Assembly (NCBI GenBank): GCA_964545165.1
Contig: CAZJEQ010000006.1
Location: 1 to 62,657, forward strand
Length of the DNA: 62,657 nucleotides
Source: an uncultured Candidatus Saccharibacteria bacterium
Lineage (GTDB): Bacteria; Patescibacteriota; Minisyncoccia; Phycocordibacterales; UBA2100
Direction of reading: 5' to 3'
In this document: piece by piece, positions 1-62,657 of the stretch
Numbering within the stretch: position 1 is the stretch's first letter
How the letters are laid out: every line of letters begins with the position of its first letter
Made by a program: the position numbers and the translations under genes
The notes under the pieces: model-generated
What the model was told of the DNA's origin: nothing
Database searches by the model: none
What the model saw: the letters and a program-made list of their open reading frames with translations, nothing else

Positions 1-65
1 ACGGGGAATCGAACCCCGATTAACGGCTTGAAAAGCCGGCGTCCTAACCGTTAGACGATGGGGCC
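1..65 (-). tRNA. tRNA-Glu (anticodon UUC), truncated by window start
   Basis: Reverse complement folds as a cloverleaf: acceptor GGCCCCA, D arm GTCT/AGGAC, anticodon loop TTTTCAA (TTC), T arm CGGGG-TTCGATT-CCCCG. The 3' acceptor strand lies outside the window. Confidence 0.85.
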
Positions 66-81
66 GTCTAAATACCCGACC

Positions 82-90
82 ACTATAGCA
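82..90 (-). promoter_or_regulatory. extended -10 box TGcTATAGT upstream of tRNA-Glu
   Basis: Minus strand reads TGCTATAGT, 16 nt upstream of the tRNA 5' end. The same box recurs upstream of tRNA-Val at 4152-4160. Confidence 0.5.
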
Positions 91-247
91 AAGTGGAGAA
101 GGATAATGAAGTGTGCTATTTTGAGCCTCGGTCGGATCCTTGGGCTTTTTCTTTTTTAGAAAAAGCTCGGGCGGACGCATCTCGCGATCTGCCCATATGG
201 GCACACAATCTGTGTGCCCATAAAAGCGGTGCCTTCGGGCACCGTAC

Positions 248-334
248 GGAGAGGTGGCTGAGTGGTCGAAGGCACCGGTTTCGAAAACCGGCATGTTCGA
301 AAGGGCATCGAGAGTTCGAATCTCTCCCTCTCCG
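248..334 (+). tRNA. tRNA-Ser (anticodon CGA), long variable arm, no encoded CCA
   Basis: Acceptor GGAGAGG/CCTCTCC, anticodon stem CCGGT/ACCGG with loop TTCGAAA (CGA), long variable arm ATGTTCGAAAGGGCAT, T arm GAGAG-TTCGAAT-CTCTC. Confidence 0.9.
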
Positions 335-340
335 CACAAG

Positions 341-366
341 AAAGAGCATCCGCGAGGATGCTCTTT
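341..366 (+). terminator. hairpin after tRNA-Ser
   Basis: AAAGAGCATCC-gcga-GGATGCTCTTT, an 11-bp perfect stem ending in TTT. Confidence 0.5.
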
Positions 367-470
367 CGACGTAAGGAGAGGAGGAGCGTGCGGGGCACGC
401 TCCGTGAGGGATTCGAAGGCGAGCGCTCGGGCCCCGTGACTACACGTGGATGCGGGCTCCATAGATTTGG

Positions 471-476
471 TACAAT
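471..476 (+). promoter_or_regulatory. -10 box TACAAT (TGg-extended), 6 nt before ATG 483 (leaderless type)
   Basis: ttTGgTACAATcacactATG. No Shine-Dalgarno sequence can fit in the 6-nt spacer. Confidence 0.5.
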
Positions 477-482
477 CACACT

Positions 483-1103
483 ATGAAAATACTCCTTATC
501 ATCGTTGTGATACTAGCGCTTTGGTCAATCTGGGGATATTTCTCCTCCCATGTAGAACAAGCTCAGTACTCGATTGTTAACAAATCCGATGGATACGAGG
601 TGCGTGAATACGCCGCGCATATTGAAGCGCAAACGACCGTTGAGGGGTCGTACGATGAGGCGCTGAACAAAGGATTCAGCATCATCGCCGGATACATTTT
701 TGGTGGCAACGTGAAGAAACAGAGCATTGCCATGACCGCGCCTGTGACTGCGCAAGAGCCTGTATCGGAAAAAATCTCGATGACGGCTCCCGTAACGGCT
801 CGCACCCAAGGAGATTCGCGCATCATCTCGTTCGTCATGCCACGATCCTATACACTTGAGTCACTTCCTGTTCCCAATGATTCAAGAGTGAAGCTCGTGC
901 AAGTGCCGGCCAAAAAGGTCGCCGTACTTCGTTTTTCGTGGTCTCGCAACAGTGACCGAGTAAAGAGGATGGAAGAGAAACTGCTTGCGATGCTTGCGCG
1001 AGACAAAGTGGAGCCTGTCGGCACCCCATCGTATGCTGGCTACAATGCCCCGTGGACCCCGCCATGGATGACTCGAAATGAGGTAATGGTAGAGGTTAAG
1101 TAG
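483..1103 (+). CDS. SOUL/heme-binding-protein family, N-terminal membrane anchor
   Basis: 206 aa. N-terminal hydrophobic helix, then YEVREY...GFSIIAGYIFGGN...IAMTAPV...MTAPV, typical of the SOUL/HBP fold. Confidence 0.7.
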   Translation: MKILLIIVVILALWSIWGYFSSHVEQAQYSIVNKSDGYEVREYAAHIEAQTTVEGSYDEALNKGFSIIAGYIFGGNVKKQSIAMTAPVTAQEPVSEKISMTAPVTARTQGDSRIISFVMPRSYTLESLPVPNDSRVKLVQVPAKKVAVLRFSWSRNSDRVKRMEEKLLAMLARDKVEPVGTPSYAGYNAPWTPPWMTRNEVMVEVK

Positions 1104-1141
1104 AGAATACGCGTGGCACTGATCAGTCCGCGGAGAACTGC

Positions 1142-1447
1142 CTAGCCCAGATCAATCTCCTGCTCAGCTCGCTCAGCTTTGGCTCTGAAGTCGTCCATGG
1201 CCTCTGCCGCAATTTCAAAAAAGACTTTCTCGTGTGCCTCATCAAGCGGCCGATACGGAATGACATGGACGATGAACATCTCGCCGTGTTTGCGCGCTAC
1301 CTTAACTTTCGTACCGTGATAATTCAGCGTCGCATGAATCTCGCTTTCGGAGAGCGGCTCTACGAGGGTTTCCTGCTTGATCCGATCAATGCGTCGTTGC
1401 CGCTCGCTTGCCTGCACCAGTCGCATGTGCGCGTCCATCTCTTTCAT
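1142..1447 (-). CDS. hypothetical protein (about 101 aa)
   Basis: ORF 1142-1501. I prefer ATG 1447 (MKEMDAH...) because the minus strand reads TGcGATAAT-ggtgtct-ATG. No recognisable family. Confidence 0.5.
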   Translation of the reverse strand: MKEMDAHMRLVQASERQRRIDRIKQETLVEPLSESEIHATLNYHGTKVKVARKHGEMFIVHVIPYRPLDEAHEKVFFEIAAEAMDDFRAKAERAEQEIDLG

Positions 1448-1454
1448 AGACACC

Positions 1455-1460
1455 ATTATC
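1455..1460 (-). promoter_or_regulatory. -10 box GATAAT (TGc-extended), 7 nt before ATG 1447
   Basis: Minus strand aTGcGATAATggtgtctATG. Divergent from the alkA-like -10 box at 1479-1484. Confidence 0.4.
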
Positions 1461-1478
1461 GCATGTGAGAGAAAGCGG

Positions 1479-1484
1479 TATGAT
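1479..1484 (+). promoter_or_regulatory. -10 box TATGAT, 9 nt before ATG 1494
   Basis: cggTATGATgcaatccctATG. Confidence 0.4.
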
Positions 1485-1493
1485 GCAATCCCT

Positions 1494-2120
1494 ATGGCCA
1501 AGGCACTCGACTACACCGCATCGCTCAAAGCGCTCAAGAAAGACCCTGCGATGGCGGCACTGATCAAACGATACGGTCCGCCGGATCTGTCGAAATATCA
1601 CGGGAGCGTCACCGTCTTTGCATCGCTCTTGCGATCTATCGTGTACCAGCAGATCTCCGGCAAAGCTGCCGCATCGATCTACGCACGACTCCTCGCGCTC
1701 TTCCCCCATGAGAAGCCCACACCGGAATTGCTGCTTAAAATTCGCGCGCCGAAGCTGCGCGCCTGCGGGCTCTCGATCGGCAAGGTCGCCTACGCGCGCG
1801 ATCTCGCCAAGAAATATCTCGATGGCACCATCGTCGAAAAAGATTTCCCCACCATGTCGAGTGAGGAGATCATCGATCACCTCGTGCAGGTCAAAGGCAT
1901 TGGCGAGTGGACGGCGCAGATGATGCTGATCTTCAAGCTCCATCGATTCGATATTCTCCCCGTCGGCGATCTCGCGATCCGCAAAGGCTTTCAAAATGCC
2001 TACGGATTAAAAGCGGTGCCGAACAAAAAAGAGATGGAGCAGCTCGCCGCTCCCTGGCGCGCATATGCCTCCGTTGCCTCGTGGTATCTGTGGAAGGCAT
2101 CGCATCCCGACAACGCCTAA
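1494..2120 (+). CDS. HhH-GPD DNA glycosylase, AlkA-like (3-methyladenine glycosylase II family)
   Basis: Helix-hairpin-helix motif LVQVKGIGEWTAQMMLIF followed by PVGDLAIRKG (catalytic Asp context). Start moved to ATG 1494 (MAKALDY...). Confidence 0.8.
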   Translation: MAKALDYTASLKALKKDPAMAALIKRYGPPDLSKYHGSVTVFASLLRSIVYQQISGKAAASIYARLLALFPHEKPTPELLLKIRAPKLRACGLSIGKVAYARDLAKKYLDGTIVEKDFPTMSSEEIIDHLVQVKGIGEWTAQMMLIFKLHRFDILPVGDLAIRKGFQNAYGLKAVPNKKEMEQLAAPWRAYASVASWYLWKASHPDNA

Positions 2121-2123
2121 TGC

Positions 2124-2149
2124 AAAAGCCCGGTATAAACCGGGCTTTT
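2124..2149. terminator. bidirectional hairpin between convergent genes
   Basis: AAAAGCCCGGT-ataa-ACCGGGCTTTT, with A/T runs on both sides. Confidence 0.75.
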
Positions 2150-2166
2150 GCTTTACAGCTTCTTTC

Positions 2167-2646
2167 TTACTGCGCTTTGAATGGTGCGCTCACACCCGCA
2201 ACGAGCGTATCCACTTTCATGTCGAAGACTTTGTTGCCATCATCTACATACACAACCGCCTCATAATTCTGCCCTGCGCTCGTCGCGCGAAGGAGCGGCA
2301 CTGAGCCAGAGGTGGCTCCTGCTGGGAACCAGCCAGCACCGAGGATGCGCCCGGATGCAACTTCCTTGATAGCAATCCAGCCCGTCGAGGACATCTCCAT
2401 CGCCTTGATGACGACACGCTCGCCTGCTACCTGGTCCTCCACCACGAGCGCACCACCGGTCTGCGTATTTGTCGTGGTCGTTACCGGAGTCTTCTCCGAA
2501 GCATTCGTTTTGTCGTTCTCGCCGACGACCGTCGAGCTGACGCGCATACGCGTCGAGATCATCCATCCCACCAATAAAATAATTATAAGTGCTCCGACGC
2601 CGATCACGATGTGCGTCGTTTTTACTCCCATCTTTGTATCTGCCAT
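2167..2646 (-). CDS. membrane-anchored extracytoplasmic protein, unknown function
   Basis: 159 aa. One N-terminal TM helix (THIVIGVGALIIILLVGWMI), a Thr-rich linker, then a beta-rich domain. Upstream reads TAGAGT-tacctc-ATG. Confidence 0.65.
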   Translation of the reverse strand: MADTKMGVKTTHIVIGVGALIIILLVGWMISTRMRVSSTVVGENDKTNASEKTPVTTTTNTQTGGALVVEDQVAGERVVIKAMEMSSTGWIAIKEVASGRILGAGWFPAGATSGSVPLLRATSAGQNYEAVVYVDDGNKVFDMKVDTLVAGVSAPFKAQ

Positions 2647-2703
2647 GAGGTAACTCTAGTGTCTTCATGCAATCTGTCAAAGGAACCCATAGGATAGAGG
2701 GCT

Positions 2704-3342
2704 ATGGAGATCTGGTACACCATGACGGGCGAAATCGAGAAAAAAGCCGCACAAGATTCCATCCAATGGATCAACGACCAGCTCTACACGAAGCCGGTGA
2801 CGCATTTACGTTTCCTCGTGGCATCCTCCGGGGGCGACATCGATACCGGCACCAATCTCTATATGTATCTCAAATCGCTCCCGATCGAGGTCGAGACGAT
2901 TGGCTTCGGCGTGGTGGATGCTGCAGCCGCGCTCATCTTCCTCGGTGGCAAGCGCCGCCTCGCGGTCGATGGCTGCCGATTCTTCTTCCACGAAGGCGAG
3001 TACACTATGAAGCTGCAGACTGCTTCGCTTTCTACACACGAGGAATCTCTCTCAATTTTCCGCCGGAATCTCCACGAGATGATCTACATCATTGCGCGCG
3101 AGAGCAACAACGATACCGAGACGGTCGCGCAAATGCTCAAGCGCAGCAAAATCATGCAAACGCAAGAAGCATTTGATTTTGGGCTCGCCACCGAGATTAT
3201 CGAGACGCTACCACTGCAGCAGCAAGAAACCGGATTTGGATTTAGCCCGCGGCGAGATCAAGCGAACGAAGAGCATTCCATACCGCCGCGGCAGATACAG
3301 CGCCCTCGCGCAAAATTACCGGGTGATGCTCCGCAAAGCTGA
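2704..3342 (+). CDS. ClpP/crotonase-fold protease-like protein lacking the Ser nucleophile
   Basis: LRFLVASSGGDIDTGTNLYMYLKSLPIEVETIGFGVVDAAAALIFLGGKRRLAVDGCRFFFHEG aligns by eye with the ClpP core. Ala sits where ClpP has GQAASMG Ser; the His context (FFHEG) is kept. Confidence 0.6.
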   Translation: MEIWYTMTGEIEKKAAQDSIQWINDQLYTKPVTHLRFLVASSGGDIDTGTNLYMYLKSLPIEVETIGFGVVDAAAALIFLGGKRRLAVDGCRFFFHEGEYTMKLQTASLSTHEESLSIFRRNLHEMIYIIARESNNDTETVAQMLKRSKIMQTQEAFDFGLATEIIETLPLQQQETGFGFSPRRDQANEEHSIPPRQIQRPRAKLPGDAPQS

Positions 3343-3901
3343 CGACCGTCGACGGCTGCGACTCCGGCAACTCTCCCCCATCCACCACCAGATCAATCAT
3401 TCCCACATTCTGCAGAATGTCGGAATGTTCGAATTGCTCGAGAATGGCGGCGACTGAGCGTTGCGGGGTTTGCCCCGCAACGTTCGCACTCGTTGCCGTC
3501 ACTGGCCCGCCAAAAGCTTCGATCATCGTCAGGCAGAATTCACTGTCGGGAATGCGAAAGCCAAATGTATCGATATATCGACATATGCCCGTTTCGAGCC
3601 CCGACTTTTTCTTGCATATAAACGTTACTTTGCCTTTGGGCAATCGCTCGATAAGCAGGCGTACCTCATCGGCTATTTCGCAAAAGCGCTCCGCCATCTC
3701 GATATCACGCACCAGTGCATGGATAGGCTTACCCTCGTCGCGCCCTTTGATAGCGTAGATCTTGTCCACCGCCTCGTTTGAAAAAGCGTCTACCCCGAGC
3801 CCGTAGAGCGTGTCGGTCGGAAAAAGCACTACCCCACCTGCCTGGAGGGTCTCAGCAGCCTTCGCCGCCGCGCCTAAGTTACGGGCAGCAAGTGTTTCCA
3901 T
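3242..3901 (-). CDS. tsaC: L-threonylcarbamoyladenylate synthase (Sua5/YwlC/TsaC family)
   Basis: GGVVLFPTDTLYGLGVDAFSNEAVDKIYAIKGRDEGKPI is the family signature. Start set to ATG 3901 (METLAARN), because the upstream part of the ORF overlaps tRNA-Val. Confidence 0.85.
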   Translation of the reverse strand: METLAARNLGAAAKAAETLQAGGVVLFPTDTLYGLGVDAFSNEAVDKIYAIKGRDEGKPIHALVRDIEMAERFCEIADEVRLLIERLPKGKVTFICKKKSGLETGICRYIDTFGFRIPDSEFCLTMIEAFGGPVTATSANVAGQTPQRSVAAILEQFEHSDILQNVGMIDLVVDGGELPESQPSTVVSFAEHHPVILREGAVSAAAVWNALRSLDLAAG

Positions 3902-3976
3902 TGGTGCGCGATGAAGGAATCGGACCCTCGGCCTACCCCACGTCAAGGGGTCGCTCTACCACTGAGCTAATCGCGC
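3902..3976 (-). tRNA. tRNA-Val (anticodon GAC), CCA encoded, atypical T loop
   Basis: GCGCGAT-TA-GCTC-AGTGGTA-GAGC-G-ACCCC-TTGACGT-GGGGT-AGGCC-GAGGG-TCCGATT-CCTTC-ATCGCGC-A-CCA. The T loop reads TCCGATT, so C sits at the normally invariant U55. Confidence 0.8.
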
Positions 3977-4021
3977 AATACCTTTCACAAGAACAATACA
4001 ACGCCGTGTTGCGAGATATGT

Positions 4022-4126
4022 GAGCAGCATCATCCACCGGAGCTCACGGCGCAATCTCTCAACCAGAACACTATACGCAACATTCCGGGCTATGCGAGCG
4101 GCATCATCCACCGGAGCTAATCGCGC
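4022..4126 (-). repeat. two degenerate copies of the tRNA-Val 5' portion
   Basis: 4022-4052 (gagcagcatcatccaccggagctcacggcgc) and 4096-4126 (gagcggcatcatccaccggagctaatcgcgc) match at 27 of 31 positions by eye. The copy at 4096-4126 ends with the exact first 13 nt of tRNA-Val (GCGCGATTAGCTC on the minus strand). Confidence 0.7.
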
Positions 4127-4151
4127 CTCTTTCTCCTCTTTCTAACGGCCA

Positions 4152-4160
4152 CACTATAGC
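4152..4160 (-). promoter_or_regulatory. extended -10 box TGcTATAGT (a second TGcgTATAGT lies at 4071-4080)
   Basis: The minus strand reads TGCTATAGT and TGCGTATAGT, each upstream of one tRNA-like repeat copy. Confidence 0.45.
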
Positions 4161-4190
4161 AAAAAGCACACTATTTTGGTAGCAGAGCGC

Positions 4191-5978
4191 CTATTTATCT
4201 TGGAGGAAGCCGCCGGCCTGATGTGCCCACAATTCGCTGTAGATACCCTTCTTCTCCACGAGCTCTTCGTGTGTGCCCTCTTCGGCGATCGCCCCCTGGT
4301 GCATGACGATGATGCGATCCATTTCGCGCAGCGTCGAGAGGCGGTGTGCGATGGCGATCACGGTCTTGCCGCGCATGAGTTCCTGCAATGCTTTTTGAAT
4401 TTGTACTTCGCTCTCGCTGTCGAGTGCGGAAGTCGCTTCATCGAGGAGGAGGATCGGCGCGTTTTTCAGAATCGCGCGTGCGATCGCAATGCGCTGGCGC
4501 TCGCCACCCGAGAGCTTCACACCGCGCTCGCCTACCATCGCCTCATAGCCTTCGGGTAATCGCTGGATGAAATCATGTGCTTGTGCGAGCTGGGCCGCGC
4601 GATGTACATCTTCGATCGTGGCCGAGGGATTACCGTAGAGGATGTTCTCTCGAATCGTGCGATGGAAGAGCAGCGGCTCCTGCGGGACGATGGAGATCGC
4701 ATTCCTTAGACTCTCTTGCGAGGCATTCGCGATATCAATGCCATCGATTTCGATCGCGCCACTATCTATCTGATGATGGTGGAGCATGAGGCGGATGAGC
4801 GTCGATTTACCTGCGCCTGAGCGGCCCACGAGACCCACGCGCTGCGCCGGTGTGATGACAAAGTCGAGATCCGGGAAAACGACATTTTCTCCATACGAGA
4901 ATTTGACATGGCGGAATGCAATCTCACCCTGCGGCACAACGAGCGATACCGCACCCTCCTTATCAGGGATTTCGTGCGGGGTAATGATCTCCTCGAGACT
5001 CTCCGCGATCTCGCCCCACGTCTCGGCAAATTTATTGAAATTGGACCCCAGACTCTGGAGCATGCCTTCGATACGGAAGATGATCGCGATCACGAGCACG
5101 ATATCTCCCAGCGTGAGCAGCCCGGACTGCGCAAATGAGATCGCCGAGAAAACCATCACCGCGCCGAACAAGACCAGCAGCACACTATTGATCGCACGTG
5201 TCCATTCGCCGAAATACCAGCTCTTGATATGAGCATGCCTGCGCTCGTCCGTCATGCTCTTAATGCGATCGATCTCGTATTCGCGGCGCGCGTATTCTTG
5301 CATCGCACTGACGTTCGCCAAGAGATCGACCGTCGCGCCGTTGATCTTGGTCTCGAGATCGTGCGCACGTGTCGCAAAGGGCACACGCTTGAAGCCGAGG
5401 TGGAGATTGATCAAGACGATGATCGCCACCCACATTGCAAAGATCAGCGCGATGGTAGGGCTCACAAACCATGCAATCGCGAACGAGACGAGAATGTTGA
5501 TCGCGACTTCGAGAAATTCCCAGAGAAACATGTCGACCACATCGCGCATACCAGAGGCAGCATGGCGAATCTTGTTCATGATCGATCCCGCGAAGCGATC
5601 GGAAAAATACGAACGACTGTGCAAGGTGACGTATGAGGTAAGCGCAAAGCGCGCCGTGGCCGATGCTCCCGTCGCCCAGCGAGCGCCTGCAAATCCCGAG
5701 GATCGCCATGCGAGCTTCGCGAAAGCGAGCACGACTATATAGAGTGTGCACGCATAGATGAGTGCGTCGTAGGAGCCGCCCAGTGGAATCGCGGCAGCGG
5801 CATTGGTGATCAATTTAAATACGTAGGAGATCGTCGCTGCTATACCCGCGCCAAGCGCCGATATGATCGTCGCGACAAGCGCCGCTTTCCAATGCGGGCG
5901 CGATGCGTAGAGAAAGAATCGCAAGGGACTCTTGCTATCAGGATAGTCGCTGCGCCACATTTTTTCATTTCTTTTCAT
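4191..5978 (-). CDS. ABC exporter, fused permease/ATPase (MsbA/type I exporter-like)
   Basis: 595 aa. N-terminal six-helix TMD. Walker A GRSGAGKST, signature LSGGERQRIAIARA, Walker B ILLLDEATSALD. Confidence 0.9.
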   Translation of the reverse strand: MKRNEKMWRSDYPDSKSPLRFFLYASRPHWKAALVATIISALGAGIAATISYVFKLITNAAAAIPLGGSYDALIYACTLYIVVLAFAKLAWRSSGFAGARWATGASATARFALTSYVTLHSRSYFSDRFAGSIMNKIRHAASGMRDVVDMFLWEFLEVAINILVSFAIAWFVSPTIALIFAMWVAIIVLINLHLGFKRVPFATRAHDLETKINGATVDLLANVSAMQEYARREYEIDRIKSMTDERRHAHIKSWYFGEWTRAINSVLLVLFGAVMVFSAISFAQSGLLTLGDIVLVIAIIFRIEGMLQSLGSNFNKFAETWGEIAESLEEIITPHEIPDKEGAVSLVVPQGEIAFRHVKFSYGENVVFPDLDFVITPAQRVGLVGRSGAGKSTLIRLMLHHHQIDSGAIEIDGIDIANASQESLRNAISIVPQEPLLFHRTIRENILYGNPSATIEDVHRAAQLAQAHDFIQRLPEGYEAMVGERGVKLSGGERQRIAIARAILKNAPILLLDEATSALDSESEVQIQKALQELMRGKTVIAIAHRLSTLREMDRIIVMHQGAIAEEGTHEELVEKKGIYSELWAHQAGGFLQDK

Positions 5979-6042
5979 GGGGTGGGAGTGATTTAGAATT
6001 CTAGCCGAAATACAGTATACGAGCTATTCTACGTTCAACTGT

Positions 6043-7191
6043 ATGAAGATATTGGGTATTGAAACGTCATGCGACGAGACCGCTGTATCTCTCATTGAGG
6101 CGACGGGCAATTACCATGCTGACTTCTCCTTTACCGTGCTCGGTAATGGCCTTATCTCACAAGCTGCCATGCACGCGGAATTCGGCGGCGTCTTCCCCGC
6201 GCTCGCCAAGCGTGAACACGCCAAGAATCTCGTGCCCATGCTCACGCTCGCACTCCGCGAAGCGGGCGCACTCGCAGACGGCGCGACACCAGTCGACGAA
6301 GCAGCGCTCCACGAGACGCTCGCCAGGGAGCCAGAGCTCTTCGAACAACTTGTGGCGTTTTTTAAGACACACAACAAGCCAGCCCTCGACGCGATTGCGG
6401 TCACCCATGGGCCCGGGCTCGAGCCCGCGCTCTGGGTCGGCGTAAATTTTGCCAAAGCCCTCTCACTCGTCTGGGACCTCCCAATCGTGCCGGTCAATCA
6501 CATGGAGGGTCACATCATGATGTCGCTGATGGAAGACGGCGGCACCATCCGCGCATTTGAATTCCCGCTCCTCTCACTGCTGATCTCTGGCGGTCACACC
6601 GAGCTCCTGCTCTCACGTGAGTGGATGCAGTACGAGCGCCTCGGTGAGACACGCGATGATGCGGCAGGCGAAGCATTTGATAAAGTCGCGCGGCTCCTCG
6701 GCCTCCCCTACCCAGGCGGCCCAGAGATCTCACGCCTCGCGAGCGACGCACGTCAGCGACACCTGCAATTCGCTGAATCACTCACACGCCCAATGATGAG
6801 CGGATACGACTTTTCTTTTTCTGGATTGAAAACAGGCGTGCGCCGCATCGTAGAATCGCGCCCCGATACGACGGAAGACGAAAAAATCGCGCTCGCGCGC
6901 GAATTTGAAGACACCGTGACGGATGTCCTCGTCGAGAAGACGGTGCGCGCCGTCGAAGAATTCGGCGCATGCGCGGTGGTCGTCGGTGGCGGCGTCTCTG
7001 CCAATACCAATATCCGCACAGTCCTCGCAAAACGACTCGAGAGCATCGGCGGCGTCTCACTCCTCATTCCGCCACCTGCCCTCGCCACCGACAACGCGCT
7101 CATGATCGCGCTCGCGGGCTACTTCCGCGCAATGAAAGGTGAGTACATCGAAGCGGCAAATCTCGGCGCACACGGCAACTTGAAAATATAA
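6043..7191 (+). CDS. tsaD: tRNA N6-adenosine threonylcarbamoyltransferase
   Basis: MKILGIETSCDETAVS, GGVFPALAKREH, VTHGPGLEPALWVG, SGGHTELL and GEAFDKVARLLGLPYPGGP are Kae1/TsaD hallmarks. 382 aa, with an insertion of roughly 40 aa. Confidence 0.92.
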   Translation: MKILGIETSCDETAVSLIEATGNYHADFSFTVLGNGLISQAAMHAEFGGVFPALAKREHAKNLVPMLTLALREAGALADGATPVDEAALHETLAREPELFEQLVAFFKTHNKPALDAIAVTHGPGLEPALWVGVNFAKALSLVWDLPIVPVNHMEGHIMMSLMEDGGTIRAFEFPLLSLLISGGHTELLLSREWMQYERLGETRDDAAGEAFDKVARLLGLPYPGGPEISRLASDARQRHLQFAESLTRPMMSGYDFSFSGLKTGVRRIVESRPDTTEDEKIALAREFEDTVTDVLVEKTVRAVEEFGACAVVVGGGVSANTNIRTVLAKRLESIGGVSLLIPPPALATDNALMIALAGYFRAMKGEYIEAANLGAHGNLKI

Positions 7192-7294
7192 AAAGAAAAG
7201 AGGCCTCGCCGTCGCCGGGTCATAGGCCTTATCTTATTGGCAGTGCCAATTCCCTAGTTGGGCATGGCTTGGTCACCTCCTTCAGACCGACAGC

Positions 7295-7323
7295 ACAGTA
7301 AATCATTCTCATATTCTTGTCAA
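7295..7323 (-). promoter_or_regulatory. orphan promoter TTGACA-17-TACTGT followed by SD and a 3-codon ORF
   Basis: Minus strand: TTGACA (7323-7318), 17-nt spacer, TACTGT (7300-7295), then GAAGGAGGTGAccaagccATG CCC AAC TAG (7265-7254). Confidence 0.45.
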
Positions 7324-7363
7324 GGCCCTGCTGCTGCCTCACTATAGAGACAAGTCCAGGTAG

Positions 7364-7397
7364 AAAAGAAAAAGCCGCCCAATGGTACCGGGGCGGC
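7364..7397 (-). terminator. rho-independent terminator after the 326-aa gene
   Basis: Minus strand GCCGCCCC-ggtaccatt-GGGCGGC followed by TTTTTCTTTT. The 28-nt core is repeated at 8641-8668 with one mismatch. Confidence 0.75.
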
Positions 7398-7439
7398 GCG
7401 TCGGCCTTGGACTATAAGCCCTCCAAGCGGGCAATCTGA

Positions 7440-8420
7440 CTAATACTCGTCGCGGTCCGGGGGTTCCGAATTCTCACGGATCTCCCGGAAGTACTCATCC
7501 AGCCCATCGTCTACTTCGTCGAGCGCGTCGCGCTCTTCGAACGGACGATGATGCACGACACGAGGCGGCTCATCGAACGCTGGAAGTTGCGGCCTGTCGG
7601 CCACTTCTCCCTCGATGAGCACGATCTCGGCAAGGTAGCGATGACCGTCGTTCTGGCTGACCAGACCGACGATCTTGAACACTTCCTTGCCGCTCGTGTT
7701 GCGCCCGATGGACACTTTGCGCATCTGCGAGCAATCGAGCCGGATAAGCCGGCCGTTGTGCTCGATCTTGGCGGACAGCTGCCCGCCAGAGTAGTTCCAA
7801 TACCTTACGCCGTACTCGAAGACGTCGCCTTCGAGTTCGCGCTCCCCTCCGAAGAGAGGAGTGATGCCGATGTAGCCGACCTGCTTGGGCGGCTCAAAAC
7901 GCATCTTGCGGTGAGGTCCAATTGAGCGGACCTCGATCAGACCAGCGCATGGGTCGATGCGCTCGACCTGCACCTGCCAGAGTTCGTCCCGGCAGATGCC
8001 GAGCGCTCCGCGCGCACGTACCTGCCAGCCGTCGAAGACGGTTCGGTAGTCCCGATCCCGCTGCGACCACTGGAAGGTGAGGAAGAACTCCTCTCCTGTG
8101 CGAACGGTGAGTGGCCACGAGTGACCACCGACCCGTCCATACGATTCCGCGAACACGAGACGCTTGTGAGGCGCCATCGCGGTGGGCCTGACCCACCAGC
8201 GCTCGCCGTCCTGCGGCTGAAACAAACTACGCCGCGGGATGTTCACCACCACATCAATGAAGTCGCTCTCGTTGCCGTTGTGATAGAGACGGTAACGCGC
8301 GACCCACTGCTTCTGGTGGTGGTACTCGGACTCGATGAGCTCGACCACGATGTACTCCGGCATACCGCCGGGCAGCGGACGAGTTGCGGGCCTGTGCCCG
8401 CGATCGACGTGGACGTTCAT
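7440..8420 (-). CDS. hypothetical protein, 326 aa, no recognisable family
   Basis: Long ORF with SD (cgAAGGAGaatccaATG). Trp/Arg-rich, probably beta-rich, with an acidic C-terminal tail (DEVDDGLDEYFREIRENSEPPDRDEY). Confidence 0.7.
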   Translation of the reverse strand: MNVHVDRGHRPATRPLPGGMPEYIVVELIESEYHHQKQWVARYRLYHNGNESDFIDVVVNIPRRSLFQPQDGERWWVRPTAMAPHKRLVFAESYGRVGGHSWPLTVRTGEEFFLTFQWSQRDRDYRTVFDGWQVRARGALGICRDELWQVQVERIDPCAGLIEVRSIGPHRKMRFEPPKQVGYIGITPLFGGERELEGDVFEYGVRYWNYSGGQLSAKIEHNGRLIRLDCSQMRKVSIGRNTSGKEVFKIVGLVSQNDGHRYLAEIVLIEGEVADRPQLPAFDEPPRVVHHRPFEERDALDEVDDGLDEYFREIRENSEPPDRDEY

Positions 8421-8454
8421 TGGATTCTCCTTCGTTGGAATGAGACGCGTACAC

Positions 8455-8548
8455 GCACCTCATCCTTCCCGAATTCGAATCGGTTAGAGCTCAAAAGATG
8501 AGGTGCTTCAAGAGAAACTTACCTACATCTATTTATTGGCCACTTCAT
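8455..8548 (-). promoter_or_regulatory. 5' leader: 9-codon uORF (MKWPINRCR) plus 10-bp hairpin
   Basis: Minus strand AAGGAGGTagccATG AAG TGG CCA ATA AAT AGA TGT AGG TAA (8548-8519), then the hairpin GCACCTCATC...GATGAGGTGC (8506-8455) upstream of the SD of the 326-aa gene. Confidence 0.4.
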
Positions 8549-8578
8549 GGCTACCTCCTTTCAAAGACCTGAAAAAGT

Positions 8579-8607
8579 ACTATGAATCAATAATCTTACT
8601 ATGTCAA
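8579..8607 (-). promoter_or_regulatory. promoter TTGACA-17-CATAGT
   Basis: Minus strand TTGACA (8607-8602), 17-nt spacer, CATAGT (8584-8579). Confidence 0.55.
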
Positions 8608-8640
8608 ATAGAATCCGATTATTGAGGTCACCTCAAATGT

Positions 8641-8668
8641 AAAAGCCGCCCAATAGTACCGGGGCGGC
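8641..8668 (-). terminator. rho-independent terminator (copy of 7364-7397)
   Basis: GCCGCCCC-ggtactatt-GGGCGGC-TTTT on the minus strand, downstream of the 60-aa membrane protein gene. Confidence 0.7.
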
Positions 8669-8735
8669 TACGGTCTCCACAGCTAGTTGTGCCGTCAGAT
8701 GCATTCGCGGCGGAGGCGCGTTTGCATCTGTGAGT

Positions 8736-8918
8736 TTAGGTGCTGACGATAACCGTGATCGCCGCGATCATGTTGAAGATCATCGCGATCATAATCCATG
8801 CGTGACTCGGGAACGGCCGCATTCCCTTGCGCCTAGCTACGACGTACACCGCAGTGAAGATCGCAACTACGATGACGGCTAGACCAATAGCATCGCCAAG
8901 CAACTTAATCTCATCCAT
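8736..8918 (-). CDS. small membrane protein (60 aa, two predicted TM helices)
   Basis: ctAGGAGGatgtcATG. The sequence is almost entirely hydrophobic, with a central RRKGMRPFPSH loop. Confidence 0.6.
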   Translation of the reverse strand: MDEIKLLGDAIGLAVIVVAIFTAVYVVARRKGMRPFPSHAWIMIAMIFNMIAAITVIVST

Positions 8919-8945
8919 GACATCCTCCTAGATTTAGAGTTGCTC

Positions 8946-9089
8946 TCAGAAGAGTATCGTCATGAGTGCGCCGACAGCACAGACAGGCAGTCTGTCTCTC
9001 TTACACACACCGACCAGGCTTGCGACCGGGTATGCCAGAAGAAAGATGAGACCCACCTCTAAGCCGGCTGCAATTGATTGATAGATCAT
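8946..9089 (-). CDS. small membrane protein (47 aa), not in the supplied ORF track
   Basis: Read by hand: gtAAGGAGGAGGTaactcATG ATC TAT CAA..., giving MIYQSIAAGLEVGLIFLLAYPVASLVGVCKRDRLPVCAVGALMTILF, stop TGA at 8948-8946. 144 nt, in frame. Confidence 0.5.
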   Translation of the reverse strand: MIYQSIAAGLEVGLIFLLAYPVASLVGVCKRDRLPVCAVGALMTILF

Positions 9090-9107
9090 GAGTTACCTCC
9101 TCCTTAC

Positions 9108-9136
9108 ATAATACAATATATAGATGAATATGTCAA
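9108..9136 (-). promoter_or_regulatory. near-consensus promoter TTGACA-17-TATTAT
   Basis: Minus strand TTGACA (9136-9131), 17-nt spacer, TATTAT (9113-9108), directly upstream of the SD of the 47-aa ORF. Confidence 0.65.
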
Positions 9137-9165
9137 ATATCTATCCGCACACCACTCAAACGTGC

Positions 9166-9171
9166 TAAATT
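9166..9171 (+). promoter_or_regulatory. -10 box TAAATT (TGc-extended), 6 nt before valS ATG
   Basis: gTGcTAAATTagctcaATG. Confidence 0.4.
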
Positions 9172-9177
9172 AGCTCA

Positions 9178-11358
9178 ATGGAGCCACTTAGAGAGCCTTC
9201 CAAGGCCCCAGAGGCCTTTTTAAAGCCCTACGACCCTGCTGCCACCGAGCCGGTCATTCGCGATGCCTGGGAGAAGAGCGGCTACGCCAACCCCGATGAA
9301 ATGGTGAAGGCGGGCTTTACGGCAGCTGACGCCGAGACCTTCTCTATCGTCCTTCCCCCACCAAATGTCACGGGTACCCTCCACATGGGTCATGCCGCGA
9401 TGCTCGCCATCGAAGACATCCTCATCCGCTACCACCGCATGCGCGGCAAGCGCACCCTCTGGGTGCCGGGCACCGACAGCGCCGCAATCGCAACGCAATC
9501 AAAAGTCGAAGGTGAGATCTATAAAAAGGAGAAGAAGACTCGCCACGATCTCGGGCGCGAAGAATTGCTCAAGCGCATCGACGCATTCACCGACGAGAGT
9601 AAGGCCACCATCATCAACCAGGTCAAAGTAATGGGATCGTCGCTCGACTGGAGCCGCTACGCATACACGATGGATGAGAAGCGATATGCAGCAGTGATGG
9701 AAGCATTTGTGCGTATGCACGATGCCGGCCTCATCTACCGCGGCAATCGTATCGTGAATTGGGATCCCAAATTGCAGACCACCGTTTCCGACGAAGAGAT
9801 CGAATACGTCGAGCAGAAAGATCCCTTCTACTATTTCCAATACGGACCCTTCGTCATCGGCACCGTGCGCCCGGAGACCAAATTCGGCGACAAATATGTG
9901 GTCATGCATCCCGATGATGCGCGCTATGCCGAGTACCAGCACGGACAAGAGATTGAGCTCGAGTGGATCAATGGGCCGATCACCGCGACCGTGATCAAGG
10001 ACGAGGCCGCCAATATGGAGACCGGCTCAGGCGTCATGACGATCACCCCCTCGCACTCCGGCATCGATTTTGAAATCGCCCAGCGCCACAAGCTCGATAT
10101 CGAGCAAGTGATCGATGAACGCGGCATCCTGCTCCCGATCGCCGGACCATTCTCGGGCCAGCACATCAAGAAGGCGCGCCCGATGATCGTCGAGCATCTG
10201 CAGCAGAAGGGTCTCGTCGTAAAGATCGACGAGCAGTACGTGCACAATATTGCGACCAACAGCCGCGGTGGTGGCATCATCGAGCCGCAGATCAAGAAGC
10301 AGTGGTTTGTCGCAGTCAACAAGCCAGCAGTGTTCCCAGATGGCAAGACCCGTACACTCAAAGAGTGGATGATCGAAGCGGTGCAGAGCGGCGCAACCTC
10401 GATCGCGCCCGAGCGCTTCGAGCGTGTGTACTACAACTGGATCGAGAATCTTCGCGATTGGAACATCTCGCGCCAAATTTGGTTTGGTCATCGCATCCCC
10501 GCCTGGTTCAAAGGCGAGGAAATTTACGTCGGTGTCCAGGCACCGCAAGGCGAGGGCTGGGAGCAAGATCCCGATGTACTCGACACGTGGTTCTCCTCCG
10601 GCCTCTGGACCTTCTCGACACTCGGCTGGCCCGAAGAGACGCAGGATCTCAAGACCTACCACCCGACCTCCGTGCTCGAGACCGGCTACGACATTATTTT
10701 CTTCTGGGTCGCGCGCATGATCCTGATGTCGGGCTTCCTCGTCGGCACGGTGCCGTTTAAAAATGTGTATCTGCACGGGCTCGTGCGCGATGCGCAGGGC
10801 CGCAAGATGTCCAAATCCCTCGGCAACATCATCGACCCGCTCACGATGGTTGAGAAATTTGGCGCCGATGCCACGCGCCTCTCGCTCGTGATTGGCTCCG
10901 CGCCGGGCACTGATCTCAAGCTCTCCGAAGATCGCGTACGCGGGTATAAGAATTTTGCCAACAAGATCTGGAACATCACGCGCTTTGTGCTCGAAAATAC
11001 TGACGGCACCGAAGCGGCAGTGAATGACGAAGATCAGAAGCTGATCGTCGAAGTCGATGCCATCGCGCGCGATATGGCCAAGCACATCGAGAGCTTCCGC
11101 CTCGATCTCGCGGGTGATGCGATCTATCACTACGTATGGGATCGCTTCGCGGCAGAGATCATCGAAGCATCAAAGCCCATACTCAATGGTGAAGACGCGG
11201 CGGCGAAGGCATCACGCGCCTACGCGCTCTATCGTATCCACAACACCTTCCTGCGACTCCTCCATCCCTTCATGCCATTTGTTACCGAAGCGATCTGGCA
11301 AAAGCTGCCCACAAAGGATCGCGACCTTCTCATGGTCGCCGAGTGGCCCACTGCCTAG
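9178..11358 (+). CDS. valS: valine--tRNA ligase (short form, 726 aa)
   Basis: PPPNVTGTLHMGHA (HIGH region), WVPGTDSAAIATQ, KMSKSLGN. Lacks the long C-terminal coiled coil of canonical ValRS. Confidence 0.92.
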   Translation: MEPLREPSKAPEAFLKPYDPAATEPVIRDAWEKSGYANPDEMVKAGFTAADAETFSIVLPPPNVTGTLHMGHAAMLAIEDILIRYHRMRGKRTLWVPGTDSAAIATQSKVEGEIYKKEKKTRHDLGREELLKRIDAFTDESKATIINQVKVMGSSLDWSRYAYTMDEKRYAAVMEAFVRMHDAGLIYRGNRIVNWDPKLQTTVSDEEIEYVEQKDPFYYFQYGPFVIGTVRPETKFGDKYVVMHPDDARYAEYQHGQEIELEWINGPITATVIKDEAANMETGSGVMTITPSHSGIDFEIAQRHKLDIEQVIDERGILLPIAGPFSGQHIKKARPMIVEHLQQKGLVVKIDEQYVHNIATNSRGGGIIEPQIKKQWFVAVNKPAVFPDGKTRTLKEWMIEAVQSGATSIAPERFERVYYNWIENLRDWNISRQIWFGHRIPAWFKGEEIYVGVQAPQGEGWEQDPDVLDTWFSSGLWTFSTLGWPEETQDLKTYHPTSVLETGYDIIFFWVARMILMSGFLVGTVPFKNVYLHGLVRDAQGRKMSKSLGNIIDPLTMVEKFGADATRLSLVIGSAPGTDLKLSEDRVRGYKNFANKIWNITRFVLENTDGTEAAVNDEDQKLIVEVDAIARDMAKHIESFRLDLAGDAIYHYVWDRFAAEIIEASKPILNGEDAAAKASRAYALYRIHNTFLRLLHPFMPFVTEAIWQKLPTKDRDLLMVAEWPTA

Positions 11359-11720
11359 CGCGAGCGAAATTTCTCGAAGAGCGTGGCGGCACCTCCGCCT
11401 ACAATCATAAATATGAGGACGGGAACGGCCGAGAAGAGCCATTCGAGCCACGTCGCGAGACCAAAAATAGGTGTCACCATACTGAGGAGCCAGAGCACGA
11501 GCGCAACAGCGGCGAGGTGCGCCCAGCGCTTGTCGTGCGTCGTGTACGCGGCGTAGGCAAATCCAGCGCTCGCAAAAACAAGATTACAGAGCGCGAGCCA
11601 CAGCATCGGCACGGGCGTCTTCATGACGCCGCCGACGAGGCCCATGCCAAATCCCGCCACGAGACTGAGCGCGAATACGGTGAGCGCATGTAAGCTCACC
11701 CGTTTCCAATTGAGGTGCAT
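11355..11720 (-). CDS. integral membrane protein (about 121 aa, 4 TM)
   Basis: Start set to ATG 11720 (MHLNWKR...), preceded by TACAAT-tctcag-ATG. The N-terminal Arg-rich part of ORF 11355-11897 looks like non-coding read-through. Confidence 0.55.
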   Translation of the reverse strand: MHLNWKRVSLHALTVFALSLVAGFGMGLVGGVMKTPVPMLWLALCNLVFASAGFAYAAYTTHDKRWAHLAAVALVLWLLSMVTPIFGLATWLEWLFSAVPVLIFMIVGGGAATLFEKFRSR

Positions 11721-11726
11721 CTGAGA

Positions 11727-11732
11727 ATTGTA
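11727..11732 (-). promoter_or_regulatory. -10 box TACAAT, 6 nt before ATG 11720
   Basis: Minus strand ggaTACAATtctcagATG. Confidence 0.45.
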
Positions 11733-11779
11733 TCCCCGATAGCGGGACAGTAGCGAGCCGTGTGTGCACAAGCGAAGGC

Positions 11780-11785
11780 TATAAT
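11780..11785 (+). promoter_or_regulatory. -10 box TATAAT, 6 nt before ATG 11792
   Basis: ggcTATAATctgtggATG. Confidence 0.5.
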
Positions 11786-11791
11786 CTGTGG

Positions 11792-12481
11792 ATGTCCGAA
11801 ATGCTTGGCGTGGTCGCAGCGATCGCAGGCGGTGTCTTGCCTGCGCTCGCGTGGCTCTGGTTTTGGCGGCGCGAGGACTCCCGCCACCCCGAGCCACGCA
11901 AACTCATCGCGCTCGCCTTCTTAGCTGGCATGGTGACCGTCGCGGTGGTGATCCCTGTCGAGAAATTCGTTGCTCCGTACCTCGCCACGACCACATTGGT
12001 CTTCGTCGCCTGGTCTTCTATCGAGGAGGTGTTCAAGTACATGGCCGCACGCTTCACCGTGCTACGACGCCGCGAAGACGACGAGCCCATCGACCCGGTC
12101 ATCTACATGGTCACGGTCGCGCTTGGCTTTGCTGCTGCAGAAAACACCCTCTTCCTCCTCTCGCCGCTCGCGGGCGATAGCATCCTCCAGACGGTGATGA
12201 CCGGCAATCTGCGATTTGTCGGCGCGACGCTCCTCCACGTGCTCTCCTCTGCGGTGATCGGTGTATTCCTCGGGCTCGCCTTCTATAAGCGCCGTGCCAT
12301 GAAGCGCTGGTTTGTACTGATAGGAGTTATCCTCGCCTGCGTTTTGCACGCGGCATTCAACTTTTTTATACTCAATACAGCGGACGATCAGCTGATGCGC
12401 ACGTTTTTCTTCGTGTGGCTTGGCGTCGCCGCGCTCATTGCGGTCTTGGAATATCTCAAGCGCCTCCGTCCGCGCTGGTAA
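11792..12481 (+). CDS. PrsW-family intramembrane protease
   Basis: Multi-pass membrane protein with SSIEEVFKY (EExxK), GFAAAENTLF and LLHVLSS motifs characteristic of PrsW. Confidence 0.65.
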   Translation: MSEMLGVVAAIAGGVLPALAWLWFWRREDSRHPEPRKLIALAFLAGMVTVAVVIPVEKFVAPYLATTTLVFVAWSSIEEVFKYMAARFTVLRRREDDEPIDPVIYMVTVALGFAAAENTLFLLSPLAGDSILQTVMTGNLRFVGATLLHVLSSAVIGVFLGLAFYKRRAMKRWFVLIGVILACVLHAAFNFFILNTADDQLMRTFFFVWLGVAALIAVLEYLKRLRPRW

Positions 12482-12521
12482 TCATCGATTTTTTCTTGTG
12501 ATATAATTTTTCGTACAGCGT

Positions 12522-13016
12522 ATGGCAAAAAAGCCTTCTTTCTTTTCAAAACTCACCGGCGCCGCAGATGATTACGACGATTTCTTCGATGAGCCGAAGG
12601 CCACGCGCGTCTCACTCGAAGGATCTGGCACGGAACGCCACGCACACATCGATACCAAAGAGGAAAATTGGACGGCAGAAGAGCCGGGCGGCGAATTAGC
12701 AGTCGATGTCTACCAGACACCGGATGCGATTGTCATCAAAGCGCTCGTCGCAGGCGTCCAGCCCAACACAATAGACATCGGTCTCACCCGCGAAATGCTC
12801 ACGATCTCCGGGATGCGCGAAGATGAGCGCGAAGTCGAAGAAGACAATTATTTCCAGCGCGAGCTGTACTGGGGATCGTTTAGCCGCACCATTCTCCTTC
12901 CCGAAGAAATCGACGTGGATATGGCAGAGGCCTCCGAAAAGCACGGCATACTCATGATCCGCCTCCCCAAGGTCAACAAAAAGCGCCAAACCAAGCTGAA
13001 AGTCCGCAGCCGATAA
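12522..13016 (+). CDS. Hsp20/alpha-crystallin small heat-shock protein
   Basis: LAVDVYQTPDAIVIKALVAGVQPNTIDIGLTREMLTISG...FSRTILLPEEIDVDMAEASEKHGILMIRLPK matches the alpha-crystallin domain. Confidence 0.9.
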   Translation: MAKKPSFFSKLTGAADDYDDFFDEPKATRVSLEGSGTERHAHIDTKEENWTAEEPGGELAVDVYQTPDAIVIKALVAGVQPNTIDIGLTREMLTISGMREDEREVEEDNYFQRELYWGSFSRTILLPEEIDVDMAEASEKHGILMIRLPKVNKKRQTKLKVRSR

Positions 13017-13022
13017 AAGACA

Positions 13023-13046
13023 AACGCCACTCGAGAGAGTGGCGTT
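13023..13046 (+). terminator. hairpin after hsp20
   Basis: AACGCCACTC-gaga-GAGTGGCGTT. Confidence 0.6.
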
Positions 13047-13076
13047 CTGCCTAACAGATCAGAGAGGTCGTGCCTC

Positions 13077-13439
13077 TTACCGGATTTCGCCGAGGCCGGT
13101 GCTCAGGATGGGCAGATGATTCTGCCGGCGCCACTGCCACCACGGCGGGGGCGGCAATTCGACCAGGTACTCCTCGGCGAGAGGCGTGTGCGGCAGCTCG
13201 TCCGTCAGATACTTGATCCGCCGACGGATCAAGAGCGTAGCGAACACGGTCTCGCCGAAGGCAAGCACCGCCGCCTGAATGAAGAGCCGGCCGACGCCGT
13301 ACATGAACAGCAGATCGATGCACAGCAAGAAGCCAATCGCGGCACCGATGGTGACGCGTCGAACGTGCTGCTCGTATCCGATCTGCCACTTCAGCTCCTC
13401 GTCTTCCTCGTGAGCGTGAAGATTAACGACGTGTTCCAT
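13077..13439 (-). CDS. membrane protein, unknown function (120 aa)
   Basis: SD acAGGGGAaacccATG. Two central TM helices. C-terminal PPPPWWQWRR motif. Confidence 0.6.
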   Translation of the reverse strand: MEHVVNLHAHEEDEELKWQIGYEQHVRRVTIGAAIGFLLCIDLLFMYGVGRLFIQAAVLAFGETVFATLLIRRRIKYLTDELPHTPLAEEYLVELPPPPWWQWRRQNHLPILSTGLGEIR

Positions 13440-13514
13440 GGGTTTCCCCTGTTGGTTGGTGGGTCGAAGGGTAGCTATTCAACGTTAAATCACGAAGTTA
13501 TACTATTGTCTACG

Positions 13515-14387
13515 CTACTCCTCCATTAATTCCATGCGATAGATGTCGAATGAGTTCTCCCCTTCAAACATATCCGAGGGATTTGGCAGATACCGACGGC
13601 GGCTCGCGATCTCAGCGGTGGCATCGTTAATCAAGCGATGGAAGACGCGGAATTCATCAGTGAATTTCCCAAAGTCGATCGCGTATTTGCGTACCTGCGC
13701 GGCACCATCTTTATTCTTCGATGTCTTACACTCGACGACGATGAAGCGCTTGATGGGCTTGCCATAGAGTTTGCCGATCGTGTAGTAGTTGAAAAGCGCC
13801 TGCATCAAGAAGAGTGTCTTGGCACCCTTATCTTTGGAAAACGACGCGACGAATTTGTGGTCGACAATATCGAGCGCTCCTGGATTCCCCCGCGATTTCA
13901 CCACGAGATCCGATATCGCTTTGATCGGTAGCGCGAGCCCCTCCACCTCTGCGCTCGCGACGACCTCGACGCCCACCACATCATGCTTCGGCGGCCGCGC
14001 GAGGTAGAAGCCGACCGCGCGCAGATATTTCTCCTCCATATCCTGGCGCATCTTTTTGCGCGCGAGCTTGGAGCGGGCCTTGTCCATATTGATTTCAAAA
14101 TCCGGGACGGCGCGCAGATATTCGAGCCCAAGCTGTATGGCACCCTCCTTGGGCACGCCGCCGTAGAAATGCTGCAGCGCGACGTGGCCCGAGCGACCAA
14201 TCACCGATGAGGGATTTGCCGGATTGTCGTAGATCTTTTCGACATAGCGCTTGTACCAGGCGAGTGGGTTGCGCAGGAATGCCATGAGCGACGAGTGGCT
14301 CCAATGCTTTATCGGCAAGACCAGATCTGCGATCGGCTCAATCTTCGTCACTTTTGTACTGCTTTTGCGCCGTTTTTTCACCGCCAT
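13515..14387 (-). CDS. PD-(D/E)XK nuclease superfamily protein (RecB/Cas4-like fold)
   Basis: AISDLVV...LDIVDHKF...LFLMQALFNYY...FIVVECKTSKN gives a D...D-x-K / E-x-K plus Q-x3-4-Y arrangement typical of PD-(D/E)XK nucleases. Lys-rich N-terminus. Confidence 0.6.
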   Translation of the reverse strand: MAVKKRRKSSTKVTKIEPIADLVLPIKHWSHSSLMAFLRNPLAWYKRYVEKIYDNPANPSSVIGRSGHVALQHFYGGVPKEGAIQLGLEYLRAVPDFEINMDKARSKLARKKMRQDMEEKYLRAVGFYLARPPKHDVVGVEVVASAEVEGLALPIKAISDLVVKSRGNPGALDIVDHKFVASFSKDKGAKTLFLMQALFNYYTIGKLYGKPIKRFIVVECKTSKNKDGAAQVRKYAIDFGKFTDEFRVFHRLINDATAEIASRRRYLPNPSDMFEGENSFDIYRMELMEE

Positions 14388-14406
14388 GAGACAATCGTAG
14401 CATCGA

Positions 14407-14435
14407 TTGACACTCTATGATTTGTATTGTACAGT
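14407..14435 (+). promoter_or_regulatory. promoter TTGACA-17-TACAGT, overlapping a divergent TACAAT
   Basis: TTGACA 14407-14412, 17-nt spacer, TACAGT 14430-14435. The minus strand reads TACAAT at 14430-14425, facing the nuclease gene. Confidence 0.55.
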
Positions 14436-14469
14436 CGAATTCGTTTTGTCGTCACTCGGAGGAAAGCCG

Positions 14470-15069
14470 ATGTTGAAGCTGTTTTATCCAAGCTACCGCT
14501 GGACCCTGTGGGGATCGAGCCTGGTCGTCTTCGTGCTCGCCTGCCTCTTGTGGCGGGTCGGCTGGTCCGACTGGATCAATGGACCGGTCATGGAAGCCGA
14601 GAGCACCGGTGACTCGTTCGCGCGCACGTTCGGATCGTTTGGCCAGATACCCTACAGCACGTCGGTTGAACGCGCAGGCGGCGTCACCGGCGGCAGCCTC
14701 GTCGCGATGCTGGTCGCATCGCTTCTCGTCTTCTTGCTCTTCAGGTGGCCCAACAATCGATTGCGTTGGGTCGCCGTGATCAAGGGGCTGTTGCTGTCGC
14801 TCATCGTCTTCGCGCTGCTTTATCTCTTGTGGCTCGGAGCCACACAGATGATGCTCGGCTGGACAATGAGGGCATCGATCAGCGTCGACAACGTCTTGGT
14901 CCGCATGGGTGCGTGGACTGCGTACCCCGACATCAAAAAGATGTCCGAGGTAGGGCCGACGGTCCTCGGCCACATGCTGATCTACTTGGCCACGCTGACG
15001 CTGACATTGTTCATCTTTTGGGTCATCGCCCGCTTCTGGGTCGCGATGACCGCCGACCGCGACCGCTAA
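14470..15069 (+). CDS. integral membrane protein (about 199 aa, 5-6 TM)
   Basis: Start set to ATG 14470 after GGAGGAaagccg. The TTG start in the ORF track lies inside the -35 box. Confidence 0.6.
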   Translation: MLKLFYPSYRWTLWGSSLVVFVLACLLWRVGWSDWINGPVMEAESTGDSFARTFGSFGQIPYSTSVERAGGVTGGSLVAMLVASLLVFLLFRWPNNRLRWVAVIKGLLLSLIVFALLYLLWLGATQMMLGWTMRASISVDNVLVRMGAWTAYPDIKKMSEVGPTVLGHMLIYLATLTLTLFIFWVIARFWVAMTADRDR

Positions 15070-15121
15070 CGAATCAATAGGAAAGGAGGCACCAGATGAC
15101 AAGACGCGCACCTTCGACAGG

Positions 15122-15157
15122 AGCCCGGGATCATTGACCCGGGCTTCTACTTTTTTA
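15122..15157 (+). terminator. rho-independent terminator
   Basis: AGCCCGGG-atcattga-CCCGGGCT followed by tctacTTTTTT. Confidence 0.7.
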
Positions 15158-15179
15158 TACGACGCGGTAGCATACGCAG

Positions 15180-15464
15180 GTGAAGAAATTCGAGATCGAA
15201 GGCAAAGTGTGGCGCTACCAGGGCGAGAGCCCCTGGCATTTTGTCTATGTGCCGGAAAAGCTCTCGCGACAAATCAAAGATACGGCACGCGCGAGTAAGA
15301 ACGGCCTCGTGCGGATCAAGGCGACGATCGGCGACACCACTTGGACGACCGCACTCTTCCCTACCAAAGACGGTCCGTACCTCATCGCTGTCAAAGCACA
15401 GGTGCGTGAGCGCGAGGTGATCGACAATGGCGACAAGGTCAAAATCTCCGTCACGCTCCTTTAA
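15180..15464 (+). CDS. DUF1905-family protein
   Basis: 94 aa, GTG start. W.YQGESPWHFVYVP...VRIKATIGDTTWTTALFPTKDGPYLIAVKAQVRE...GDKVKISV matches the DUF1905 pattern as I remember it. Confidence 0.7.
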   Translation: MKKFEIEGKVWRYQGESPWHFVYVPEKLSRQIKDTARASKNGLVRIKATIGDTTWTTALFPTKDGPYLIAVKAQVREREVIDNGDKVKISVTLL

Positions 15465-15468
15465 TTTG

Positions 15469-15510
15469 CCTGCAGATATAAATGTGCGATCGCACATTTA
15501 TATCTGCAGG
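15469..15510. repeat. 42-bp perfect palindrome
   Basis: CCTGCAGATATAAATGTGCGA|TCGCACATTTATATCTGCAGG (21+21, no mismatch), placed between the DUF1905 gene and the cassette array. Confidence 0.95.
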
Positions 15511-15611
15511 GTGCATGAGGCAAAAGAGAGCATTTTTTGAGGATTGGAATGGGAATAAAGCCTCATGTATAGTGCCCCCAGCGGCTCATCCAGAGCCAAT
15601 GAGGATCAGAG

Positions 15612-15884
15612 ATGTCTCAAACAGGACCTGAGGTTATCGGGAAAGTGCTCGATGAGCTCGATGCGGCCATCGCCCAGGATCGCCGATCGGAGCTCAAGCC
15701 TGAAAACGAGCACGTGGTTGAATTCATCGCCCTCATGTGCGGTGAGGCTCGCAAGCATTACAAGAGCGGCCACTATGTGATTGCGGCAATGCAAACGGGC
15801 GCTGCTCGCGGCATCGCCGTGCAGATCAAGCTGTTGTCGAACGATCTGCTCGAGAGCGATCATACCGCTCCTGCTACGGGATAG
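15612..15884 (+). CDS. hypothetical protein (90 aa)
   Basis: ATG preceded by GAGGAtcagag. A TGTATAGT extended -10 box lies about 35 nt upstream. Helical, no recognisable family. Confidence 0.55.
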   Translation: MSQTGPEVIGKVLDELDAAIAQDRRSELKPENEHVVEFIALMCGEARKHYKSGHYVIAAMQTGAARGIAVQIKLLSNDLLESDHTAPATG

Positions 15885-15893
15885 GAGGACGTT

Positions 15894-16070
15894 ATGCCAA
15901 GTATCGAGGCGATGGCACGGGCCATCGCCGAGAGCGATGGCAATGGCCTTGAGGCGGAATTCAAAGAACAGCTCTACCGTCGCCTGGTGCAACTCGGCCA
16001 CGATGCGCCCCTACGTCTCGAAGGGCGGTACGCGGCCTTCTTGTCACCGCCCAAGGAAGAGGCATCGTAA
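15894..16070 (+). CDS. hypothetical protein (58 aa), not in the supplied ORF track
   Basis: Read by hand: atAGGAGGacgttATG, giving MPSIEAMARAIAESDGNGLEAEFKEQLYRRLVQLGHDAPLRLEGRYAAFLSPPKEEAS, TAA at 16068. Starts 10 nt after the stop of the 90-aa ORF. Confidence 0.5.
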   Translation: MPSIEAMARAIAESDGNGLEAEFKEQLYRRLVQLGHDAPLRLEGRYAAFLSPPKEEAS

Positions 16071-16192
16071 CCTTTCCTCGAAGAGAGGTTCCAACGCTAG
16101 CGCGGCCGGAAGACATGATTGTCGCCGGCCGTTTCGTATACATTGACCGCTCCCTACATTTTTGGGATGGTGAGGATCGCAGAGGAGGCACC

Positions 16193-16633
16193 ATGCCGAG
16201 AATCCGTTTGATGCGCAAGGCCGACATCCCCACCATCGTAGGCATCGTCGAGCAGAACTACCAGTCCGCTACGGCGAAGCTCGCGAGAAAGGAGCTGGCG
16301 GCAATGTTTAAGCCAGCATTGATTCGGCCGACGTACATCGTCGCGACAGACAAAGGCCGCGTCGTCGGTGTCGCAGGCTTCGTCGGATCGTGGAGCGATT
16401 TTCACGTCACTGAGATCTTCTGGGTCAATGTCGAGCCGAGCCGCCAGCGGCAAGGCATCGGCAAGAAACTGCTCAGCTGGATCATTCAGCGCTTGTACGC
16501 CAACAAAGCCGTGCATCTGCTGGAGCTCACGACAAGCATTCCGAAGTACTATCGCAAGAATTTCGGCTTCGTGACGGTCCGTATCTTCGGTCCAAAGCGC
16601 CGGCACAAAATGGTGCTCGATGTGATGAAGTGA
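16193..16633 (+). CDS. GNAT-family N-acetyltransferase
   Basis: 146 aa from ATG 16193 (gcAGAGGAGGcaccATG). Acetyl-CoA motif VNVEPSRQRQGIGKKLL. Confidence 0.8.
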   Translation: MPRIRLMRKADIPTIVGIVEQNYQSATAKLARKELAAMFKPALIRPTYIVATDKGRVVGVAGFVGSWSDFHVTEIFWVNVEPSRQRQGIGKKLLSWIIQRLYANKAVHLLELTTSIPKYYRKNFGFVTVRIFGPKRRHKMVLDVMK

Positions 16634-16644
16634 ACGAGTCTCGT

Positions 16645-16670
16645 GGCCGGTCCCCCAGGACCGGCCTTTT
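16645..16670 (+). terminator. terminator of GNAT cassette (junction module)
   Basis: GGCCGGTCC-ccca-GGACCGGCC-TTTT, immediately followed by GCATaaaTTGACG. Confidence 0.75.
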
Positions 16671-16731
16671 GCATAAATTGACGTCACCGTGAGAGCGAAT
16701 AAGATGCGCTGAGGCAACAACGGGAGTAGCT

Positions 16732-16968
16732 ATGACTGCGATGAATTTCGTCAGACTGAAGGGTAAGTTTCGCGCACGCCGGGGCGAGACGCGCCTCCGC
16801 ATCGAGCTCGATCGTCCGTACGAGACCCATGAATATGCGACGCTCGCCGACGAGCCGCAGGGTCTCGGTATCGTCTCGTCCGCCGGCCGCTACGCCGAGG
16901 GCCAAGAGGTCACGATCAAGCGAGTCATGCTGTCTCGCGCTTCCTTGATTGCGCACGAGATCGCCTGA
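16732..16968 (+). CDS. hypothetical protein (78 aa)
   Basis: Own promoter TTGACG-16-TAAGAT, SD acGGGAGtagctATG, and terminator at 17008-17042. Confidence 0.55.
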   Translation: MTAMNFVRLKGKFRARRGETRLRIELDRPYETHEYATLADEPQGLGIVSSAGRYAEGQEVTIKRVMLSRASLIAHEIA

Positions 16969-17007
16969 TCGGCAGCATCGACCCACACTGATCGCACATT
17001 CATCCGT

Positions 17008-17042
17008 GGCCGGTCGCACCATCTCAGGTGCACCGGCCTTTT
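17008..17042 (+). terminator. terminator (junction-module type)
   Basis: GGCCGGTcGCACC-atctca-GGTGCACCGGCC-TTTT, followed by GCAT. Confidence 0.7.
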
Positions 17043-17055
17043 GCATATAAAAACG

Positions 17056-17089
17056 AAAAGGCCTGTCTTCTGCGGACAGGTCCTTTTTT
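17056..17089. terminator. bidirectional hairpin
   Basis: AAAAGGCCTGTC-ttctgcg-GACAGGTCCTTTTTT. Serves the convergent minus-strand pair. Confidence 0.65.
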
Positions 17090-17107
17090 GTCTTGCGACA
17101 AGGTCGC

Positions 17108-17443
17108 CTACTTCTTGTAGACGGGGCTGATCACGATGTCCCCGCGAATTCGCTCGAAGGCTTCGCGCGACATCGTGAACGCATGATCGACGCGGGAGTT
17201 GCCCCAGACGTGCATCGCTTCGCGCAGATTTTTCACGACGAACTGCTTGCCGTGATGGTCCGTGACGATTACGACGGCGTCGTCTTCGGCATCGGCGATG
17301 CGCTTCTTGAACAGCACGCGCAGCTTCGCCATGACCTCATCGCGAGGCAGGGTACTGCTCGCGACATCCTTATGGAATGTTATTCCGAGCTGCATCAGTG
17401 CGGCACCGATCACGGCGTCGGAGCCTGTACGAATCTCATACAT
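17108..17443 (-). CDS. hypothetical protein (111 aa), paralog of 17494-17814
   Basis: Start ATG 17443 after ttGGAGGAcgaagacg. The C-terminal half aligns with the upstream neighbour (see findings). Confidence 0.6.
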   Translation of the reverse strand: MYEIRTGSDAVIGAALMQLGITFHKDVASSTLPRDEVMAKLRVLFKKRIADAEDDAVVIVTDHHGKQFVVKNLREAMHVWGNSRVDHAFTMSREAFERIRGDIVISPVYKK

Positions 17444-17493
17444 CGTCTTCGTCCTCCAAAAGGGCATATGATCTTCTAGATCGTGTCGGTGGT

Positions 17494-17814
17494 TCAGGCC
17501 GCCTGGCGAAAACTGGCGATCTGGATGTTGCCGCGATGCGCCTCGAGCGTGGCGCGCGAGACGGCGATGACGTCCTTGATTCTGAGCTGGTTGCGCCACA
17601 CATAGAGCGCTTCCGCCATGGAGCGCACTTCGTGGTTCACTTCCTTGTTGTCGACCAACAAGATCACGGCCTCGGGCACCGCGAACGCGCGATTGAGCTT
17701 CGCCGTTGCATTGGTGCGGCAGTCGAGCTCACCCTTTGTCGGCAGTGCGCCGAACACTGTGACGCTCTGCTGGGCCAATACGGAGCCAACGAGCGAGTTT
17801 GACGGATACAGCAC
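17494..17814 (-). CDS. hypothetical protein (106 aa), paralog of 17108-17443
   Basis: GTG start 7 nt after GGAGGA. Promoter-like TTGACG-17-TAGCGT lies upstream on the minus strand. Confidence 0.55.
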   Translation of the reverse strand: MLYPSNSLVGSVLAQQSVTVFGALPTKGELDCRTNATAKLNRAFAVPEAVILLVDNKEVNHEVRSMAEALYVWRNQLRIKDVIAVSRATLEAHRGNIQIASFRQAA

Positions 17815-17918
17815 TTTCAGATCCTCCAGCGAACCTAGTCGCTCGAAATACGCTACAACAATTATGAATTATCGTCAAATCGCAGTTTAAGCTCTCCGCC
17901 ACGACCATTTTGCATCAA

Positions 17919-17947
17919 TTGACGAGCATTTATGGGGATGACATAGT
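17919..17947 (+). promoter_or_regulatory. cassette promoter TTGACG-17-CATAGT
   Basis: ttttgcatcaaTTGACGagcatttatggggatgaCATAGT, then AAGGAGaatgcgATG (17975). Confidence 0.6.
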
Positions 17948-17974
17948 ACAGGCCGCGCAACCAAGGAGAATGCG

Positions 17975-18274
17975 ATGGATGACGAAGAACTGGCTCGGTG
18001 GCGAGACCTCCGGGCATCATATGGAAAGGTCCTCCACCCGGATAGACTGGCCGCAATGGGGCCCGGCACGCTCGGCAAGATTCCCGCGCGCGGCACGCTT
18101 GTCTCCGAACTCGCCGCACTTTCGGATCGGCTCCTGAAGTCGCCCAAAGCGTCGGACGAGTCCGACGCGGTCATGGTCGAGGCGATCGCCTTTGGCCTCT
18201 GTGTGGGGATCGGATACGCGGAGCCCGAAGGTATCGTCGACTTTCTCGACAAGATCGGGCTCAGGAATCGATAG
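17975..18274 (+). CDS. hypothetical protein (99 aa), one copy of a domain duplicated in 18477-19094
   Basis: Strong SD. C-terminal segment DAVMVEAIAFGLCVGIGYAEPEGIVDFLDKI resembles two segments of the next gene. Confidence 0.6.
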   Translation: MDDEELARWRDLRASYGKVLHPDRLAAMGPGTLGKIPARGTLVSELAALSDRLLKSPKASDESDAVMVEAIAFGLCVGIGYAEPEGIVDFLDKIGLRNR

Positions 18275-18304
18275 CTTTCTGAACATCCATGCAGCAGATC
18301 ATCG

Positions 18305-18337
18305 TGGCCGGACTCTATCGCCCAGAGTCCGGCCTTT
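18305..18337 (+). terminator. terminator (junction-module type)
   Basis: GGCCGGACTCT-atcgccc-AGAGTCCGGCC-TTTT. Confidence 0.75.
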
Positions 18338-18348
18338 TGCACGCCTTA

Positions 18349-18382
18349 ATCATTCGCCCATTCGCGCGAATGGGCGAATGAT
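18349..18382. repeat. 34-bp perfect palindrome (core repeated at 19149-19176)
   Basis: ATCATTCGCCCATTCGC|GCGAATGGGCGAATGAT. Confidence 0.95.
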
Positions 18383-18418
18383 GCTCTCCGCTGGCCTAGG
18401 CCTGGCCTTTTGCATGAA

Positions 18419-18447
18419 TTGACGAGCATCTATGGGAATGACATAGT
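18419..18447 (+). promoter_or_regulatory. cassette promoter TTGACG-17-CATAGT (copy of 17919-17947)
   Basis: ttttgcatgaaTTGACGagcatctatgggaatgaCATAGT, then GAGGAGaatgcgATG (18477). Lies exactly 500 bp from the previous copy. Confidence 0.6.
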
Positions 18448-18476
18448 GCAGGCCGCGCAGCCTAGAGGAGAATGCG

Positions 18477-19094
18477 ATGTTTAACGATTTCGTGCCCCAG
18501 TCGAAGGATACGCTCAGGGCGCAGCTCGACGCGTGGAATAGTGGCTCAGACCCCGAGGGAATTGTGCCGCTGCCGCCCGCTCTCGCCGGCCAAAAGCTGG
18601 CGACATTGATCCGAGCTGAACACCCGCCTGTCCCTGAGGCCGATCATGATGAGATCCGCGCCATCATGCCGGGTCTGATCGTGCTGAGTGAAAAGCTCAC
18701 CAGCAGCGATGATCTGATGACCCATTGGCATGGCTACGGCCTGATGATGCTGACCACCGGCATCGCGGTCGGCATGCGGCGTGTTCCGCTCGGCGTCTTC
18801 AGCAAGATCCAGGGCGACAACGAGACTGTGGCCGAGCGGCAACTGACGGTGCGAGTCCTCGCCATGCTGCTCTGCGATACCTACCCATCGATCAGCGACG
18901 AGGAGTTCGCCCAGGTAGAGCCGACGATGGTGCACCTCACCGACGTTGGTGAACGGGAGATGCGAGTCGACGACTATCGCATCTGTATGCGGGGCACCGC
19001 GATGCTGATGCTCGCGCTCGGCATCTGCATCGGGCTCCGCAAGATTCCCTTCTCTATCTGGAAGGAATATGTGCCCGCGCACATCGTGGAATGA
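18477..19094 (+). CDS. hypothetical protein (205 aa) with internal domain duplication
   Basis: HWHGYGLMMLTTGIAVGMRRVPLGVFSKI and ICMRGTAMLMLALGICIGLRKIPFSIWKEY are two copies of the motif seen once in 17975-18274. Confidence 0.65.
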   Translation: MFNDFVPQSKDTLRAQLDAWNSGSDPEGIVPLPPALAGQKLATLIRAEHPPVPEADHDEIRAIMPGLIVLSEKLTSSDDLMTHWHGYGLMMLTTGIAVGMRRVPLGVFSKIQGDNETVAERQLTVRVLAMLLCDTYPSISDEEFAQVEPTMVHLTDVGEREMRVDDYRICMRGTAMLMLALGICIGLRKIPFSIWKEYVPAHIVE

Positions 19095-19105
19095 TCTTTG
19101 GCAAC

Positions 19106-19136
19106 GGCCGAGCACCAGCGTGTGCTCGGCCGTTTC
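19106..19136 (+). terminator. terminator
   Basis: CGGCCGAGCAC-cagcgt-GTGCTCGGCCG-TTTCG. Confidence 0.7.
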
Positions 19137-19148
19137 GAATATCCGGCT

Positions 19149-19176
19149 ATTCGCCCATTCGCGCGAATGGGCGAAT
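19149..19176. repeat. 28-bp perfect palindrome (second copy)
   Basis: ATTCGCCCATTCGC|GCGAATGGGCGAAT, followed by gatgctccccgc as in copy 1 (gatgctctccgc). Confidence 0.95.
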
Positions 19177-19251
19177 GATGCTCCCCGCCTGGCGAAGGCC
19201 CGGCCTTTTGCATGAATTGACGAGCATTTATGAAGGAGTAGCATCAGTGGC

Positions 19252-20253
19252 ATGGAATTTATTGCCTACCGAGTGTTCAGTGCAGAATTGAAAAGAATTG
19301 AACAACTTTCTCTCATTACACCGTTTGCATTTGGGGCAACGCGAGCAGCTCTTGTTCAGAGTGTGCGCGATAAGAAATTAGACCTCGACCAGGAGATCAT
19401 GATCGACGGCGAGGCTGGCGAACGCCTTCCCGTCAAGCAGTTTCTTCACCGGCTAGATAGTCAGGCGCCTCGTTACCAGCGCGAACTTCTCTTTACGCGA
19501 CTTATATCCGCCCTGGAGGTATACCTGATCGACCTGATACGCGAAATGGCAACATCTGTTCCTAATGTATTTGAATCGGACGATCATTTAGACGTGTCTC
19601 GACGTGAACTTTTTTCATTCCAAAATATGAGAGAACTCCTTATGTACGTCGTGAACAAAGATTGCCGAGCGCTCAGCAGCGGCGGATTTAACGAAATTAC
19701 AAAATATTATAAGAATAAATTGGGCATCGATTATCGACCACTTACACCAGGAATTAATGTGCTACAGGAATACCACGATCGACGACATTTGCTGGTGCAT
19801 AAACTTGGACAGACTGATGAGGCTTACAGGCACAAGTATTCATCGGATGCAAAGAAAATCAGCATCGATTCCGCATATCTTCGCGGCGCAATTGCGAACA
19901 CTCGAGCTTTTTCCACGGAATTGAACAACCTGATAATGCAAAAGATGCTTGGGGTTCCGCCGAAAAGTACCGACGCCTATCGCGGAATCTGTATTTTGTT
20001 TTATCAAGACGAATTGCCGGAATTCTTGAAACCTGATTCTTCCTTTAGACACGGCGGTATTGAGATAGCTTTGTCTACAATAATGCTCCGCCATGAATTA
20101 AATAAAAATCGCGTCACCATGGCATTTGAAGGTGAACGCGCACCGATAGAATCCTTTGCTCAAACGCTCGCAAGCGCACACCGTAATGGCATCGTGAGAA
20201 TCGACTACGTAAATCCGAAGAATCTCTTTCCTAGAGATGTCCAGATATATTGA
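19252..20253 (+). CDS. hypothetical protein (333 aa), AT-rich, with HEPN-like Rx4H motif
   Basis: EYHDRRHLLVHKLGQ contains R-x4-H. An upstream helical segment LISALEVYLIDLIREM is present. Codon third positions are visibly A/T-rich, unlike the neighbouring genes. Confidence 0.7.
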   Translation: MEFIAYRVFSAELKRIEQLSLITPFAFGATRAALVQSVRDKKLDLDQEIMIDGEAGERLPVKQFLHRLDSQAPRYQRELLFTRLISALEVYLIDLIREMATSVPNVFESDDHLDVSRRELFSFQNMRELLMYVVNKDCRALSSGGFNEITKYYKNKLGIDYRPLTPGINVLQEYHDRRHLLVHKLGQTDEAYRHKYSSDAKKISIDSAYLRGAIANTRAFSTELNNLIMQKMLGVPPKSTDAYRGICILFYQDELPEFLKPDSSFRHGGIEIALSTIMLRHELNKNRVTMAFEGERAPIESFAQTLASAHRNGIVRIDYVNPKNLFPRDVQIY

Positions 20254-20339
20254 GAAATTCAACTAGTAGCTGCGGAGTTGCTTGGCGCGTTCGCCCGCCT
20301 CGCGTCGACGAGCAACGCGAGTCGAGGCGGGTGGAATCG

Positions 20340-21593
20340 TCAGTAGGAGCGCAACTGCTTTGCTCGCTCATGGAATCGAATTCTTTCCAGGGCCTTTGCT
20401 TCAATTTGGCGGATGCGCTCGCGGGTTACGCCGAATTCTCGGCCGACTTCTTCGAGGGTAAAGCAGATGCCCTCCGGCGTGAGGCCGTTGCGCATTTCGA
20501 GAATCTTGCGCTCCTTGGGCGAGAGCTCGTCGAGGATGGTACCCATCTGTTCGTTGAGAATACGGCGGGATGCGTCTTGATCGGGGCTCGCGATAGTGTC
20601 GTCGGCGATAAATGAGCCGAGGGTCGATCGCTCGTCATCGTCTTCACCGACAGGTGATTCCAATGAGACAGTGTCCTGATTGATCTTCTGAATAGTGTAA
20701 ATCTTTTCGACTTCGATACCCATTTCTGCGGCGATCTCTTCTGGGAGCGGATCGCGGCCGAGGTGCTGGGAGAGCTCGCGCACCTTCTGCTTGTATTTCG
20801 CGATGGTCTCCACCATGTGCACCGGGATGCGGATGGTGCGCGACTGGTCGGCCAGCGCACGGGTGATGGCCTGGCGGATCCACCAGGTAGCGTAGGTCGA
20901 GAATTTAAAGCCTTTGGTCCAGTCGAATTTGTCGACGGCCTTGAAGAGGCCGAGGTTGCCCTCCTGAATGAGGTCGAGGAGGGTGAGATCGGGGCTGCGG
21001 TTTACGTACTTCTTCGCAATAGAGACAACGAGGCGGAGGTTGGAGCGGGCGAGAATGCTACGAGCCTCCTCGTCCCCTTCCAAGATGCGCTGTGCGAGCT
21101 CACGCTCCTGCTGACCATTGAGAAGCGGATACTGACCGATCTCGCGGAGGTACATCTGCACCGAGTCGTAATTCGAATCAGAGCGGCGATGCTGGAGCTT
21201 CTTCTTCTCGAGGACTTCCGTCGCCGAGGTATCTTCGAGCATGCCACCGCCTTCGAGCACGTCGATGCCCGCCGTCGCAAATTTCTCATACATCTGCTCG
21301 AGCAGCTCGACATTGTCTTCGATCGTCGGGAATTCGCGGATGATTTCGTCGTACGTGATGTAGCCACGCTCACGACCGAGCGTGATGAGCGCCTCTACTT
21401 TGTCGGAGGCCTTGCCCTTGGTTGGGCCCGATTGATTGCGGAGCGGGACCTTCTTCTTGGCCACTACCTTGCGATTGGCGCGCGCGGTAGCAGAGCTGCG
21501 CTTCTGGATCTTGGCGCGGCGGACAGGCTTTTTCGCGCGGGAGACGCGCGAAATCTTTTTTGCGGGCTTTTTCTTTTTGGAGGTCTTTGCCAT
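20340..21593 (-). CDS. rpoD: primary RNA polymerase sigma factor
   Basis: Region 2 ([37 protein letters not shown]), region 3, and region 4 ([20 protein letters not shown]). Lys/Arg-rich N-terminus. Confidence 0.95.
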
Positions 21594-21726
21594 ATGAAAA
21601 AAATCGTTAAGCGCATAAAAACAGCCCCGTATACGGAAGCTGCCTTCACTGTGTTTTACGCTTTAGCCCTTCTGTTTATTCCATTTCTCGTGAAGAAAGG
21701 ATGAAACAAATGGGTAGTGGCCCATT

Positions 21727-23433
21727 CTACCCCTGTTTGTGGAGACGGGCAAGCTGCCCTGTTAACAACTTTGACTCCTCCATAAGCCGCTCTACCTCGG
21801 CATCATCCCCGCGTCGCTCGGCCTCCTGGAGCGCTTCGGTGAGGGCTTTCATCTCACGAGCGAGTCGATCCCCTGCCAGGATGGCGAGGAGGGTCGTGGC
21901 CTCCTTGGCGACAGACTCTGCGCCCGCATACAAAAGCTCCGCGGAGAAGCGCATCGCCTCATGCTCGGTCTGCGGCAGCGCCGCGAAGGCATCGAATGCC
22001 GGCTGCCCGATCGCGATAATCAAATCGGCACGATATTGTTTGAGATTGATCGAAGGCTTCGGCATGCTCTCTTGGGAGATCAGAATCGAATACGCGTGTC
22101 GCGCGCGCTCGAGTGATTCGGGCGTCGCCGTCTTCTTCTCTGGAGCGGCCACGCGCGGCGACATATCGCCGGCACGCGGTACTTTGGCAAATGCTTCGGC
22201 GACTGCGCCATCAGAGACCTTGAGCCGCTGCGCAATCTCGCGGATGTAGTGCTCGCGCGCGATCGGGCTCTGTACATCAGAGAGAAATGGGAGGACCACC
22301 GCCTCTACCGTGCGGCGCAATTGATCCGGGCTCTTGGCATGGTCCTCGAGCACATCGAGGAGGAAGGTAATGATGTCTTTGCTCTCGCGAATCGCCACGC
22401 GCCACGCCTCTGTGTCTTCGAGGATGAGATCCGCCGGATCTTTGCCGCTCGGCAATCGTGCGACCTTCACATTGAGCCCACCCTGAAGCGCGGCGCGCGC
22501 GGCACGGCCCGCTGCTTTGATGCCCGCCTCATCGGCATCGAGTGCGAGCACGAGATTCTCTGTCATACGCTTCACCAGCGAGGAATGCTCCTGGGTAAAA
22601 GCTGTGCCCGAGACGGCGAGGGTGTTGGTCCAGCCCGCTTGGTGGCTCGCGAGGAGATCCATCTGCCCTTCGACGAGGATGGCGAAATTGTGCTTGCGCA
22701 TCTGCATCTTGGCGCGGTCGAAGCCGTAGAGAATGCGAGATTTGTGGAAGAGCGGCGTCTCCGGGCTATTCAAATACTTGGGAGCATCGGGCGAGGCCTT
22801 CTCGCCGAAGATACGGCCCGAGAATCCCACGATGCGGCCCGCACTGTCGCCTATGGGGAACATGATGCGATTCCTAAATTTGTCGATGAGGCCACCGCGC
22901 TCCCCCTTTTTTGCCAATCCCGCTTCGACAATCTCGTGATCGGTAAACTTCTTGGATTTGAAATAATCGCTCGCCTCGCTCCAGCTGTCTCCCGTGAGCC
23001 CGAGCCGGAATGAGGTAATGGTCCCCTCCTCCATGCCACGATTCTTGAGATACTCACGAGCTTTATCGTCGAGACGGGATTGATAGAAAAGCGTCGCGAC
23101 TTCCATGAGCTCCAGCAAACGATCGCGAGAATCCTTCTCTCCCGGCCGCTCATACACGAGCGGGACGCCCGCGCGCTCGGCAAGCACTTTGAGCGCGCCC
23201 TTGAAATCGAGCCCTTCGATCGCTTCGACAAAGGTAAAAATATCGCCACCGACCCCGCACCCAAAACAGTGATAGGTGCCGCGCTCAGCGGATACATGGA
23301 ATGACGGCGTCTTCTCGGCATGAAAGGGGCAGCGCGCACGCAGCGAGGTGCCCGCGCGCTCGAGCTTTACATAGCTCCCCACCACGTCCACCACAGAGAG
23401 CCGGTCTTTGATTAACTGCACAGTATCGGCCAT
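21727..23433 (-). CDS. dnaG: DNA primase
   Basis: Zinc-finger CPFHAEKTPSFHVSAERGTYHCFGCGVGGD. TOPRIM region ILVEGQMDLL...ALDADEAG. Confidence 0.93.
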   Translation of the reverse strand: MADTVQLIKDRLSVVDVVGSYVKLERAGTSLRARCPFHAEKTPSFHVSAERGTYHCFGCGVGGDIFTFVEAIEGLDFKGALKVLAERAGVPLVYERPGEKDSRDRLLELMEVATLFYQSRLDDKAREYLKNRGMEEGTITSFRLGLTGDSWSEASDYFKSKKFTDHEIVEAGLAKKGERGGLIDKFRNRIMFPIGDSAGRIVGFSGRIFGEKASPDAPKYLNSPETPLFHKSRILYGFDRAKMQMRKHNFAILVEGQMDLLASHQAGWTNTLAVSGTAFTQEHSSLVKRMTENLVLALDADEAGIKAAGRAARAALQGGLNVKVARLPSGKDPADLILEDTEAWRVAIRESKDIITFLLDVLEDHAKSPDQLRRTVEAVVLPFLSDVQSPIAREHYIREIAQRLKVSDGAVAEAFAKVPRAGDMSPRVAAPEKKTATPESLERARHAYSILISQESMPKPSINLKQYRADLIIAIGQPAFDAFAALPQTEHEAMRFSAELLYAGAESVAKEATTLLAILAGDRLAREMKALTEALQEAERRGDDAEVERLMEESKLLTGQLARLHKQG

Positions 23434-23439
23434 GGAGCC

Positions 23440-23445
23440 ATTATG
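23440..23445 (-). promoter_or_regulatory. -10 box CATAAT, 6 nt before dnaG ATG
   Basis: Minus strand gcgCATAATggctccATG, just downstream of the terminator hairpin at about 23462-23500. Confidence 0.45.
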
Positions 23446-23519
23446 CGCTCGTATGCGTTAAAAGGAAAAGGGGACGCGACAGCCGTGCCGTCGCTCCCCT
23501 TTTGCTGTGGCCACCTGGC

Positions 23520-23951
23520 CTAGATCTCAATGCTTGCGTTGGCAAGGTCGCGGAAGGCGTACTCGAAATCATCGACGACGACCTGCGCTCGGCCGGCCAT
23601 CGACTCACACGCCAGCCTCAACCCCTCCTCGCCACCGAAGAACTCGCGCGGCTTCATGTGCCTGAGCTCGTATCGCGCAACCGCAATCGCGATCTCGCCG
23701 CACCGCGCGACGAAGTCGCTGTCGGCTGTGCCGGTGGGTCGCATCGGACTGGTCTCGCGAAGACACCGCACGAGCTCGTCCTGGCTGACGCCGTGCTGCT
23801 GCATGAACGACGCGACATCACTATTCCACGCAACCGTCAAAAAGCGGTGCCCGTCGGCGACCAGGCGCTCGATGACCGCCTGTGCAATGCGATCCTGCCG
23901 CGTGCCGTGGAATGCCACGTGCGCTGCGACGCCGGCTGTTGCTGTATCCAT
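23520..23951 (-). CDS. hypothetical protein (143 aa) inserted between rpoC and dnaG
   Basis: SD caGGAGGGagtacATG. Own promoter TTGACC-17-TAGTAT (about 23985-24013) and own terminator (about 23462-23500). Confidence 0.65.
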   Translation of the reverse strand: MDTATAGVAAHVAFHGTRQDRIAQAVIERLVADGHRFLTVAWNSDVASFMQQHGVSQDELVRCLRETSPMRPTGTADSDFVARCGEIAIAVARYELRHMKPREFFGGEEGLRLACESMAGRAQVVVDDFEYAFRDLANASIEI

Positions 23952-24077
23952 GTACTCCCTCCTGTAAAAAATGGACGGTTCCTCGTCCAGCTGCCGCGCA
24001 TACTAGCCGCACGGCTCTCTGCGGTCAACAAACAAAAACCGCCCTTTCGGACGGTTTTTGTTTGTTGCGAGGAGATG

Positions 24078-27791
<3,714 letters not shown>

Positions 27792-27809
27792 AGGTGTGTC
27801 GTTATGCGG

Positions 27810-30800
27810 TTAAAGGGCTGGTTTCTCTTCCATAAATTCGATGTCGATACCGAGACCACGCAAGTGACGTACGAGGACGTTGAAGGTCGCTGGCGTATTG
27901 GTCTCTTGAATGCGTTTGCCGGAGACGATGGCATCGAAGGCAGCAGAGCGTCCCAAGATGTCGTCGGATTTGATCGTGAGGATTTCGCGGAGTGAGTAGG
28001 CAGCACCGTAGCCGAGGAATGCCCACACTTCCATTTCGCCGACGCGCTGACCACCGTTTTGCGCCTTGCCGCCGAGCGGCTGCTGCGTGGTGAGCGAGTA
28101 GGGTCCGATTGAGCGCATGTGAATCTTGTCTTCGACCATGTGGTGAAGCTTCAACATGTACATGACGCCGACGGATACGGGCTGTGCGAATGCTTCGCCG
28201 GTGCGGCCATCGAAGAGCACGCGCTTGCCGCCTGCGTCGACACCTGCTGCGGTGAGCTCGTCGCGAATTTCTGCTTCGGTTGCGCCTGCAAACGATGGCA
28301 CAACAGCCTGATAGCCGAGCATGTCTGCCGCGAGACCCAGGTGCAATTCGAGAATCTGACCGAGGTTCATACGTGATGGCACGCCGAGCGGGGTCAAGAT
28401 GATGTCTACCGGATTACCGTCTTTGTCGAACGGCATGTCTTCTTCTTTGAGGATGCGTGAGATGACACCCTTGTTACCGTGACGACCGGCGAGCTTGTCG
28501 CCCACTGAGATCGTGCGGAGCTGTGCGACTTCGATGTGCACGCGCTTGATCACGCCGGACTCGAGCTGGTCGCCAGTCTCGCGCGAGAATACCTTCACGC
28601 CGATGATGCGGCCGCGCTTACCACCTTCCATGCGGAGCGATGTGTCTTTCACATCCTTAGCCTTTTCGCCGAAGATGGCGTGCAAGAGGCGCTCTTCTGG
28701 GGTGAGCTGGGTCTCGCCTTTTGGCGTTACCTTACCGACGAGAATGTCGCCCGGGCGGACTTCCGCACCGATGCGCACAACGCCGTCCTCATCGAGGTTG
28801 CGGAGTTTGAATTCAGAAACGTTGGGGATGTCGTGGGTCGTGACTTCAGCACCGAGTTTGGTGTCGCGAACGACGCAGACGAATTCCTCCATGTGGATGG
28901 ATGAGAATTTTGCATCCTTGGCCATGCGCTCGGAGATCACGATAGCGTCTTCGAAATTCGCCCCGAACCACGGGAGGAACGCGACGCGAACGTTTTGACC
29001 GATCGCGAGCTGTCCGCCGACCGAGGTCGAAGTATCAGCGAGGACGGTACCCTTCTTGACGCTGTCGCCAGCGGAGACCAGCGGACGCTGGTGGAAGGTC
29101 GTGAAGCCGTTGGTGCGAGAGAAATTGACGAGGCGGTATTCCTTGGTCTTGCCGTCGTCGTTTTTGACCTTGATCACCTGCGCATCAGCGTAGGTCACTT
29201 CACCTGCCTCTGCGGCTACGATGAGACGGCCAGAGTCCTTGGCAGCAGCGCCTTCGACGCCGGTGGCAACGACTGGTGCTTCGGGGACCACGAGCGGGAC
29301 GGCCTGCTTCTGCATGTTTGAACCCATGAGTGCACGGTTGGCGTCGTCGTTTTCCACGAACGGAATGAGCGAGGTCGCGACAGAAAATGGCTGGTTGGTA
29401 GCAACCTCCATGTATGCCACGTCTTCACGCTTTACGAGTGTCGGCTTGCCGTGATGGCGCACTTCGATGAATTTCTCGACGAGCTTGCCCTCTTCGTCAC
29501 GGGCGACAGCGGCGTGCGCGATCGCATGCTGCTCTTCTTCGAGCGCATTCAAGTACTCAATATTTTTGGTGATCTTACCCTTCTCGACTTTGGCATACGG
29601 CGTCTCGATGATGCCGAATTCATTCGGACGAGCATAGAGCGACATGTGGAGCACGAGGCCGATGTTTTTACCTTCTGGGGTGTGAATCGGGCAGACACGA
29701 CCGTAGTGCGAGGAGTGCACGTCGCGCACTTCGAGACCGGCTCGCTCCGAGGTGAGACCACCACGGCCGAGCGTCGAGAGGGTGCGAAGGTGCTCGATTT
29801 CGTCGAGGGTGTTGTACTGCTGCATGAGCTGCGAGAGCTGGTCGGTCGTGAAGAATTCACGAATCGCCGCCTGGAACGGACGCGGATTCACGAAGGTGAC
29901 CGGTGCGGTCGTCTCGGCATCTACCATCGCCATACGGTCCTGGATGTTGCGCTTCATACGAGAAAGACCGACGCGCATGCGCTGTTCGAGCAACTCACCC
30001 GCGAAGCGGACACGGCGGAAGCCGAGGTGGTCGATGTCGTCTGCCTCACCGTGCGGATCGGCATTCAGCTCACAGATGTGCGTGACGATGCGCACCACGT
30101 CTTCGAGCGTAAGTGTCTGCTGCGAGACATCCTTCTCACCGGTCGAGAGACCAAAGCGACGATTGAAGTGGAAGCGGCCGACCTTGGAGAAGTCGTAGCG
30201 CTCAGCTGAGAGGATGGCATTGACGTGATCGCGCGCATTCTCGGGTGTGGCGATGTCACCATCGCGCAAACGGCGATAGATCTCGACGAATGCCTCATCG
30301 AGTGAGTGTGCAGGGTCGGCAGCGAGGGTCGCAGCCATCGCATCACGGGCAGGACCCGACGCAAATTTGGCCATGATGGCCTTGTCGTCGGTCAGGCCCA
30401 AGACGCGGAGCAATGCCGTGACGGGAAAACGGCGCTTGCGGTCGATTTTGACGTATACACCACCATCAGCGTCGGATTCGATTTCGATCCAGACACCGCG
30501 TGCGGGAATGATTTTGGCAGCGAAGTAGTTTTTGCCCTTGTACGGGATAGCCTCGAAGAACACGCCGTATGAGCGGGCGAGCTGCGGCACGATGATGCGC
30601 TCAACACCATTGATGATGAACGTGCCGTGCGCGGTCATCCACGGGAAATCAGCGAGGAAGATCTCCTGCTCCTTCTCCTCCCCGGTCGTTTTGTTCTTCA
30701 ATTTGACGACCATCGAGAGTGGCGCCTCATAGGTCTTCATCTGCTGCTTGGCGTAGTGCTCATCCCAGCGCAATTCGCCAAAGGTAAATTTCACGAGCTT

Positions 30801-30986
30801 GAGCTCGAATTTCTTGCCCGAGTGATCGGAGATGGGAGAAAACTCTTTGAAGACGCGCTCGGCGCCGCCTTCAACGAAATCTGTAAACGATGCGATCTGT
30901 GACTCGACGAGCGAAGGAAGTTTGACGAGCGGCTCTCGGTGACGACCGAAGTATTTCTGCGGTCGCACGGCTTTTGTTTTTGCCAT
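27810..30986 (-). CDS. rpoB: DNA-directed RNA polymerase subunit beta
   Basis: 1058 aa. Conserved GDKLAGRHGNKGVIS, NLGQILE and EMEVWAF motifs. Confidence 0.97.
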   Translation of the reverse strand: MAKTKAVRPQKYFGRHREPLVKLPSLVESQIASFTDFVEGGAERVFKEFSPISDHSGKKFELKLVKFTFGELRWDEHYAKQQMKTYEAPLSMVVKLKNKTTGEEKEQEIFLADFPWMTAHGTFIINGVERIIVPQLARSYGVFFEAIPYKGKNYFAAKIIPARGVWIEIESDADGGVYVKIDRKRRFPVTALLRVLGLTDDKAIMAKFASGPARDAMAATLAADPAHSLDEAFVEIYRRLRDGDIATPENARDHVNAILSAERYDFSKVGRFHFNRRFGLSTGEKDVSQQTLTLEDVVRIVTHICELNADPHGEADDIDHLGFRRVRFAGELLEQRMRVGLSRMKRNIQDRMAMVDAETTAPVTFVNPRPFQAAIREFFTTDQLSQLMQQYNTLDEIEHLRTLSTLGRGGLTSERAGLEVRDVHSSHYGRVCPIHTPEGKNIGLVLHMSLYARPNEFGIIETPYAKVEKGKITKNIEYLNALEEEQHAIAHAAVARDEEGKLVEKFIEVRHHGKPTLVKREDVAYMEVATNQPFSVATSLIPFVENDDANRALMGSNMQKQAVPLVVPEAPVVATGVEGAAAKDSGRLIVAAEAGEVTYADAQVIKVKNDDGKTKEYRLVNFSRTNGFTTFHQRPLVSAGDSVKKGTVLADTSTSVGGQLAIGQNVRVAFLPWFGANFEDAIVISERMAKDAKFSSIHMEEFVCVVRDTKLGAEVTTHDIPNVSEFKLRNLDEDGVVRIGAEVRPGDILVGKVTPKGETQLTPEERLLHAIFGEKAKDVKDTSLRMEGGKRGRIIGVKVFSRETGDQLESGVIKRVHIEVAQLRTISVGDKLAGRHGNKGVISRILKEEDMPFDKDGNPVDIILTPLGVPSRMNLGQILELHLGLAADMLGYQAVVPSFAGATEAEIRDELTAAGVDAGGKRVLFDGRTGEAFAQPVSVGVMYMLKLHHMVEDKIHMRSIGPYSLTTQQPLGGKAQNGGQRVGEMEVWAFLGYGAAYSLREILTIKSDDILGRSAAFDAIVSGKRIQETNTPATFNVLVRHLRGLGIDIEFMEEKPAL

Positions 30987-31192
30987 TGCTTATGACACGC
31001 CTCTCCCCCTTCCCGTCAGGGGCGATGCATGTGATTAGTTATGAACACTCTCTTAAATAAAAAATTCGGCTGGTCTGGGAAACCTTCCGATTTTTGCTCG
31101 ATAAAGCGGCCGTAACACAATCGAGGAGCAAATGTCAAACGAGTATATCGGATATCCCCAGGACCGTCAAGCTAAGCCCTAAAAAGGTGGTG

Positions 31193-31228
31193 GAGGCGGG
31201 GGTCCCGTGGGACTCCCGCCTCCTTATG
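31193..31228 (-). terminator. terminator after DUF218 gene
   Basis: Minus strand GGAGGCGGG-agtcccacgggac-CCCGCCTCC, followed by accaccTTTTT. Confidence 0.65.
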
Positions 31229-31231
31229 GCG

Positions 31232-31759
31232 TCAGAACTCGCCCTGCTGTCGGAGCCGCGTGAGCCAGGCAAGGTAGTGGGGCCGCACCCAGCGTGAGGC
31301 GATGAGCGGCGTCAGGATGCCGAGCAGGAGATCGATCTTGACCTCGCTCGGCCGAGGCCGCCCGAGCATCGATCGGACGTGCACGGCACGGATGCCGCGT
31401 GCGAGGTATCGCACGCGTCGATAATGGAAGCGCGTCGAGACGATGAAGAGTTTCTCCACGTGCGCGTCACCATACCGACGGATGTGATCGATCTGTTCGA
31501 TGGTCTCGAAGCCTTTCTGAATGAACGTCCGCGGGAATTCAGGAGCAAGCTTATCCAGAACCCGGTCGTACGTTTGAGCCTCAGACTCTGCACTCCCCTT
31601 TCGCTTGAAGGCCGTCACGATCAGGAATCGCGGATACTCGGACTGGTATCTGCGCGCTAATGCAGCGGCGAGCACGAGGCTTTGATACCAGTCCTGCTCT
31701 TCTTCCGTGCCAATTCGTCCTTCGGGGAAGGGACTTTTTACAATGATCGCAATTATCAT
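31232..31759 (-). CDS. DUF218/YdcF-like protein
   Basis: 175 aa, SD AAGGAGGGcccATG. ETIEQI...FIVSTRFHYRRV resembles the DUF218 core (assigned from memory of the family). Confidence 0.55.
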   Translation of the reverse strand: MIIAIIVKSPFPEGRIGTEEEQDWYQSLVLAAALARRYQSEYPRFLIVTAFKRKGSAESEAQTYDRVLDKLAPEFPRTFIQKGFETIEQIDHIRRYGDAHVEKLFIVSTRFHYRRVRYLARGIRAVHVRSMLGRPRPSEVKIDLLLGILTPLIASRWVRPHYLAWLTRLRQQGEF

Positions 31760-31884
31760 GGGCCCTCCTTTTCTTTTATGGGCTCCGATGCAATCTCACT
31801 TGAAAACGGTTACTGCGTCAAGCGCTGTTGAAAAAGAAGAAGGGCGCCGCACAGCGACGCCGCTCCAGGTTCTAGGGCCACGCC

Positions 31885-32070
31885 CTAGCTTTCTTCGTCG
31901 TACCAGGAAGGCTCCCTGGTTACTCTTTGGTCTGGCAGGGGGGTGCCAGTAAAGAACGCGACATCTGCCCTGCTAAGCACGCTCGGCGCCTGTCCAAAAG
32001 CGGCGACGTCGAGCGTTGGGATACTTCCGTTGCCGTTTTTGCGCGGCTTGTCGGATTCCCTGTTACTCAT
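31885..32070 (-). CDS. hypothetical small protein (61 aa)
   Basis: A weak SD (AGGGAG, 10 nt upstream), but followed by a hairpin plus T-run terminator at about 31835-31870. Confidence 0.4.
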   Translation of the reverse strand: MSNRESDKPRKNGNGSIPTLDVAAFGQAPSVLSRADVAFFTGTPLPDQRVTREPSWYDEES

Positions 32071-32151
32071 CTTGTCTTGTCTCCCTCTATCTACTCACAT
32101 GCCGTACGGTATACGTACGACCACGCCACGATACGCCGTCTGGAAGCGGCG

Positions 32152-32220
32152 TCAAATGTTCATGTATGAGCCCGCGCGCTTCTTCGTTTTCCACGCTTCC
32201 ATCTCGGCATGATTGACTCG
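32152..32220 (-). pseudogene. displaced duplicate of the trmD 3' end
   Basis: The minus strand encodes VNHAEMEAWKTKKRAGSYMNI*, versus the trmD C-terminus GNHAEMDKWKNEKRGK*. The nucleotide core ccatctcggcRtgattg is shared with 32816-32833. Confidence 0.7.
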
Positions 32221-32270
32221 CCATCAAAGCGCCTGTAGAACGAACACAATCCTTACAAGGAGTGTTCCTG

Positions 32271-32729
32271 ATGGAAGAGAAGGAAGCGGTGCTGGCACTC
32301 GCCGTAGATGAGGCGATGGTCGCATGGAAAGAGAAGTTTGGTTACCTGCTCGAAGGTCGCGACGATACGCTCCTGGCTTCGACAATGAAGGAGACGATTC
32401 GCGGCCTCACAACGATGTGTGCGCAACAATGGACGGAGGTGACAGCACGGCGCAGCAGGCTGCTCGACCTGTGTCAGTTTTCCAAAGATCGGGATCTGCG
32501 TCTGCTTGAAGACATCTTCGAGCTGACGCGGACTCTCGACAAGCTGAAGCGCGCGCGTCTGAAAGAGCAGGCGGGACTGTTCCCCAAAGCACACAGCGAC
32601 GCCCGGAACGCGACAATCGCAATGTACGACGAACTCGCGACGACACATCTCGCGCAGCCATTCGTACTCGTCGGCGTGAGCGGTGACACGGCGATCGCCT
32701 TGGTCCGCGCACTCGCACCTCCTCAGTGA
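32271..32729 (+). CDS. hypothetical protein (152 aa) carried between the two trmD 3'-end copies
   Basis: AAGGAGtgttcctgATG. Helical and charged. Terminator hairpin at about 32744-32785. Confidence 0.6.
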   Translation: MEEKEAVLALAVDEAMVAWKEKFGYLLEGRDDTLLASTMKETIRGLTTMCAQQWTEVTARRSRLLDLCQFSKDRDLRLLEDIFELTRTLDKLKRARLKEQAGLFPKAHSDARNATIAMYDELATTHLAQPFVLVGVSGDTAIALVRALAPPQ

Positions 32730-32783
32730 TCCGACTGAGCTATAGGGGCCTTCGCGTTAGTCGCGCGGAGGCCTTTTCGTTTT

Positions 32784-33437
32784 TTACTTACCGCGTTTCT
32801 CGTTTTTCCACTTGTCCATCTCGGCGTGATTGCCCGAGAGGAGGACGGGTGGGACTTTGTATTTCTTTTTCTTCCATTCGAGAACTTCGGGGCGCGTGTA
32901 GACATCGGGGCTCGAGACGCGTGAGGCTTCGAGCGATTCGGCCTTGCCCAAGACGCCGGGGACGAATCGTGCAATCGCATCGATCATGGTCGCCGCAGGC
33001 AATTCCCCTCCGGTGAGTACAAACGGGCCGACGGTGACTTTCTTGGCTTTCAAAATCTTGGGGACGCGCGCATCCACGCCCTCGTAGCGGCCGCAGATGA
33101 GGAGAATGTCTTTTTTCTTGGCGAGCTTCTGCGCCATCGCCTCATCGAATTGCGCCCCATCGGTGGCAAAGAATATCTTCTCTGCACCTTTCTTCTTGCC
33201 GATTGCCTTCTGTGCGGCGAGGAGCATGGGCTCCGGGCGCATGACCATACCAGGGCCACCACCATAGGGGCGACGATCGACACGCACATCCTGTGTGCGT
33301 GTGGAGCTCACAAAATTCTTCGGATCGTAGAATGACACCTTCACGAGCTTCTTCTCCTGTGCTTTGCCAATGATCGACGTCGCCAGGTATGGCTCGATCG
33401 ACTCGGGAAAGAGCGTGATGATATGGAAGTGGATCAT
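32784..33437 (-). CDS. trmD: tRNA (guanine37-N1)-methyltransferase
   Basis: IITLFPE, RVDRRPYGGGPGMVM, ICGRYEGVDARV, LTGGELPA: TrmD SPOUT signatures. Confidence 0.93.
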   Translation of the reverse strand: MIHFHIITLFPESIEPYLATSIIGKAQEKKLVKVSFYDPKNFVSSTRTQDVRVDRRPYGGGPGMVMRPEPMLLAAQKAIGKKKGAEKIFFATDGAQFDEAMAQKLAKKKDILLICGRYEGVDARVPKILKAKKVTVGPFVLTGGELPAATMIDAIARFVPGVLGKAESLEASRVSSPDVYTRPEVLEWKKKKYKVPPVLLSGNHAEMDKWKNEKRGK

Positions 33438-33485
33438 AAACTTCGGGTATAGGCACCTCTCGAGCGAAAGGTGCCGAACCAGAAA

Positions 33486-33854
33486 CTACATTTGACCTGA
33501 TTTGAGATCAGAGATGACGTCGTCGACGGTGGTGTCGCGGACGTACGGCTCAGATGGCGCATCAGACGCACCGCTTCCCTCGCCCATCTCACTGCGGCCA
33601 CCCTCCGGCTCTTCGATCTTGAGATTGACGCGAGCGTCGTTTTTCATACCGACAACACGCAGGACGGTGCGGATCGCCTTGGCGGTGGCGCCCGAGCGGC
33701 CGATGACCTTGCCCATGTCGTCCTTGTGGACGGCGAGCGTGAGGAGCACGCCCATCTCGTCGACGGTGCGCGTGATTTTTACATCGTCCGGATTATCTAC
33801 CAATGCTTTGACTACGAATTCCAAAAACTGCTGATCGCGTTCCATAACTGTCAT
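33486..33854 (-). CDS. khpA: KH-domain RNA-binding protein (KhpA/YlqC family) with C-terminal extension
   Basis: LEFVVKALVDNPDDVKITRTVDEMGVLLTLAVHKDDMGKVIGRSGATAKAIRTVLRV. Lies in the conserved position between rpsP and trmD. Confidence 0.85.
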   Translation of the reverse strand: MTVMERDQQFLEFVVKALVDNPDDVKITRTVDEMGVLLTLAVHKDDMGKVIGRSGATAKAIRTVLRVVGMKNDARVNLKIEEPEGGRSEMGEGSGASDAPSEPYVRDTTVDDVISDLKSGQM

Positions 33855-33910
33855 TCAATCGTTATCGTAATATCCACACTGTACAAGGATGTGCAGGGCG
33901 GGTCAATCAT

Positions 33911-33948
33911 AAAACCAGAGATCCCCTTGCGGGGATCTCTGGTTTTTT
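33911..33948. terminator. bidirectional terminator after rpsP
   Basis: AAAACCAGAGATCCCC-ttgc-GGGGATCTCTGGTTTTTT. Followed on the minus strand by TTGACC-17-TACAGT. Confidence 0.8.
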
Positions 33949-33958
33949 GTTTTTGAAT

Positions 33959-34411
33959 TTAGGCCTGCTTCTCAGCGTCTGCCTCTACCTCCATCGCCTC
34001 TTCGCGAGCTTCCGGATTCGGGCTCTCGATGGCGTCTTCTACGGCAGTCTCAGGAGTCGCTTCAGTGACAGCGCCGATGACTTCCTCTGCAGGAGCCGCG
34101 GCTGCTGCCGGAGCTTCAGCCACCTCTTCCTTGGCAGGCTCGACGAACTTCGGAAGCACGTTGATCTTCTTGCCGCCGATGATGCCGAGCGAAACGAGCA
34201 TGTTGTGCATGGTGTCAGAGGGCTTGGCGCCGACCGACATCCAGTACTTCACACGCTCCTCGTTGAGCGTGCGCTCCTTGGACTTCGGATTGTAGGTGCC
34301 GACTTTCTCGACAAATTTGCCTGCCTTGGGACCGCGAGCATGCTCCGTGACCACGATGCGGTACGCGGGACTATTGATGCGGCCAATGCGCTGTAAACGA
34401 ATCTTTAACAT
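33959..34411 (-). CDS. rpsP: 30S ribosomal protein S16 with Ala/Glu/Pro-rich C-terminal extension
   Basis: MLKIRLQRIGRINSPAYRIVV...YNP. 150 aa, versus about 80-90 aa typically. Confidence 0.93.
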   Translation of the reverse strand: MLKIRLQRIGRINSPAYRIVVTEHARGPKAGKFVEKVGTYNPKSKERTLNEERVKYWMSVGAKPSDTMHNMLVSLGIIGGKKINVLPKFVEPAKEEVAEAPAAAAAPAEEVIGAVTEATPETAVEDAIESPNPEAREEAMEVEADAEKQA

Positions 34412-34420
34412 GTGTGCGGT

Positions 34421-34426
34421 ACTTTA
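34421..34426 (-). promoter_or_regulatory. -10 box TAAAGT (TGc-extended), 9 nt before rpsP ATG
   Basis: Minus strand cTGcTAAAGTaccgcacacATG. Confidence 0.45.
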
Positions 34427-34452
34427 GCAGGATTCCTTAGAAAATCAAACCC

Positions 34453-35058
34453 TTAGCCCCGATCGTCATTTGAGATACATGCCCAGGTAATGCACGCCGC
34501 CTCATCCAGACTCAACTGCCAGGTACCATCTGTGCAGCTGCTCGCTGGGGGCTGGTCCCCGGGTTGCGTACAAATATAGCCATACGGACTCACGCTCGGG
34601 ACAATGATTCCCCCACCACCTCCACTGCCGCCTGCGGATGGGAGCACGGACGGAGTGCTCGACGTAGCAGTCGCGGTCGAGGTCGTCGCGGTGGCGGTAG
34701 CTACGGATGTAACGACAGACGATGCGGTAGGTACGGGCAATGCAACACATTTCAGAGCCGCGCGCGTCTTGGGCCCCGTCGTGCCGGCACCCTCTGCCTT
34801 TGCAGTGAGAACGATCTTTTTAGAGATCTGCCAGGCGACCAATTTTTGTTTCGTCATCGCACCGAAATAGCCGGTCTGCTCGACGCCAAGCACCTGCTGC
34901 AGCTTCTTTACATCATCACCGCGCGAGCCGACGGTGAGCGCGCGGGTAATGGTGACGCAGGATGTGGGTGCCAGGGCAGCAGGCTGCACCGGCGTCGAAG
35001 TCGCTCCTCCAAATGCAGAGAGTACGGCGGCGGCGAGAAAGGAGAGTCCTGTTTTCAT
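34453..35058 (-). CDS. secreted peptidoglycan-binding-domain protein
   Basis: Signal peptide, then the PG_binding_1-like repeat GSRGDDVKKLQQVLGVEQTGYFGAMTKQKLVAWQ, then a Thr/Ser/Ala-rich linker. Confidence 0.7.
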   Translation of the reverse strand: MKTGLSFLAAAVLSAFGGATSTPVQPAALAPTSCVTITRALTVGSRGDDVKKLQQVLGVEQTGYFGAMTKQKLVAWQISKKIVLTAKAEGAGTTGPKTRAALKCVALPVPTASSVVTSVATATATTSTATATSSTPSVLPSAGGSGGGGGIIVPSVSPYGYICTQPGDQPPASSCTDGTWQLSLDEAACITWACISNDDRG

Positions 35059-35061
35059 TGA

Positions 35062-35400
35062 TTAAACACGCTCGACAACGACTGCCGTGCCGTACGCGAG
35101 AACCTCGGTCGCGACGCTGCCCATTTCATTGGCATCGTAACGGACCCCGATGACAGCATTACCACCCATCTCGGCGGCTTGTTCTGCCATGCGGTCGTAT
35201 GCATCTTTGCGGGTCTTCTCGGCGAGCGAGGTGAAAAGTGAGATGTCGCCGCCGACGAGCGTCTGCAGGCCACCGCCGATAGATCCAAATATTGAGCGCG
35301 AGCGCACCACCACGCCGCGCACCATGCCGATATTCTTAACAATCTTGTAGCCCGGCAATTCAAATGCCGTGGTCATCATCGAGGGTTCAATGTGCTGCAT
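35062..35400 (-). CDS. YbjQ/UPF0145 family protein
   Basis: TTAFELPGYKIVKNIGMVRGVVVRSRSIFGSIGGGLQ...NAVIGVRYD matches UPF0145. Confidence 0.85.
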   Translation of the reverse strand: MQHIEPSMMTTAFELPGYKIVKNIGMVRGVVVRSRSIFGSIGGGLQTLVGGDISLFTSLAEKTRKDAYDRMAEQAAEMGGNAVIGVRYDANEMGSVATEVLAYGTAVVVERV

Positions 35401-35406
35401 ACGAGC

Positions 35407-35412
35407 ATTGTA
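35407..35412 (-). promoter_or_regulatory. -10 box TACAAT (TGa-extended), 6 nt before ATG 35400
   Basis: Minus strand tTGaTACAATgctcgtATG. Confidence 0.5.
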
Positions 35413-35420
35413 TCAAATCA

Positions 35421-37625
35421 CTACTTCGCCACACGGGTCGCTTCTTCGAGCTTCACGGAGAGGAGCTTGGAGACGCCGTCCTGACCCATGGTCACGCCAT
35501 AGAGCTCCCCTGCGGCGGCCATGGTGGCGCGGTTGTGAGTGATCACAATCAGCTGCGATTTCTGCCCAAGCTCCATGATCATATCGGCGTAGCGCTTGGA
35601 ATTGGCCTCATCGAGCGCCGCATCGGTCTCGTCGAGAATGAGAAACGGCGGGGGATTCACCTGGCTCATGGAGAAGATAAGGGCGATCGAGGTGAGTGCG
35701 CGCTCGCCGCCGGAGAGGACTTCGAGCCCATGCACTTTTTTGCGCGGCAGGTGCACCGATACCGTGAGGCCCGCATAGAGCTCCTCCTCTTCGGGCACTG
35801 CCTCGTCGAGATCCTCATCGTCAAGCTCTTCTTTTTTGGAGCGCTTCGGCTCTTCGATCTTGAGCGAGGCCTCGCCACCGTTAAAGAGCTTCTGGAAGAA
35901 GCCAGTGAGCGCGACGTTGATGTGTTTGAGACCCTCTTTGAAACGCTCGTCGATGGTCTTCTCCAATTCCGCGATGATGTCTTTGAGCGAAATCGCCGAG
36001 CGCTCGAGGTCCGCCAGCTCCTTCGTGAGGAATTCGTCGCGCTCCTTGGTCTGATTAAATTCGCGCACGACCTCGTCGCCGTTGCCGAGGCCCGACTCCT
36101 CGATTTTGATCTTCAATCGCTCGATCGCACGGTGACGCTTCTCTTGTTCGTGTCGATCCTCCGCCGTGGCATTCACCGGCAATTCGGTCTTATCCCAATC
36201 ACGGATACTCATGCCGACGAGCGCGACACCTTCGCGGATTTCGTCTTCAAAACGCTGCTTGAGTGCCGCGATATTCGCGCGTGCAGCATTGGCGGCATTG
36301 AGCTGCGATTGCACCTCGCGGATCTGGCCCTCGAGCTCCACGATGTCGCGCTCCGCGGCGAAGCCGGCTTCACGTGCTTCGGAAATTTCTTTGCGGAGTC
36401 GAGAGATTTCTGCCGCGAGCGTCTCCTCTTCGGCACGCTTCACCTCGAGTGCTCGAGCAAGCTCGTCGACGAGCGTCCGCGCTTCTTGATTGGTGACCGG
36501 CGCCGAGCCCGAGAGGCCATCTACGAAGGATTTGATGCGCTCGCGCAGGTGCTGGATAGCGCCGCGTATTTCCACGAGATCAGTTTTCTTCTCGGTATCA
36601 GAGAGCCCGGTCTCGATCTCGCGCGCAAAGGTGCGCACGTGCGGCACCGCGACGATCTGCTCGACAGTGACGTTGTTGGAGGCGGCGGCACCTTCGGCAC
36701 GACCAAGCTCGCGCGAGATTTTCTCACCTTCGCGGCGTGCCTCCGCGAGCGAGCGCTCCGCGTCGTTGAGCGTGATCTGCATCTCGGTGATGCGGCTACG
36801 CTCTCCACCCTGGCTCTTCCCGCGGGCATCTGCCAATTTGCTGTGGAGCTGCACGAGAGAAGCGTCGTGCAGGCGTGCCTCGCTCAAGAGGCGCGAATCC
36901 TCTTCCACGATCCAGGCATTCTCGCGGACGAGATACTCGCGCAATTTCAGTGCAAGCTCGTCTTTCATCTCACGCGCCTTCTCGATTTTCTCCACCTGCG
37001 TGCGAAGGAAGTTGAGGTGTGGAGCGAGCTCGCGGCGGAGGGACTTGGTCTTGTCGATATTGTTGGCAGTCTCCTCGAGCTTGCGCTCACTCTCGACCTT
37101 CTTGTGTTGATAGAGCTTGAGGCCAAGCGCGTCTTCTACCATTTCGCGGCGCTCCTTGGGCGATGCATTGAGAATGCGGTCGGCCTCACCTTGCGAGATG
37201 ATCTGGTAGCCCGAGCCGCCGATGTTGGCACCCGCGAGGAGGCGAATCACATCCTTGAGACGCACCTGCGAGCCATTGAGCAGATACTCGTTTTGGCCGT
37301 CGCGATATACGACGCGCTCGATTGTGACCTCACTGAAATCCACATCGAGCAATCGTTTGGAATTATCAAAGGTGACCTTCACGCTCGCGCGACTCATGCG
37401 ACCAAGGCCGGGGCTGCCTCCCCAAATGAGATCCTCGCCTTTTTTAGAGCGCATGCTCTTCATCGACTGTTCGCCGAGCACGAAGCGAAACGCCTCTGCC
37501 ACATTGGACTTGCCGGAGCCGTTGGGGCCGACGATGGAGGAGATCTGCGAGCCAAATACGAGCTCGCTCTTTTTGCCAAAAGATTTAAAGCCATTCAGCT
37601 CGATGGATTTGAGGCTCAGCGACAT
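35421..37625 (-). CDS. smc: SMC-family ATPase, short form (about 734 aa) without recognisable hinge
   Basis: N-terminal LNGFKSFGKK...GPNGSGKSN. C-terminal LSGGERALTSIALIFSM, PFLILDETDAALD, VITHNRATM, ELYGVTM. Start set to ATG 37625. Confidence 0.85.
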   Translation of the reverse strand: MSLSLKSIELNGFKSFGKKSELVFGSQISSIVGPNGSGKSNVAEAFRFVLGEQSMKSMRSKKGEDLIWGGSPGLGRMSRASVKVTFDNSKRLLDVDFSEVTIERVVYRDGQNEYLLNGSQVRLKDVIRLLAGANIGGSGYQIISQGEADRILNASPKERREMVEDALGLKLYQHKKVESERKLEETANNIDKTKSLRRELAPHLNFLRTQVEKIEKAREMKDELALKLREYLVRENAWIVEEDSRLLSEARLHDASLVQLHSKLADARGKSQGGERSRITEMQITLNDAERSLAEARREGEKISRELGRAEGAAASNNVTVEQIVAVPHVRTFAREIETGLSDTEKKTDLVEIRGAIQHLRERIKSFVDGLSGSAPVTNQEARTLVDELARALEVKRAEEETLAAEISRLRKEISEAREAGFAAERDIVELEGQIREVQSQLNAANAARANIAALKQRFEDEIREGVALVGMSIRDWDKTELPVNATAEDRHEQEKRHRAIERLKIKIEESGLGNGDEVVREFNQTKERDEFLTKELADLERSAISLKDIIAELEKTIDERFKEGLKHINVALTGFFQKLFNGGEASLKIEEPKRSKKEELDDEDLDEAVPEEEELYAGLTVSVHLPRKKVHGLEVLSGGERALTSIALIFSMSQVNPPPFLILDETDAALDEANSKRYADMIMELGQKSQLIVITHNRATMAAAGELYGVTMGQDGVSKLLSVKLEEATRVAK

Positions 37626-37633
37626 TGCACCGT

Positions 37634-37639
37634 ATTGTA
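37634..37639 (-). promoter_or_regulatory. -10 box TACAAT (TGt-extended), 8 nt before smc ATG
   Basis: Minus strand tTGtTACAATacggtgcaATG. Confidence 0.45.
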
Positions 37640-37709
37640 ACAAAAAAGCATGAAGTCCCGAGCACCAAAATGGCTCGGGACTCATTGTGACTCAGTCCTC
37701 CATGCGCGT

Positions 37710-38105
37710 TCATGCAATGAGGATGTAGGGCTTGTCTTGCCCGACGAGACCGACCTCGTCCGGATCTACGTCTTGGAGACCCGCTTGCTGCAGAAGCAAC
37801 TGCTTGTCCTGCGCGATCTTCTTTCGCGCGTCAACGACGGAGAGGAAGGTGAGAAAGGCCATCCCGCCGATGAGGACGAGAATCTTCTGAATCTCGTTTT
37901 CGACTTCTGGCGTCGGCCACCAGTGAAAGTAACGATTGGCGATAACGGCCACGGTCAGCAGCACGGCGCCGACTGCGGCCCAGCGCCGATACCCCTTGAG
38001 GAGCGACGCTTTCCGCCACACGTATTTCGTATTGCCGAGTCCGCGCCACTCAGCGAGGATTTCCGGCTTAACCATGAGAAGCTCAGTCGAATTACTTTCC
38101 GCCAT
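37710..38105 (-). CDS. membrane protein, unknown function (131 aa)
   Basis: Two TM helices. A TATAAT box and a G-rich SD lie upstream. Flanked by the hairpins GTCCCGAGC../GTCCCGGACC... Confidence 0.55.
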   Translation of the reverse strand: MAESNSTELLMVKPEILAEWRGLGNTKYVWRKASLLKGYRRWAAVGAVLLTVAVIANRYFHWWPTPEVENEIQKILVLIGGMAFLTFLSVVDARKKIAQDKQLLLQQAGLQDVDPDEVGLVGQDKPYILIA

Positions 38106-38220
38106 GGCGGTCTTACCCCCCTAGTTGCTAAAAATATTATAACATCTTTGTCATGAAAAGCAAATACTAAGTCCCGGACCCACTAGTGGTCCGGGACTCG
38201 TATGTTGAAAGATCTGCCAG

Positions 38221-38655
38221 CTACTTCTGCTTCTCGAGCTTCAGCCGCAGACGCGTGACCGACTCCTGCAAGTCGAGCGGCGTCTGCAACATCGTCAACG
38301 GCAGACCGAGCGGCCTGTTGCCGGCAAGCTCCACATAGTTGAACTTCGTGTCGGTGAGTTGATACCACGTGCTTGCGCTCATGCTCTTGCGGCAAAAACG
38401 CTCACCGCAGAGAATCTGCGAGAAGAGAACTGGCTTCTTGTGCGCAAGGAGTCGATACACGATCCCGTCATCATCATCGCCAAAACGAAAGTCTTTCGCG
38501 AACTCGAGTGCCGCGACGGCAATCTCGCGATTGAGCTGACCGCTCGCGTCGGCGATGAAGATCGCCGGCGCATGATCCGAGAGCAGTCGCTCGAGCAACG
38601 CTTCGAGCGTTTCCGCTTGCGTCGCACTCTTGCCGGCTGCCAGATGTACGCTCAT
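38221..38655 (-). CDS. hypothetical cytosolic protein (144 aa)
   Basis: Start ATG 38655 overlaps the stop of the upstream membrane gene (ATGA). The longer ORF-track N-terminus is Arg-rich shadow sequence. Confidence 0.55.
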   Translation of the reverse strand: MSVHLAAGKSATQAETLEALLERLLSDHAPAIFIADASGQLNREIAVAALEFAKDFRFGDDDDGIVYRLLAHKKPVLFSQILCGERFCRKSMSASTWYQLTDTKFNYVELAGNRPLGLPLTMLQTPLDLQESVTRLRLKLEKQK

Positions 38656-39017
38656 GCCGCAGCCTTCATGCTGAAGATCCATTGGATCAGCATGAAGATG
38701 AGGAGCAGCAGGCAGAAGCCGAGCAGCATGTGGACGACCACCGCTGACGCGGCACGTTCGTCGGTGACGGCGAGCCCGCGAGCATAGAGCACATTCGCAC
38801 TCACGCTCGCGCAGAAGACCGTCGAGATCTTGAAGCGCGGCAACTCGCGGGCGAGCGCGAACCAGCTCAAGACCACGGTCGCGCTCACCGAGATCACGAA
38901 GATCGTGAAGAGGCTGTCGTGCGACATCTGAGCCAACTCCGGCGACAGTGTCTTGTACGTCAATCCAAACAGCAGCCAGCTGCACAGAGGCAGCGCAAAC
39001 GGATGGACAATTTTCAT
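38652..39017 (-). CDS. membrane protein (121 aa, 4 TM)
   Basis: Start ATG 39017 (MKIVHPF...). Translationally coupled to 38221-38655. Confidence 0.55.
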   Translation of the reverse strand: MKIVHPFALPLCSWLLFGLTYKTLSPELAQMSHDSLFTIFVISVSATVVLSWFALARELPRFKISTVFCASVSANVLYARGLAVTDERAASAVVVHMLLGFCLLLLIFMLIQWIFSMKAAA

Positions 39018-39147
39018 CTCTGTTTCCTTTTCTGCAGAACCAGCATGGTCCCTGCGAGCCACTCTGCCATCACAAGAATGGCGGTGCAAGTATAAAAAGT
39101 CTGCATCCCGGCCCGCCATGCTGGCGAATCGGGATGCGGCGACCGAT

Positions 39148-39501
39148 TTACGGTCGGTCGGGATCTCTGTAGCGGGTCACGGACTCCTCTACGACATGGT
39201 CCCGATAGATCGTGTGACTCGGCACCATGGTCGGCCGAGGAGAGACGTACCCCTCCGGCGAATCCGGGATCGAGATGCGCGGCTGTTGCCGCGGCTCATA
39301 GAGCCGGTACCGCCCGTCGGCGACGAGCTGGCGCAGGCAGACTGCCTTCTCCTCCGGCCCGGACTTGTCGGCGCAGAAGAGGTTGTACGCGGTCTCCACC
39401 GTGATCTCGGTGACCGGGACGGAGACCGTCTGCGCGAACACAGGCGTTGCAACTGCACACGAGAGGGCCGCGAGCAGCGCGGCAGAAGACACTTTCGACA
39501 T
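39148..39501 (-). CDS. secreted protein, unknown function (117 aa)
   Basis: Signal peptide MSKVSSAALLAALSCAVATPVFA. Promoter TTGACA-17-CATAAT (39576-39548) and SD GGGGA. Confidence 0.6.
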   Translation of the reverse strand: MSKVSSAALLAALSCAVATPVFAQTVSVPVTEITVETAYNLFCADKSGPEEKAVCLRQLVADGRYRLYEPRQQPRISIPDSPEGYVSPRPTMVPSHTIYRDHVVEESVTRYRDPDRP

Positions 39502-39580
39502 GGGAGTCCCCGTTGTTGCGAATCGCGTGAGTGCGATTGCTAGTTATATTATGTATTGAAACTGATGTATTGTCAACAAA

Positions 39581-40288
39581 CTACCAACCCCTGGCGGCAA
39601 GCGCTTTTTGCGCAGCGTCTTGTTCGGCTTCTTGCTTTGATCTCCCCTCACCCATCGCGATTTTCTCGCTCCCGATAAATGCGCCGATTACAAATGTCTT
39701 GTCGTGATCGGGGCCGGACTGTCCTACGAGCTGGTAGGTCGGCGTAAGACCGTTTTTCTCCTGCGCGATTTCCTGCAATCGGCTCTTCGCATCCTGCCAG
39801 AGGCGTTTCTCGACAACCTCATCGGTCTTATAGAAAATATTGGTGTCGATGAAATCCTTGGCGCGCTCGTAGCCCGCATCGAGATAGATCGCGCCAATGA
39901 GCGCCTCGAAGGCATTCGCGAGAATGATCTGACGCGCGCGGCCCGTGTCGCGCGCCTCACCGCGCGAGAGGAGCAGATACTCGTTCATCCCCAGCTTCCC
40001 TGCCGCATCAGAAATCGATTGTGTATTCACGAGCGCTGCACGAAATGCCGTCAGCTCACCCTCGGGCTTGGTGGGATATTTGGCAAAGAGGAATTCCGTG
40101 ACGACCAGCTCGAGTACGGCATCACCGAGAAATTCGAGACGCTCATTGTGTTCGCGACCAGCGACGCGATTCTCATTGAGGTGCGAGCGGTGCGTGAAGG
40201 CTTGCTCTAAAAGCGCCGCATTGCGGAATTGATAGCCGATTTTTGTTTCAAACGACGTGAAATCAGACATGGCGGGATGGTACCGCAT
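39581..40288 (-). CDS. rnc: ribonuclease III
   Basis: FTHRSH..NERLEFLGDAVLELVV catalytic signature and a C-terminal dsRBD (DHDKTFVIGAFIGSEKIAMGEGRSKQEAEQDAAQKAL). Confidence 0.93.
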   Translation of the reverse strand: MRYHPAMSDFTSFETKIGYQFRNAALLEQAFTHRSHLNENRVAGREHNERLEFLGDAVLELVVTEFLFAKYPTKPEGELTAFRAALVNTQSISDAAGKLGMNEYLLLSRGEARDTGRARQIILANAFEALIGAIYLDAGYERAKDFIDTNIFYKTDEVVEKRLWQDAKSRLQEIAQEKNGLTPTYQLVGQSGPDHDKTFVIGAFIGSEKIAMGEGRSKQEAEQDAAQKALAARGW

Positions 40289-40306
40289 TGCAGCGGCGGA
40301 AGCGAG

Positions 40307-41236
40307 TTAGGCGCGATCTTTCTGCGCGAGGATGTTGATAGCACGCGTGATGACGGGCAATATATCGTCGTAAAAGTTGAGATCGCCGACAGACGCGAGC
40401 GGAAACCACTGCGCATCGTCGAGCCCACCTTCTTTCTTGAGCTTCAGATCAGCGAATGCCGCACGTGCCAGGAAGTAGCGCGCGTGGCGCTTTTTCTTGC
40501 CGCCTGCTGCTTTGGCATCGTTGGCGACGTATTCATTCTCACCGAGCTGGTCTTCCACCTCGACGGCCAATCCGATTTCTTCCAGTGCTTTGCGCTTGAC
40601 CCCATCCTCGTGCGATTCACCCTGCTGAAGCTTACCTTTGGTGAGCGTCCAGTGGCCGAAGATATCGTGCACGAGCGCGAGATACACTTCGCCGCCCTCT
40701 CGTGCATAGACGACGCCGCCGATCAATTCCTCGACCGGCATCTTGCCGCCCTTCCCGGCCTCTTGTTTGCGCTCACCCCCCTCATTCTTACCGGGCTCAC
40801 CCAGCTCGACATACACCGCACCCAACACACCGTTGACGAAGCGGCCGGAGGAGGCGCTCCCGAATGATTTGGCGAGCTCGATTGCTTCGTTGATCGCGAC
40901 TTTGGCAGGGACCTGCGCGCGATCGCTATAGAGGAGCTCGGTCAGGCCGAGGCGGAGAATGTTGCGATCGATTGCTGCAATCTTATCCAGCGGCCACTCA
41001 GGTGCGGCGCGCACAATGACCTCATCGATTTCTGTCTGCTTCGCAAGCGCGGTCGTGATGAGCGTTTTCATAAAGCCCGCATCACTCTCGCGTGCACCGA
41101 ATTCTTTGGCGTAGTCCGTGAGACGTCCGACACAATCTTCCATGCTCATTGAGCCACCACCAGAGTCGCGCTCAAAGAGCACTTGGAGAACGACTGAACG
41201 TGCAAGATGTCGGTTCGCCATAAAGGAGCAATTCAC
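40307..41236 (-). CDS. nusB: NusB antitermination domain fused to a NUDIX hydrolase domain
   Basis: N-terminal LARSVVLQVLFERD...AKVAINEAIELAKSFGSASSGRFVNGVLGAV (NusB). C-terminal Nudix box GKLQQGESHEDGVKRKALEEIGL. The start may be ATG 41221. Confidence 0.8.
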   Translation of the reverse strand: MNCSFMANRHLARSVVLQVLFERDSGGGSMSMEDCVGRLTDYAKEFGARESDAGFMKTLITTALAKQTEIDEVIVRAAPEWPLDKIAAIDRNILRLGLTELLYSDRAQVPAKVAINEAIELAKSFGSASSGRFVNGVLGAVYVELGEPGKNEGGERKQEAGKGGKMPVEELIGGVVYAREGGEVYLALVHDIFGHWTLTKGKLQQGESHEDGVKRKALEEIGLAVEVEDQLGENEYVANDAKAAGGKKKRHARYFLARAAFADLKLKKEGGLDDAQWFPLASVGDLNFYDDILPVITRAINILAQKDRA

Positions 41237-41278
41237 GTCATTGTATATGTGATCGCGTGAGCGCCAAGTGAAATCAAA

Positions 41279-41316
41279 GAAGCCTGGGGATTTCTCCCCA
41301 GGCTTCTTTTTTTGTT
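41279..41316. terminator. bidirectional terminator after rpmF
   Basis: GAAGCCTGGGGA-tttc-TCCCCAGGCTTC-TTTTTTTG. Confidence 0.8.
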
Positions 41317-41320
41317 TTTG

Positions 41321-41584
41321 TTATGAGGTGGCGGTCTCTTTCTCAACTGCTTGCCCAGATGCGCGCAAATCTTTCTCTTTGCGGGTGGTGCGGCGCTGAT
41401 CGCGCTTGGTGCGAGCAACGATGTCGATGATGACCTTGCCGTTGTACTTGCCGCAGCCAGTGCAGGCACGGTGCGGAGCACGGAGGGTGCCACATTCGCA
41501 CGTCGCTGCACGCTTAGCGGCGAGCGCATGATGAGAACGGCGACGGCCGGTCTTGGAGCGGTTGACACGCATTCGTACTACCAT
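41321..41584 (-). CDS. rpmF: 50S ribosomal protein L32 with basic C-terminal extension
   Basis: MVVRMRVNRSKTGRRRSHHAL...CECGTLRAPHRACTGCGKYNG (zinc-ribbon type L32). Start ATG 41584. Confidence 0.85.
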   Translation of the reverse strand: MVVRMRVNRSKTGRRRSHHALAAKRAATCECGTLRAPHRACTGCGKYNGKVIIDIVARTKRDQRRTTRKEKDLRASGQAVEKETATS

Positions 41585-41593
41585 AGTGTCGCG

Positions 41594-41599
41594 ATTATA
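41594..41599 (-). promoter_or_regulatory. -10 box TATAAT, 9 nt before rpmF ATG
   Basis: Minus strand cagTATAATcgcgacactATG. Confidence 0.5.
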
Positions 41600-41603
41600 C
41601 TGA

Positions 41604-42197
41604 TTATGAGCCAATAAGCAACCGGGAGCAGAATGTGGCCCGGTGTAGCCCCGAAAGCCCCTTCTCGCCGATTGCCTTGAGGTGCTTTGCCGTCCCGTAG
41701 CCCTTATGGCCAGCAAAGCCGTATTCCGGGTACTGCTCAGCGATACTGACCATGTAGCGATCGCGCTCCACCTTGGCCGCGATTGAGGCCATCGAAATCA
41801 CCGGCTCAGAATCGTCACCACGGATAATGGTCGATTGATTTAGAAAATGTTTTGGCGCGTGAAGCGAGCCATCGAGTCGAATTTCGCACTCGTCGGCCTT
41901 CGCGTGCAACTGCTCGAGACAGTTCGCGAGTGACGCGCGAATAGCCGGCACGATCCCCTGCGTGTCAATCATCGTATTGTCTGAAAATGACACCGCAAAA
42001 TTGAGCGTGCCCGCCTCGCGCAGCGCGATGAGTCGCTCGTAGCATCGCTCGCGTGCTGCTTCGGTCATCTTCTTGGAGTCACGCGCATCGGGGACACATG
42101 AGAAATCAAAATCCATTGGCACCATCATCGCGCCAACTGAGACGGGCCCCGCGAGCGGCCCACGCCCCGCTTCGTCGATGCCGATGAGGTATTTCAC
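41604..42197 (-). CDS. rnhB: ribonuclease HII
   Basis: IGIDEAGRGPLAGPV, DSKKM, GHKGYGT motifs. GTG start 6 nt after TAGTAT. Confidence 0.9.
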   Translation of the reverse strand: MKYLIGIDEAGRGPLAGPVSVGAMMVPMDFDFSCVPDARDSKKMTEAARERCYERLIALREAGTLNFAVSFSDNTMIDTQGIVPAIRASLANCLEQLHAKADECEIRLDGSLHAPKHFLNQSTIIRGDDSEPVISMASIAAKVERDRYMVSIAEQYPEYGFAGHKGYGTAKHLKAIGEKGLSGLHRATFCSRLLIGS

Positions 42198-42251
42198 TCA
42201 TTAATACTATCAAATAAGGAAGACCCGCACGGAGCACTTCCTTGCGGGCCA

Positions 42252-42425
42252 TCAACGGCGAAGCCCGCGGCGCCCGGTCGATCGGCACTTGGACTTCTTC
42301 TTTTTCAATCGCTTCTTCTCCTGTTCTCCTTGCTGTCGCGTGGCAGCAAGTTGGGCGTAGTAGCGGGCACGACCGATGCCTACTGGTGGCACCGGATCTC
42401 GCGGATTGCGTACTGCTCGAAACAT
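42252..42425 (-). CDS. small highly basic protein (57 aa), not in the supplied ORF track
   Basis: Read by hand: caGGGAAGGAGtagacgATG, giving MFRAVRNPRDPVPPVGIGRARYYAQLAATRQQGEQEKKRLKKKKSKCRSTGRRGLRR, stop TGA at 42254-42252. A TATAGT box lies upstream and a hairpin downstream. Confidence 0.45.
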   Translation of the reverse strand: MFRAVRNPRDPVPPVGIGRARYYAQLAATRQQGEQEKKRLKKKKSKCRSTGRRGLRR

Positions 42426-42501
42426 CGTCTACTCCTTCCCTGTGAAGCCGGACGCCACTATAGTCCAAACACGAATACAGTAAAGAAAATATGGAAAGGG
42501 G

Positions 42502-42507
42502 TATAAT
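42502..42507 (+). promoter_or_regulatory. -10 box TATAAT, 6 nt before dnaE ATG
   Basis: gggTATAATcgctccATG. Confidence 0.55.
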
Positions 42508-42513
42508 CGCTCC

Positions 42514-45500
42514 ATGTCGGCGCGTGATTTCGTACATCTCCATACGCATAGTCACTATTCCCTCCTTGAAGCACTTCCCAAAGCAGAAGATCTGGTCGCC
42601 GCTGCGGTTGCTGACGGGCAAACGGCGCTCGCACTCACCGACAACGGCAACATGTACGGTGCCATCGATTTCTACAAAGAGGCGACGGCCAAGAAACTGA
42701 AGCCCATTATCGGCGTCGACTTTTTCGTCGCGCCGCGCACACGCCATGACAAAGAGAACAAGACCGATGACAACGCCGGCCGCCTCGTTCTCCTTGCGAC
42801 AAACAAAGCGGGATACATGAATCTCATCTCCCTCGTGAGCACCTCATATATAGAGGGGTTCCACCTGCGTCCACGTATCGATCGCGAGCTGATCGAAAAG
42901 CACCGCGAAGGCCTCCTCGCCATTTTGCCAGCACACGGTGGTGAGCACGCCTATCACCTGCGCCACGGCGCCGTCGATGCCGCTTCACAGTCGCTCGAGT
43001 GGCACAAAAAGATATTCGGTGACGATTGCTACGTCGAAATCACGCGGCATGCGGAAATCCCCGAGCACAACAAGCGCATGACGCAGATCGTGGCATTCGC
43101 GCAGCAACACGGCGTCCCCTGCGTAGCCGCACAAGAGATCTACTATATGAAAGAGGAGGATGCGCTCGCGGCCGATCTCGTAAACAAAATCCGCACCGGC
43201 GGTACGCTCGATCGATCAGTCGAGGAGTACGAGCCTCGCAACTTTGCCTTTGCGAGTAAGTCGCGCATGAACGAACTCTTTAGTGATCTTCCTGAAGCGC
43301 TCGACAACACCATCGCGATCGCCGAGAAATGCAACCTCGAGCTCACACTCGGCAAAGCGATTTTCCCTGTCTTCCCGATCCCGCCGGGCTCAACGCCGGA
43401 CGAGGAGCTCCGCACCCTCGCGCTCGCGGGCATCGCGGAGCGTGAACTGCTCCCGACCGTCGAATTACAGGAGCGCATTGATTACGAACTCGGCATCATC
43501 AAACAAAAAGGGTACGCCTCGTACTTCCTCATCGTCGCCGATCTCCTCGGCTATGCACGCAAGGTGGGTATCTTTACCAACACAAGAGGCTCGGCCGCCG
43601 GCTCGCTCGTCTCCTACCTCTGTGGCATCACGACGGTCGATCCCGTCGCGTTCAACATGCCCTTCGAGCGATTCTTGAACCCCGAGCGCCCCTCAGCACC
43701 GGATATCGATATGGATATCGCCGATAATCGTCGCGATGAGCTGATCGAGTATGCGCGAGAGAAATACGGCGACGATCACGTCGTCCAAATCGGTACCTTC
43801 GGCACCATGATGGCGCGCGCTGCCGTGCGCGATGTCTCGCGCGCACTCGGACACGCGTACGGCACCGGAGACACCATCGCGAAACTCATTCCCTTCGGCA
43901 AGCAGGGCTTCCCCGTCACGATCAAAGGCGCGCTTGAGGAGACCCCGGATCTCAAAGCCCTCTACGACGAAAACCCCGATGCACATGAGATCCTCGACCT
44001 CGCACAAAAGCTCGAGGGCAACGCGCGCCACGTAGGCGTCCATGCTGCGGGCGTCATCCTCGCCCCCGAGCCCGTCATTAATTACGCACCCATCCAACCA
44101 GATCCGAAAGGCGGCAAGACCATCACGCAGTACGACATGTACTCCATCGCCGATGAGTACGGCGGCGTGGGCCTCTTGAAATTCGACTTCCTGGGGCTCA
44201 CCAACCTCTCGGTGCTCGCGGATTCGGTGAAGCGCGTCAAAGAGCGCCTCGGCATCGACGTTGATCTCAACAAAGTCCCGCTCGATGACACAAAGGTCTA
44301 CGAGATGCTCACGCGCGGCGAAACCCTCGGCGTCTTTCAGATGTCGGGATCCGGCATGACCGCCTACCTCAAAGACCTGAAGCCCACGGTCATTCACGAC
44401 CTCAACGCCATGGTCGCCTTGTATCGCCCGGGCCCGATGGCGTTCATTCCCGAGTACATTCTGAACAAACAAAATCCGGCACGCGTGCGCTACCTCGATC
44501 CGCGCATGGAAGCAATTTTGAAGCCCACCTACGGCGTCCTCATTTATCAGGACGACGTGATGATGATGGCCGTGCAACTCGCGGGATACAGCTGGGGCGA
44601 AGCGGATAAATTCCGCAAAGCGATGGGCAAGAAGATCCAGGCAGAAATGGCCGCACAAAAAGAAAAATTCGTCTCGGGCGTCATCGAGCGCGGCATGAAA
44701 AAAGAGTCCGCACAAAAGCTCTGGGAGACCATCGAGACCTTCGCCGCGTACGGCTTCAACAAAGCGCATGCTGCCTCGTACGGCATGCTCGCGTATAAGA
44801 CCGCGTACATGAAGGCCAACTACCCGGTCGATTATATGGCGGCGGTCCTTACGGCAGATTCCGGCGACGTCGAGAAAATCGCGGAGGTCGTCTCGGAATG
44901 CAAACGCATGCAGATCGAGGTCTTGCCACCGTCGGTCAACGAAAGCCAGGCCGACTTCACGGTCGTCGACGACAAGACGATTCGCTTTGGTCTGACCTCG
45001 ATCAAAAATTTTGGTGAAAGCGTCGGGGAGTCGATTATGCAGGCGCAGCCCTTTACCGACATTTCGGATTTCGTTGCACGGGTGCCGGACAAAAACCTCA
45101 ATAAGAAATCGCTCGAATCACTCATCCAGTCGGGCGCGCTCGATGCCTTTGGTGAGCGCGGGTCGCTCCTCGCGAATATCGACAAGCTCCTCGAGGCCCA
45201 CCGCGAATTTACCAAAGCGCCCGTCGGGCAGTCGTCGCTCTTTGGCGCGGTCGCCTCTGCACCGGTGGCGCTCAAGCTCACGCCAGCAGCGCCGGCCACG
45301 ATGGACGAGCGACTCATATGGGAGAAAGAGTTGCTCGGTCTCTATATCTCGGGCCACCCACTCGACAAGCACAAGGCAAAGCTCTCCAATCAAAAGACCA
45401 CGATTAAACACGCTAAAGAACATCTCAAGGGTGTCGAGACGGTGATCGCGGGGTACATCGAAACCATCCAATACATCTTGACCAAGAAGGGCGAGAAAAT

Positions 45501-45675
45501 GGCCTTCCTCAAACTCTCGGATTTTTCGGGCGATGTGGAGGTCGTGATCTTCCCGCGCACCCTCAAGGAGAATGAATCGCTCGTCGTAGCCGGCAGCTGC
45601 ATCATGTGCAAAGGTAAAATCTCGGATCGCAATGGCACGCCATCGTTTGTGGTCGAAAAAATGAAAGCGCTCTAG
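42514..45675 (+). CDS. dnaE: DNA polymerase III alpha subunit
   Basis: 1053 aa. PHP domain FVHLHTHSHYSLLEA, polymerase core (PDIDMDI, GVHAAGV, FDFLGL), C-terminal OB fold. Confidence 0.95.
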   Translation: MSARDFVHLHTHSHYSLLEALPKAEDLVAAAVADGQTALALTDNGNMYGAIDFYKEATAKKLKPIIGVDFFVAPRTRHDKENKTDDNAGRLVLLATNKAGYMNLISLVSTSYIEGFHLRPRIDRELIEKHREGLLAILPAHGGEHAYHLRHGAVDAASQSLEWHKKIFGDDCYVEITRHAEIPEHNKRMTQIVAFAQQHGVPCVAAQEIYYMKEEDALAADLVNKIRTGGTLDRSVEEYEPRNFAFASKSRMNELFSDLPEALDNTIAIAEKCNLELTLGKAIFPVFPIPPGSTPDEELRTLALAGIAERELLPTVELQERIDYELGIIKQKGYASYFLIVADLLGYARKVGIFTNTRGSAAGSLVSYLCGITTVDPVAFNMPFERFLNPERPSAPDIDMDIADNRRDELIEYAREKYGDDHVVQIGTFGTMMARAAVRDVSRALGHAYGTGDTIAKLIPFGKQGFPVTIKGALEETPDLKALYDENPDAHEILDLAQKLEGNARHVGVHAAGVILAPEPVINYAPIQPDPKGGKTITQYDMYSIADEYGGVGLLKFDFLGLTNLSVLADSVKRVKERLGIDVDLNKVPLDDTKVYEMLTRGETLGVFQMSGSGMTAYLKDLKPTVIHDLNAMVALYRPGPMAFIPEYILNKQNPARVRYLDPRMEAILKPTYGVLIYQDDVMMMAVQLAGYSWGEADKFRKAMGKKIQAEMAAQKEKFVSGVIERGMKKESAQKLWETIETFAAYGFNKAHAASYGMLAYKTAYMKANYPVDYMAAVLTADSGDVEKIAEVVSECKRMQIEVLPPSVNESQADFTVVDDKTIRFGLTSIKNFGESVGESIMQAQPFTDISDFVARVPDKNLNKKSLESLIQSGALDAFGERGSLLANIDKLLEAHREFTKAPVGQSSLFGAVASAPVALKLTPAAPATMDERLIWEKELLGLYISGHPLDKHKAKLSNQKTTIKHAKEHLKGVETVIAGYIETIQYILTKKGEKMAFLKLSDFSGDVEVVIFPRTLKENESLVVAGSCIMCKGKISDRNGTPSFVVEKMKAL

Positions 45676-45700
45676 TGTTTGTATTGAGCCAAGTAATTGC

Positions 45701-45706
45701 TATCAT
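45701..45706 (+). promoter_or_regulatory. -10 box TATCAT (TGc-extended), 8 nt before ATG 45715
   Basis: tTGcTATCATcagccgatATG. Confidence 0.45.
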
Positions 45707-45714
45707 CAGCCGAT

Positions 45715-46950
45715 ATGGAACAGGCACCACATGAGAATGATCACAAGAAGCTCGGTAAAGAGCTGGACCTCTTTACCTTCTCCGAAGCCGTCGGCAAAGG
45801 CCTCCCGCTGTGGACCTCGAAGGGCTCGACCATACGCCGCGAGCTCGAGCGCTTCATCGTCGACGAAGAGATCAAGCGCGGCTACCTCCACGTGTACACG
45901 CCGGATATTGCGAAATTGGATTTGTATAAAAAATCTGGTCACTATCCGCACTACAAGGATTCGATGTACGCACCGATCGTGATCGACGACGAGGAATTCA
46001 TGCTGCGCCCGATGACGTGCCCGCACCATTTCGAACTGTACCTCTCAAAACCACATAGCTACCGCGAGCTTCCGATGCGCATCGCAGAATTGGCGAAGCT
46101 CTACCGCTACGAACAATCGGGCGAATTGATGGGGCTCCAGCGCGTACGCAGCTTCTGCCTCGCCGACGCGCACATCATCTGTGCATCAGAGCAGCAAGCG
46201 GCCGACGAAGTCGCCAAGGCACTCGATCTCATCGTCTTCGTCGCTGGCATTTTCGGTCTCAAGCCCGGCAATGATTTCCATTTCCGCCTCTCACTCGGCG
46301 ATCGCACCAACACCGAGAAATACTACAAAAACGACGCCGCATGGGAGATGGGCGAAGCCCTTTTGCGCGAAGTCCTCGAAAAACGCGGTGAGAAATTCGC
46401 CGAAGCCAAGGACGAGGCTGCGTTTTATGGACCGAAAATCGACGTGCAGATGAAAAACGTCAACGGTAAGGAAGACACTGCCTTTACGGTGCAGTACGAC
46501 TTTTGCATGCCGGATCGCTTCGACCTCACGTACATGGCGGACGATGGCACCAAGAAGCGTGCCTTCGTTGTGCATCGCTCATCGATCGGCGCGATCGAGC
46601 GCATCGTGGCATTCCTGATCGAAAAATACGGCGGCGCATTCCCCCTCTGGCTTGCACCGACACACATCAAGATTCTTCCGATATCCGAGAAACACGTCGC
46701 GTATGCCGATACCGTCTTTGCCGCGCTCAAAGAAGCCAACATTCGCGTCGAAATGGACACCAACGATTCCCTCGGCAAACGCGTGCGCAATGCCAAGATG
46801 GAAAAGGTTCCCTACTTCATCGTCATCGGCGACGCAGAAGTAGACGCGCAGAATGTCACGGTCGAATCACGCAGTGGCGGTAAAGAAACGCTGACCATGC
46901 CAGAGCTCCTCGCAAAACTCCAAGACGAGATCCGCACGAAGGCGCAGTAA
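45715..46950 (+). CDS. thrS: threonine--tRNA ligase, catalytic core plus anticodon-binding domain only
   Basis: HKKLGKELDLFTFSE...LWTSKGSTIRRELE...SGHYPHYKDSMY...MTCPHH...FHFRLS...HRSSIG. About 411 aa, with no TGS or N2 editing domains. Confidence 0.9.
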   Translation: MEQAPHENDHKKLGKELDLFTFSEAVGKGLPLWTSKGSTIRRELERFIVDEEIKRGYLHVYTPDIAKLDLYKKSGHYPHYKDSMYAPIVIDDEEFMLRPMTCPHHFELYLSKPHSYRELPMRIAELAKLYRYEQSGELMGLQRVRSFCLADAHIICASEQQAADEVAKALDLIVFVAGIFGLKPGNDFHFRLSLGDRTNTEKYYKNDAAWEMGEALLREVLEKRGEKFAEAKDEAAFYGPKIDVQMKNVNGKEDTAFTVQYDFCMPDRFDLTYMADDGTKKRAFVVHRSSIGAIERIVAFLIEKYGGAFPLWLAPTHIKILPISEKHVAYADTVFAALKEANIRVEMDTNDSLGKRVRNAKMEKVPYFIVIGDAEVDAQNVTVESRSGGKETLTMPELLAKLQDEIRTKAQ

Positions 46951-46963
46951 CGAATCTCTACGA

Positions 46964-47004
46964 AAACAGCCCCGCTTTCGCGGGGCTGTTTCGTTTCACT
47001 TTTT
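46964..47004. terminator. terminator after thrS
   Basis: AACAGCCCCGC-tttc-GCGGGGCTGTT followed by tcgtttcacTTTTT. Confidence 0.8.
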
Positions 47005-47038
47005 GGAAGCCTGTGCGGCTGGCGGACTTGCGCGCGTA

Positions 47039-48895
47039 TTAGGCGCGGGAGATCACGATGCGAGGCGTGCCATCACTACCTCGCGTGATAAACATCGTAT
47101 CTTTCATTTCGTGTGCTGGTGCAGCAACCGGAGCCTCATGCGTGGTGACCGGCGTCTCCTCGTGAGCAACTTCGGAAGCAGCGACATGTGCCTGCGTGCC
47201 GTTCATGGCGCGAGCGAGCGCGAGGATGCCACCATTGTGGTAGAGCGCGAAGTACGCAGCACCGATCGCAACTGCAGCGAGGCCAAAGAAATACATCGCG
47301 TTGCCGAAGGGACCGAAGTCGAAGCCCGTGTACGGAATCTGCGAGAGCGAGACGTATGGCGCAGAGCCAGAAACGTTGACCGTGACCGAGCAGATGTTGG
47401 ATCCACCCTGACCGTAGATCGTGAGCGTGTACGTACGAGTGGTGTCGGGGCGCACCGCGAGCGTGCCGCGAGCAGAGACGAGTCCGATGCCATCCGAGAG
47501 GAATGCACTCGTGCCATTCGATGTCCACGAGAGGTACGATGCCTGACCATTCTGGATGACGGTCGGCGAGGCGGTGATGGTGCAGTAGACGCTCTGGTTG
47601 TAGGTCGTCGGGTACGTCGGCTGGTAGATCGGCTGGGTGTAATTCGGGTAGTTGTAGATCGGAGTGACCTGTGGGAACTGGTACTGGATGATCGGCTGCG
47701 GCGTGACCGGGTAGAGATGCGTCACCGATGCCGGATTATTCGTGGTGTTGAAGCTGCCAGAGATCGAATTGTCGACGTAGCTGGAGTTGAAGCTGCCGTT
47801 GATTGAATTATCAACGAAGCTGTTGTCTACGTACGAGCTGTTGCAGCTCCCGCCCGTGCAGTAATTGGAGTTGACCGTGGTGTTGTTCGGCTGCACCGGA
47901 TAGATCGGGCTCGGCTGTGGCTGCGGATAGTTCGGCGTCGGGTAGTACGTTGGCGTCTGATAGTTCGGATAGCTGTAATTCGGGTAGCTCTGATACTGCT
48001 GCTGCGCGTAGTACGGGCGCTGCTGCTGCGCGAGCGCGGCAGCGGCAAGGGTGCTGCCGTAGCCCGTGCTGTATCCGAACGACGAACCCTGCGTCGCGTA
48101 GCTCGGGGTGTTGTAGCCTGCTGCTGCCAACGCCTGCTGCTGGTAGCTCGTGGCCGTCTGCGTCTGCGTCGTGGTCGTCGTGTAGCAATCGCATGCCTGG
48201 TTGTAGACCGTCTGCGTCTGACCCGGTGTGGTCTGCGTCTGGCCAGGCGTGGTCTGCGTCGTCACGGTGTTCGGGTAGAACGTAGAGGTTGTCTGCGTAT
48301 TTGGGTAGAACGTCGAGGTCGTCTCAGTATTTGGGTAGAACGTCCCGGTCTGCGTCGTGTTTGGGTAGAACGCGCCCGTGTACGGGCTGTCACCGTAGAA
48401 GCTACCGCCCCACGTGGAGTCATCGTAGAAGGAGCCGCCGTACGACGAGTCGTCGTAGAAACCGCCGCCCCATGAGGAGTCGTCATAGAATGATCCGCCG
48501 TAGGAGGCGTCATCGTAGAAACCGCCGCCCCACGAGGAGTCGTCATAGAATGATCCGCCGTAAGAAGCATCATCATAGAAGGCACCGCCCCATGAGGAGT
48601 CGTCATAGAAAGAACCTCCGTACGACGAGTCGTCGTAGAAGGAGCCACCGTAAGAAGCATCATCGTAGAAGGAGCCGCCGTACGATGCATCGTCATAGAA
48701 TGATCCGCCGTAGGAGGCGTCATCGTAGAAGGAGCCGCCGTACGACGAGTCGTCGTAGAAACCGCCGCCCCACGAATCGTCAAAGCCCATATCGGCACGC
48801 GCGATAGACACGCTAGAGAGCGAGGCACCGAGAGCAAACACGAGTGCTGCGATTGCGAGCGCGATATTGAACTTACCTGAGATGATGTTCTTCAT
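47039..48895 (-). CDS. large secreted repeat protein with C-terminal IPYTG-plus-TM segment
   Basis: Start ATG 48895 (signal peptide MKNIISGKFNIALAIAALVFALGASLSSVSIARA). Decapeptide repeats, a Q/Y/P-rich region, an Ig-like domain, then LSQIPYTGFDFGP plus a TM helix and a 66-aa tail. Confidence 0.8.
   Translation of the reverse strand: MKNIISGKFNIALAIAALVFALGASLSSVSIARADMGFDDSWGGGFYDDSSYGGSFYDDASYGGSFYDDASYGGSFYDDASYGGSFYDDSSYGGSFYDDSSWGGAFYDDASYGGSFYDDSSWGGGFYDDASYGGSFYDDSSWGGGFYDDSSYGGSFYDDSTWGGSFYGDSPYTGAFYPNTTQTGTFYPNTETTSTFYPNTQTTSTFYPNTVTTQTTPGQTQTTPGQTQTVYNQACDCYTTTTTQTQTATSYQQQALAAAGYNTPSYATQGSSFGYSTGYGSTLAAAALAQQQRPYYAQQQYQSYPNYSYPNYQTPTYYPTPNYPQPQPSPIYPVQPNNTTVNSNYCTGGSCNSSYVDNSFVDNSINGSFNSSYVDNSISGSFNTTNNPASVTHLYPVTPQPIIQYQFPQVTPIYNYPNYTQPIYQPTYPTTYNQSVYCTITASPTVIQNGQASYLSWTSNGTSAFLSDGIGLVSARGTLAVRPDTTRTYTLTIYGQGGSNICSVTVNVSGSAPYVSLSQIPYTGFDFGPFGNAMYFFGLAAVAIGAAYFALYHNGGILALARAMNGTQAHVAASEVAHEETPVTTHEAPVAAPAHEMKDTMFITRGSDGTPRIVISRA
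48275..48781 (-). repeat. 30-bp-period coding tandem repeat (17 decapeptide units ending in FY)
   Basis: 14 units of DD[SA][SST][YW]GG[SGA]FY, followed by 3 units of PNTxTT[GS]TFY. Units are highly similar at the DNA level. Confidence 0.9.
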
Positions 48896-48932
48896 AATTA
48901 CACGTAATTTTATAATTTTGTAAAGCGTTGGG

Positions 48933-48960
48933 ATTATACAAACGTCTTCCGGATTGTCAA
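48933..48960 (-). promoter_or_regulatory. consensus promoter TTGACA-16-TATAAT for the repeat protein
   Basis: Minus strand TTGACA (48960-48955), 16-nt spacer, TATAAT (48938-48933), then an AT-rich leader of about 37 nt without SD. Confidence 0.7.
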
Positions 48961-49035
48961 CTAGATTGTGAAGAAGTGGGGGTGCGGGCAATTCCGAAGA
49001 ATCGCCCGCACCGTCCACATTGTCGTGTCCCCTCC

Positions 49036-49662
49036 TTAGAGGTACTTGCCGAGCTCCACCGGCTGGTCGAACTTGCCGTTGAACTCACCGTAGGCACACT
49101 TGCCGCCCTCGCTGTTGGAGCAGGAGCGCAGCTCGAACGGGCCGATCGTCGGCGGGACGAGGATCACGAAGTACTCGTGGCTCGTCGTCACCTTGGTGAT
49201 CTTGGAGACGACGCCGATGTTGCCTTCGCGACACTGCGCCGTACCCGAGACGATCTGCTTGTTCGCGTCGACGCGATCGAGGCCCTGACCGCCGGGAAGC
49301 ATGACGCGAACGGGCGCGCCGACGGTGTTTGCGCCGGTCTTCGGCCGCTGCACCGTCACTTGCTTGTAGGCCGGGTCAGCAACCGTCGGGGTCGCATTCG
49401 CCTGACAGCCCGGATCACCCTGGGTGCGCGCCATCGCGATGAGCGGCGGCGCCTTGGGGGTGGGCTGTGCCGTAGGCGGCGTAGCCGGTGCCGGCGGAGT
49501 TGCTGGGGCAGCCTGCTGCGGCGGAACAACGGTCGGCGGTGCCGACTGCTGCTGCGGAGCTGCGGGCTGCGGCGGAGTCACCGTCTGAGCGACCGTGGTC
49601 GACGCGATACCGACAGCAACCATGAACGCCAGAGTCGAGATGATGGTACGCATGATGCGCAT
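49036..49662 (-). CDS. secreted protein with Pro/Ala/Gln-rich linker and 4-Cys C-terminal domain
   Basis: Signal peptide MRTIISTLAFMVAVGIASTTVAQ. The start may be the second ATG (49653). Confidence 0.65.
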   Translation of the reverse strand: MRIMRTIISTLAFMVAVGIASTTVAQTVTPPQPAAPQQQSAPPTVVPPQQAAPATPPAPATPPTAQPTPKAPPLIAMARTQGDPGCQANATPTVADPAYKQVTVQRPKTGANTVGAPVRVMLPGGQGLDRVDANKQIVSGTAQCREGNIGVVSKITKVTTSHEYFVILVPPTIGPFELRSCSNSEGGKCAYGEFNGKFDQPVELGKYL

Positions 49663-49750
49663 TCCTTCTATAGTGTGGGGTTTAACAATGTGGGAACCGT
49701 GAAGAACTCATCAGATCGCGATGCACGAGGCATCTCAATCCTTACTGTCT

Positions 49751-49778
49751 ATTATATCAGATATATTTCACTTGTCAA
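49751..49778 (-). promoter_or_regulatory. consensus promoter TTGACA-16-TATAAT
   Basis: Minus strand TTGACA (49778-49773), 16-nt spacer, TATAAT (49756-49751). Confidence 0.65.
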
Positions 49779-49859
49779 GTATGAAAAGAAAGAGAGGGTG
49801 GGAGGGTATTGCGCACCCCTCCCCCCTCTTACTTGCTGCCATGCGCTCGGCACGGACAG

Positions 49860-50336
49860 TTACTGCTTCGGCGTCTCGCCATGATTGGCGGTACAGCCGA
49901 GTACGCCGTTGATGATCACCTGTCGCGTACGCGGATCCAAGCAGATCGGCTGCGGCTGCGACCACTTGAACTCGATCGAGGCGACCGAGTCCGCACGACG
50001 CGGAATCACCTCTGCCGGCATAAAGCTCGGACGACCGCGCCCCATGTCCACCGTAGGCGGCGCGACGCGCGAGGGCACAACGCCCGGGAGCGTGACCGTC
50101 TCCACGGCAGCCTGAGCCGGAGCGCTCGCGACGACCTTGCGGGCCGGCGCGGCATTCCGCACGACCGTGGTCGCCACAGGCGCCTCCTGCACTGCCAGGA
50201 TCGTGATCTGCTGCGGCGGGCAGCGCGGATCCGCGGACGGGCAGTAGGGGCCGTTGTTGACTGTCTGCTGCGGAATGGCACAGGCAGCGGTGAGCGACAC
50301 CATGGCCATCGCAGCGAACAACTTGAGCTTGCTCAT
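49860..50336 (-). CDS. putative lipoprotein, Cys-rich (158 aa)
   Basis: Start ATG 50336 after GAGGAGagttctg. Lipobox-like LTAAC. Ala/Pro/Val-rich linker and C-terminal Cys pairs. Confidence 0.6.
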   Translation of the reverse strand: MSKLKLFAAMAMVSLTAACAIPQQTVNNGPYCPSADPRCPPQQITILAVQEAPVATTVVRNAAPARKVVASAPAQAAVETVTLPGVVPSRVAPPTVDMGRGRPSFMPAEVIPRRADSVASIEFKWSQPQPICLDPRTRQVIINGVLGCTANHGETPKQ

Positions 50337-50529
50337 CAGAACTCTCCTCACGAAATGTGCTGGGCACCGCACGTCATCAGTGACGTGGGTGAACTCTCCT
50401 GGTTGCGAGAGTCCGATGCCATCCGAATTCATTCGGGTAGCTTCGGAATATCACAAGCATCGAAACTTCTGATGAAGAAGCTTCGGGACGAGCAGCAGAA
50501 TACATCTGCCGCTCGTCCCGCGCAAAGAT

Positions 50530-50940
50530 CTACGGTCTGCCAGGTCGTGTCACCCAGCACCCATCAGCGGTCCAACGGATGGACTCGCCCTTTGACGGAT
50601 CCGCCTGACAGCGTGAATCCGCCGTGGTTGTACGCGTGTCGATGCTGCCGTCCTTGTTCTTCGACGTCTCGACACGAAGCACGAGTGGCGCCTGTTGCGC
50701 TTGCACCGGTGCCGGCGGGACACTTGCGTATCCTGGAGCCGGCGTGACCCCCTGGAAGGATGGTCGCTGTTGCTGCGTATCGGGTACCGCTATCACACAG
50801 TTCCCGAACTTTACGCAGTCGTAGCGATACGCTTGTAGGGCGTAATTCGCGGCAAGGGCAAGCACGCCAACGCCGATCGCGAAGACGAACACCTTGCCGG
50901 CGAAGCCGATGCCGCCGCCATGACCACTATCTCCTGACAT
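50530..50940 (-). CDS. membrane-anchored Cys-rich protein (136 aa)
   Basis: Start ATG 50940 after GAGGAGatgag. One TM helix, then a 4-Cys ectodomain. Confidence 0.6.
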   Translation of the reverse strand: MSGDSGHGGGIGFAGKVFVFAIGVGVLALAANYALQAYRYDCVKFGNCVIAVPDTQQQRPSFQGVTPAPGYASVPPAPVQAQQAPLVLRVETSKNKDGSIDTRTTTADSRCQADPSKGESIRWTADGCWVTRPGRP

Positions 50941-50968
50941 CTCATCTCCTCTCTTTCTGGAATGACGA

Positions 50969-51436
50969 TCAGTGTTGCTTGGTGAGCCAGTGAGCATGCC
51001 AGAGCAACAGCGCATCAATGATGCCTGCGCCCAAGGCGTTGATCCAGATCAGCCAGGTCCAGCGATTTGGCGTCGCGAATCCGGCGAGCAAGCAGACTCC
51101 GACTATCGCGACGATGACAATGGTCGCGAGCGACGAGAGCAGCTCGATGCCGCTGAGCACGGAGTGCTTGTAGCTCTCCGCAAGGATCACGACCGACGCC
51201 ACCTGAATGAGGGTGAAGAAGGTCGTGGTCACGCCCCACAGATCTTGGATTTCGTTGTACTTGTTCGGATTGAACGATTCGCCGAACAAGCAGAGCACGA
51301 AAACGGCGATAGCGTAGCCAACCGCAACCGCAACCGCGAGCAGGTCAAGGAGACCGTGCTTGCGCGCATGAGGTGCAGCGGGCGCTGTGGGTGCCGTGCC
51401 GGCAGGTGCCGGAGCGGTCGTTGTCGGAGTAGCCAT
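50969..51436 (-). CDS. integral membrane protein (155 aa)
   Basis: Thr/Pro/Ala-rich N-terminus and 4 TM helices. Promoter TTGACA-16-TATGAT (51526-51499) and SD GGGAGAG. Confidence 0.6.
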   Translation of the reverse strand: MATPTTTAPAPAGTAPTAPAAPHARKHGLLDLLAVAVAVGYAIAVFVLCLFGESFNPNKYNEIQDLWGVTTTFFTLIQVASVVILAESYKHSVLSGIELLSSLATIVIVAIVGVCLLAGFATPNRWTWLIWINALGAGIIDALLLWHAHWLTKQH

Positions 51437-51579
51437 TACTTTTCTCTCCCGTGTTGAATCAAGGAACGCCCAAAATAGGGCACAATTTGGGTCTAAATAT
51501 CATATATGAAATTGCCGATTTGTCAAGTACCCCTCCTTGACAAAACAGCTTAATTGATGCAATTTATCGATAGCCGCGT

Positions 51580-52137
51580 ATGACGGGATTCATACAGTCA
51601 TCAATGGGGAGTCCCATGGCGCACGGAGCAATTCCCGAACTTGTCGTTCCTCTCGCAAATGGCCAGAAGGCACCGCGTACGAAGCATCGCGGAATGAAAG
51701 CGGTGCTGTACTACACTCCGCTGTTCACCTTCGCGCTCATCTACTACCTGGTCCTGAAGTTCGTGATCAACGACCTGCAGGTGGCAGTCCCTTTTACCTA
51801 CGGGGACTTCAAGGTGACGTGGGCACAGACGATCTACGTACTGTCCTTCCTGTTCTTCGCGCTGGAGCTCTTGAAGGTGTCAAGAAAGCAGCAGGATAAC
51901 ACCACCGAGGTCAACTGGATGATGGGCGCAGCGATTGTGCTCTTCATCATACCGCTCGCTCTCACCGCCGGTGCGTGGATAGCAGCCCAGCGATCCGGCG
52001 TCCCCGATCCGGACGTGGAGGCGATCGCACACTTCCTGTTCAATACGGACTTCGTCTTCCTCACTGCTCAGGTGTCGCTGCTCTTGCCGATCGCGTACAG
52101 AATCAACACGGCGACCTCACAAATGGCGGTTGTGTAG
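51580..52137 (+). CDS. integral membrane protein (185 aa)
   Basis: 4-5 TM helices. Divergent from 50969-51436 across the inverted TTGTCAAG..CTTGACAA pair. Terminator hairpin GGCGGCG..CGCCGCC at about 52176-52215. Confidence 0.55.
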   Translation: MTGFIQSSMGSPMAHGAIPELVVPLANGQKAPRTKHRGMKAVLYYTPLFTFALIYYLVLKFVINDLQVAVPFTYGDFKVTWAQTIYVLSFLFFALELLKVSRKQQDNTTEVNWMMGAAIVLFIIPLALTAGAWIAAQRSGVPDPDVEAIAHFLFNTDFVFLTAQVSLLLPIAYRINTATSQMAVV

Positions 52138-52282
52138 CGCACGGCAGCACATCGCAACAGCGATATATGTTCTTCGGCGGCGGGCACCTGTGCTCGCCGC
52201 CGATTCGTTTTTATAAAAAAGAAAGCGCGGGTCTCATCGAATCGTGATGAGCCCGCACTCTTGTGGCACCGAGGTGCCTGAT

Positions 52283-52582
52283 CTACTCACTGCACTCGAC
52301 TTCAACCTCGTTGCCGCTCGCATCGCAGCGCGTGCAGCCACGCCGCGTCGTCGTTGTGGTCGTCGTCGTCACGAACGTCGTGCTGGTCGCGACGACTGCC
52401 GGCTGCGCCTGGTAGCCCGGCTGTGCGTAACCGTAGCCACCTCCCCTGTTCGGATTGATGCTCCCGGAAACATTCAAGTAGCCAGCAGTCCCACGAGGAC
52501 CGCCAGCAACGCCACCGCTCGCCGCGCAAGCACCGAGCGACAGCGCACAGAGCGCGATCATCGAATACCGGACAACTTTCAT
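52283..52582 (-). CDS. small putative lipoprotein (99 aa)
   Basis: Start ATG 52582 after AAGGGAGattgcc. Signal peptide plus lipobox (ALSLGAC). Gly/Tyr-rich, poly-Thr tract, C-terminal CTRC...EC. Confidence 0.6.
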   Translation of the reverse strand: MKVVRYSMIALCALSLGACAASGGVAGGPRGTAGYLNVSGSINPNRGGGYGYAQPGYQAQPAVVATSTTFVTTTTTTTTRRGCTRCDASGNEVEVECSE

Positions 52583-52650
52583 GGCAATCTCCCTTTGGTT
52601 GGTTTGCCTTAGAACGCTGAGCCAGACGTCGTGTCTGGACAGTAATATTA

Positions 52651-52690
52651 TTATACAAAGAACCGCCTGTTGTGTCAAACAGGCGGTTCT
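52651..52690. terminator. bidirectional hairpin
   Basis: GAACCGCCTGTT-gtgtcaa-ACAGGCGGTTC. Confidence 0.7.
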
Positions 52691-52703
52691 CGTTGCTTCC
52701 CTT

Positions 52704-53534
52704 CTATTTATTACGCGGCTTGGAGGTACGCACCGAGTAGCCCGTCGTGATGGATTCGCCCGTCGTGATCGAGGAGCCTGTCGTCACGCTCTGGCCGACC
52801 GTGGTGGAGTAGCCCGTGGCGACGCTCGTGCCGGTTGTGATCGAGCTGCCGATGGTCGCGGATGCGCCGGTGTCGATGGAATTCCCCGTAGCGACGCTGT
52901 AGCTGGTCGCCAGCGAGTAACCGACCGGAATCGAGAGAGCATTCTGGATGGACATACCGGTCGTGATGCTTTCTCCAACCGTGAAGGAATTACCGACCGT
53001 CATCGAGTCCCCTGTCATGACGGAGTAGCCGACGGGGACGGAATCACCGACGGTGAGCGAATTGCCCGTATCGAGCGAGCCGCCAATGGTCGCGGAGATA
53101 CCGGTCTCAATAGAGTGACCAGCAGTCAGTGATCCCCCGGTCGTGAGTGAGCCGCCGACGGTGAGCGATCCACCGATGAGTGCTGAGAGACCCGTGGTCA
53201 TCGAGAAGCCACTCGTGGCCGAGACGCCTGTCTGCATCGAGCCGCCCGTGGTCGCGGAATTTCCGGTCGTCATCGAATTGCCTGTCGGAATACCGAAGCC
53301 TGTTGTCATTGAATTGCCGGTGGGGATCGATGCGCCTGTCGAGATGCAGCAGCCCGTCGAGCCGCTCGTGCTCGTGCGTGGCGAGCCACTCGTCGGAATG
53401 CTCTGCGCCAGCGGGCGCGAGACACCGATGTCGTGTACCGAATAGAGGAGGCCCGTCAGTGGCTCAGCGAAGACGCCGGCCGGGACCGCGAGCGCGATGA
53501 CGAGTGCGAGTGATGAGATTTTTTTCATAGGCAT
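52704..53534 (-). CDS. secreted protein made of 34 uninterrupted hexapeptide repeats (G-x-S-hydrophobic-T-T)
   Basis: Signal peptide MPMKKISSLALVIALAVPAGVFA. From GASIPT to GYSVRT, every sixth residue is Gly and every third-in-unit residue is Ser (204 aa, counted by hand). Confidence 0.8.
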   Translation of the reverse strand: MPMKKISSLALVIALAVPAGVFAEPLTGLLYSVHDIGVSRPLAQSIPTSGSPRTSTSGSTGCCISTGASIPTGNSMTTGFGIPTGNSMTTGNSATTGGSMQTGVSATSGFSMTTGLSALIGGSLTVGGSLTTGGSLTAGHSIETGISATIGGSLDTGNSLTVGDSVPVGYSVMTGDSMTVGNSFTVGESITTGMSIQNALSIPVGYSLATSYSVATGNSIDTGASATIGSSITTGTSVATGYSTTVGQSVTTGSSITTGESITTGYSVRTSKPRNK

Positions 53535-53539
53535 GGCAA

Positions 53540-54271
53540 TTAGATGATTCCGATAAATTCTGCGTCAAGTACGAAGCGAGCGCTTTTGCCGGTGAGGGTG
53601 TCGCAGGTCACGAGTGTGAGACGGGTCGACGATTTCGAGAGCGAGATAGTCACATCATCATTCACATCCACCTTGCTGATCGAGACCACGCGATAGAGAT
53701 AGCGGGTGCCATCGGCGTCCGTGAGTGTAATCGCTTCCCCTGCCGTAAGCTCAGGAATTTTATTGAAGGCCTTGTACATCTGATTGTGGACGACGGGCAG
53801 ATGTGAGGAGTGCGCGAAGATGATCACGTTGCCGGCCTCGCCGAGCTGCGCCGATGGCGCGTAGTGTGCCGGACCGTCCTTGAGTAGAGCATCGAGCGCG
53901 TCGACATCGGTGGTCGACGGATTTTGCACCGCAAGATCGAGATCAATCGCGCCAATCGAAATGCGCGCTGGTGCTTTGGCTTCTGGTGAGGAGATGTGCG
54001 CGGACTGCGACGCACGAATGCCGCCATCGCCTTCGAGCGTGAAGCTCATATCGCCGAGCTGGCTGTAATCGGTAAGCGCGATCGGCGCATCGCCTGCAGC
54101 GGCATGGGGTGCGGAGCGGGTCGGTCCGCCAGCTGGCGGAGTGCCATCGACGAAGTACGGCACGAAGCCGACTGAAGAGGCGGCCGAGAGGAAGAGTCCA
54201 AACAAGACGAGCGAAAGCAGCGCAAAAGCGGCTTTCGAGGGACGCGGTACGTGTCCATGAAGCTCCTTCAT
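53540..54271 (-). CDS. sortase-family transpeptidase
   Basis: N-terminal TM anchor. VIIFAHS (catalytic His region). RLTLVTCDTLTGKSARF (TLxTC Cys motif plus downstream Arg). Start set to ATG 54271. Confidence 0.85.
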   Translation of the reverse strand: MKELHGHVPRPSKAAFALLSLVLFGLFLSAASSVGFVPYFVDGTPPAGGPTRSAPHAAAGDAPIALTDYSQLGDMSFTLEGDGGIRASQSAHISSPEAKAPARISIGAIDLDLAVQNPSTTDVDALDALLKDGPAHYAPSAQLGEAGNVIIFAHSSHLPVVHNQMYKAFNKIPELTAGEAITLTDADGTRYLYRVVSISKVDVNDDVTISLSKSSTRLTLVTCDTLTGKSARFVLDAEFIGII

Positions 54272-54280
54272 ATCGGAAAA

Positions 54281-54286
54281 ATAATA
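54281..54286 (-). promoter_or_regulatory. TTGACA-17-TATTAT promoter, -10 box 9 nt before sortase ATG
   Basis: Minus strand TTGACAagtagccatttatgaagTATTATttttccgatATG. Coordinates given are for the -10 box. Confidence 0.5.
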
Positions 54287-54381
54287 CTTCATAAATGGCT
54301 ACTTGTCAAGTGCCCTTCCCGCACCCCGTAGCGTTGTCTATATAGAAACACGCCCCGAGGTGCGCTATAGTTGGCACACGT

Positions 54382-55314
54382 ATGGCCGATCCACATGCCG
54401 CCCCCCATACCCCACCCGTGCACGCTGCCCCTGCGAAGCGCTCTGCCAATGTGCTGGTCTCCAACATCCTGGCACTCGCCGGCTTCGCGATTCTCATCAT
54501 CATCGTCATCTGGGGCCTCTTCCACCTCGCGACGCTCTCCACCGGCTGGTTCTCAGGATTTTTTAATTCTGCCAATAGCAAAGACACGATTCAGGTCACA
54601 GCGCCCGAAAGCGCGATCTCAAACCGCGCTGCCAAGATATCGTGGCAGCACCAGGGTGGCGACGGACGGTACGCCTTTCTCTACGAGTGCACCGAGGGAC
54701 TCCAATTTGGTATTCCGCTGTTGAAAGAGGGAGAAACGACGCCAACACTCGCGCGCGTACCCTGCGGCACCGCATTTACGCTCGGTAATGCGACCAGCTC
54801 ACTCCTCGTCGTGCCGGTCCTCGAAGGATCATCCCCCATCGCCGCCAATATCAACATTGTCTTCGTCCCCGCTGCTGCTGGTGCGCAGGCCTCGGGGAGC
54901 GCGCGCATGACAGTCGTCGCGAGCGGCGCACCGACACAGCCGGAACCAGAACATGTCGGTACGACGGAGACGCCCGTGACGCCGCGACCAACAGCCGGCC
55001 CGGCAGATCTCATCGTCACAGTTACCGGTGCATCGACTGATGCGGGAGGATTCAGTGTCGTCACCTTTGATATCGCAAACACCGGCACTTCGGCGAGCGG
55101 TGGATATACCTTCAATGCCAACCTGCCGACCTCGCAGCCGTATACCTTCTACTCTGATCCGCAGGCCTCACTCGCACCGGGCGAGCACATCGTGAACACG
55201 CTGCGCTTCACACAGACCGTGCGCGGTGTCTTTACCGTCGTCGTCGATCCGCAGGACACGGTCAAGGAATCCAGCGAAACCAACAACGTCACCTCGTACG
55301 AGATCATTCGATAA
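54382..55314 (+). CDS. membrane-anchored CARDB-like domain protein
   Basis: One TM helix. C-terminal ADLIVTVTG...VVTFDIANTGTSASGGYTF...VVVDPQDTVKESSETNN resembles CARDB (DL.V...N.G...vD..n.v.E.nE.NN). Confidence 0.65.
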   Translation: MADPHAAPHTPPVHAAPAKRSANVLVSNILALAGFAILIIIVIWGLFHLATLSTGWFSGFFNSANSKDTIQVTAPESAISNRAAKISWQHQGGDGRYAFLYECTEGLQFGIPLLKEGETTPTLARVPCGTAFTLGNATSSLLVVPVLEGSSPIAANINIVFVPAAAGAQASGSARMTVVASGAPTQPEPEHVGTTETPVTPRPTAGPADLIVTVTGASTDAGGFSVVTFDIANTGTSASGGYTFNANLPTSQPYTFYSDPQASLAPGEHIVNTLRFTQTVRGVFTVVVDPQDTVKESSETNNVTSYEIIR

Positions 55315-55322
55315 CGTCTCTC

Positions 55323-55358
55323 AAACAAACGGCCCGCCTTTCGGCGGGCCGTTTGTTT
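55323..55358. terminator. bidirectional terminator between the CARDB gene and gyrB
   Basis: AAACAAACGGCCCGCC-tttc-GGCGGGCCGTTTGTTT. Confidence 0.85.
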
Positions 55359-55365
55359 TTGTTTG

Positions 55366-57408
55366 TTAAATATCGAGTGTCGCTTCTTTCGCGTGACTCT
55401 GGATGAACGATTTACGTGCCGGCACGTCGGTACCCATGAGCATATCGAAGACCATGTCGGCCTCGACGCCATCGTCGATCGTGACCTGCTTCAAAATACG
55501 GCGAGCAGGATCCATCGTAGTCTCCCACAATTCTTCTGAGTTCATCTCGCCCAAACCCTTGTAGCGCTGCACGGAGATTTTCGCCGCTTTCTTGGCGACC
55601 ACTGCCGGCTCTTCTTCAGCACCCTCCTCTACTTCCTCAGTCGCCTCTTCCGGCTCAATCTCGACATCCTTGCCAGCGTATTTGACGCGATCTTCATCAC
55701 TGTATGCATAGTAGACGTCGCGGCCCTTTTTTATCTTGAAAAGCGGTGGCTGCGCGATGTAGAGGAAGCCGCCGTCGATGACCGGGCGGAAGTGACGATA
55801 CATGAGTGTGAGGAGCAGCGTGCGGATGTGCGCCCCGTCCACGTCGGCATCCGTCGCGATGATGATCTTGTGGTAGCGCAGCTTCGAGAGGTCGAAGATG
55901 TCGCCGATCGCGGTGCCGAGTGCCACGACGAGATTCGTGATCTGCTCGGAGGCGAGCATCTTGTCGAGGCGTGCGCGTTCGATGTTGAGGATCTTGCCAC
56001 GCAGCGGCAGGATCGCCTGAATGCGACGGTCGCGACCCATCTTGGCGGTGCCACCTGCCGAATCTCCCTCGACGATGAAGAGTTCTGCTTCTTCGGCACG
56101 TTTGGTCTGACAATCGGCGAGCTTGCCCGGCAACGTCATACCGTCGAGCGCACCTTTGCGGAGGATGGAATCCTTGGCGGCTTTCGCGGCTTTGCGCGCC
56201 TTCATCGCGAGCGTGATCTTGCCGAAGATGGCGCGTGCTTCTTCTGGATGCTCCTCGAGGAACGCCCCGAATGCTTCGCCGAAAATCTGCTCCGTCGCGC
56301 CACGCGCCTCTACCGAGCCGAGCTTACCCTTGGTCTGACCTTCAAATTGAATCTCTGCGAGTTTGACCGACACGACCGCCGTGAGACCTTCGAGCACGTC
56401 TTCCCCGGTGAAATTGTCGGAATCCTTCCCGCCGCCATTTTTGGCATTGAGCGTACGCGTGAGCGCCGTCTTAAATCCCGTGATGTGTGTACCGCCCTCG
56501 GGGTTGTAGATGTTGTTGGCAAATGCCGAGATGCGGCTCGTCATGTCGTCGACATACTGCAGTGCGACCTCTACCTGCACGCCGTCCTGCTCTTTTTCGA
56601 CATAGAAAATATTTTTGTGGACTGGCTCAAGGTGATGATTCTGGAACCCAACAAGACTGCGCAGACCACCTTCGAAATAGAATGAGAACGATGGCGCATC
56701 GAGCCCAAGCTCACGCAGATACACCACGCTCTCGTGATCGACGGTGCCTGCATTGCGCAGATCAAGGAGTGCGATGCGAAGACCTTTGACCAAGTACGCC
56801 TGCTGACGCATGTGCGCGACGATGCGATCCCAGTTGTATTCTATTTCTGCGAAGATTTCCGGGTCGGCCTGGAAGACGGTGATGGTGCCGTGGAGCTTGG
56901 AGCTGCCGATCTTCTTGACCTTGGCAACTGCCTTGCCACCCTTTCGGTATTCCTGCACATACTGACCACCGTCGCGATGGACTTCGACGCGCGCGTAGGT
57001 GGAGAGCGCGTTGACCACAGATGCACCGACGCCGTGGAGACCGCCGGACACTTTGTATCCTTCGCCGCCGAATTTGCCTCCCGCATGGAGCGTGGTCATG
57101 ATCGTCTCGAGCGCGGATACTTTTGTCTTGGGGTGAATGTCGACCGGAATACCGCGGCCGTTGTCGACCACGCGTACCATGTTGTCGGGCAAGAGCGCGA
57201 CCTCAATATCATTACTAAAGCCGCCCATCGCTTCATCGCGCGAGTTGTCGAAAATTTCCCAGATCAAGTGATGCAAACCATCGGGACCAGTGGTACCGAT
57301 GTACATGCCCGGGCGGCGACGCACGGCTTCGAGACCCTCGAGGACCGTAATGTCAGAGGCTCCGTAGGAGCCCTTTTTTGCGACTGTTTCTTCCTTGGTT
57401 TTAGCCAT
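55366..57408 (-). CDS. gyrB: DNA gyrase subunit B
   Basis: VLEGLEAVRRRPGMYIG, HHLIWEIFDNSRDE, GLHGVGASVVNALS, EGDSAGG, PLRGKILN, DADVDGAHI. Confidence 0.96.
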   Translation of the reverse strand: MAKTKEETVAKKGSYGASDITVLEGLEAVRRRPGMYIGTTGPDGLHHLIWEIFDNSRDEAMGGFSNDIEVALLPDNMVRVVDNGRGIPVDIHPKTKVSALETIMTTLHAGGKFGGEGYKVSGGLHGVGASVVNALSTYARVEVHRDGGQYVQEYRKGGKAVAKVKKIGSSKLHGTITVFQADPEIFAEIEYNWDRIVAHMRQQAYLVKGLRIALLDLRNAGTVDHESVVYLRELGLDAPSFSFYFEGGLRSLVGFQNHHLEPVHKNIFYVEKEQDGVQVEVALQYVDDMTSRISAFANNIYNPEGGTHITGFKTALTRTLNAKNGGGKDSDNFTGEDVLEGLTAVVSVKLAEIQFEGQTKGKLGSVEARGATEQIFGEAFGAFLEEHPEEARAIFGKITLAMKARKAAKAAKDSILRKGALDGMTLPGKLADCQTKRAEEAELFIVEGDSAGGTAKMGRDRRIQAILPLRGKILNIERARLDKMLASEQITNLVVALGTAIGDIFDLSKLRYHKIIIATDADVDGAHIRTLLLTLMYRHFRPVIDGGFLYIAQPPLFKIKKGRDVYYAYSDEDRVKYAGKDVEIEPEEATEEVEEGAEEEPAVVAKKAAKISVQRYKGLGEMNSEELWETTMDPARRILKQVTIDDGVEADMVFDMLMGTDVPARKSFIQSHAKEATLDI

Positions 57409-57518
57409 GTTTTAGTCGGATTATTGTACCAAAAATGAAGGCATTTGCCCAGCCTTTTTGCACCTGTATAGTGGCTGTCGGCGTGGCTTAAAAAGCGCCA
57501 CATGCAGGGAGAACGCTC

Positions 57519-57923
57519 ATGGAACTCGAGCTCTGGCAGCGCGCGCACCCACTTACGCGCTCACTGATCGCTATCGTCGGCATACTCGTCGCCCTGGCCT
57601 ACGCTGAGCGCCACGGGAATGAAAAGATGCGTCTGCGCGATGAATTTCGGATTGCAGACATCTACGACGACAATCGGATCGTGCTGCAGCGTATCGTCAA
57701 CGGCGTAAAGTCCGAACACGTCATCAGCGCCTATCAGCTCGGGCTGCAACCGCACGAGGTGAGTCATCTGGATTGGAGCGTGCCGCTCCAATGCGGTGCC
57801 GAGTGGCGCCGCGGATTTATCTCACAGCAGCTCGGTCACCGCCACCTCTACGAGCATCGGTGGACATGCGACCGATCTCTGAGCATCTTCCTGAAACCCG
57901 GCGTACGCCGGGTTTCTCGTTAG
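57519..57923 (+). CDS. hypothetical protein with N-terminal TM helix (134 aa)
   Basis: TGTATAGT extended -10 box at about 57466-57473, SD GGGAGA, and terminator GAAACCCGGCG-tacg-CCGGGTTTC at the 3' end. Confidence 0.55.
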   Translation: MELELWQRAHPLTRSLIAIVGILVALAYAERHGNEKMRLRDEFRIADIYDDNRIVLQRIVNGVKSEHVISAYQLGLQPHEVSHLDWSVPLQCGAEWRRGFISQQLGHRHLYEHRWTCDRSLSIFLKPGVRRVSR

Positions 57924-59800
57924 CGGATTTCGTACCCTTCTGTTTTGAGCGCCGCGTAGATACTCTCCATGCGCTCATTGGCATCGAGATCAGTCAGGGT
58001 TTTATCGAACGACTGGAAAATCAGTCGAAACGCATACGACACACGGCCGTCCTTTTCGAATCGATCGAACCGATCGATGCGCACCAGTAATTCCCCGGCG
58101 CTCGCCATGATCACTTCGCGAATCTTCGCCTCGTCAACATCGCCCGCTGCCCAGAAAGCGACGTCGCGCACGATAAACGGGTATTTTGAAAACGGCTGAT
58201 AGCGATCTGCCTGCGATGGTGCGAGGTCATCGTATACAGCCTTCGGTGCGAGCGCACCTACCATCTCGCGTACCGGGACTTCGATCACCTCTTCCGGTAC
58301 TTCTGACAGCGGCTTCGCGCCAAGCGCCCCTGCCGCATCATTCAGGTACTGCGATGCGCTCTGGTGCTTCTTAACCTTCTCGACGGCGATGCCAAGCATC
58401 TCTACTTCTCCTCCATCGCGCCACACGGTGCCGATTTCGAAGAGCTTGATCTGCGTCTCGCCGAGCAGATCTTTGTTGCGGACGTTGCGCTCGAGCGCCT
58501 CACGCAGACCCGTCATCAACTCCGCGCGCAGATACGGCTTCACACCGTCGGCTTTGTTGGCGACGACACGCTCACCATTTTCGGCAAAGACGCTCGTGAA
58601 CACTTCGGAGAATCCTGCGTTGAGAAGCGATTCGCGTACCGCTTCGCGTGCAGCGAATGCCTGGTTGACCATCGGCGTACTTGCGAGCGCCGGGAGCTCT
58701 ACCGCCGGGACCTGGTCGTAGCCGATCACGCGGCCGACCTCTTCGATCAGATCTTCGGGAATCTCCAGATCGAGGCGCTCACTCGGCACATGTACGGTAA
58801 AGGTCTCGCCCGTTTGTATATGTGCGAGATCCAATCGCGTCAGTACATCGGAAACGTCCCGCTCTTTCAAGGTCACGCCGAGCACGGCGTTTATACGCGA
58901 AAGCGTCACGGAGTCTTCTTTCTGCTCTGGTTTTACTGGATATTCATCGACGAATCCTGCGAGCTCACCCCCCGCGAGTTGCTGAATTAATTCCACGACC
59001 GCTTTCATCCCGTATCCTGCATATTCGGGCGAAAGCTTTTGCTCGTAGCGCGCGGAGGCATCGGTGCGCAATTTGAGCGCCTGCGCGGTCTTACGCGTCG
59101 AGATACCCTCGAAATTGGCGGACTCGATAATGATGTCGTGCGTGGCCTCACTCACGCCGGCGGGCTTACCACCTTTCACGCCAGCGATACCAATGGGCGT
59201 GTCCGTCACCGCATCGACGATAAGCAGCATGGCATCGGTAAGCTCGTATTCTTTGTTATCGAGCGCCATGATCGTCTCGCCGCTTCGCGCTTTGCGCACG
59301 GCAATAGCGTACTTCCCGTCAGTCTCCTGCAGCTGACTTGCATCAAATGCGTGGAGCGGCTGGCCGATCCCAAACATCACATAATTCGTCGCGTCGACAA
59401 TGTTGTTGATTGAGCGCTGACCAATAGCCTCGAGACTCTTCTGGAGCCACTCCGGCGACGAGCCGACCTTCACACCGGTGATGTACGCGGCGACGTAGCG
59501 ATTACAGAGCGTGGGCTCTTGTATCGATATATCGATAGAGTCGGTTTTTGGCTCGAGCGTGACGGGCTGGCGCAGCGGATCGCTCTTGAGCGGCTGCTTC
59601 AAAATCGCCGAGAGCTCTTTGGCCATGCCGCGATGCGAGAGACAGTCGTGCCCGCGATTGGCAGTGACTTTCACATCAAGGACGTCATTTTCTACGCTCT
59701 CAATTTCAAATGCGTGGAAGGTCAGCGCATCGGCGAGTACCGCACTCTCCGGAAGTGGATCGGTGAAATACGTCTGGAGCCATGCGCGAGAAATTTTCAT
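57920..59800 (-). CDS. pheT: phenylalanine--tRNA ligase beta subunit (short form, 626 aa)
   Basis: MKISRAWLQTYF start. B3/4, B5 and C-terminal FDX-ACB-like regions are present. No N-terminal OB tRNA-binding domain. Start is 2 nt after the pheS stop. Confidence 0.9.
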   Translation of the reverse strand: MKISRAWLQTYFTDPLPESAVLADALTFHAFEIESVENDVLDVKVTANRGHDCLSHRGMAKELSAILKQPLKSDPLRQPVTLEPKTDSIDISIQEPTLCNRYVAAYITGVKVGSSPEWLQKSLEAIGQRSINNIVDATNYVMFGIGQPLHAFDASQLQETDGKYAIAVRKARSGETIMALDNKEYELTDAMLLIVDAVTDTPIGIAGVKGGKPAGVSEATHDIIIESANFEGISTRKTAQALKLRTDASARYEQKLSPEYAGYGMKAVVELIQQLAGGELAGFVDEYPVKPEQKEDSVTLSRINAVLGVTLKERDVSDVLTRLDLAHIQTGETFTVHVPSERLDLEIPEDLIEEVGRVIGYDQVPAVELPALASTPMVNQAFAAREAVRESLLNAGFSEVFTSVFAENGERVVANKADGVKPYLRAELMTGLREALERNVRNKDLLGETQIKLFEIGTVWRDGGEVEMLGIAVEKVKKHQSASQYLNDAAGALGAKPLSEVPEEVIEVPVREMVGALAPKAVYDDLAPSQADRYQPFSKYPFIVRDVAFWAAGDVDEAKIREVIMASAGELLVRIDRFDRFEKDGRVSYAFRLIFQSFDKTLTDLDANERMESIYAALKTEGYEIR

Positions 59801-59802
59801 AT

Positions 59803-60555
59803 CTAGAATTGATTGATGAAGCGCAGGTCCGCGGAGTGCATGAGACGAATGTCGTCGATTGCCCAACGAAGCATGGCGAGACGCTCAAGGCCCATACCAA
59901 AGGCAAAGCCGGTGTATGTATCCGGATCAACCCCCGCATTACGCAGTACATTTGGATGCACCATGCCCGCACCCATCATCTCGATCCAACGGTCGCGCAA
60001 TTTCTCCGGCACATGCTCACCTACCAAGCGCATATCGACTTCGACACCCGGCTCAACGAAGGGAAAGAAGCTCGGGCGAAAACGCACCTCGACCGATGCG
60101 CCTTTGAAGAGCTCTTTGAAAAAACGATCGAGTGTGCCTTTGAGATGACCGAGCGTGACGCCTTCACCCACCGCGAGTCCTTCGATCTGGAAAAATTCTG
60201 CCTCGTGTGTCATGTCGGTCGCTTCGTTGCGGAAGACCTTGCCCGGTACGATGACGCGATACGGCGGCTGCACCCCCGCTTTCATCTGCGCCTCCATGTA
60301 CCGCAGCTGCACGGGTGAGGTGTGGGTGCGCAAGACCATCCCCGCTTCGTCTTTGATAAAGAAGGTGTCCTGCATATCGCGGGCAGGATGATCTTTCGGC
60401 ACATTGAGCGCGTCGAAGTTGTACCACTCAGTTTCCAGCAGCGGCCCTTCAGCAAAGGCGAATCCCATATCAAAAAAGATTTTGTTGGCCTCGCGAATGA
60501 TGCTGGAAATCGGGTGCATCGAGCCCTTCTTCATCTGACCTTCAGTGTCGAACAT
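59803..60555 (-). CDS. pheS: phenylalanine--tRNA ligase alpha subunit (catalytic core only, about 250 aa)
   Basis: HPISSIIREANKIFFDMGF, HPARDMQDTFF, LRTHTSPVQ, VPGKVFRNE, FGMGLERLAML. Start ATG 60555, preceded by TATACT-atgttcc. Confidence 0.9.
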   Translation of the reverse strand: MFDTEGQMKKGSMHPISSIIREANKIFFDMGFAFAEGPLLETEWYNFDALNVPKDHPARDMQDTFFIKDEAGMVLRTHTSPVQLRYMEAQMKAGVQPPYRVIVPGKVFRNEATDMTHEAEFFQIEGLAVGEGVTLGHLKGTLDRFFKELFKGASVEVRFRPSFFPFVEPGVEVDMRLVGEHVPEKLRDRWIEMMGAGMVHPNVLRNAGVDPDTYTGFAFGMGLERLAMLRWAIDDIRLMHSADLRFINQF

Positions 60556-60562
60556 GGAACAT

Positions 60563-60568
60563 AGTATA
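60563..60568 (-). promoter_or_regulatory. -10 box TATACT, 7 nt before pheS ATG
   Basis: Minus strand gtaTATACTatgttccATG. Confidence 0.45.
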
Positions 60569-60646
60569 TACGCAGACGCGCATGCTCGAAACGTGCCGAT
60601 GAGCGTCGGCATGTCGAAATAAACTATCAATTTCGCCATTTTCTGG

Positions 60647-60652
60647 TATAAT
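60647..60652 (+). promoter_or_regulatory. -10 box TATAAT (TGg-extended), 9 nt before ATG 60662
   Basis: cTGgTATAATcttgcatctATG. Confidence 0.5.
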
Positions 60653-60661
60653 CTTGCATCT

Positions 60662-61894
60662 ATGGTGTTCGGCTCGGGGGTCGTTTTTATACTGCTTTTT
60701 CTCTCGCTGTACTTCGAGATCTTTTTGCTGATCGCCTTTTTGCAGCGCCGCTTCACGACGCTCCCGACGGATCGCGATATGGGCGAGCGCGTCTTGCCGA
60801 AAGTCGCCATCGTCGTCCCCTGCTACAACGAAGCGAAGACGCTCTCGGCGTCGCTCACCTCGCTGCTCGCGCTCCACTACCCCAAGGAATTGCTCGAGAT
60901 TATCGTGGTCGATGACGGCTCGCGCGACGAGACGCTCACGGTGGCGAGAAGCTTCGCGCATGATTCGCGCATCACTATTCTCACCAAAGAAAACGGCGGC
61001 AAGCACACGGCAATGAATCTCGGCCTCGAGCACACCGATGCAGAATTCGTCGGCTGCCTCGATGCTGATTCGATCGTGGCACCCGAGGCGCTCATGCATA
61101 TCGTGCCGGTGTTTAACAACCCACGAGTTGCAGCAGTGACGCCGGGCATCCACGTGAAGCGCCCAAAAACGGTGCTGCAGCACATGCAAAACGTCGAGTA
61201 TCGCCTCTCGCTCTTCAATCGCTTTATCCTTGCCTCGCTCGGCTCGGCATTTATCACCCCCGGACCATTCTCGATCTTCCGCGCGAGCGTCGTGCGGGAG
61301 CTTGGCACCTGGCGCTACGCACATTCGACAGAAGACATGGAGATGGCACTCCGTATCCAGGAAGCCGGCTACCTCATCGCCAACGCACCGGGCGCGATCG
61401 TACACACGGCGACGCCCGAGCACTTCCCCGCGCTCTTTCGCCAGCGCGTACGCTGGACCTACGGCTGGCTGCGCAATGCCGTCGACTACCGCCACATGTT
61501 TGGCAATCACAAGTACGGCAACCTCGGCCTCATCATCCTCCCCTTCGCGATTCTCTCGATTTTTACGGGACTCTATTTCTTCATACGCGTCATGTACTAC
61601 CTCGCGCTCGCGATCTACGAGGCATACATCAAATATCAGTATGTGGGATTCCACTTTGCACCGAACGTGCCTGATCCGTTCTTCTTCAACACCAGCGCCG
61701 TGTGGTTCTTGGTGTGGACCTCTGTCGCGCTTATCCTCGCGCTCATCTGCCTCGGCTCGTTTATCGGCACGGGCAAGCGCTATCCGCCGGTCTCGACACC
61801 GCTCTTCGTCATTTTCTACAGCTTCCTCGTGCCGCTGTGGCTCGGTGCGGCAGTATTTCGCGCAGTCTTTAAGACCGGTGTGCGCTGGAGATAA
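60662..61894 (+). CDS. processive family-2 glycosyltransferase (NodC/PgaC/cellulose-synthase-like)
   Basis: VVPCYNE, VDDGSRDET, LDADS, STEDMEMALR and QRVRWTYGW (QxxRW), plus N- and C-terminal TM helices. Confidence 0.85.
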   Translation: MVFGSGVVFILLFLSLYFEIFLLIAFLQRRFTTLPTDRDMGERVLPKVAIVVPCYNEAKTLSASLTSLLALHYPKELLEIIVVDDGSRDETLTVARSFAHDSRITILTKENGGKHTAMNLGLEHTDAEFVGCLDADSIVAPEALMHIVPVFNNPRVAAVTPGIHVKRPKTVLQHMQNVEYRLSLFNRFILASLGSAFITPGPFSIFRASVVRELGTWRYAHSTEDMEMALRIQEAGYLIANAPGAIVHTATPEHFPALFRQRVRWTYGWLRNAVDYRHMFGNHKYGNLGLIILPFAILSIFTGLYFFIRVMYYLALAIYEAYIKYQYVGFHFAPNVPDPFFFNTSAVWFLVWTSVALILALICLGSFIGTGKRYPPVSTPLFVIFYSFLVPLWLGAAVFRAVFKTGVRWR

Positions 61895-61924
61895 CCACAC
61901 TTTTAAGGTACGCTAGCCCAACAT

Positions 61925-62617
61925 ATGGACCCTATTTCCAGTACTCGCACCGCCCGCTGGGGCAGCTATCTCGTAGCTTTTTTGATTACGGCGCTCATCT
62001 TCGCGACCGCCCTCTACGCATCGAATTATTTCAATGACCGTCGCCTCGCGGAGATCGCCGCGACCCAAGACAATATCTCCATCGACATCCTCTCGACGCA
62101 GACACAGTTTGATCTGCTCAAGGAGCACTCGTGTGCAGACATCGCAGAGAATTCCGTGCTCTCCAATGAATTGCAGCCGCTCGGCTCGCGCCTCTCGTAT
62201 CTGGAGCAGCAGCCAAACGTAAATCAGGATGAGCTCGCGCGTCTCAAACGCTACTACTCACTCCTCGAAATCAAGGACTACATCTTGATGCAGGAGGTCT
62301 CGGACAAGTGCCGCCTGAATCCGGTCTTCGTTCTCTACTTCTATTCGAACCAGGGCGATTGCGAAGCCTGCGAGCGACAAGGCTACGCACTCACTGGCCT
62401 CGCGCAGAAATACCCACTGGTACGCATCTACTCCTTCGATTACAATCTCGGCCTCTCGGCGCTCCGCACACTCACGGAAATCAACAACGTGCAGGGCGAT
62501 TCGCTCCCGGCACTCGTGATCAAAAACAAGGTCTACTACGGACTTCACACGGTGGAAGATATCGAGAAGATTCTCCCCGAGCTCGCCAAGATGGCGACGA
62601 CTACCGCACAGCGCTAA
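61925..62617 (+). CDS. membrane-anchored thioredoxin-fold-like protein with CxxC
   Basis: One TM helix. FVLYFYSNQGDCEACERQG (CxxC preceded by a beta-strand, as in thioredoxin-like folds). Function not assigned. Confidence 0.5.
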   Translation: MDPISSTRTARWGSYLVAFLITALIFATALYASNYFNDRRLAEIAATQDNISIDILSTQTQFDLLKEHSCADIAENSVLSNELQPLGSRLSYLEQQPNVNQDELARLKRYYSLLEIKDYILMQEVSDKCRLNPVFVLYFYSNQGDCEACERQGYALTGLAQKYPLVRIYSFDYNLGLSALRTLTEINNVQGDSLPALVIKNKVYYGLHTVEDIEKILPELAKMATTTAQR

Positions 62618-62618
62618 G

Positions 62619-62650
62619 AAAAAGGACCTCTGTGAGGTCCTTTTTCTTTC
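62619..62650 (+). terminator. rho-independent terminator
   Basis: AAAAAGGACCTC-tgt-GAGGTCCTTTTT. Confidence 0.8.
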
Positions 62651-62657
62651 GTGAGCC

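Follow-up and report, generated by a model that had tools for sequence, protein, structure and literature searches.

A hypervariable accessory-gene islet beside rpoD in a Kaiserbacteria-like CPR bacterium, with composite junctions and, putatively, a reused promoter and gene entry at the rpoD tail

A stack of small accessory genes adjoins the main sigma-factor gene rpoD in a Kaiserbacteria-like CPR bacterium. With slightly better than even confidence in the explanation as a whole, we read this stretch as the core of an accessory-gene islet of hypervariable content in a conserved hotspot, with a composite junction, a reused promoter and entry of new genes at the rpoD tail. Positions refer to the window, i.e., the whole stretch of DNA that was analyzed (62.6 kb). 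The stretch flagged in the initial annotation is the inner part of a 5,952-nt insert, delimited as follows.

14388-20339, no strand: full lineage-specific insert, 5,952 nt long, flanked by the PD-(D/E)XK nuclease gene and rpoD
13515-14387, minus strand: PD-(D/E)XK nuclease gene, left border of the insert
20340-21593, minus strand: rpoD, right border of the insert

Out of 80 relatives, 22 Patescibacteria share the collinear backbone (dnaG, rpoD, gap, PD-(D/E)XK nuclease gene). Since the gap ranges from 54 to 9,049 nt across these 22 relatives (versus 5,952 nt here) and its contents are unrelated between them, the locus is a hotspot. The earlier suspicion that the locus may vary thus proved right, the content being different in every relative. 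The whole insert is missing from all 80 relatives, and none of its proteins was found in the gap loci of the 22, except for the orf111/106 family in locus L005. The islets of L005 and L203 contain other genes with the same punctuation style (GGCCGG hairpins and palindrome). A RAYT-like gene was seen inside the same gap in L022.

Nine small genes, not ten as initially counted, make up the array.

15612-15884, plus strand: orf90, no family match, first gene of a two-gene unit (15612-16070)
15894-16070, plus strand: orf58, no family match, second gene of the unit with orf90
16193-16633, plus strand: GNAT acetyltransferase, 146 aa (Pfam PF00583, E 7e-12)
16732-16968, plus strand: orf78, orphan ORF, no family match, GC3 0.76
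17108-17443 and 17494-17814, minus strand: orf111 and orf106, paralogues forming one unit
17975-18274, plus strand: orf99, orphan ORF, no Pfam match
18477-19094, plus strand: orf205, orphan ORF, only two relatives in 5.8e9 proteins
19252-20253, plus strand: orf333, recently acquired foreign gene, GC3 0.45

As the annotation had stated, only the GNAT is recognizable: it was the sole family match in Pfam, PHROG, PADLOC and NCBIfam searches, the last three yielding no families for the small orphan genes. Other than the GNAT itself, 5.8e9 proteins contained nothing closely homologous to it (E <= 1e-10), and the two relatives of orf205 are the orthologues of two organisms (L001 and L002). The paralogues orf111 and orf106 (BLASTP E 7e-10, 28% identity) belong to a family with only 10 representatives in 1.84e9 proteins, and the predicted model for their entry (pLDDT 81.5) has no fold match in PDB. 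Codon composition is native in 8 of the 9 small genes (GC3 0.66-0.81, with orf90 and orf58 at 0.66-0.68; 0.71-0.75 in the housekeeping genes measured), orf333 being the exception.

Judging from predicted signals, the islet holds six or seven independent transcription units for tiny lineage-restricted proteins. Each unit would be served by a promoter of the sigma-70 type, a Shine-Dalgarno leader and an intrinsic terminator of its own, while many backbone genes would be leaderless. Promoter-like and terminator-like sites (consensus matches) were located at the junctions, the hairpins are stable, and GGAGG-type leaders precede all array genes except orf333 (8 of 9); even the 9-nt spacer between orf90 and orf58 contains GGAGG. 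These signals uphold the earlier description of autonomous promoter-SD-gene-terminator units. The different, leaderless-type signal ascribed to the housekeeping genes was also found, as a TANNNT hexamer is frequent 6-8 nt ahead of backbone start codons.

The terminator side of the junctions comprises the following predicted elements.

16104-16148, plus strand: junction copy 1, degenerate, hairpin GGCCGG…CCGGCC then GTTTCGTATACATTGACC, -21.3 kcal/mol
16641-16705, plus strand: junction copy 2, CGTGGCCGG-hairpin-CCGGCC TTTTGCAT AAA TTGACG-16-TAAGAT
17005-17046, plus strand: junction copy 3, terminator half only, CGTGGCCGG-hairpin-CCGGCC TTTTGCAT, -24.5 kcal/mol
17060-17083, no strand: two-way hairpin GGCCTGTCTTCTGCGGACAGGTCC between the convergent orf78 and orf111
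18303-18341, plus strand: junction terminator after orf99, CGTGGCCGG-hairpin-CCGGCC TTTTGCAC, -22.4 kcal/mol
19103-19136, plus strand: terminator after orf205, CGGCCGAGCAC…GTGCTCGGCCG TTTCG, -28.4 kcal/mol

That a junction sequence recurs, as the initial annotation had proposed, is borne out far above chance; the copies it listed are present, and it missed the terminator copy at 18303-18341. GGCCGG…CCGGCC hairpins, CCGGCCTTTTGCA and TTTTGCAT-N3-TTGACG each occur 4-6 times at 16.1-19.25 kb and nowhere else in the window. There are five exact copies of GGCCTTTTGCA at 16663-19212 (0.89 expected; no shuffle out of 100 reached the observed count), four copies of GGCCGG-N4-30-CCGGCC, all at 16104-18334 (0.31 expected), and four exact plus two degenerate copies of TTTTGCATNNNTTGACG, all at 16132-19222. 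Within these 62.6 kb the motifs are confined to the islet, and are thus not a generic signal of the window.

The "one junction" nevertheless resolves into three things: terminators of a shared style, a promoter that has spread and a palindromic element of wide occurrence. The first layer would be GC-rich CCGG-type terminator hairpins, a style also found in related islands. Predicted folding energies of the junction hairpins lie between -20 and -28 kcal/mol (z -3.4 to -6.6). They are not one hairpin throughout, as that of orf205 is different, and folding gave no significant hairpin for the CCGGCC located just ahead of the promoters (18385 and 19183). Three hairpins have both flanks in common (CGTGGCCGG … CCGGCCTTTTGCA), with variable cores and unrelated preceding genes; simple duplication does not fully explain these shared flanks, which leaves room for a site-directed process. 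Hairpin GGCCTGTCTTCTGCGGACAGGTCC is kept beside orf111-family genes in four organisms (L005, L206, L207 and here), even though the proteins are merely 35-40% identical.

A promoter module, CCGGCC-TTTTGCAT-N3-TTGACG, would form the second layer, extended through the -10 element and leader for orf99 and orf205.

17902-17974, plus strand: promoter module before orf99, CCATTTTGCAT CAA TTGACG-17-CATAGT, with a short leader containing AAGGAG
18402-18476, plus strand: promoter module before orf205, 87% identical to 17902-17974
18352-18430 and 19149-19228: duplicated block pair, the other pair being 17908-17965 and 18408-18465
19200-19251, plus strand: hybrid promoter before orf333, consisting of the upstream half of the module and its -35 element (CCGGCCTTTTGCATGAATTGACGAGCATTTATG), then TAGCAT

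The modules of orf99 and orf205 are 87% identical over 76 nt, up to the ATG, and the near-identical copies reported 500 bp apart were confirmed (90% over 58 nt, 17908-17965 versus 18408-18465, exactly 500 nt). Duplicated blocks in the islet measure 58-80 nt at 90-98% identity. Kinship between orf99 and orf205 themselves is undetectable (BLASTP E 0.056; hhalign probability 1.8%). A scan of 2.04 Mb of fetched loci, most of it DNA of related CPR, turned up the module in this window and with the orf205 homologues of L001 and L002, L001 having three copies within 1 kb; L003 and L046 gave single matches. The regions upstream of the two orthologues are 77.5-84% identical to the module, compared with 62% for third codon positions of orf205 between the window and L001. 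The module thus stays with orf205 across about 25% nucleotide divergence, and its -35/-10 spacer is kept beyond the need of sigma-70. Promoter reuse ahead of unrelated genes is a described phenomenon (PMC3575422). Here, local duplication or illegitimate recombination has probably copied the module ahead of unrelated genes, where selection then kept it; this would likely give the units similar expression while keeping them insulated from each other.

The predicted promoter of orf333 is a chimera, with the breakpoint visible inside the spacer; TAGCAT sits 7 nt ahead of the ATG, i.e., in leaderless layout. The last cassette, adjoining rpoD, had been called compositionally foreign, and orf333 is so (GC and GC3 both 0.45). 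Its 37 further homologues come from Paceibacterota and Bacteroidota and all lack a Pfam domain, and the family has an invariant E-H-D-R-R-H-x3-H. Neighbors of the homologues include restriction-modification (R-M), HicA, NYN and NucS-like genes. The predicted model (pLDDT 90.6) has no fold match in PDB, and PADLOC gave only a weak match (E 0.011).

The third layer would be two copies of a palindrome that the initial annotation overlooked.

18349-18382, no strand: widespread palindrome copy 1, ATC-ATTCGCCCATTCGCGCGAATGGGCGAAT-GAT
19149-19176, no strand: widespread palindrome copy 2, without the left outer stem

This perfect palindrome (28-34 nt) is a selfish hairpin-forming element, widespread in metagenomes. 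The 28-nt form was counted in at least 120 metagenome contigs, in some cases in frame within housekeeping genes, and occurs in Paceibacteria in those fetched loci that can be placed; it was not found in viral contigs. The islet contains no Rfam match.

A further element, also overlooked before, lies at the right end of the insert.

20263-20339, minus strand: hairpin-interrupted second copy of the rpoD tail, CGATTCCAC, 38 nt, GAACGCGCCAAGCAACTCCGCAGCTACTAG; last 12 codons (RFH…ERAKQLRSY*)

The second tail matches the functional end at 28 of 39 nt, the 11 mismatches being synonymous without exception. L005 has a hairpin-interrupted second tail after rpoD in the same layout, L029, L007 and L207 have one- or two-gene inserts flanked by duplicated rpoD tails, and L011 and L043 have rpoD tail fragments downstream of rpoD. 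As duplicated rpoD 3' ends flank inserts in relatives, the rpoD tail suggests itself as an entry site; on sequence grounds, the 3' end of rpoD, rather than the repeated junction, is most likely where new genes enter. Entry could proceed by Campbell-type recombination, or by illegitimate recombination anchored by rpoD homology; either route would duplicate the rpoD tail and push older units away from rpoD. Here, only a 38-nt hairpin lies between the functional tail and the second copy, so that the cassettes now present are not enclosed by the duplication. No further rpoD remnant was detectable deeper in the islet.

The annotation had suggested that cassettes are added by recombination at the terminator-promoter junction. 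Addition as such agrees with the rpoD-tail footprints in relatives, but nothing shows recombination at the junction, and in the one cross-species comparison (orf205 in L001 and L002) the promoter module stays with its gene. A variant in which the hairpin/TTTTGCAT junction is read as folded DNA by a recombinase encoded elsewhere, so that cassettes are inserted, excised or shuffled, appears unlikely to us. It would account for the three hairpins with conserved flanks and variable interiors after unrelated genes, for the relatives' islets with wholly different content and a common punctuation style, for the three module copies in L001, and for the richness in perfect palindromes. Integron attC sites are likewise hairpins read as folded DNA, but the hairpins here span 22-31 nt, and GTTRRRY occurs once, inside orf90, and at no junction. 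No recombinase was found among the window ORFs profiled, neither integrase nor transposase, in line with the earlier remark that integrase and attC are lacking. Each unit also has its own predicted promoter, the module remains attached to orf205 across the divergence given above, and in relatives it is rpoD tails, rather than junction modules, that appear as insertion footprints.

An ordinary co-regulated cluster, in which the shared sequence would be the sites of a single regulator or sigma factor, maintained by selection and without mobility, seems similarly improbable. Purifying selection on the module before the orf205 orthologues, the conserved spacer, the native composition of 8 of 9 genes and the true paralogy of orf111 and orf106 all fit. 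Convergence, however, cannot account for 58 nt at 90% identity, extending across spacer and leader, ahead of genes that are not homologous, the orf333 promoter is visibly chimeric within its spacer, and the whole insert is missing from every relative at a hotspot site.

We consider it quite improbable that the islet is the remnant of a phage or mobile element (moron or defense islet) beside rpoD, with the junction as early-promoter/terminator punctuation. Phage architecture typically features such small orphan genes, each with a promoter and terminator of its own, integrative elements typically leave duplicated target-gene tails, and the company kept by orf333 homologues and the RAYT-like gene in the L022 gap point the same way. 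Yet no integrase, capsid or replication gene was found among the ORFs profiled, a comparison with 50,697 phage records gave no match at the DNA level, and the palindrome is missing from viral contigs. PHROGs were uninformative (a generic acetyltransferase family for the GNAT; for orf205 a family whose function is unknown, matched weakly at E 0.0055), the weak PADLOC match concerns orf333 only, and GC3 is host-like in 8 of 9 small genes. The "moron" label used earlier does not fit, because there is no phage context. Chance resemblance among generic GC-rich terminators and consensus promoters is hardly credible: CCGG-type stems are common in related islets and TTGAC is a plain -35 consensus, but the shuffling controls (0/100 reaching the observed counts), the 58-80-nt blocks at 90-98% identity and the cross-species conservation of the module led us to reject it.

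A separate palindrome marks the left edge of the array.

15469-15510, no strand: 42-nt perfect palindrome directly after the DUF1905 stop codon

Its Rfam matches were at chance level, far under the gathering score. It folds at -32.3 kcal/mol (z -8). The window has just four perfect palindromes of at least 18 nt, this one among them, and three of the four lie inside the insert.

The islet lies between a PD-(D/E)XK nuclease gene (13515-14387, minus strand) and rpoD, and the window RpoD protein is 79-94% identical to those of Candidatus Kaiserbacteria and other Paceibacteria MAGs. In 22 of the 80 relatives fetched for comparison, rpoD is followed on the same strand by a homologue of the nuclease gene. 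In the relatives, 54 to 9,049 nt separate the two genes, and in the window 5,952 nt. None of the window insert proteins, including memb220 and DUF1905, was found in these loci, except for the orf111/106 family in one of them (L005; L numbers denote fetched loci or contigs, either relatives or palindrome carriers). The locus is therefore not invariant and syntenic among relatives, the situation that the initial annotation had set against its proposal of exchangeable cassettes. Rather, the gap between rpoD and the nuclease gene is a hotspot with lineage-specific content. CPR bacteria (Patescibacteria) have tiny, streamlined genomes that are usually called poor in mobile DNA. Turnover of orphan genes in a hotspot next to an essential gene is one route of innovation in such genomes.

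Features of the islet
15180-15464, DUF1905 gene, left boundary of the array
orf90 and orf58, two ORFs with a 9-nt spacer between them
GNAT (146 aa), orf78, orf99, orf205 and orf333, the remaining ORFs of the forward array
orf111 and orf106, minus strand
18352-18379 and 19149-19176, palindrome ATTCGC-NN-ATTCGCGCGAAT-NN-GCGAAT
20340-21593, minus strand, rpoD, right boundary of the array

We count nine ORFs with plausible starts between DUF1905 and rpoD, one fewer than the ten initially annotated. A GGAGG-type ribosome-binding site precedes all of them except orf333 (8/9). By codon-position GC, the islet ORFs other than orf333 (GC3 0.66-0.81) are in the range of housekeeping genes (0.71-0.75). 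For orf333, both GC and GC3 are 0.45, in agreement with the earlier impression that the gene of the last cassette is compositionally foreign.

Searches with Pfam, NCBIfam, PHROGs and PADLOC profiles recognised DUF1905 and GNAT alone, besides weak matches of orf205 (PHROG, E 0.0055) and orf333 (PADLOC, E 0.011). GNAT, whose PHROG match is a generic acetyltransferase family, is thus the one recognisable fold among the array ORFs, as had been noted. A homology search with GNAT, aimed at syntenic relatives, returned the query itself and no close homologue. Only two relatives of orf205 were found among 5.8 billion proteins, and ten representatives of the orf111/106 family among 1.84 billion, including the two in the window. 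The array ORFs do not fall into ordinary housekeeping families, which the initial annotation had named as an outcome against its proposal. Orf111 and orf106 are paralogues, the sole pair for which paralogy was confirmed; a model of orf111 (pLDDT 81.5) had no PDB fold match at E < 0.001.

In L206 (1652-2392), an orf111-family gene adjoins a DUF1905 gene, like in the window insert, and linkage of the two may be recurrent. The orf111-family genes of four organisms are followed by a hairpin, GGACCTGTCC-GCA(A)GAAG-ACAGGCC on the gene strand, that is nearly identical including the loop.

Hairpin after orf111-family genes
17060-17083, window
about 4150-4180, L005
2030-2056, L206
1787-1808, L207

The proteins encoded next to this hairpin share only 35-40% identity with each other, and the hairpin is conserved beyond the need of a plain terminator.

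The orf333 family comprises 37 homologues in addition to the window protein, from Paceibacterota and Bacteroidota, and none has a Pfam domain. An invariant E-H-D-R-R-H-x3-H block (EYHDRRHLLVH-type, RX4H) is present throughout the family.

Loci of the orf333 family
19252-20253, window
L083, L084 and L085, fetched loci with homologues

One homologue lies among EcoRI-type R-M, HicA and NYN genes, and another adjoins an MmeI/Eco57I-type methyltransferase and a NucS/YhcG-like nuclease. The family is a candidate for a new defence-island protein. No PDB fold match at E < 0.001 was found for the orf333 model (pLDDT 90.6, 19252-20253). A HEPN identity, suggested by the invariant RX4H motif, was set aside. 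The orphan cassettes, including this conserved RX4H protein of defence neighbourhoods, would be candidates for host-interaction or anti-phage functions.

The reiterated junction between the array genes is real, and its copies are where they had been described, in numbers beyond shuffles or expectation. There are five exact copies of GGCCTTTTGCA, all within 16663-19212 (expected 0.89; five copies were reached in 0/100 shuffles), and four copies of GGCCGG-N4-30-CCGGCC, all within 16104-18334 (expected 0.31). TTTTGCAT-N3-TTGACG occurs in four exact and two degenerate copies, all within 16132-19222. Upstream of orf99 and orf205, two blocks spaced by exactly 500 nt (17908-17965 versus 18408-18465) share 90% identity over 58 nt, and when they are extended to the ATG (76 nt) identity is 87%. 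Folding energies of the junction hairpins are -20 to -28 kcal/mol (z -3.4 to -6.6), and a scanner found 14 terminator-like sites versus 4.8 expected. Sigma-70-like sites (TTGACG, 16-17 nt, CATAGT/TAAGAT/TAGCAT) were predicted by scanner at four junctions. While the copies in the initial list are all present, an additional terminator copy at 18303-18341 had been missed, and the description of all copies as one sequence does not extend to the terminator after orf205, which is a different hairpin.

In the related islets, a GGCCGG, GCCCGG or CGGCCG stem followed by TTT is the common terminator style. L005 has five GGCCGG…CCGGCC hairpins within 10 kb after rpoD, and L203, a further fetched locus, has two. 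Since the same stem style is used there, the junction terminators are partly a shared island style. Three terminator copies of the window share more than style (CGTGGCCGG … CCGGCCTTTTGCA). The junction is thus made up of three layers: terminators, a promoter module and a palindrome.

The housekeeping neighbours use a different, leaderless-type signal, as had been proposed: a TANNNT hexamer lies 6-8 nt ahead of the start codon in at least a dozen backbone genes. Starts of this kind without Shine-Dalgarno sequence are seen, for example, at 483, 2646 (minus strand), 9178, 14387 (minus), 15180, 35400 (minus), 40270 (minus), 42197 (minus) and 42514. Judged from these upstream motifs, the pattern suggests widespread leaderless expression in this genome, unlike the islet genes with their Shine-Dalgarno sequences.

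The putative promoter module precedes orf99 and orf205, two genes without detectable homology. Paralogy behind the shared promoter was rejected for this pair (BLASTP E 0.056 over nine residues, hhalign probability 1.8%), and likewise for orf90. The same module is found upstream of both known orf205 homologues, which come from other samples (L001, L002), with 77.5-84% identity. The orf205 coding sequences are 71.5-77% identical across homologues, and third codon positions 62% (window versus L001). Before orf205, the module is under selection and has remained with the gene. In 2.04 Mb of fetched loci, mostly from related CPR bacteria, it was found only in the window, L001 and L002, apart from one match each in L003 and L046. 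Exact matches to TTGACGAGCAT-N8-ATGACATAGT were absent from 185,579 species genomes and from JGI metagenomes, in which the lineage is too poorly sampled to judge genome-wide spread. The predicted promoter itself is a consensus match, TTGACG-17-CATAGT with an upstream TG. An operator dyad in its spacer was considered and dropped: the partial CTATG-N7-CATAG is, by eye, not kept in other copies.

The predicted promoter before the foreign orf333 is a visible chimera. The upstream half of the module, from the palindrome through TTGACGAGCATTTATG, is present over about 80 nt at 95% identity or more and is joined, inside the spacer, to TAGCAT-7-ATG.

Highly similar sequence upstream of non-homologous genes has been described as promoter reuse, by putative mobile promoters (PMC3575422; Nijveen, Matus-Garcia, van Passel 2012), with about 90% identity over at least 50 nt as the threshold. 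The upstream blocks of orf99 and orf205 reach this level before unrelated genes, and a chimeric second copy stands before a newly acquired gene. Unlike putative mobile promoters, the window copies form a single 3-kb stack and are joined to a terminator half, and the module is also kept before orthologues in other species. By such reuse, newcomers would be expressed from a ready-made promoter/terminator module, a second way in which these genomes innovate.

How the genes entered the islet is suggested by the end of rpoD. Second copies of its 3' end (the tail) were found in the window and in several relatives.

Loci with partial second copies of the rpoD tail
20263-20339, minus strand, window
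1585-1668, L005
770-1260, L029
3050-3510, L007
643-1945, L207
also in L011 and L043, shorter copies 0.8-1.0 kb downstream of rpoD

In L207, the order after rpoD is an 88-aa gene, an orf111-like gene and the conserved hairpin; the last 44 rpoD codons then recur, so that a 132-nt repeat surrounds two genes. Tail repeats of 47 nt surround a single 124-aa leaderless gene in L029, and repeats of about 39 nt a 106-aa gene in L007. This L007 cassette gene (3145-3465) has two paralogues in L003 (4012-4260 and 4613-4861), just downstream of rpoD, which shows that the closest relatives have cassettes in common and that these can be duplicated. Directly after the rpoD stop codon, the window has CGATTCCAC (RFH), a 38-nt hairpin and GAACGCGCCAAGCAACTCCGCAGCTACTAG (ERAKQLRSY*), and the two tails bracket this hairpin alone; L005 has the same layout, with a hairpin-split second tail directly after the rpoD stop. 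No further rpoD-tail remnants were found at the window junctions, beyond the copy adjoining rpoD. The second tail of the window agrees with the functional one in 28/39 nt; the other 11 positions, a TCC/AGC serine switch among them, differ synonymously. The second tails of L005 and L207 likewise carry a different synonymous allele (AGY versus TCN serine codon). A tail with synonymous differences alone must have evolved within a working rpoD, and one of the two therefore came from another lineage or an earlier allele.

Entry of DNA would then have occurred by Campbell-type or homology-facilitated illegitimate recombination, with rpoD as the anchor. Such entry would explain the foreign-looking orf333 as the unit that adjoins rpoD. 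The initial annotation had instead placed recombination at the terminator-promoter junction. As the footprints in relatives are duplicated rpoD tails, this is not favoured, and the rpoD tail is more likely to be the entry door than the junction.

Integration hotspots and elements that target the 3' end of a conserved gene include tRNA- or gene-end-targeting islands and tycheposon-type arrays. The islets resemble these in their conserved flanking core genes, their hypervariable content and, in L029, L007 and L207, direct repeats of the gene's 3' end that bracket the insert. Unlike such elements, the inserts in these three loci comprise only one or two small ORFs each, with no integrase among them, and the target is rpoD. 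No integrase was found in the window insert either (Pfam, NCBIfam, PHROGs, PADLOC), and no recombinase domain among the 23 distinct window ORFs profiled with Pfam. The repeat lengths also vary, from 29 to 132 nt, so homology-driven recombination fits as well as, or better than, a site-specific mechanism. It is conceivable, though we consider it rather unlikely, that Kaiserbacteria-like CPR bacteria possess a form of gene capture, integrase-free or mobilised in trans, that is aimed at the last 40-130 nt of rpoD. Small self-expressing cassettes would integrate as circles or fragments, duplicate the tail and stack outward, the GGCCGG hairpins and the ATTCGC palindrome would serve as processing or recombination signals, and the window would represent a mature stack. 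If the tail duplications do reflect directed capture, an uncultured radiation would have a new route of gene gain, and one that is open to experiment.

Among known cassette systems, integrons and CALINs come closest. Like these, the array is built of small orphan genes that mostly point in one direction, and the hairpin behind each of them is conserved in its outer part and variable inside; as in CALINs, no integrase is nearby. Unlike attC sites, which are imperfect hairpins of 57-141 nt with RYYYAAC … GTTRRRY core sites at the cassette 3' end, the window hairpins measure 22-31 nt and have no R''/R' core sites: GTTRRRY is present in one copy (inside orf90) and RYYYAAC in three, all of them away from the junction hairpins. 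No IntI was seen among the 23 profiled ORFs, the flanks being rpoD/dnaG and the PD-(D/E)XK nuclease gene, and the earlier statement that integrase and attC are lacking at the array is thus upheld. In place of promoterless cassettes behind a common Pc, strong hairpins separate the units and each unit has its own predicted promoter; the sigma-70-like sites precede orf78, orf99, orf205 and orf333. Two genes (orf111, orf106) are reversed, and the insertion footprints of the relatives consist of duplicated rpoD tails rather than attC x attI products.

REP/BIME and SPRITE repeats are short GC-rich hairpin repeats at gene ends that can act as terminators. The junctions share the short GC-rich hairpins at gene ends, and a RAYT-like gene with flanking hairpins is found in the gap of one relative (L022). 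REP/BIME are dispersed in many copies genome-wide, with a RAYT (HUH Y1) gene that the repeats flank. In the 62.6-kb window, the junction copies number only 4-6, all within 3 kb, and tblastn with the RAYT-like protein of L022 detected no RAYT; none was seen beside the palindromes. The gene in L022 (11150-11960, within the rpoD-nuclease gap) encodes a RAYT-like HUH (Y1) transposase and is flanked by CCACTAGGCAAGACCTAGTGG-type hairpins. As RAYT-like genes are present in L022, L019 and L011, REP/RAYT-type systems do exist in Kaiserbacteria-like genomes, in one case in the same hotspot. Both REP/BIME and the pneumococcal SPRITE are named in PMC10969869.

The phage moron suggested initially fits in architecture (promoter-gene-terminator units, one of them compositionally foreign) but not in context, as the flanks are chromosomal core genes, rpoD and the nuclease gene, collinear in 22 relatives, and the islet DNA had no match in a phage collection. 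The initial interpretation is upheld in part: the array is a cassette-like, fast-turning stack at a hotspot, distinct from any known cassette system.

The third layer of the junction, the 28-nt palindrome, had escaped the initial annotation. An exact scan matched at least 120 metagenome contigs with a GC content of 33-59% (L086-L205 among them), from CPR bacteria where placeable, and no viral contigs. The NN positions are complementary in 104/112 unique copies, and the stem extends on average 3.1 bp past the 28-mer with copy-specific sequence. In an alignment of 104 copies, pairing at the two NN pairs is 95-98%, and double-sided changes number 43 and 61; the observed covariation score was reached in 0/500 shuffles.

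Some copies (17/112) lie inside long open frames of housekeeping genes, where they always read xS(L/P)IRANxR(I/M) or xFA(N/Y)SRELAN. Among the genes concerned are those for ArgRS, Tgt, Dus, MnmA, a MurC-like ligase and glycosyltransferases. Three MnmA orthologues have the insert at two different sites, reciprocally, each without the other's insert. Solved homologues are shorter at the insert: for ArgRS there is a gap of 6 residues, and for Tgt the homologue is 6 residues shorter. A role as transcription-factor operator was judged unlikely because the palindrome occurs in-frame in housekeeping genes and its non-conserved positions co-vary.

Rickettsia palindromic elements (RPE) occur between genes and in-frame in housekeeping genes, with presence/absence among orthologues (PMC10969869). 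The palindrome shares these properties, being intergenic as well as in-frame in housekeeping genes and variably present among orthologues. Unlike RPE, it is 28-40 nt rather than about 100-150 nt long, is a perfect palindrome with co-varying stem positions, and resides on contigs of 33-59% GC that are of CPR origin where placeable. It behaves like a very short RPE; a literature search found no paper describing the element. A third way in which these genomes innovate is thus a short selfish palindrome that can settle even inside essential genes. The best reading of the repeated junction combines reused expression punctuation with this selfish palindrome.

Members or variants of the palindrome are also found in the region downstream of rpoD in L005, L009, L011, L203/L192 and L145. 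A second palindrome type (…TATAGGCTNATTCGTGCGAATNAGCCTATA… / ATCGGCCTATTCGTGCGAATAGGCCGAT), with an ATTCG(C/T)GCGAAT core, often adjoins copies of the first.

Second palindrome type
901-930, L001
about 2180-2210, L107
L156
10854-10881, L011
13024-13051, L009

Two or three palindromes are present in L161, L098, L156, L122 and L190, at a spacing of about 410 nt to 2.6 kb, mostly 450-730 nt, and in L161, L098 and L156 the flanks are similar as well. Reiterated junctions around small genes, as in the window, may thus be a recurring layout.

The window contains four perfect palindromes of at least 18 nt, three of them in the insert. A perfect palindrome of 42 nt (15469-15510, centre GCGATCGC) follows DUF1905 directly, where the array has its left edge, and is unique among the fetched loci; an Rfam search gave chance-level matches alone, on this palindrome. 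Near tRNA-Val (3399-3426), there is a degenerate palindrome resembling the 28-mer with 7 mismatches, a similarity that random shuffles almost never give. An unrelated perfect palindrome of 24 nt is located at 57893-57916.

Follow-up and report, generated by a model that had tools for sequence, protein, structure and literature searches.

Perfect-hexad proteins, predicted to be secreted, are encoded directly downstream of one subclade of class-E-like sortases

In the window, that is, the whole 62,657-nt stretch of contig DNA analyzed here, a gene for a class-E-like sortase is followed by a gene for a protein that carries six-residue repeats (hexads) in a single register (Table 1). Judged by sequence comparison, this hexad protein founds a family of putatively secreted perfect-hexad proteins that is small, clade-restricted and hitherto undescribed, and that is genetically tied to a sortase in that its genes always lie immediately downstream of one sortase subclade. 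With about even confidence, we propose that the operon pairs the class-E-like sortase with a fast-evolving extracellular structural protein, probably β-rich, that accompanies sortase-anchored proteins carrying an IPYTG signal.

The two genes are arranged on the minus strand in the order sortase to hexad gene with a gap of exactly 5 nt. The co-transcription claimed in the original prediction is supported by this gap, by a promoter-like site upstream and by a terminator-like hairpin after the hexad stop codon, the inner stem of which was placed at 52682..52663 by a computed scan; framed by these signals, the pair appears to be a genuine two-gene operon. Because the promoter-like site (54309..54281) overlaps the first sortase codons, translation possibly starts at Met8 (54271), and the position of the site would imply a very short leader, or none, for the sortase mRNA. 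An assembly artefact can be dismissed as the source of the array, since contigs of four independent bioreactor-metagenome runs are exact matches to the region. Repeat-number differences between samples were not seen in these contigs, which were at only 2–7x coverage.

Table 1. Features of the sortase–hexad locus and of the candidate sortase substrate in the window
Feature	Position	Strand	Remarks
Candidate cognate sortase substrate, 659 aa, predicted secreted	47039..49018	-	...SLSQIPYTGFDFGP followed by TM segment and tail
Terminator-like hairpin GAACCGCCTGT...ACAGGCGGTTC, then T-rich tract	52661..52692	-	12 nt past hexad stop codon
Hexad-repeat protein, 276 aa, predicted secreted	52704..53534	-	begins 5 nt past sortase stop
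Basic tail SKPRNK	52707..52724	-	holds the only two Lys of the mature protein
Hexad array, 39 units sharing a single register, residues 37–270	52725..53426	-	last 34 (residues 67–270) clean
Cys62-Cys63 pair	53346..53351	-	positions 2–3 of degenerate hexad GCCIST
Predicted signal peptide, residues 1–23 (MPMKKISSLALVIALAVPAGVFA / EP cut)	53466..53534	-	KK n-region, hydrophobic core, V-F-A before cut
Membrane-anchored sortase, 250 aa	53540..54292	-	N-terminal TM segment, TLVTC, Pfam PF04203 at 4e-19
Promoter-like site TTGACA-17-TATTAT	54281..54309	-	11/12 consensus match, at sortase start

The upstream gene product is a member of the sortase family, scoring 69 bits against PF04203 (cutoff 26.6). 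The originally noted TLVTC motif was found, and TLVTC or TIVTC is kept in 34 of 36 relatives; the end coordinate first given for the gene, 54286, was slightly short, as the ORF reaches 54292. Relatives of the sortase come from MAGs of Kaiserbacteria and Paceibacterota, and the operon is accordingly assigned to a Candidatus Kaiserbacteria-like (Parcubacteria/CPR) genome. The closest solved structures were 5GO5 and 5GO6 (E 1e-4), both class E sortases, and the His (..FAHSSH..) and Arg (..KSARF..) of the window sortase align with their catalytic residues. Its top NCBIfam match was likewise class_E_sortase (NF033747), but the 43 bits obtained fall far below the 160-bit cutoff, and the enzyme is therefore called class-E-like only.

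The ORF read-out agreed with the original description of the downstream gene as a 276-aa ORF starting 5 nt past the sortase, with a signal peptide and a Cys-Cys pair. Residues 67–270 consist of 34 units of the pattern [G]-x-S-[ILVMA]-[T/x]-[T/V] with zero indels, and on recount Gly occupied position 1 in 32 of the 34 and Ser position 3 in 33, in line with the predicted Gly count, near-constant Ser and SKPRNK tail. While the indel-free run of 34 stood, the beginning of the array had been set too late: five degenerate hexads (GVSRPL, AQSIPT, SGSPRT, STSGST and GCCIST) precede the clean ones in the same phase, giving 39 hexads in total, with Ser at position 3 in 37. The Gly register was reached by 0 of 20,000 composition shuffles of the protein. 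At the DNA level the hexad units have diverged, with a mean pairwise identity of about 51% for nucleotides and 47% for amino acids; codons of the TCN and the AGC type are both used for the invariant Ser, and three small arrays were all that TRF detected in the gene. The repeat is thus maintained at the protein level, as had been argued from the diverged units.

The orthologs sharpened the picture of which hexad residues matter. All of them have an N-terminus comparable to the predicted signal peptide, and a strict hexad register extends over 25–43 hexads in four of them. Nearly all invariant columns of the ortholog alignment are the Ser at position 3, the sole invariant hexad residue. Gly at position 1, which the original prediction had stressed, is not conserved, being often Ser or Ala, and Tyr at position 4 and Pro at position 5 are common. 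Ser and Thr together make up 28–44% of the mature orthologs. Near the array start, a CxC motif is present in the orthologs of loci L003 and L009, two separate Cys in L004, and one Cys in L010, L015 and ortholog P0062, with none in L001. After the repeats, six orthologs carry a T-S-[HKR]-P-[KRA] tail related to that of the window protein. Two further N-terminal motifs were considered and rejected: an EPLTG as a sorting motif, which is present in the window copy only, and a lipobox reading of the 'LTGC', 'ILGC' and 'LTFC' before Cys, which mostly lie 20–40 residues beyond the signal-peptide core in the orthologs.

The family is small, with about 10 orthologs, all of which fall within one Kaiserbacteria-like sortase subclade. 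The survey of related sortase neighborhoods that had been suggested alongside the original prediction found every ortholog 3–30 nt downstream of a sortase on the same strand (directly 3′ of it in L001, L003, L004, L009/L031/L036, L010, L015 and L022/L023), and neither a hexad ORF nor a paralog away from a sortase in about 450 kb of sampled flanks. In the sortase tree the hexad-positive loci are all in one clade, where they account for 9 of 14 tips with the window counted, and the other large clade has zero. A word-indexed search with the family alignment retrieved two orthologs, P0062 and P0151, and the same kind of search with the window protein alone retrieved only an unrelated cytoplasmic hexad protein. 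The 150 matches of an exhaustive phmmer search were not accepted as orthologs: apart from P0062, those inspected were mere analogs with a period of six, which fell into Hexapep proteins of a surface or phage-like kind and cytoplasmic proteins with GxS-phi repeats. An exact-protein look-up returned no record for the window protein. A four-TM protein encoded downstream was also rejected as a conserved module member, as its conservation does not extend beyond the close relatives of L010. Identity was 54–63% for the hexad protein vs. 78–82% for the partner sortase, that is, the hexad protein is fast-evolving, as is typical of surface proteins.

The hexad gene is absent from about 40 of 50 related sortase loci that have room downstream. 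The slot 3′ of the sortase holds an unrelated two-gene module in L002, L005, L026 and L027, and membrane or other proteins in other loci. Because most related sortases lack the hexad gene and the slot sometimes holds unrelated genes, the adjacency may reflect a variable insertion site. On that account the linkage would be positional and not functional, the slot collecting lineage-specific secreted or accessory genes of which the hexad gene, present in no more than some 10 of about 50 loci, would be an inherited occupant. We regard this account as very improbable, since the hexad gene is kept down to about 53% sortase identity, always on the same strand with a 3–30 nt gap, and was never seen elsewhere in the sampled flanks.

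Consistent with the original statement that the protein has no LPXTG, an LPXTG-type sorting signal (motif, hydrophobic segment and charged tail) was absent from the hexad protein, which ends in ...GYSVRTSKPRNK with no hydrophobic segment, and from all orthologs. Because it lacks a sorting signal, the hexad protein does not count as a classical substrate of the sortase. The neighboring IPYTG and TM proteins are instead likely to be the real substrates. In the window, the candidate is a 659-aa protein with acidic SYGGSFYDD repeats followed by a Tyr/Pro/Asn-rich region and then IPYTG and a TM segment, and in 21 related sortase loci, 28 ORFs on the sortase's strand have the IPYTG and TM signal, which is conserved in the non-canonical form SL[S/T]QIPYTG plus TM. 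In L010 and L015 the IPYTG protein, the sortase and the hexad protein are encoded in one contiguous cluster. The coupling to the sortase, left unexplained in the original prediction, is thus explained in part, because these nearby proteins are obvious candidate substrates. A literature search on solenoids linked to sortases and on an IPYTG signal yielded nothing relevant, and the signal is mentioned in none of the papers in the library covered. The Pam pili of CPR bacteria were considered as a relative of the hexad protein and found unrelated, as they are built of Ig-like, donor-strand-exchange pilins (bioRxiv 10.64898/2026.03.03.709456).

The obligate adjacency to the sortase and the contiguous clusters in L010 and L015 could also mean that the hexad protein is an amine acceptor, to whose tail Lys or N-terminus the sortase joins cleaved IPYTG proteins to give a covalent heteropolymer, on the model of pilus sortases, which use the Lys of a pilin motif. 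In six of eight orthologs, Lys of the mature protein is confined to the stretch just past the last hexad, within the T-S-[HKR]-P-[KRA] tail, which may be loosely similar to the YPK pilin motif. However, Lys is missing altogether from the hexad protein of L009 and from the tail of that of L001, Lys-free repeats may merely mirror their composition, and in most genomes the related sortases and IPYTG proteins work without a hexad gene; an acceptor role is accordingly rated as improbable.

The fold was then considered. The original prediction was a continuous β-solenoid, with 18 residues per turn if left-handed-helix-like, whose Thr/Ser-lined face was likened to ice-binding and adhesin solenoids. 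Taken to its full extent, the model is a canonical left-handed β-helix whose Ser/Thr ladder would bind ice, mineral or a host surface, in the manner of antifreeze proteins from insects or of solenoid adhesins from bacteria. Several observations lean this way. When its register is shifted to [T/V/I]-G-x-S-[ILVMA]-x, the window protein bears a weak resemblance to the [LIV]-[GAED]-x2-[STAV]-x motif; 9 of 14 weak matches of the window protein to PDB sequences, including the best, were left-handed β-helix (LbH) enzymes (DapH, SAT, YrdA and LpxD; E 0.03–4); and the top matches of the exhaustive search were Hexapep-positive proteins. AF2 gave no fold from the single window sequence (pLDDT 33.8), whereas an alignment built from analogous hexad proteins led to a low-confidence model (pLDDT 55.9) that has one strand per hexad, four residues long on S-phi-T-T, with a two-residue turn; this alignment consists of non-homologous analogs, some of them solenoid-like, and a bias of the model in favor of a solenoid is therefore possible. 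LpxD, LpxA and GlmU headed the list when the model was searched with Foldseek (TM 0.12–0.16, E at least 1.3 for the LbH enzymes), but no match in PDB or BFVD was significant.

Other tests went against the β-helix. Pfam Hexapep/LbH models did not match the window protein at E up to 10, and one of eight family members gave sub-threshold matches to LbH_EIF2B (0.004) and Hexapep (0.13). The family profile reached a probability of 2.5% in hhalign against canonical Hexapep proteins and had no LbH match in PDB, so that by Pfam and profile-profile comparison the protein falls outside the Hexapep/LbH superfamily. No stacking period was detected in the array at lag 3 or any other lag, nor was an 18-residue super-period. 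Further, Ser or Ala in place of Gly1, frequent Tyr4 and frequent Pro5, as seen in the orthologs, fit poorly to a tight triangular LbH core. The structure-prediction and profile checks proposed with the solenoid therefore produced neither a confident regular solenoid nor a significant profile match to β-solenoid LbH proteins, the 18-residue turn is not established, and a canonical β-helix is considered unlikely. The expectation that no well-described repeat family would match held: the NCBIfam serine-rich repeat model NF033849 gave 35.8 bits against a cutoff of 650, well outside membership, and no pilin domain was found in Pfam or NCBIfam, which leaves the protein outside the Gram-positive pilins as well.

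That serine-rich match, weak as it is, agrees with a different view, in which the hexad protein would be a stalk or spacer rich in Ser, Thr and Pro, extended and for the most part non-globular, that probably carries O-glycans on the invariant Ser and forms a hydrated surface coat, comparable to mucin-like wall-spanning regions or serine-rich repeat glycoproteins. The Ser and Thr content of the orthologs, the single invariant Ser per hexad and the very low AF2 confidence of the window protein fit this view. On the other hand, an indel-free register over 39 diverged hexads (25–43 in orthologs) would be unexpected for a disordered linker, the residue at position 4 is invariably a hydrophobic or aromatic one and that at position 6 β-branched, as in a β-strand, and the sortase–hexad operon contains no glycosyltransferase gene. 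A stalk is thus judged rather unlikely, though somewhat less so than the helix.

In the preferred reading of a β-rich structural protein, each hexad would form a short β-strand (S-phi-T-T) and a two-residue turn (G/S/A-x), and the hexads would stack into an elongated β-rich rod, fiber or coat, possibly locked as an oligomer by the N-terminal cysteines. Made together with the sortase, the protein would assemble on the cell surface beside the sortase-anchored IPYTG proteins. A more elaborate version, to which we give little credence, is a novel type of sortase partner, a secreted oligomeric β-rod (e.g., a Cys-locked intertwined trimer) without a sorting signal that would serve as acceptor or scaffold for IPYTG proteins via the tail Lys and so yield a covalent surface fiber on a minimal-wall cell.

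The frequent Pro5 of the orthologs and their very high content of Ser and Thr are also compatible with an extended, glycosylated stalk, and count against a β-rod.

CPR bacteria are generally regarded as living attached to other microbes, and to our knowledge their surface structures are almost uncharacterized. Should the hexad protein turn out to be a fiber, a scaffold or an acceptor for the sortase, it would represent a new building block of the bacterial surface and a new short-period β-repeat fold; as no more than a glycosylated spacer, it would be of local interest. As a by-product, the analysis points to a conserved non-canonical sorting signal, SL[S/T]QIPYTG plus TM, for Kaiserbacteria-type sortases.

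Among known systems, the hexad protein shares with Hexapep (PF00132) and LbH proteins, such as LpxA, DapH and the C-terminal domain of GlmU, a strict six-residue period and a small residue beside an aliphatic/β-branched pair spaced i, i+4. Unlike the LbH enzymes, it is predicted to be secreted and lacks an enzyme domain. Its invariant Ser falls where LbH repeats vary, large and small residues have traded places in the core, its orthologs are often Tyr- and Pro-containing, and the 18-residue signal is lacking. If it is a solenoid, its short period and outward Ser/Thr ladders would resemble the Thr-rich antifreeze proteins of spruce budworm and Tenebrio. However, these have disulfide-braced coils of 15 or 12 residues and no sequence or fold match to the hexad protein, which, unlike them, comes from a bioreactor metagenome with no sign of a cold habitat. 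Serine-rich repeat glycoproteins of Gram-positives are similarly Ser-rich, repetitive and sortase-associated, and the hexad protein is probably, like them, on the surface, but they have LPXTG, a dipeptide-type (S-x)n periodicity and an accessory Sec system, whereas the hexad protein has a period of six, a conserved hydrophobic position and no anchor.

The locus also resembles Gram-positive pilus operons, in that a sortase and a putative secreted structural protein are apparently co-transcribed and a lone Lys lies in a short P-containing motif; unlike Gram-positive pilins, however, the hexad protein has neither a C-terminal sorting signal nor an Ig-like domain, and some family members lack the Lys. 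In Streptomyces, a class E sortase occurs beside chaplins, small secreted β-rich proteins without a sorting signal, whose sortase-anchored relatives tether the surface layer. The locus described here similarly combines a class-E-like sortase with a putatively secreted partner that lacks a sorting signal and whose β-rich fold is a prediction only. It differs in that the hexad protein and the chaplins are not similar in sequence, the anchored IPYTG partner is unrelated to the hexad protein, and the window sortase scores far below the NCBIfam class E cutoff.

The hexad ORF encodes a protein of six-residue repeats whose start lies exactly 5 nt past the stop codon of its partner sortase gene, the gap that the original prediction had given between the TLVTC sortase and this ORF. 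Residue counts bore out the 34 indel-free units described there: Gly occupies position 1 in 32 of the 34, Ser position 3 in 33, I/L/V/M/A position 4 in 32 and T/V/I position 6 in 31, position 5 being mainly Thr, and the Gly register was matched by 0 of 20,000 composition shuffles. The 34 clean units stood, but the predicted onset of the register did not, as five degenerate hexads (GCCIST among them) precede them in the same phase, giving 39 hexads at residues 37-270 with Ser at position 3 in 37. At the DNA level, the units share a mean identity of only 51%, TRF reported only three small arrays, and both TCN and AGC codons are used for the invariant Ser. The diverged units and mixed Ser codons therefore indicate that the repeat is maintained at the protein level, as had been proposed. 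The region was matched exactly by contigs of four bioreactor-metagenome runs, so the array is not an assembly artefact.

Features of the hexad-sortase region and of related sortase loci (L numbers)
Feature	Position	Strand	Remark
Sortase ORF	53540..54292	-	250 aa
Hexad ORF	52704..53534	-	276 aa
Signal peptide	hexad protein N-terminus	-	MPMKKISSLALVIALAVPAGVFA, then EP; typical form
Linker	hexad protein	-	short, Ser/Thr/Pro-rich; Cys62-Cys63 at its end
Hexad array	residues 67-270 of 276-aa protein	-	34 units, zero insertions/deletions
Tail	C-terminal end of hexad protein	-	SKPRNK
Promoter-like TTGACA-17-TATTAT	54309..54281	-	consensus match only; overlies first sortase codons
Possible sortase start, Met8	54271	-
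Terminator-like GC-rich hairpin, T-rich tail	52692..52661	-	12 nt past hexad stop
Promoter-like TTGACA-17-TATAAT	52678..52650		12/12; consensus match only
Lipoprotein-like ORF	52283..52678	-	downstream of 12/12 site
CARDB protein	54382..55314	+	divergent from sortase
Candidate substrate, 659 aa	47039..49018	-	predicted secreted; 4.5 kb downstream, same strand; ends ...SLSQIPYTGFDFGP + TM + tail
IPYTG + TM ORF, L001	11168-12702
IPYTG + TM ORF, L007	7478-8689
IPYTG + TM ORF, L010	3896-5863
IPYTG + TM ORF, L015	3153-5867
IPYTG + TM ORF, L021	7288-9279
Small-gene pair, L002	6671-7569
Small-gene pair, L005	1995-2875

The sortase (Pfam Sortase, 4e-19) carries TLVTC and an N-terminal membrane segment. 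Among solved structures, 5GO5 and 5GO6 come closest to it, and its best NCBIfam class is class E at a score far under the curated cutoff, so that by sequence it is termed class-E-like. Because the -10-like element falls within the annotated ORF (first 21 nt), the true start may be Met8, and the mRNA possibly is leaderless or has a very short leader; in relatives, the alignment begins no earlier than about residue 17. By consensus matching, this site and the hairpin past the hexad gene would bound a two-gene operon. The perfect consensus promoter of the next gene overlaps the hexad-gene hairpin, and that gene encodes a small lipoprotein-like product (...LSLGAC...) with an eight-Thr run. On the other side, the sortase adjoins a membrane-anchored CARDB-domain protein (Pfam 6.9e-10), likely another cell-surface protein.

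Sortase relatives with 37-60% identity were found in MAGs of Candidatus Kaiserbacteria, Paceibacterota and other Patescibacteria, and further ones in groundwater, lake and soil metagenomes. Linkage was surveyed by scoring the gene directly downstream of each related sortase, and a signal-peptide-bearing, period-6, Ser/Thr-rich protein follows immediately in L001, L003, L004, L009 (the same as L031 and L036), L010 and L015, while no hexad ORF lies elsewhere in about 450 kb of window and flanks; the predicted coupling thus recurs in related neighbourhoods. From the hexad side, two orthologs out of the protein database were checked: adjacency was seen for P0062, which lies 3 nt past a sortase gene on both of its contigs; P0151 sits on an 812-bp contig. 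A purely positional linkage is considered very improbable. Of some 50 sortase loci with space on the downstream side, only about 10 carry the hexad gene, and at some loci unrelated genes occupy the slot. In a neighbour-joining sortase tree, all hexad-positive loci fall within one clade (9 of 14 tips, window counted) and none in the other large clade, a pattern that fits a single gain followed by some losses. Because the slot in L002, L005, L026 and L027 holds a conserved small-gene pair (73-74 and 226-231 aa) instead of the hexad gene, the site downstream of the sortase is suggested to be a variable insertion site.

In the eight-ortholog alignment, the invariant columns are nearly all Ser at hexad position 3. 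Ser or Ala often replaces Gly at position 1, position 4 is Val/Ile (Tyr in the L010, L015 and P0062 group), Pro is very frequent at position 5, and position 6 is Thr or Val. The proteins range from about 157 to 313 aa, with unbroken registers of 43 (L003), 26 (L001) and 25 hexads (L004) and one or two shifts in L009, L010, L015 and P0062; in most, the array start bears one or two Cys. Between the closest pairs, hexad proteins are 54-63% identical vs. 78-82% for their partner sortases, indicating that the hexad proteins evolve faster.

The original prediction had noted the lack of an LPXTG signal, and no sorting signal was found in the window copy or its orthologs; the window's N-terminal EPLTG was rejected as a sorting motif since it is not conserved. 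Mature-protein Lys is confined in 6 of 8 orthologs to a short T-S-[HKR]-P-[KRA] tail directly after the last hexad, and it is quite unlikely that the hexad protein serves through this tail Lys as a protein acceptor for the sortase. A signal SL[S/T]QIPYTG[F/L]D, with a TM helix after it and then a tail of 45-120 aa, was detected in 28 ORFs from the window and 21 related sortase loci, on the sortase strand in every case. These CPR sortases appear to use it as a non-canonical sorting signal, and the IPYTG proteins are obvious candidate substrates by this motif; a literature search found no mention of it. In L010, the IPYTG protein, sortase, hexad protein and a small membrane protein are contiguous in this order, the last being conserved among close relatives only and hence rejected as a general module member. 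In the window's IPYTG protein, the N-terminal half contains some 13 acidic/aromatic units of 11 residues in tandem (SYGGSFYDD[A/S]), and a low-complexity region rich in Tyr, Pro, Asn and Gln comes after them. It is resembled by the Tyr/Asn/Pro-rich tail (YSYPNYYNE..PTY) in which the L010, L015 and P0062 hexad proteins end.

The proposed solenoid of 18 residues per turn was not established. AF2 gave no structure from the window sequence alone (mean pLDDT 33.8). An alignment that added two orthologs plus 21 hexad-bearing analogs, the latter a possible source of bias, yielded a weak model (mean pLDDT 55.9, core 60-71, pTM 0.42) in which S-phi-T-T of each hexad forms a 4-residue strand and G-x a 2-residue turn. 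Foldseek returned no significant match in PDB (best E 1.3; left-handed beta-helix (LbH) enzymes head the list, TM 0.12-0.16) or BFVD (best E 0.024, TM <=0.43), and permutation tests of hexad-hexad stacking similarity gave |z|<1 at all lags 1-7 for the window protein and no consistently favoured lag for orthologs. Therefore, one beta-strand per hexad is plausible on the model; these results lend no support to the canonical left-handed helix of 18 residues per turn. Alternatively, the protein may be an obligate oligomer or a stalk that is extended and glycosylated; as an overall explanation, an O-glycosylated stalk is given a minor chance.

Pfam and NCBIfam scans of the window protein revealed nothing meaningful, and a scan of all eight family members (E up to 10) only one sub-threshold LbH/Hexapep match. 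In phmmer searches against PDB, the window protein gave weak matches only (E 0.03-4), 9 of 14, the best included, being LbH enzymes in a shifted register [T/V/I]-G-x-S-phi-x. However, the LbH signal was lost with the family profile, whose sole PDB match was a toxin beta-barrel segment (E ~0.08), and hhalign against canonical Hexapep proteins gave a probability of 2.5%; with no stacking lag either, a canonical LbH solenoid whose Ser/Thr face serves for binding is unlikely. By these comparisons, none of which supported a well-described repeat family, the hexad protein is outside known ones. An exhaustive HMMER search recovered 150 period-6 proteins, but the inspected ones except P0062 are varied analogs, not secreted Ser/Thr-rich orthologs. 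P0001, P0015, P0017, P0007 and P0031 form a separate, apparently cytoplasmic family with a common N-terminal domain (MLITREMILEHTPCGEGLDWF…; precomputed Pfam PF27195) before G-x-S-L-x-V hexads, one among many unrelated proteins with similar hexad grammar.

The original observation was thus confirmed and its interpretation upheld in part, short of the left-handed solenoid. The hexad proteins are a new small family whose tie to the sortase is robust. With about even confidence, we regard the window protein as a lineage-specific, secreted, fast-evolving cell-surface structural repeat protein, probably beta-rich and elongated: the sortase would anchor the IPYTG proteins, and the hexad protein would be co-expressed with it. 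A literature search found no description of the family, and the recently described CPR Pam pili (bioRxiv 10.64898/2026.03.03.709456) are built of Ig-like pilins, unrelated to the hexad protein.
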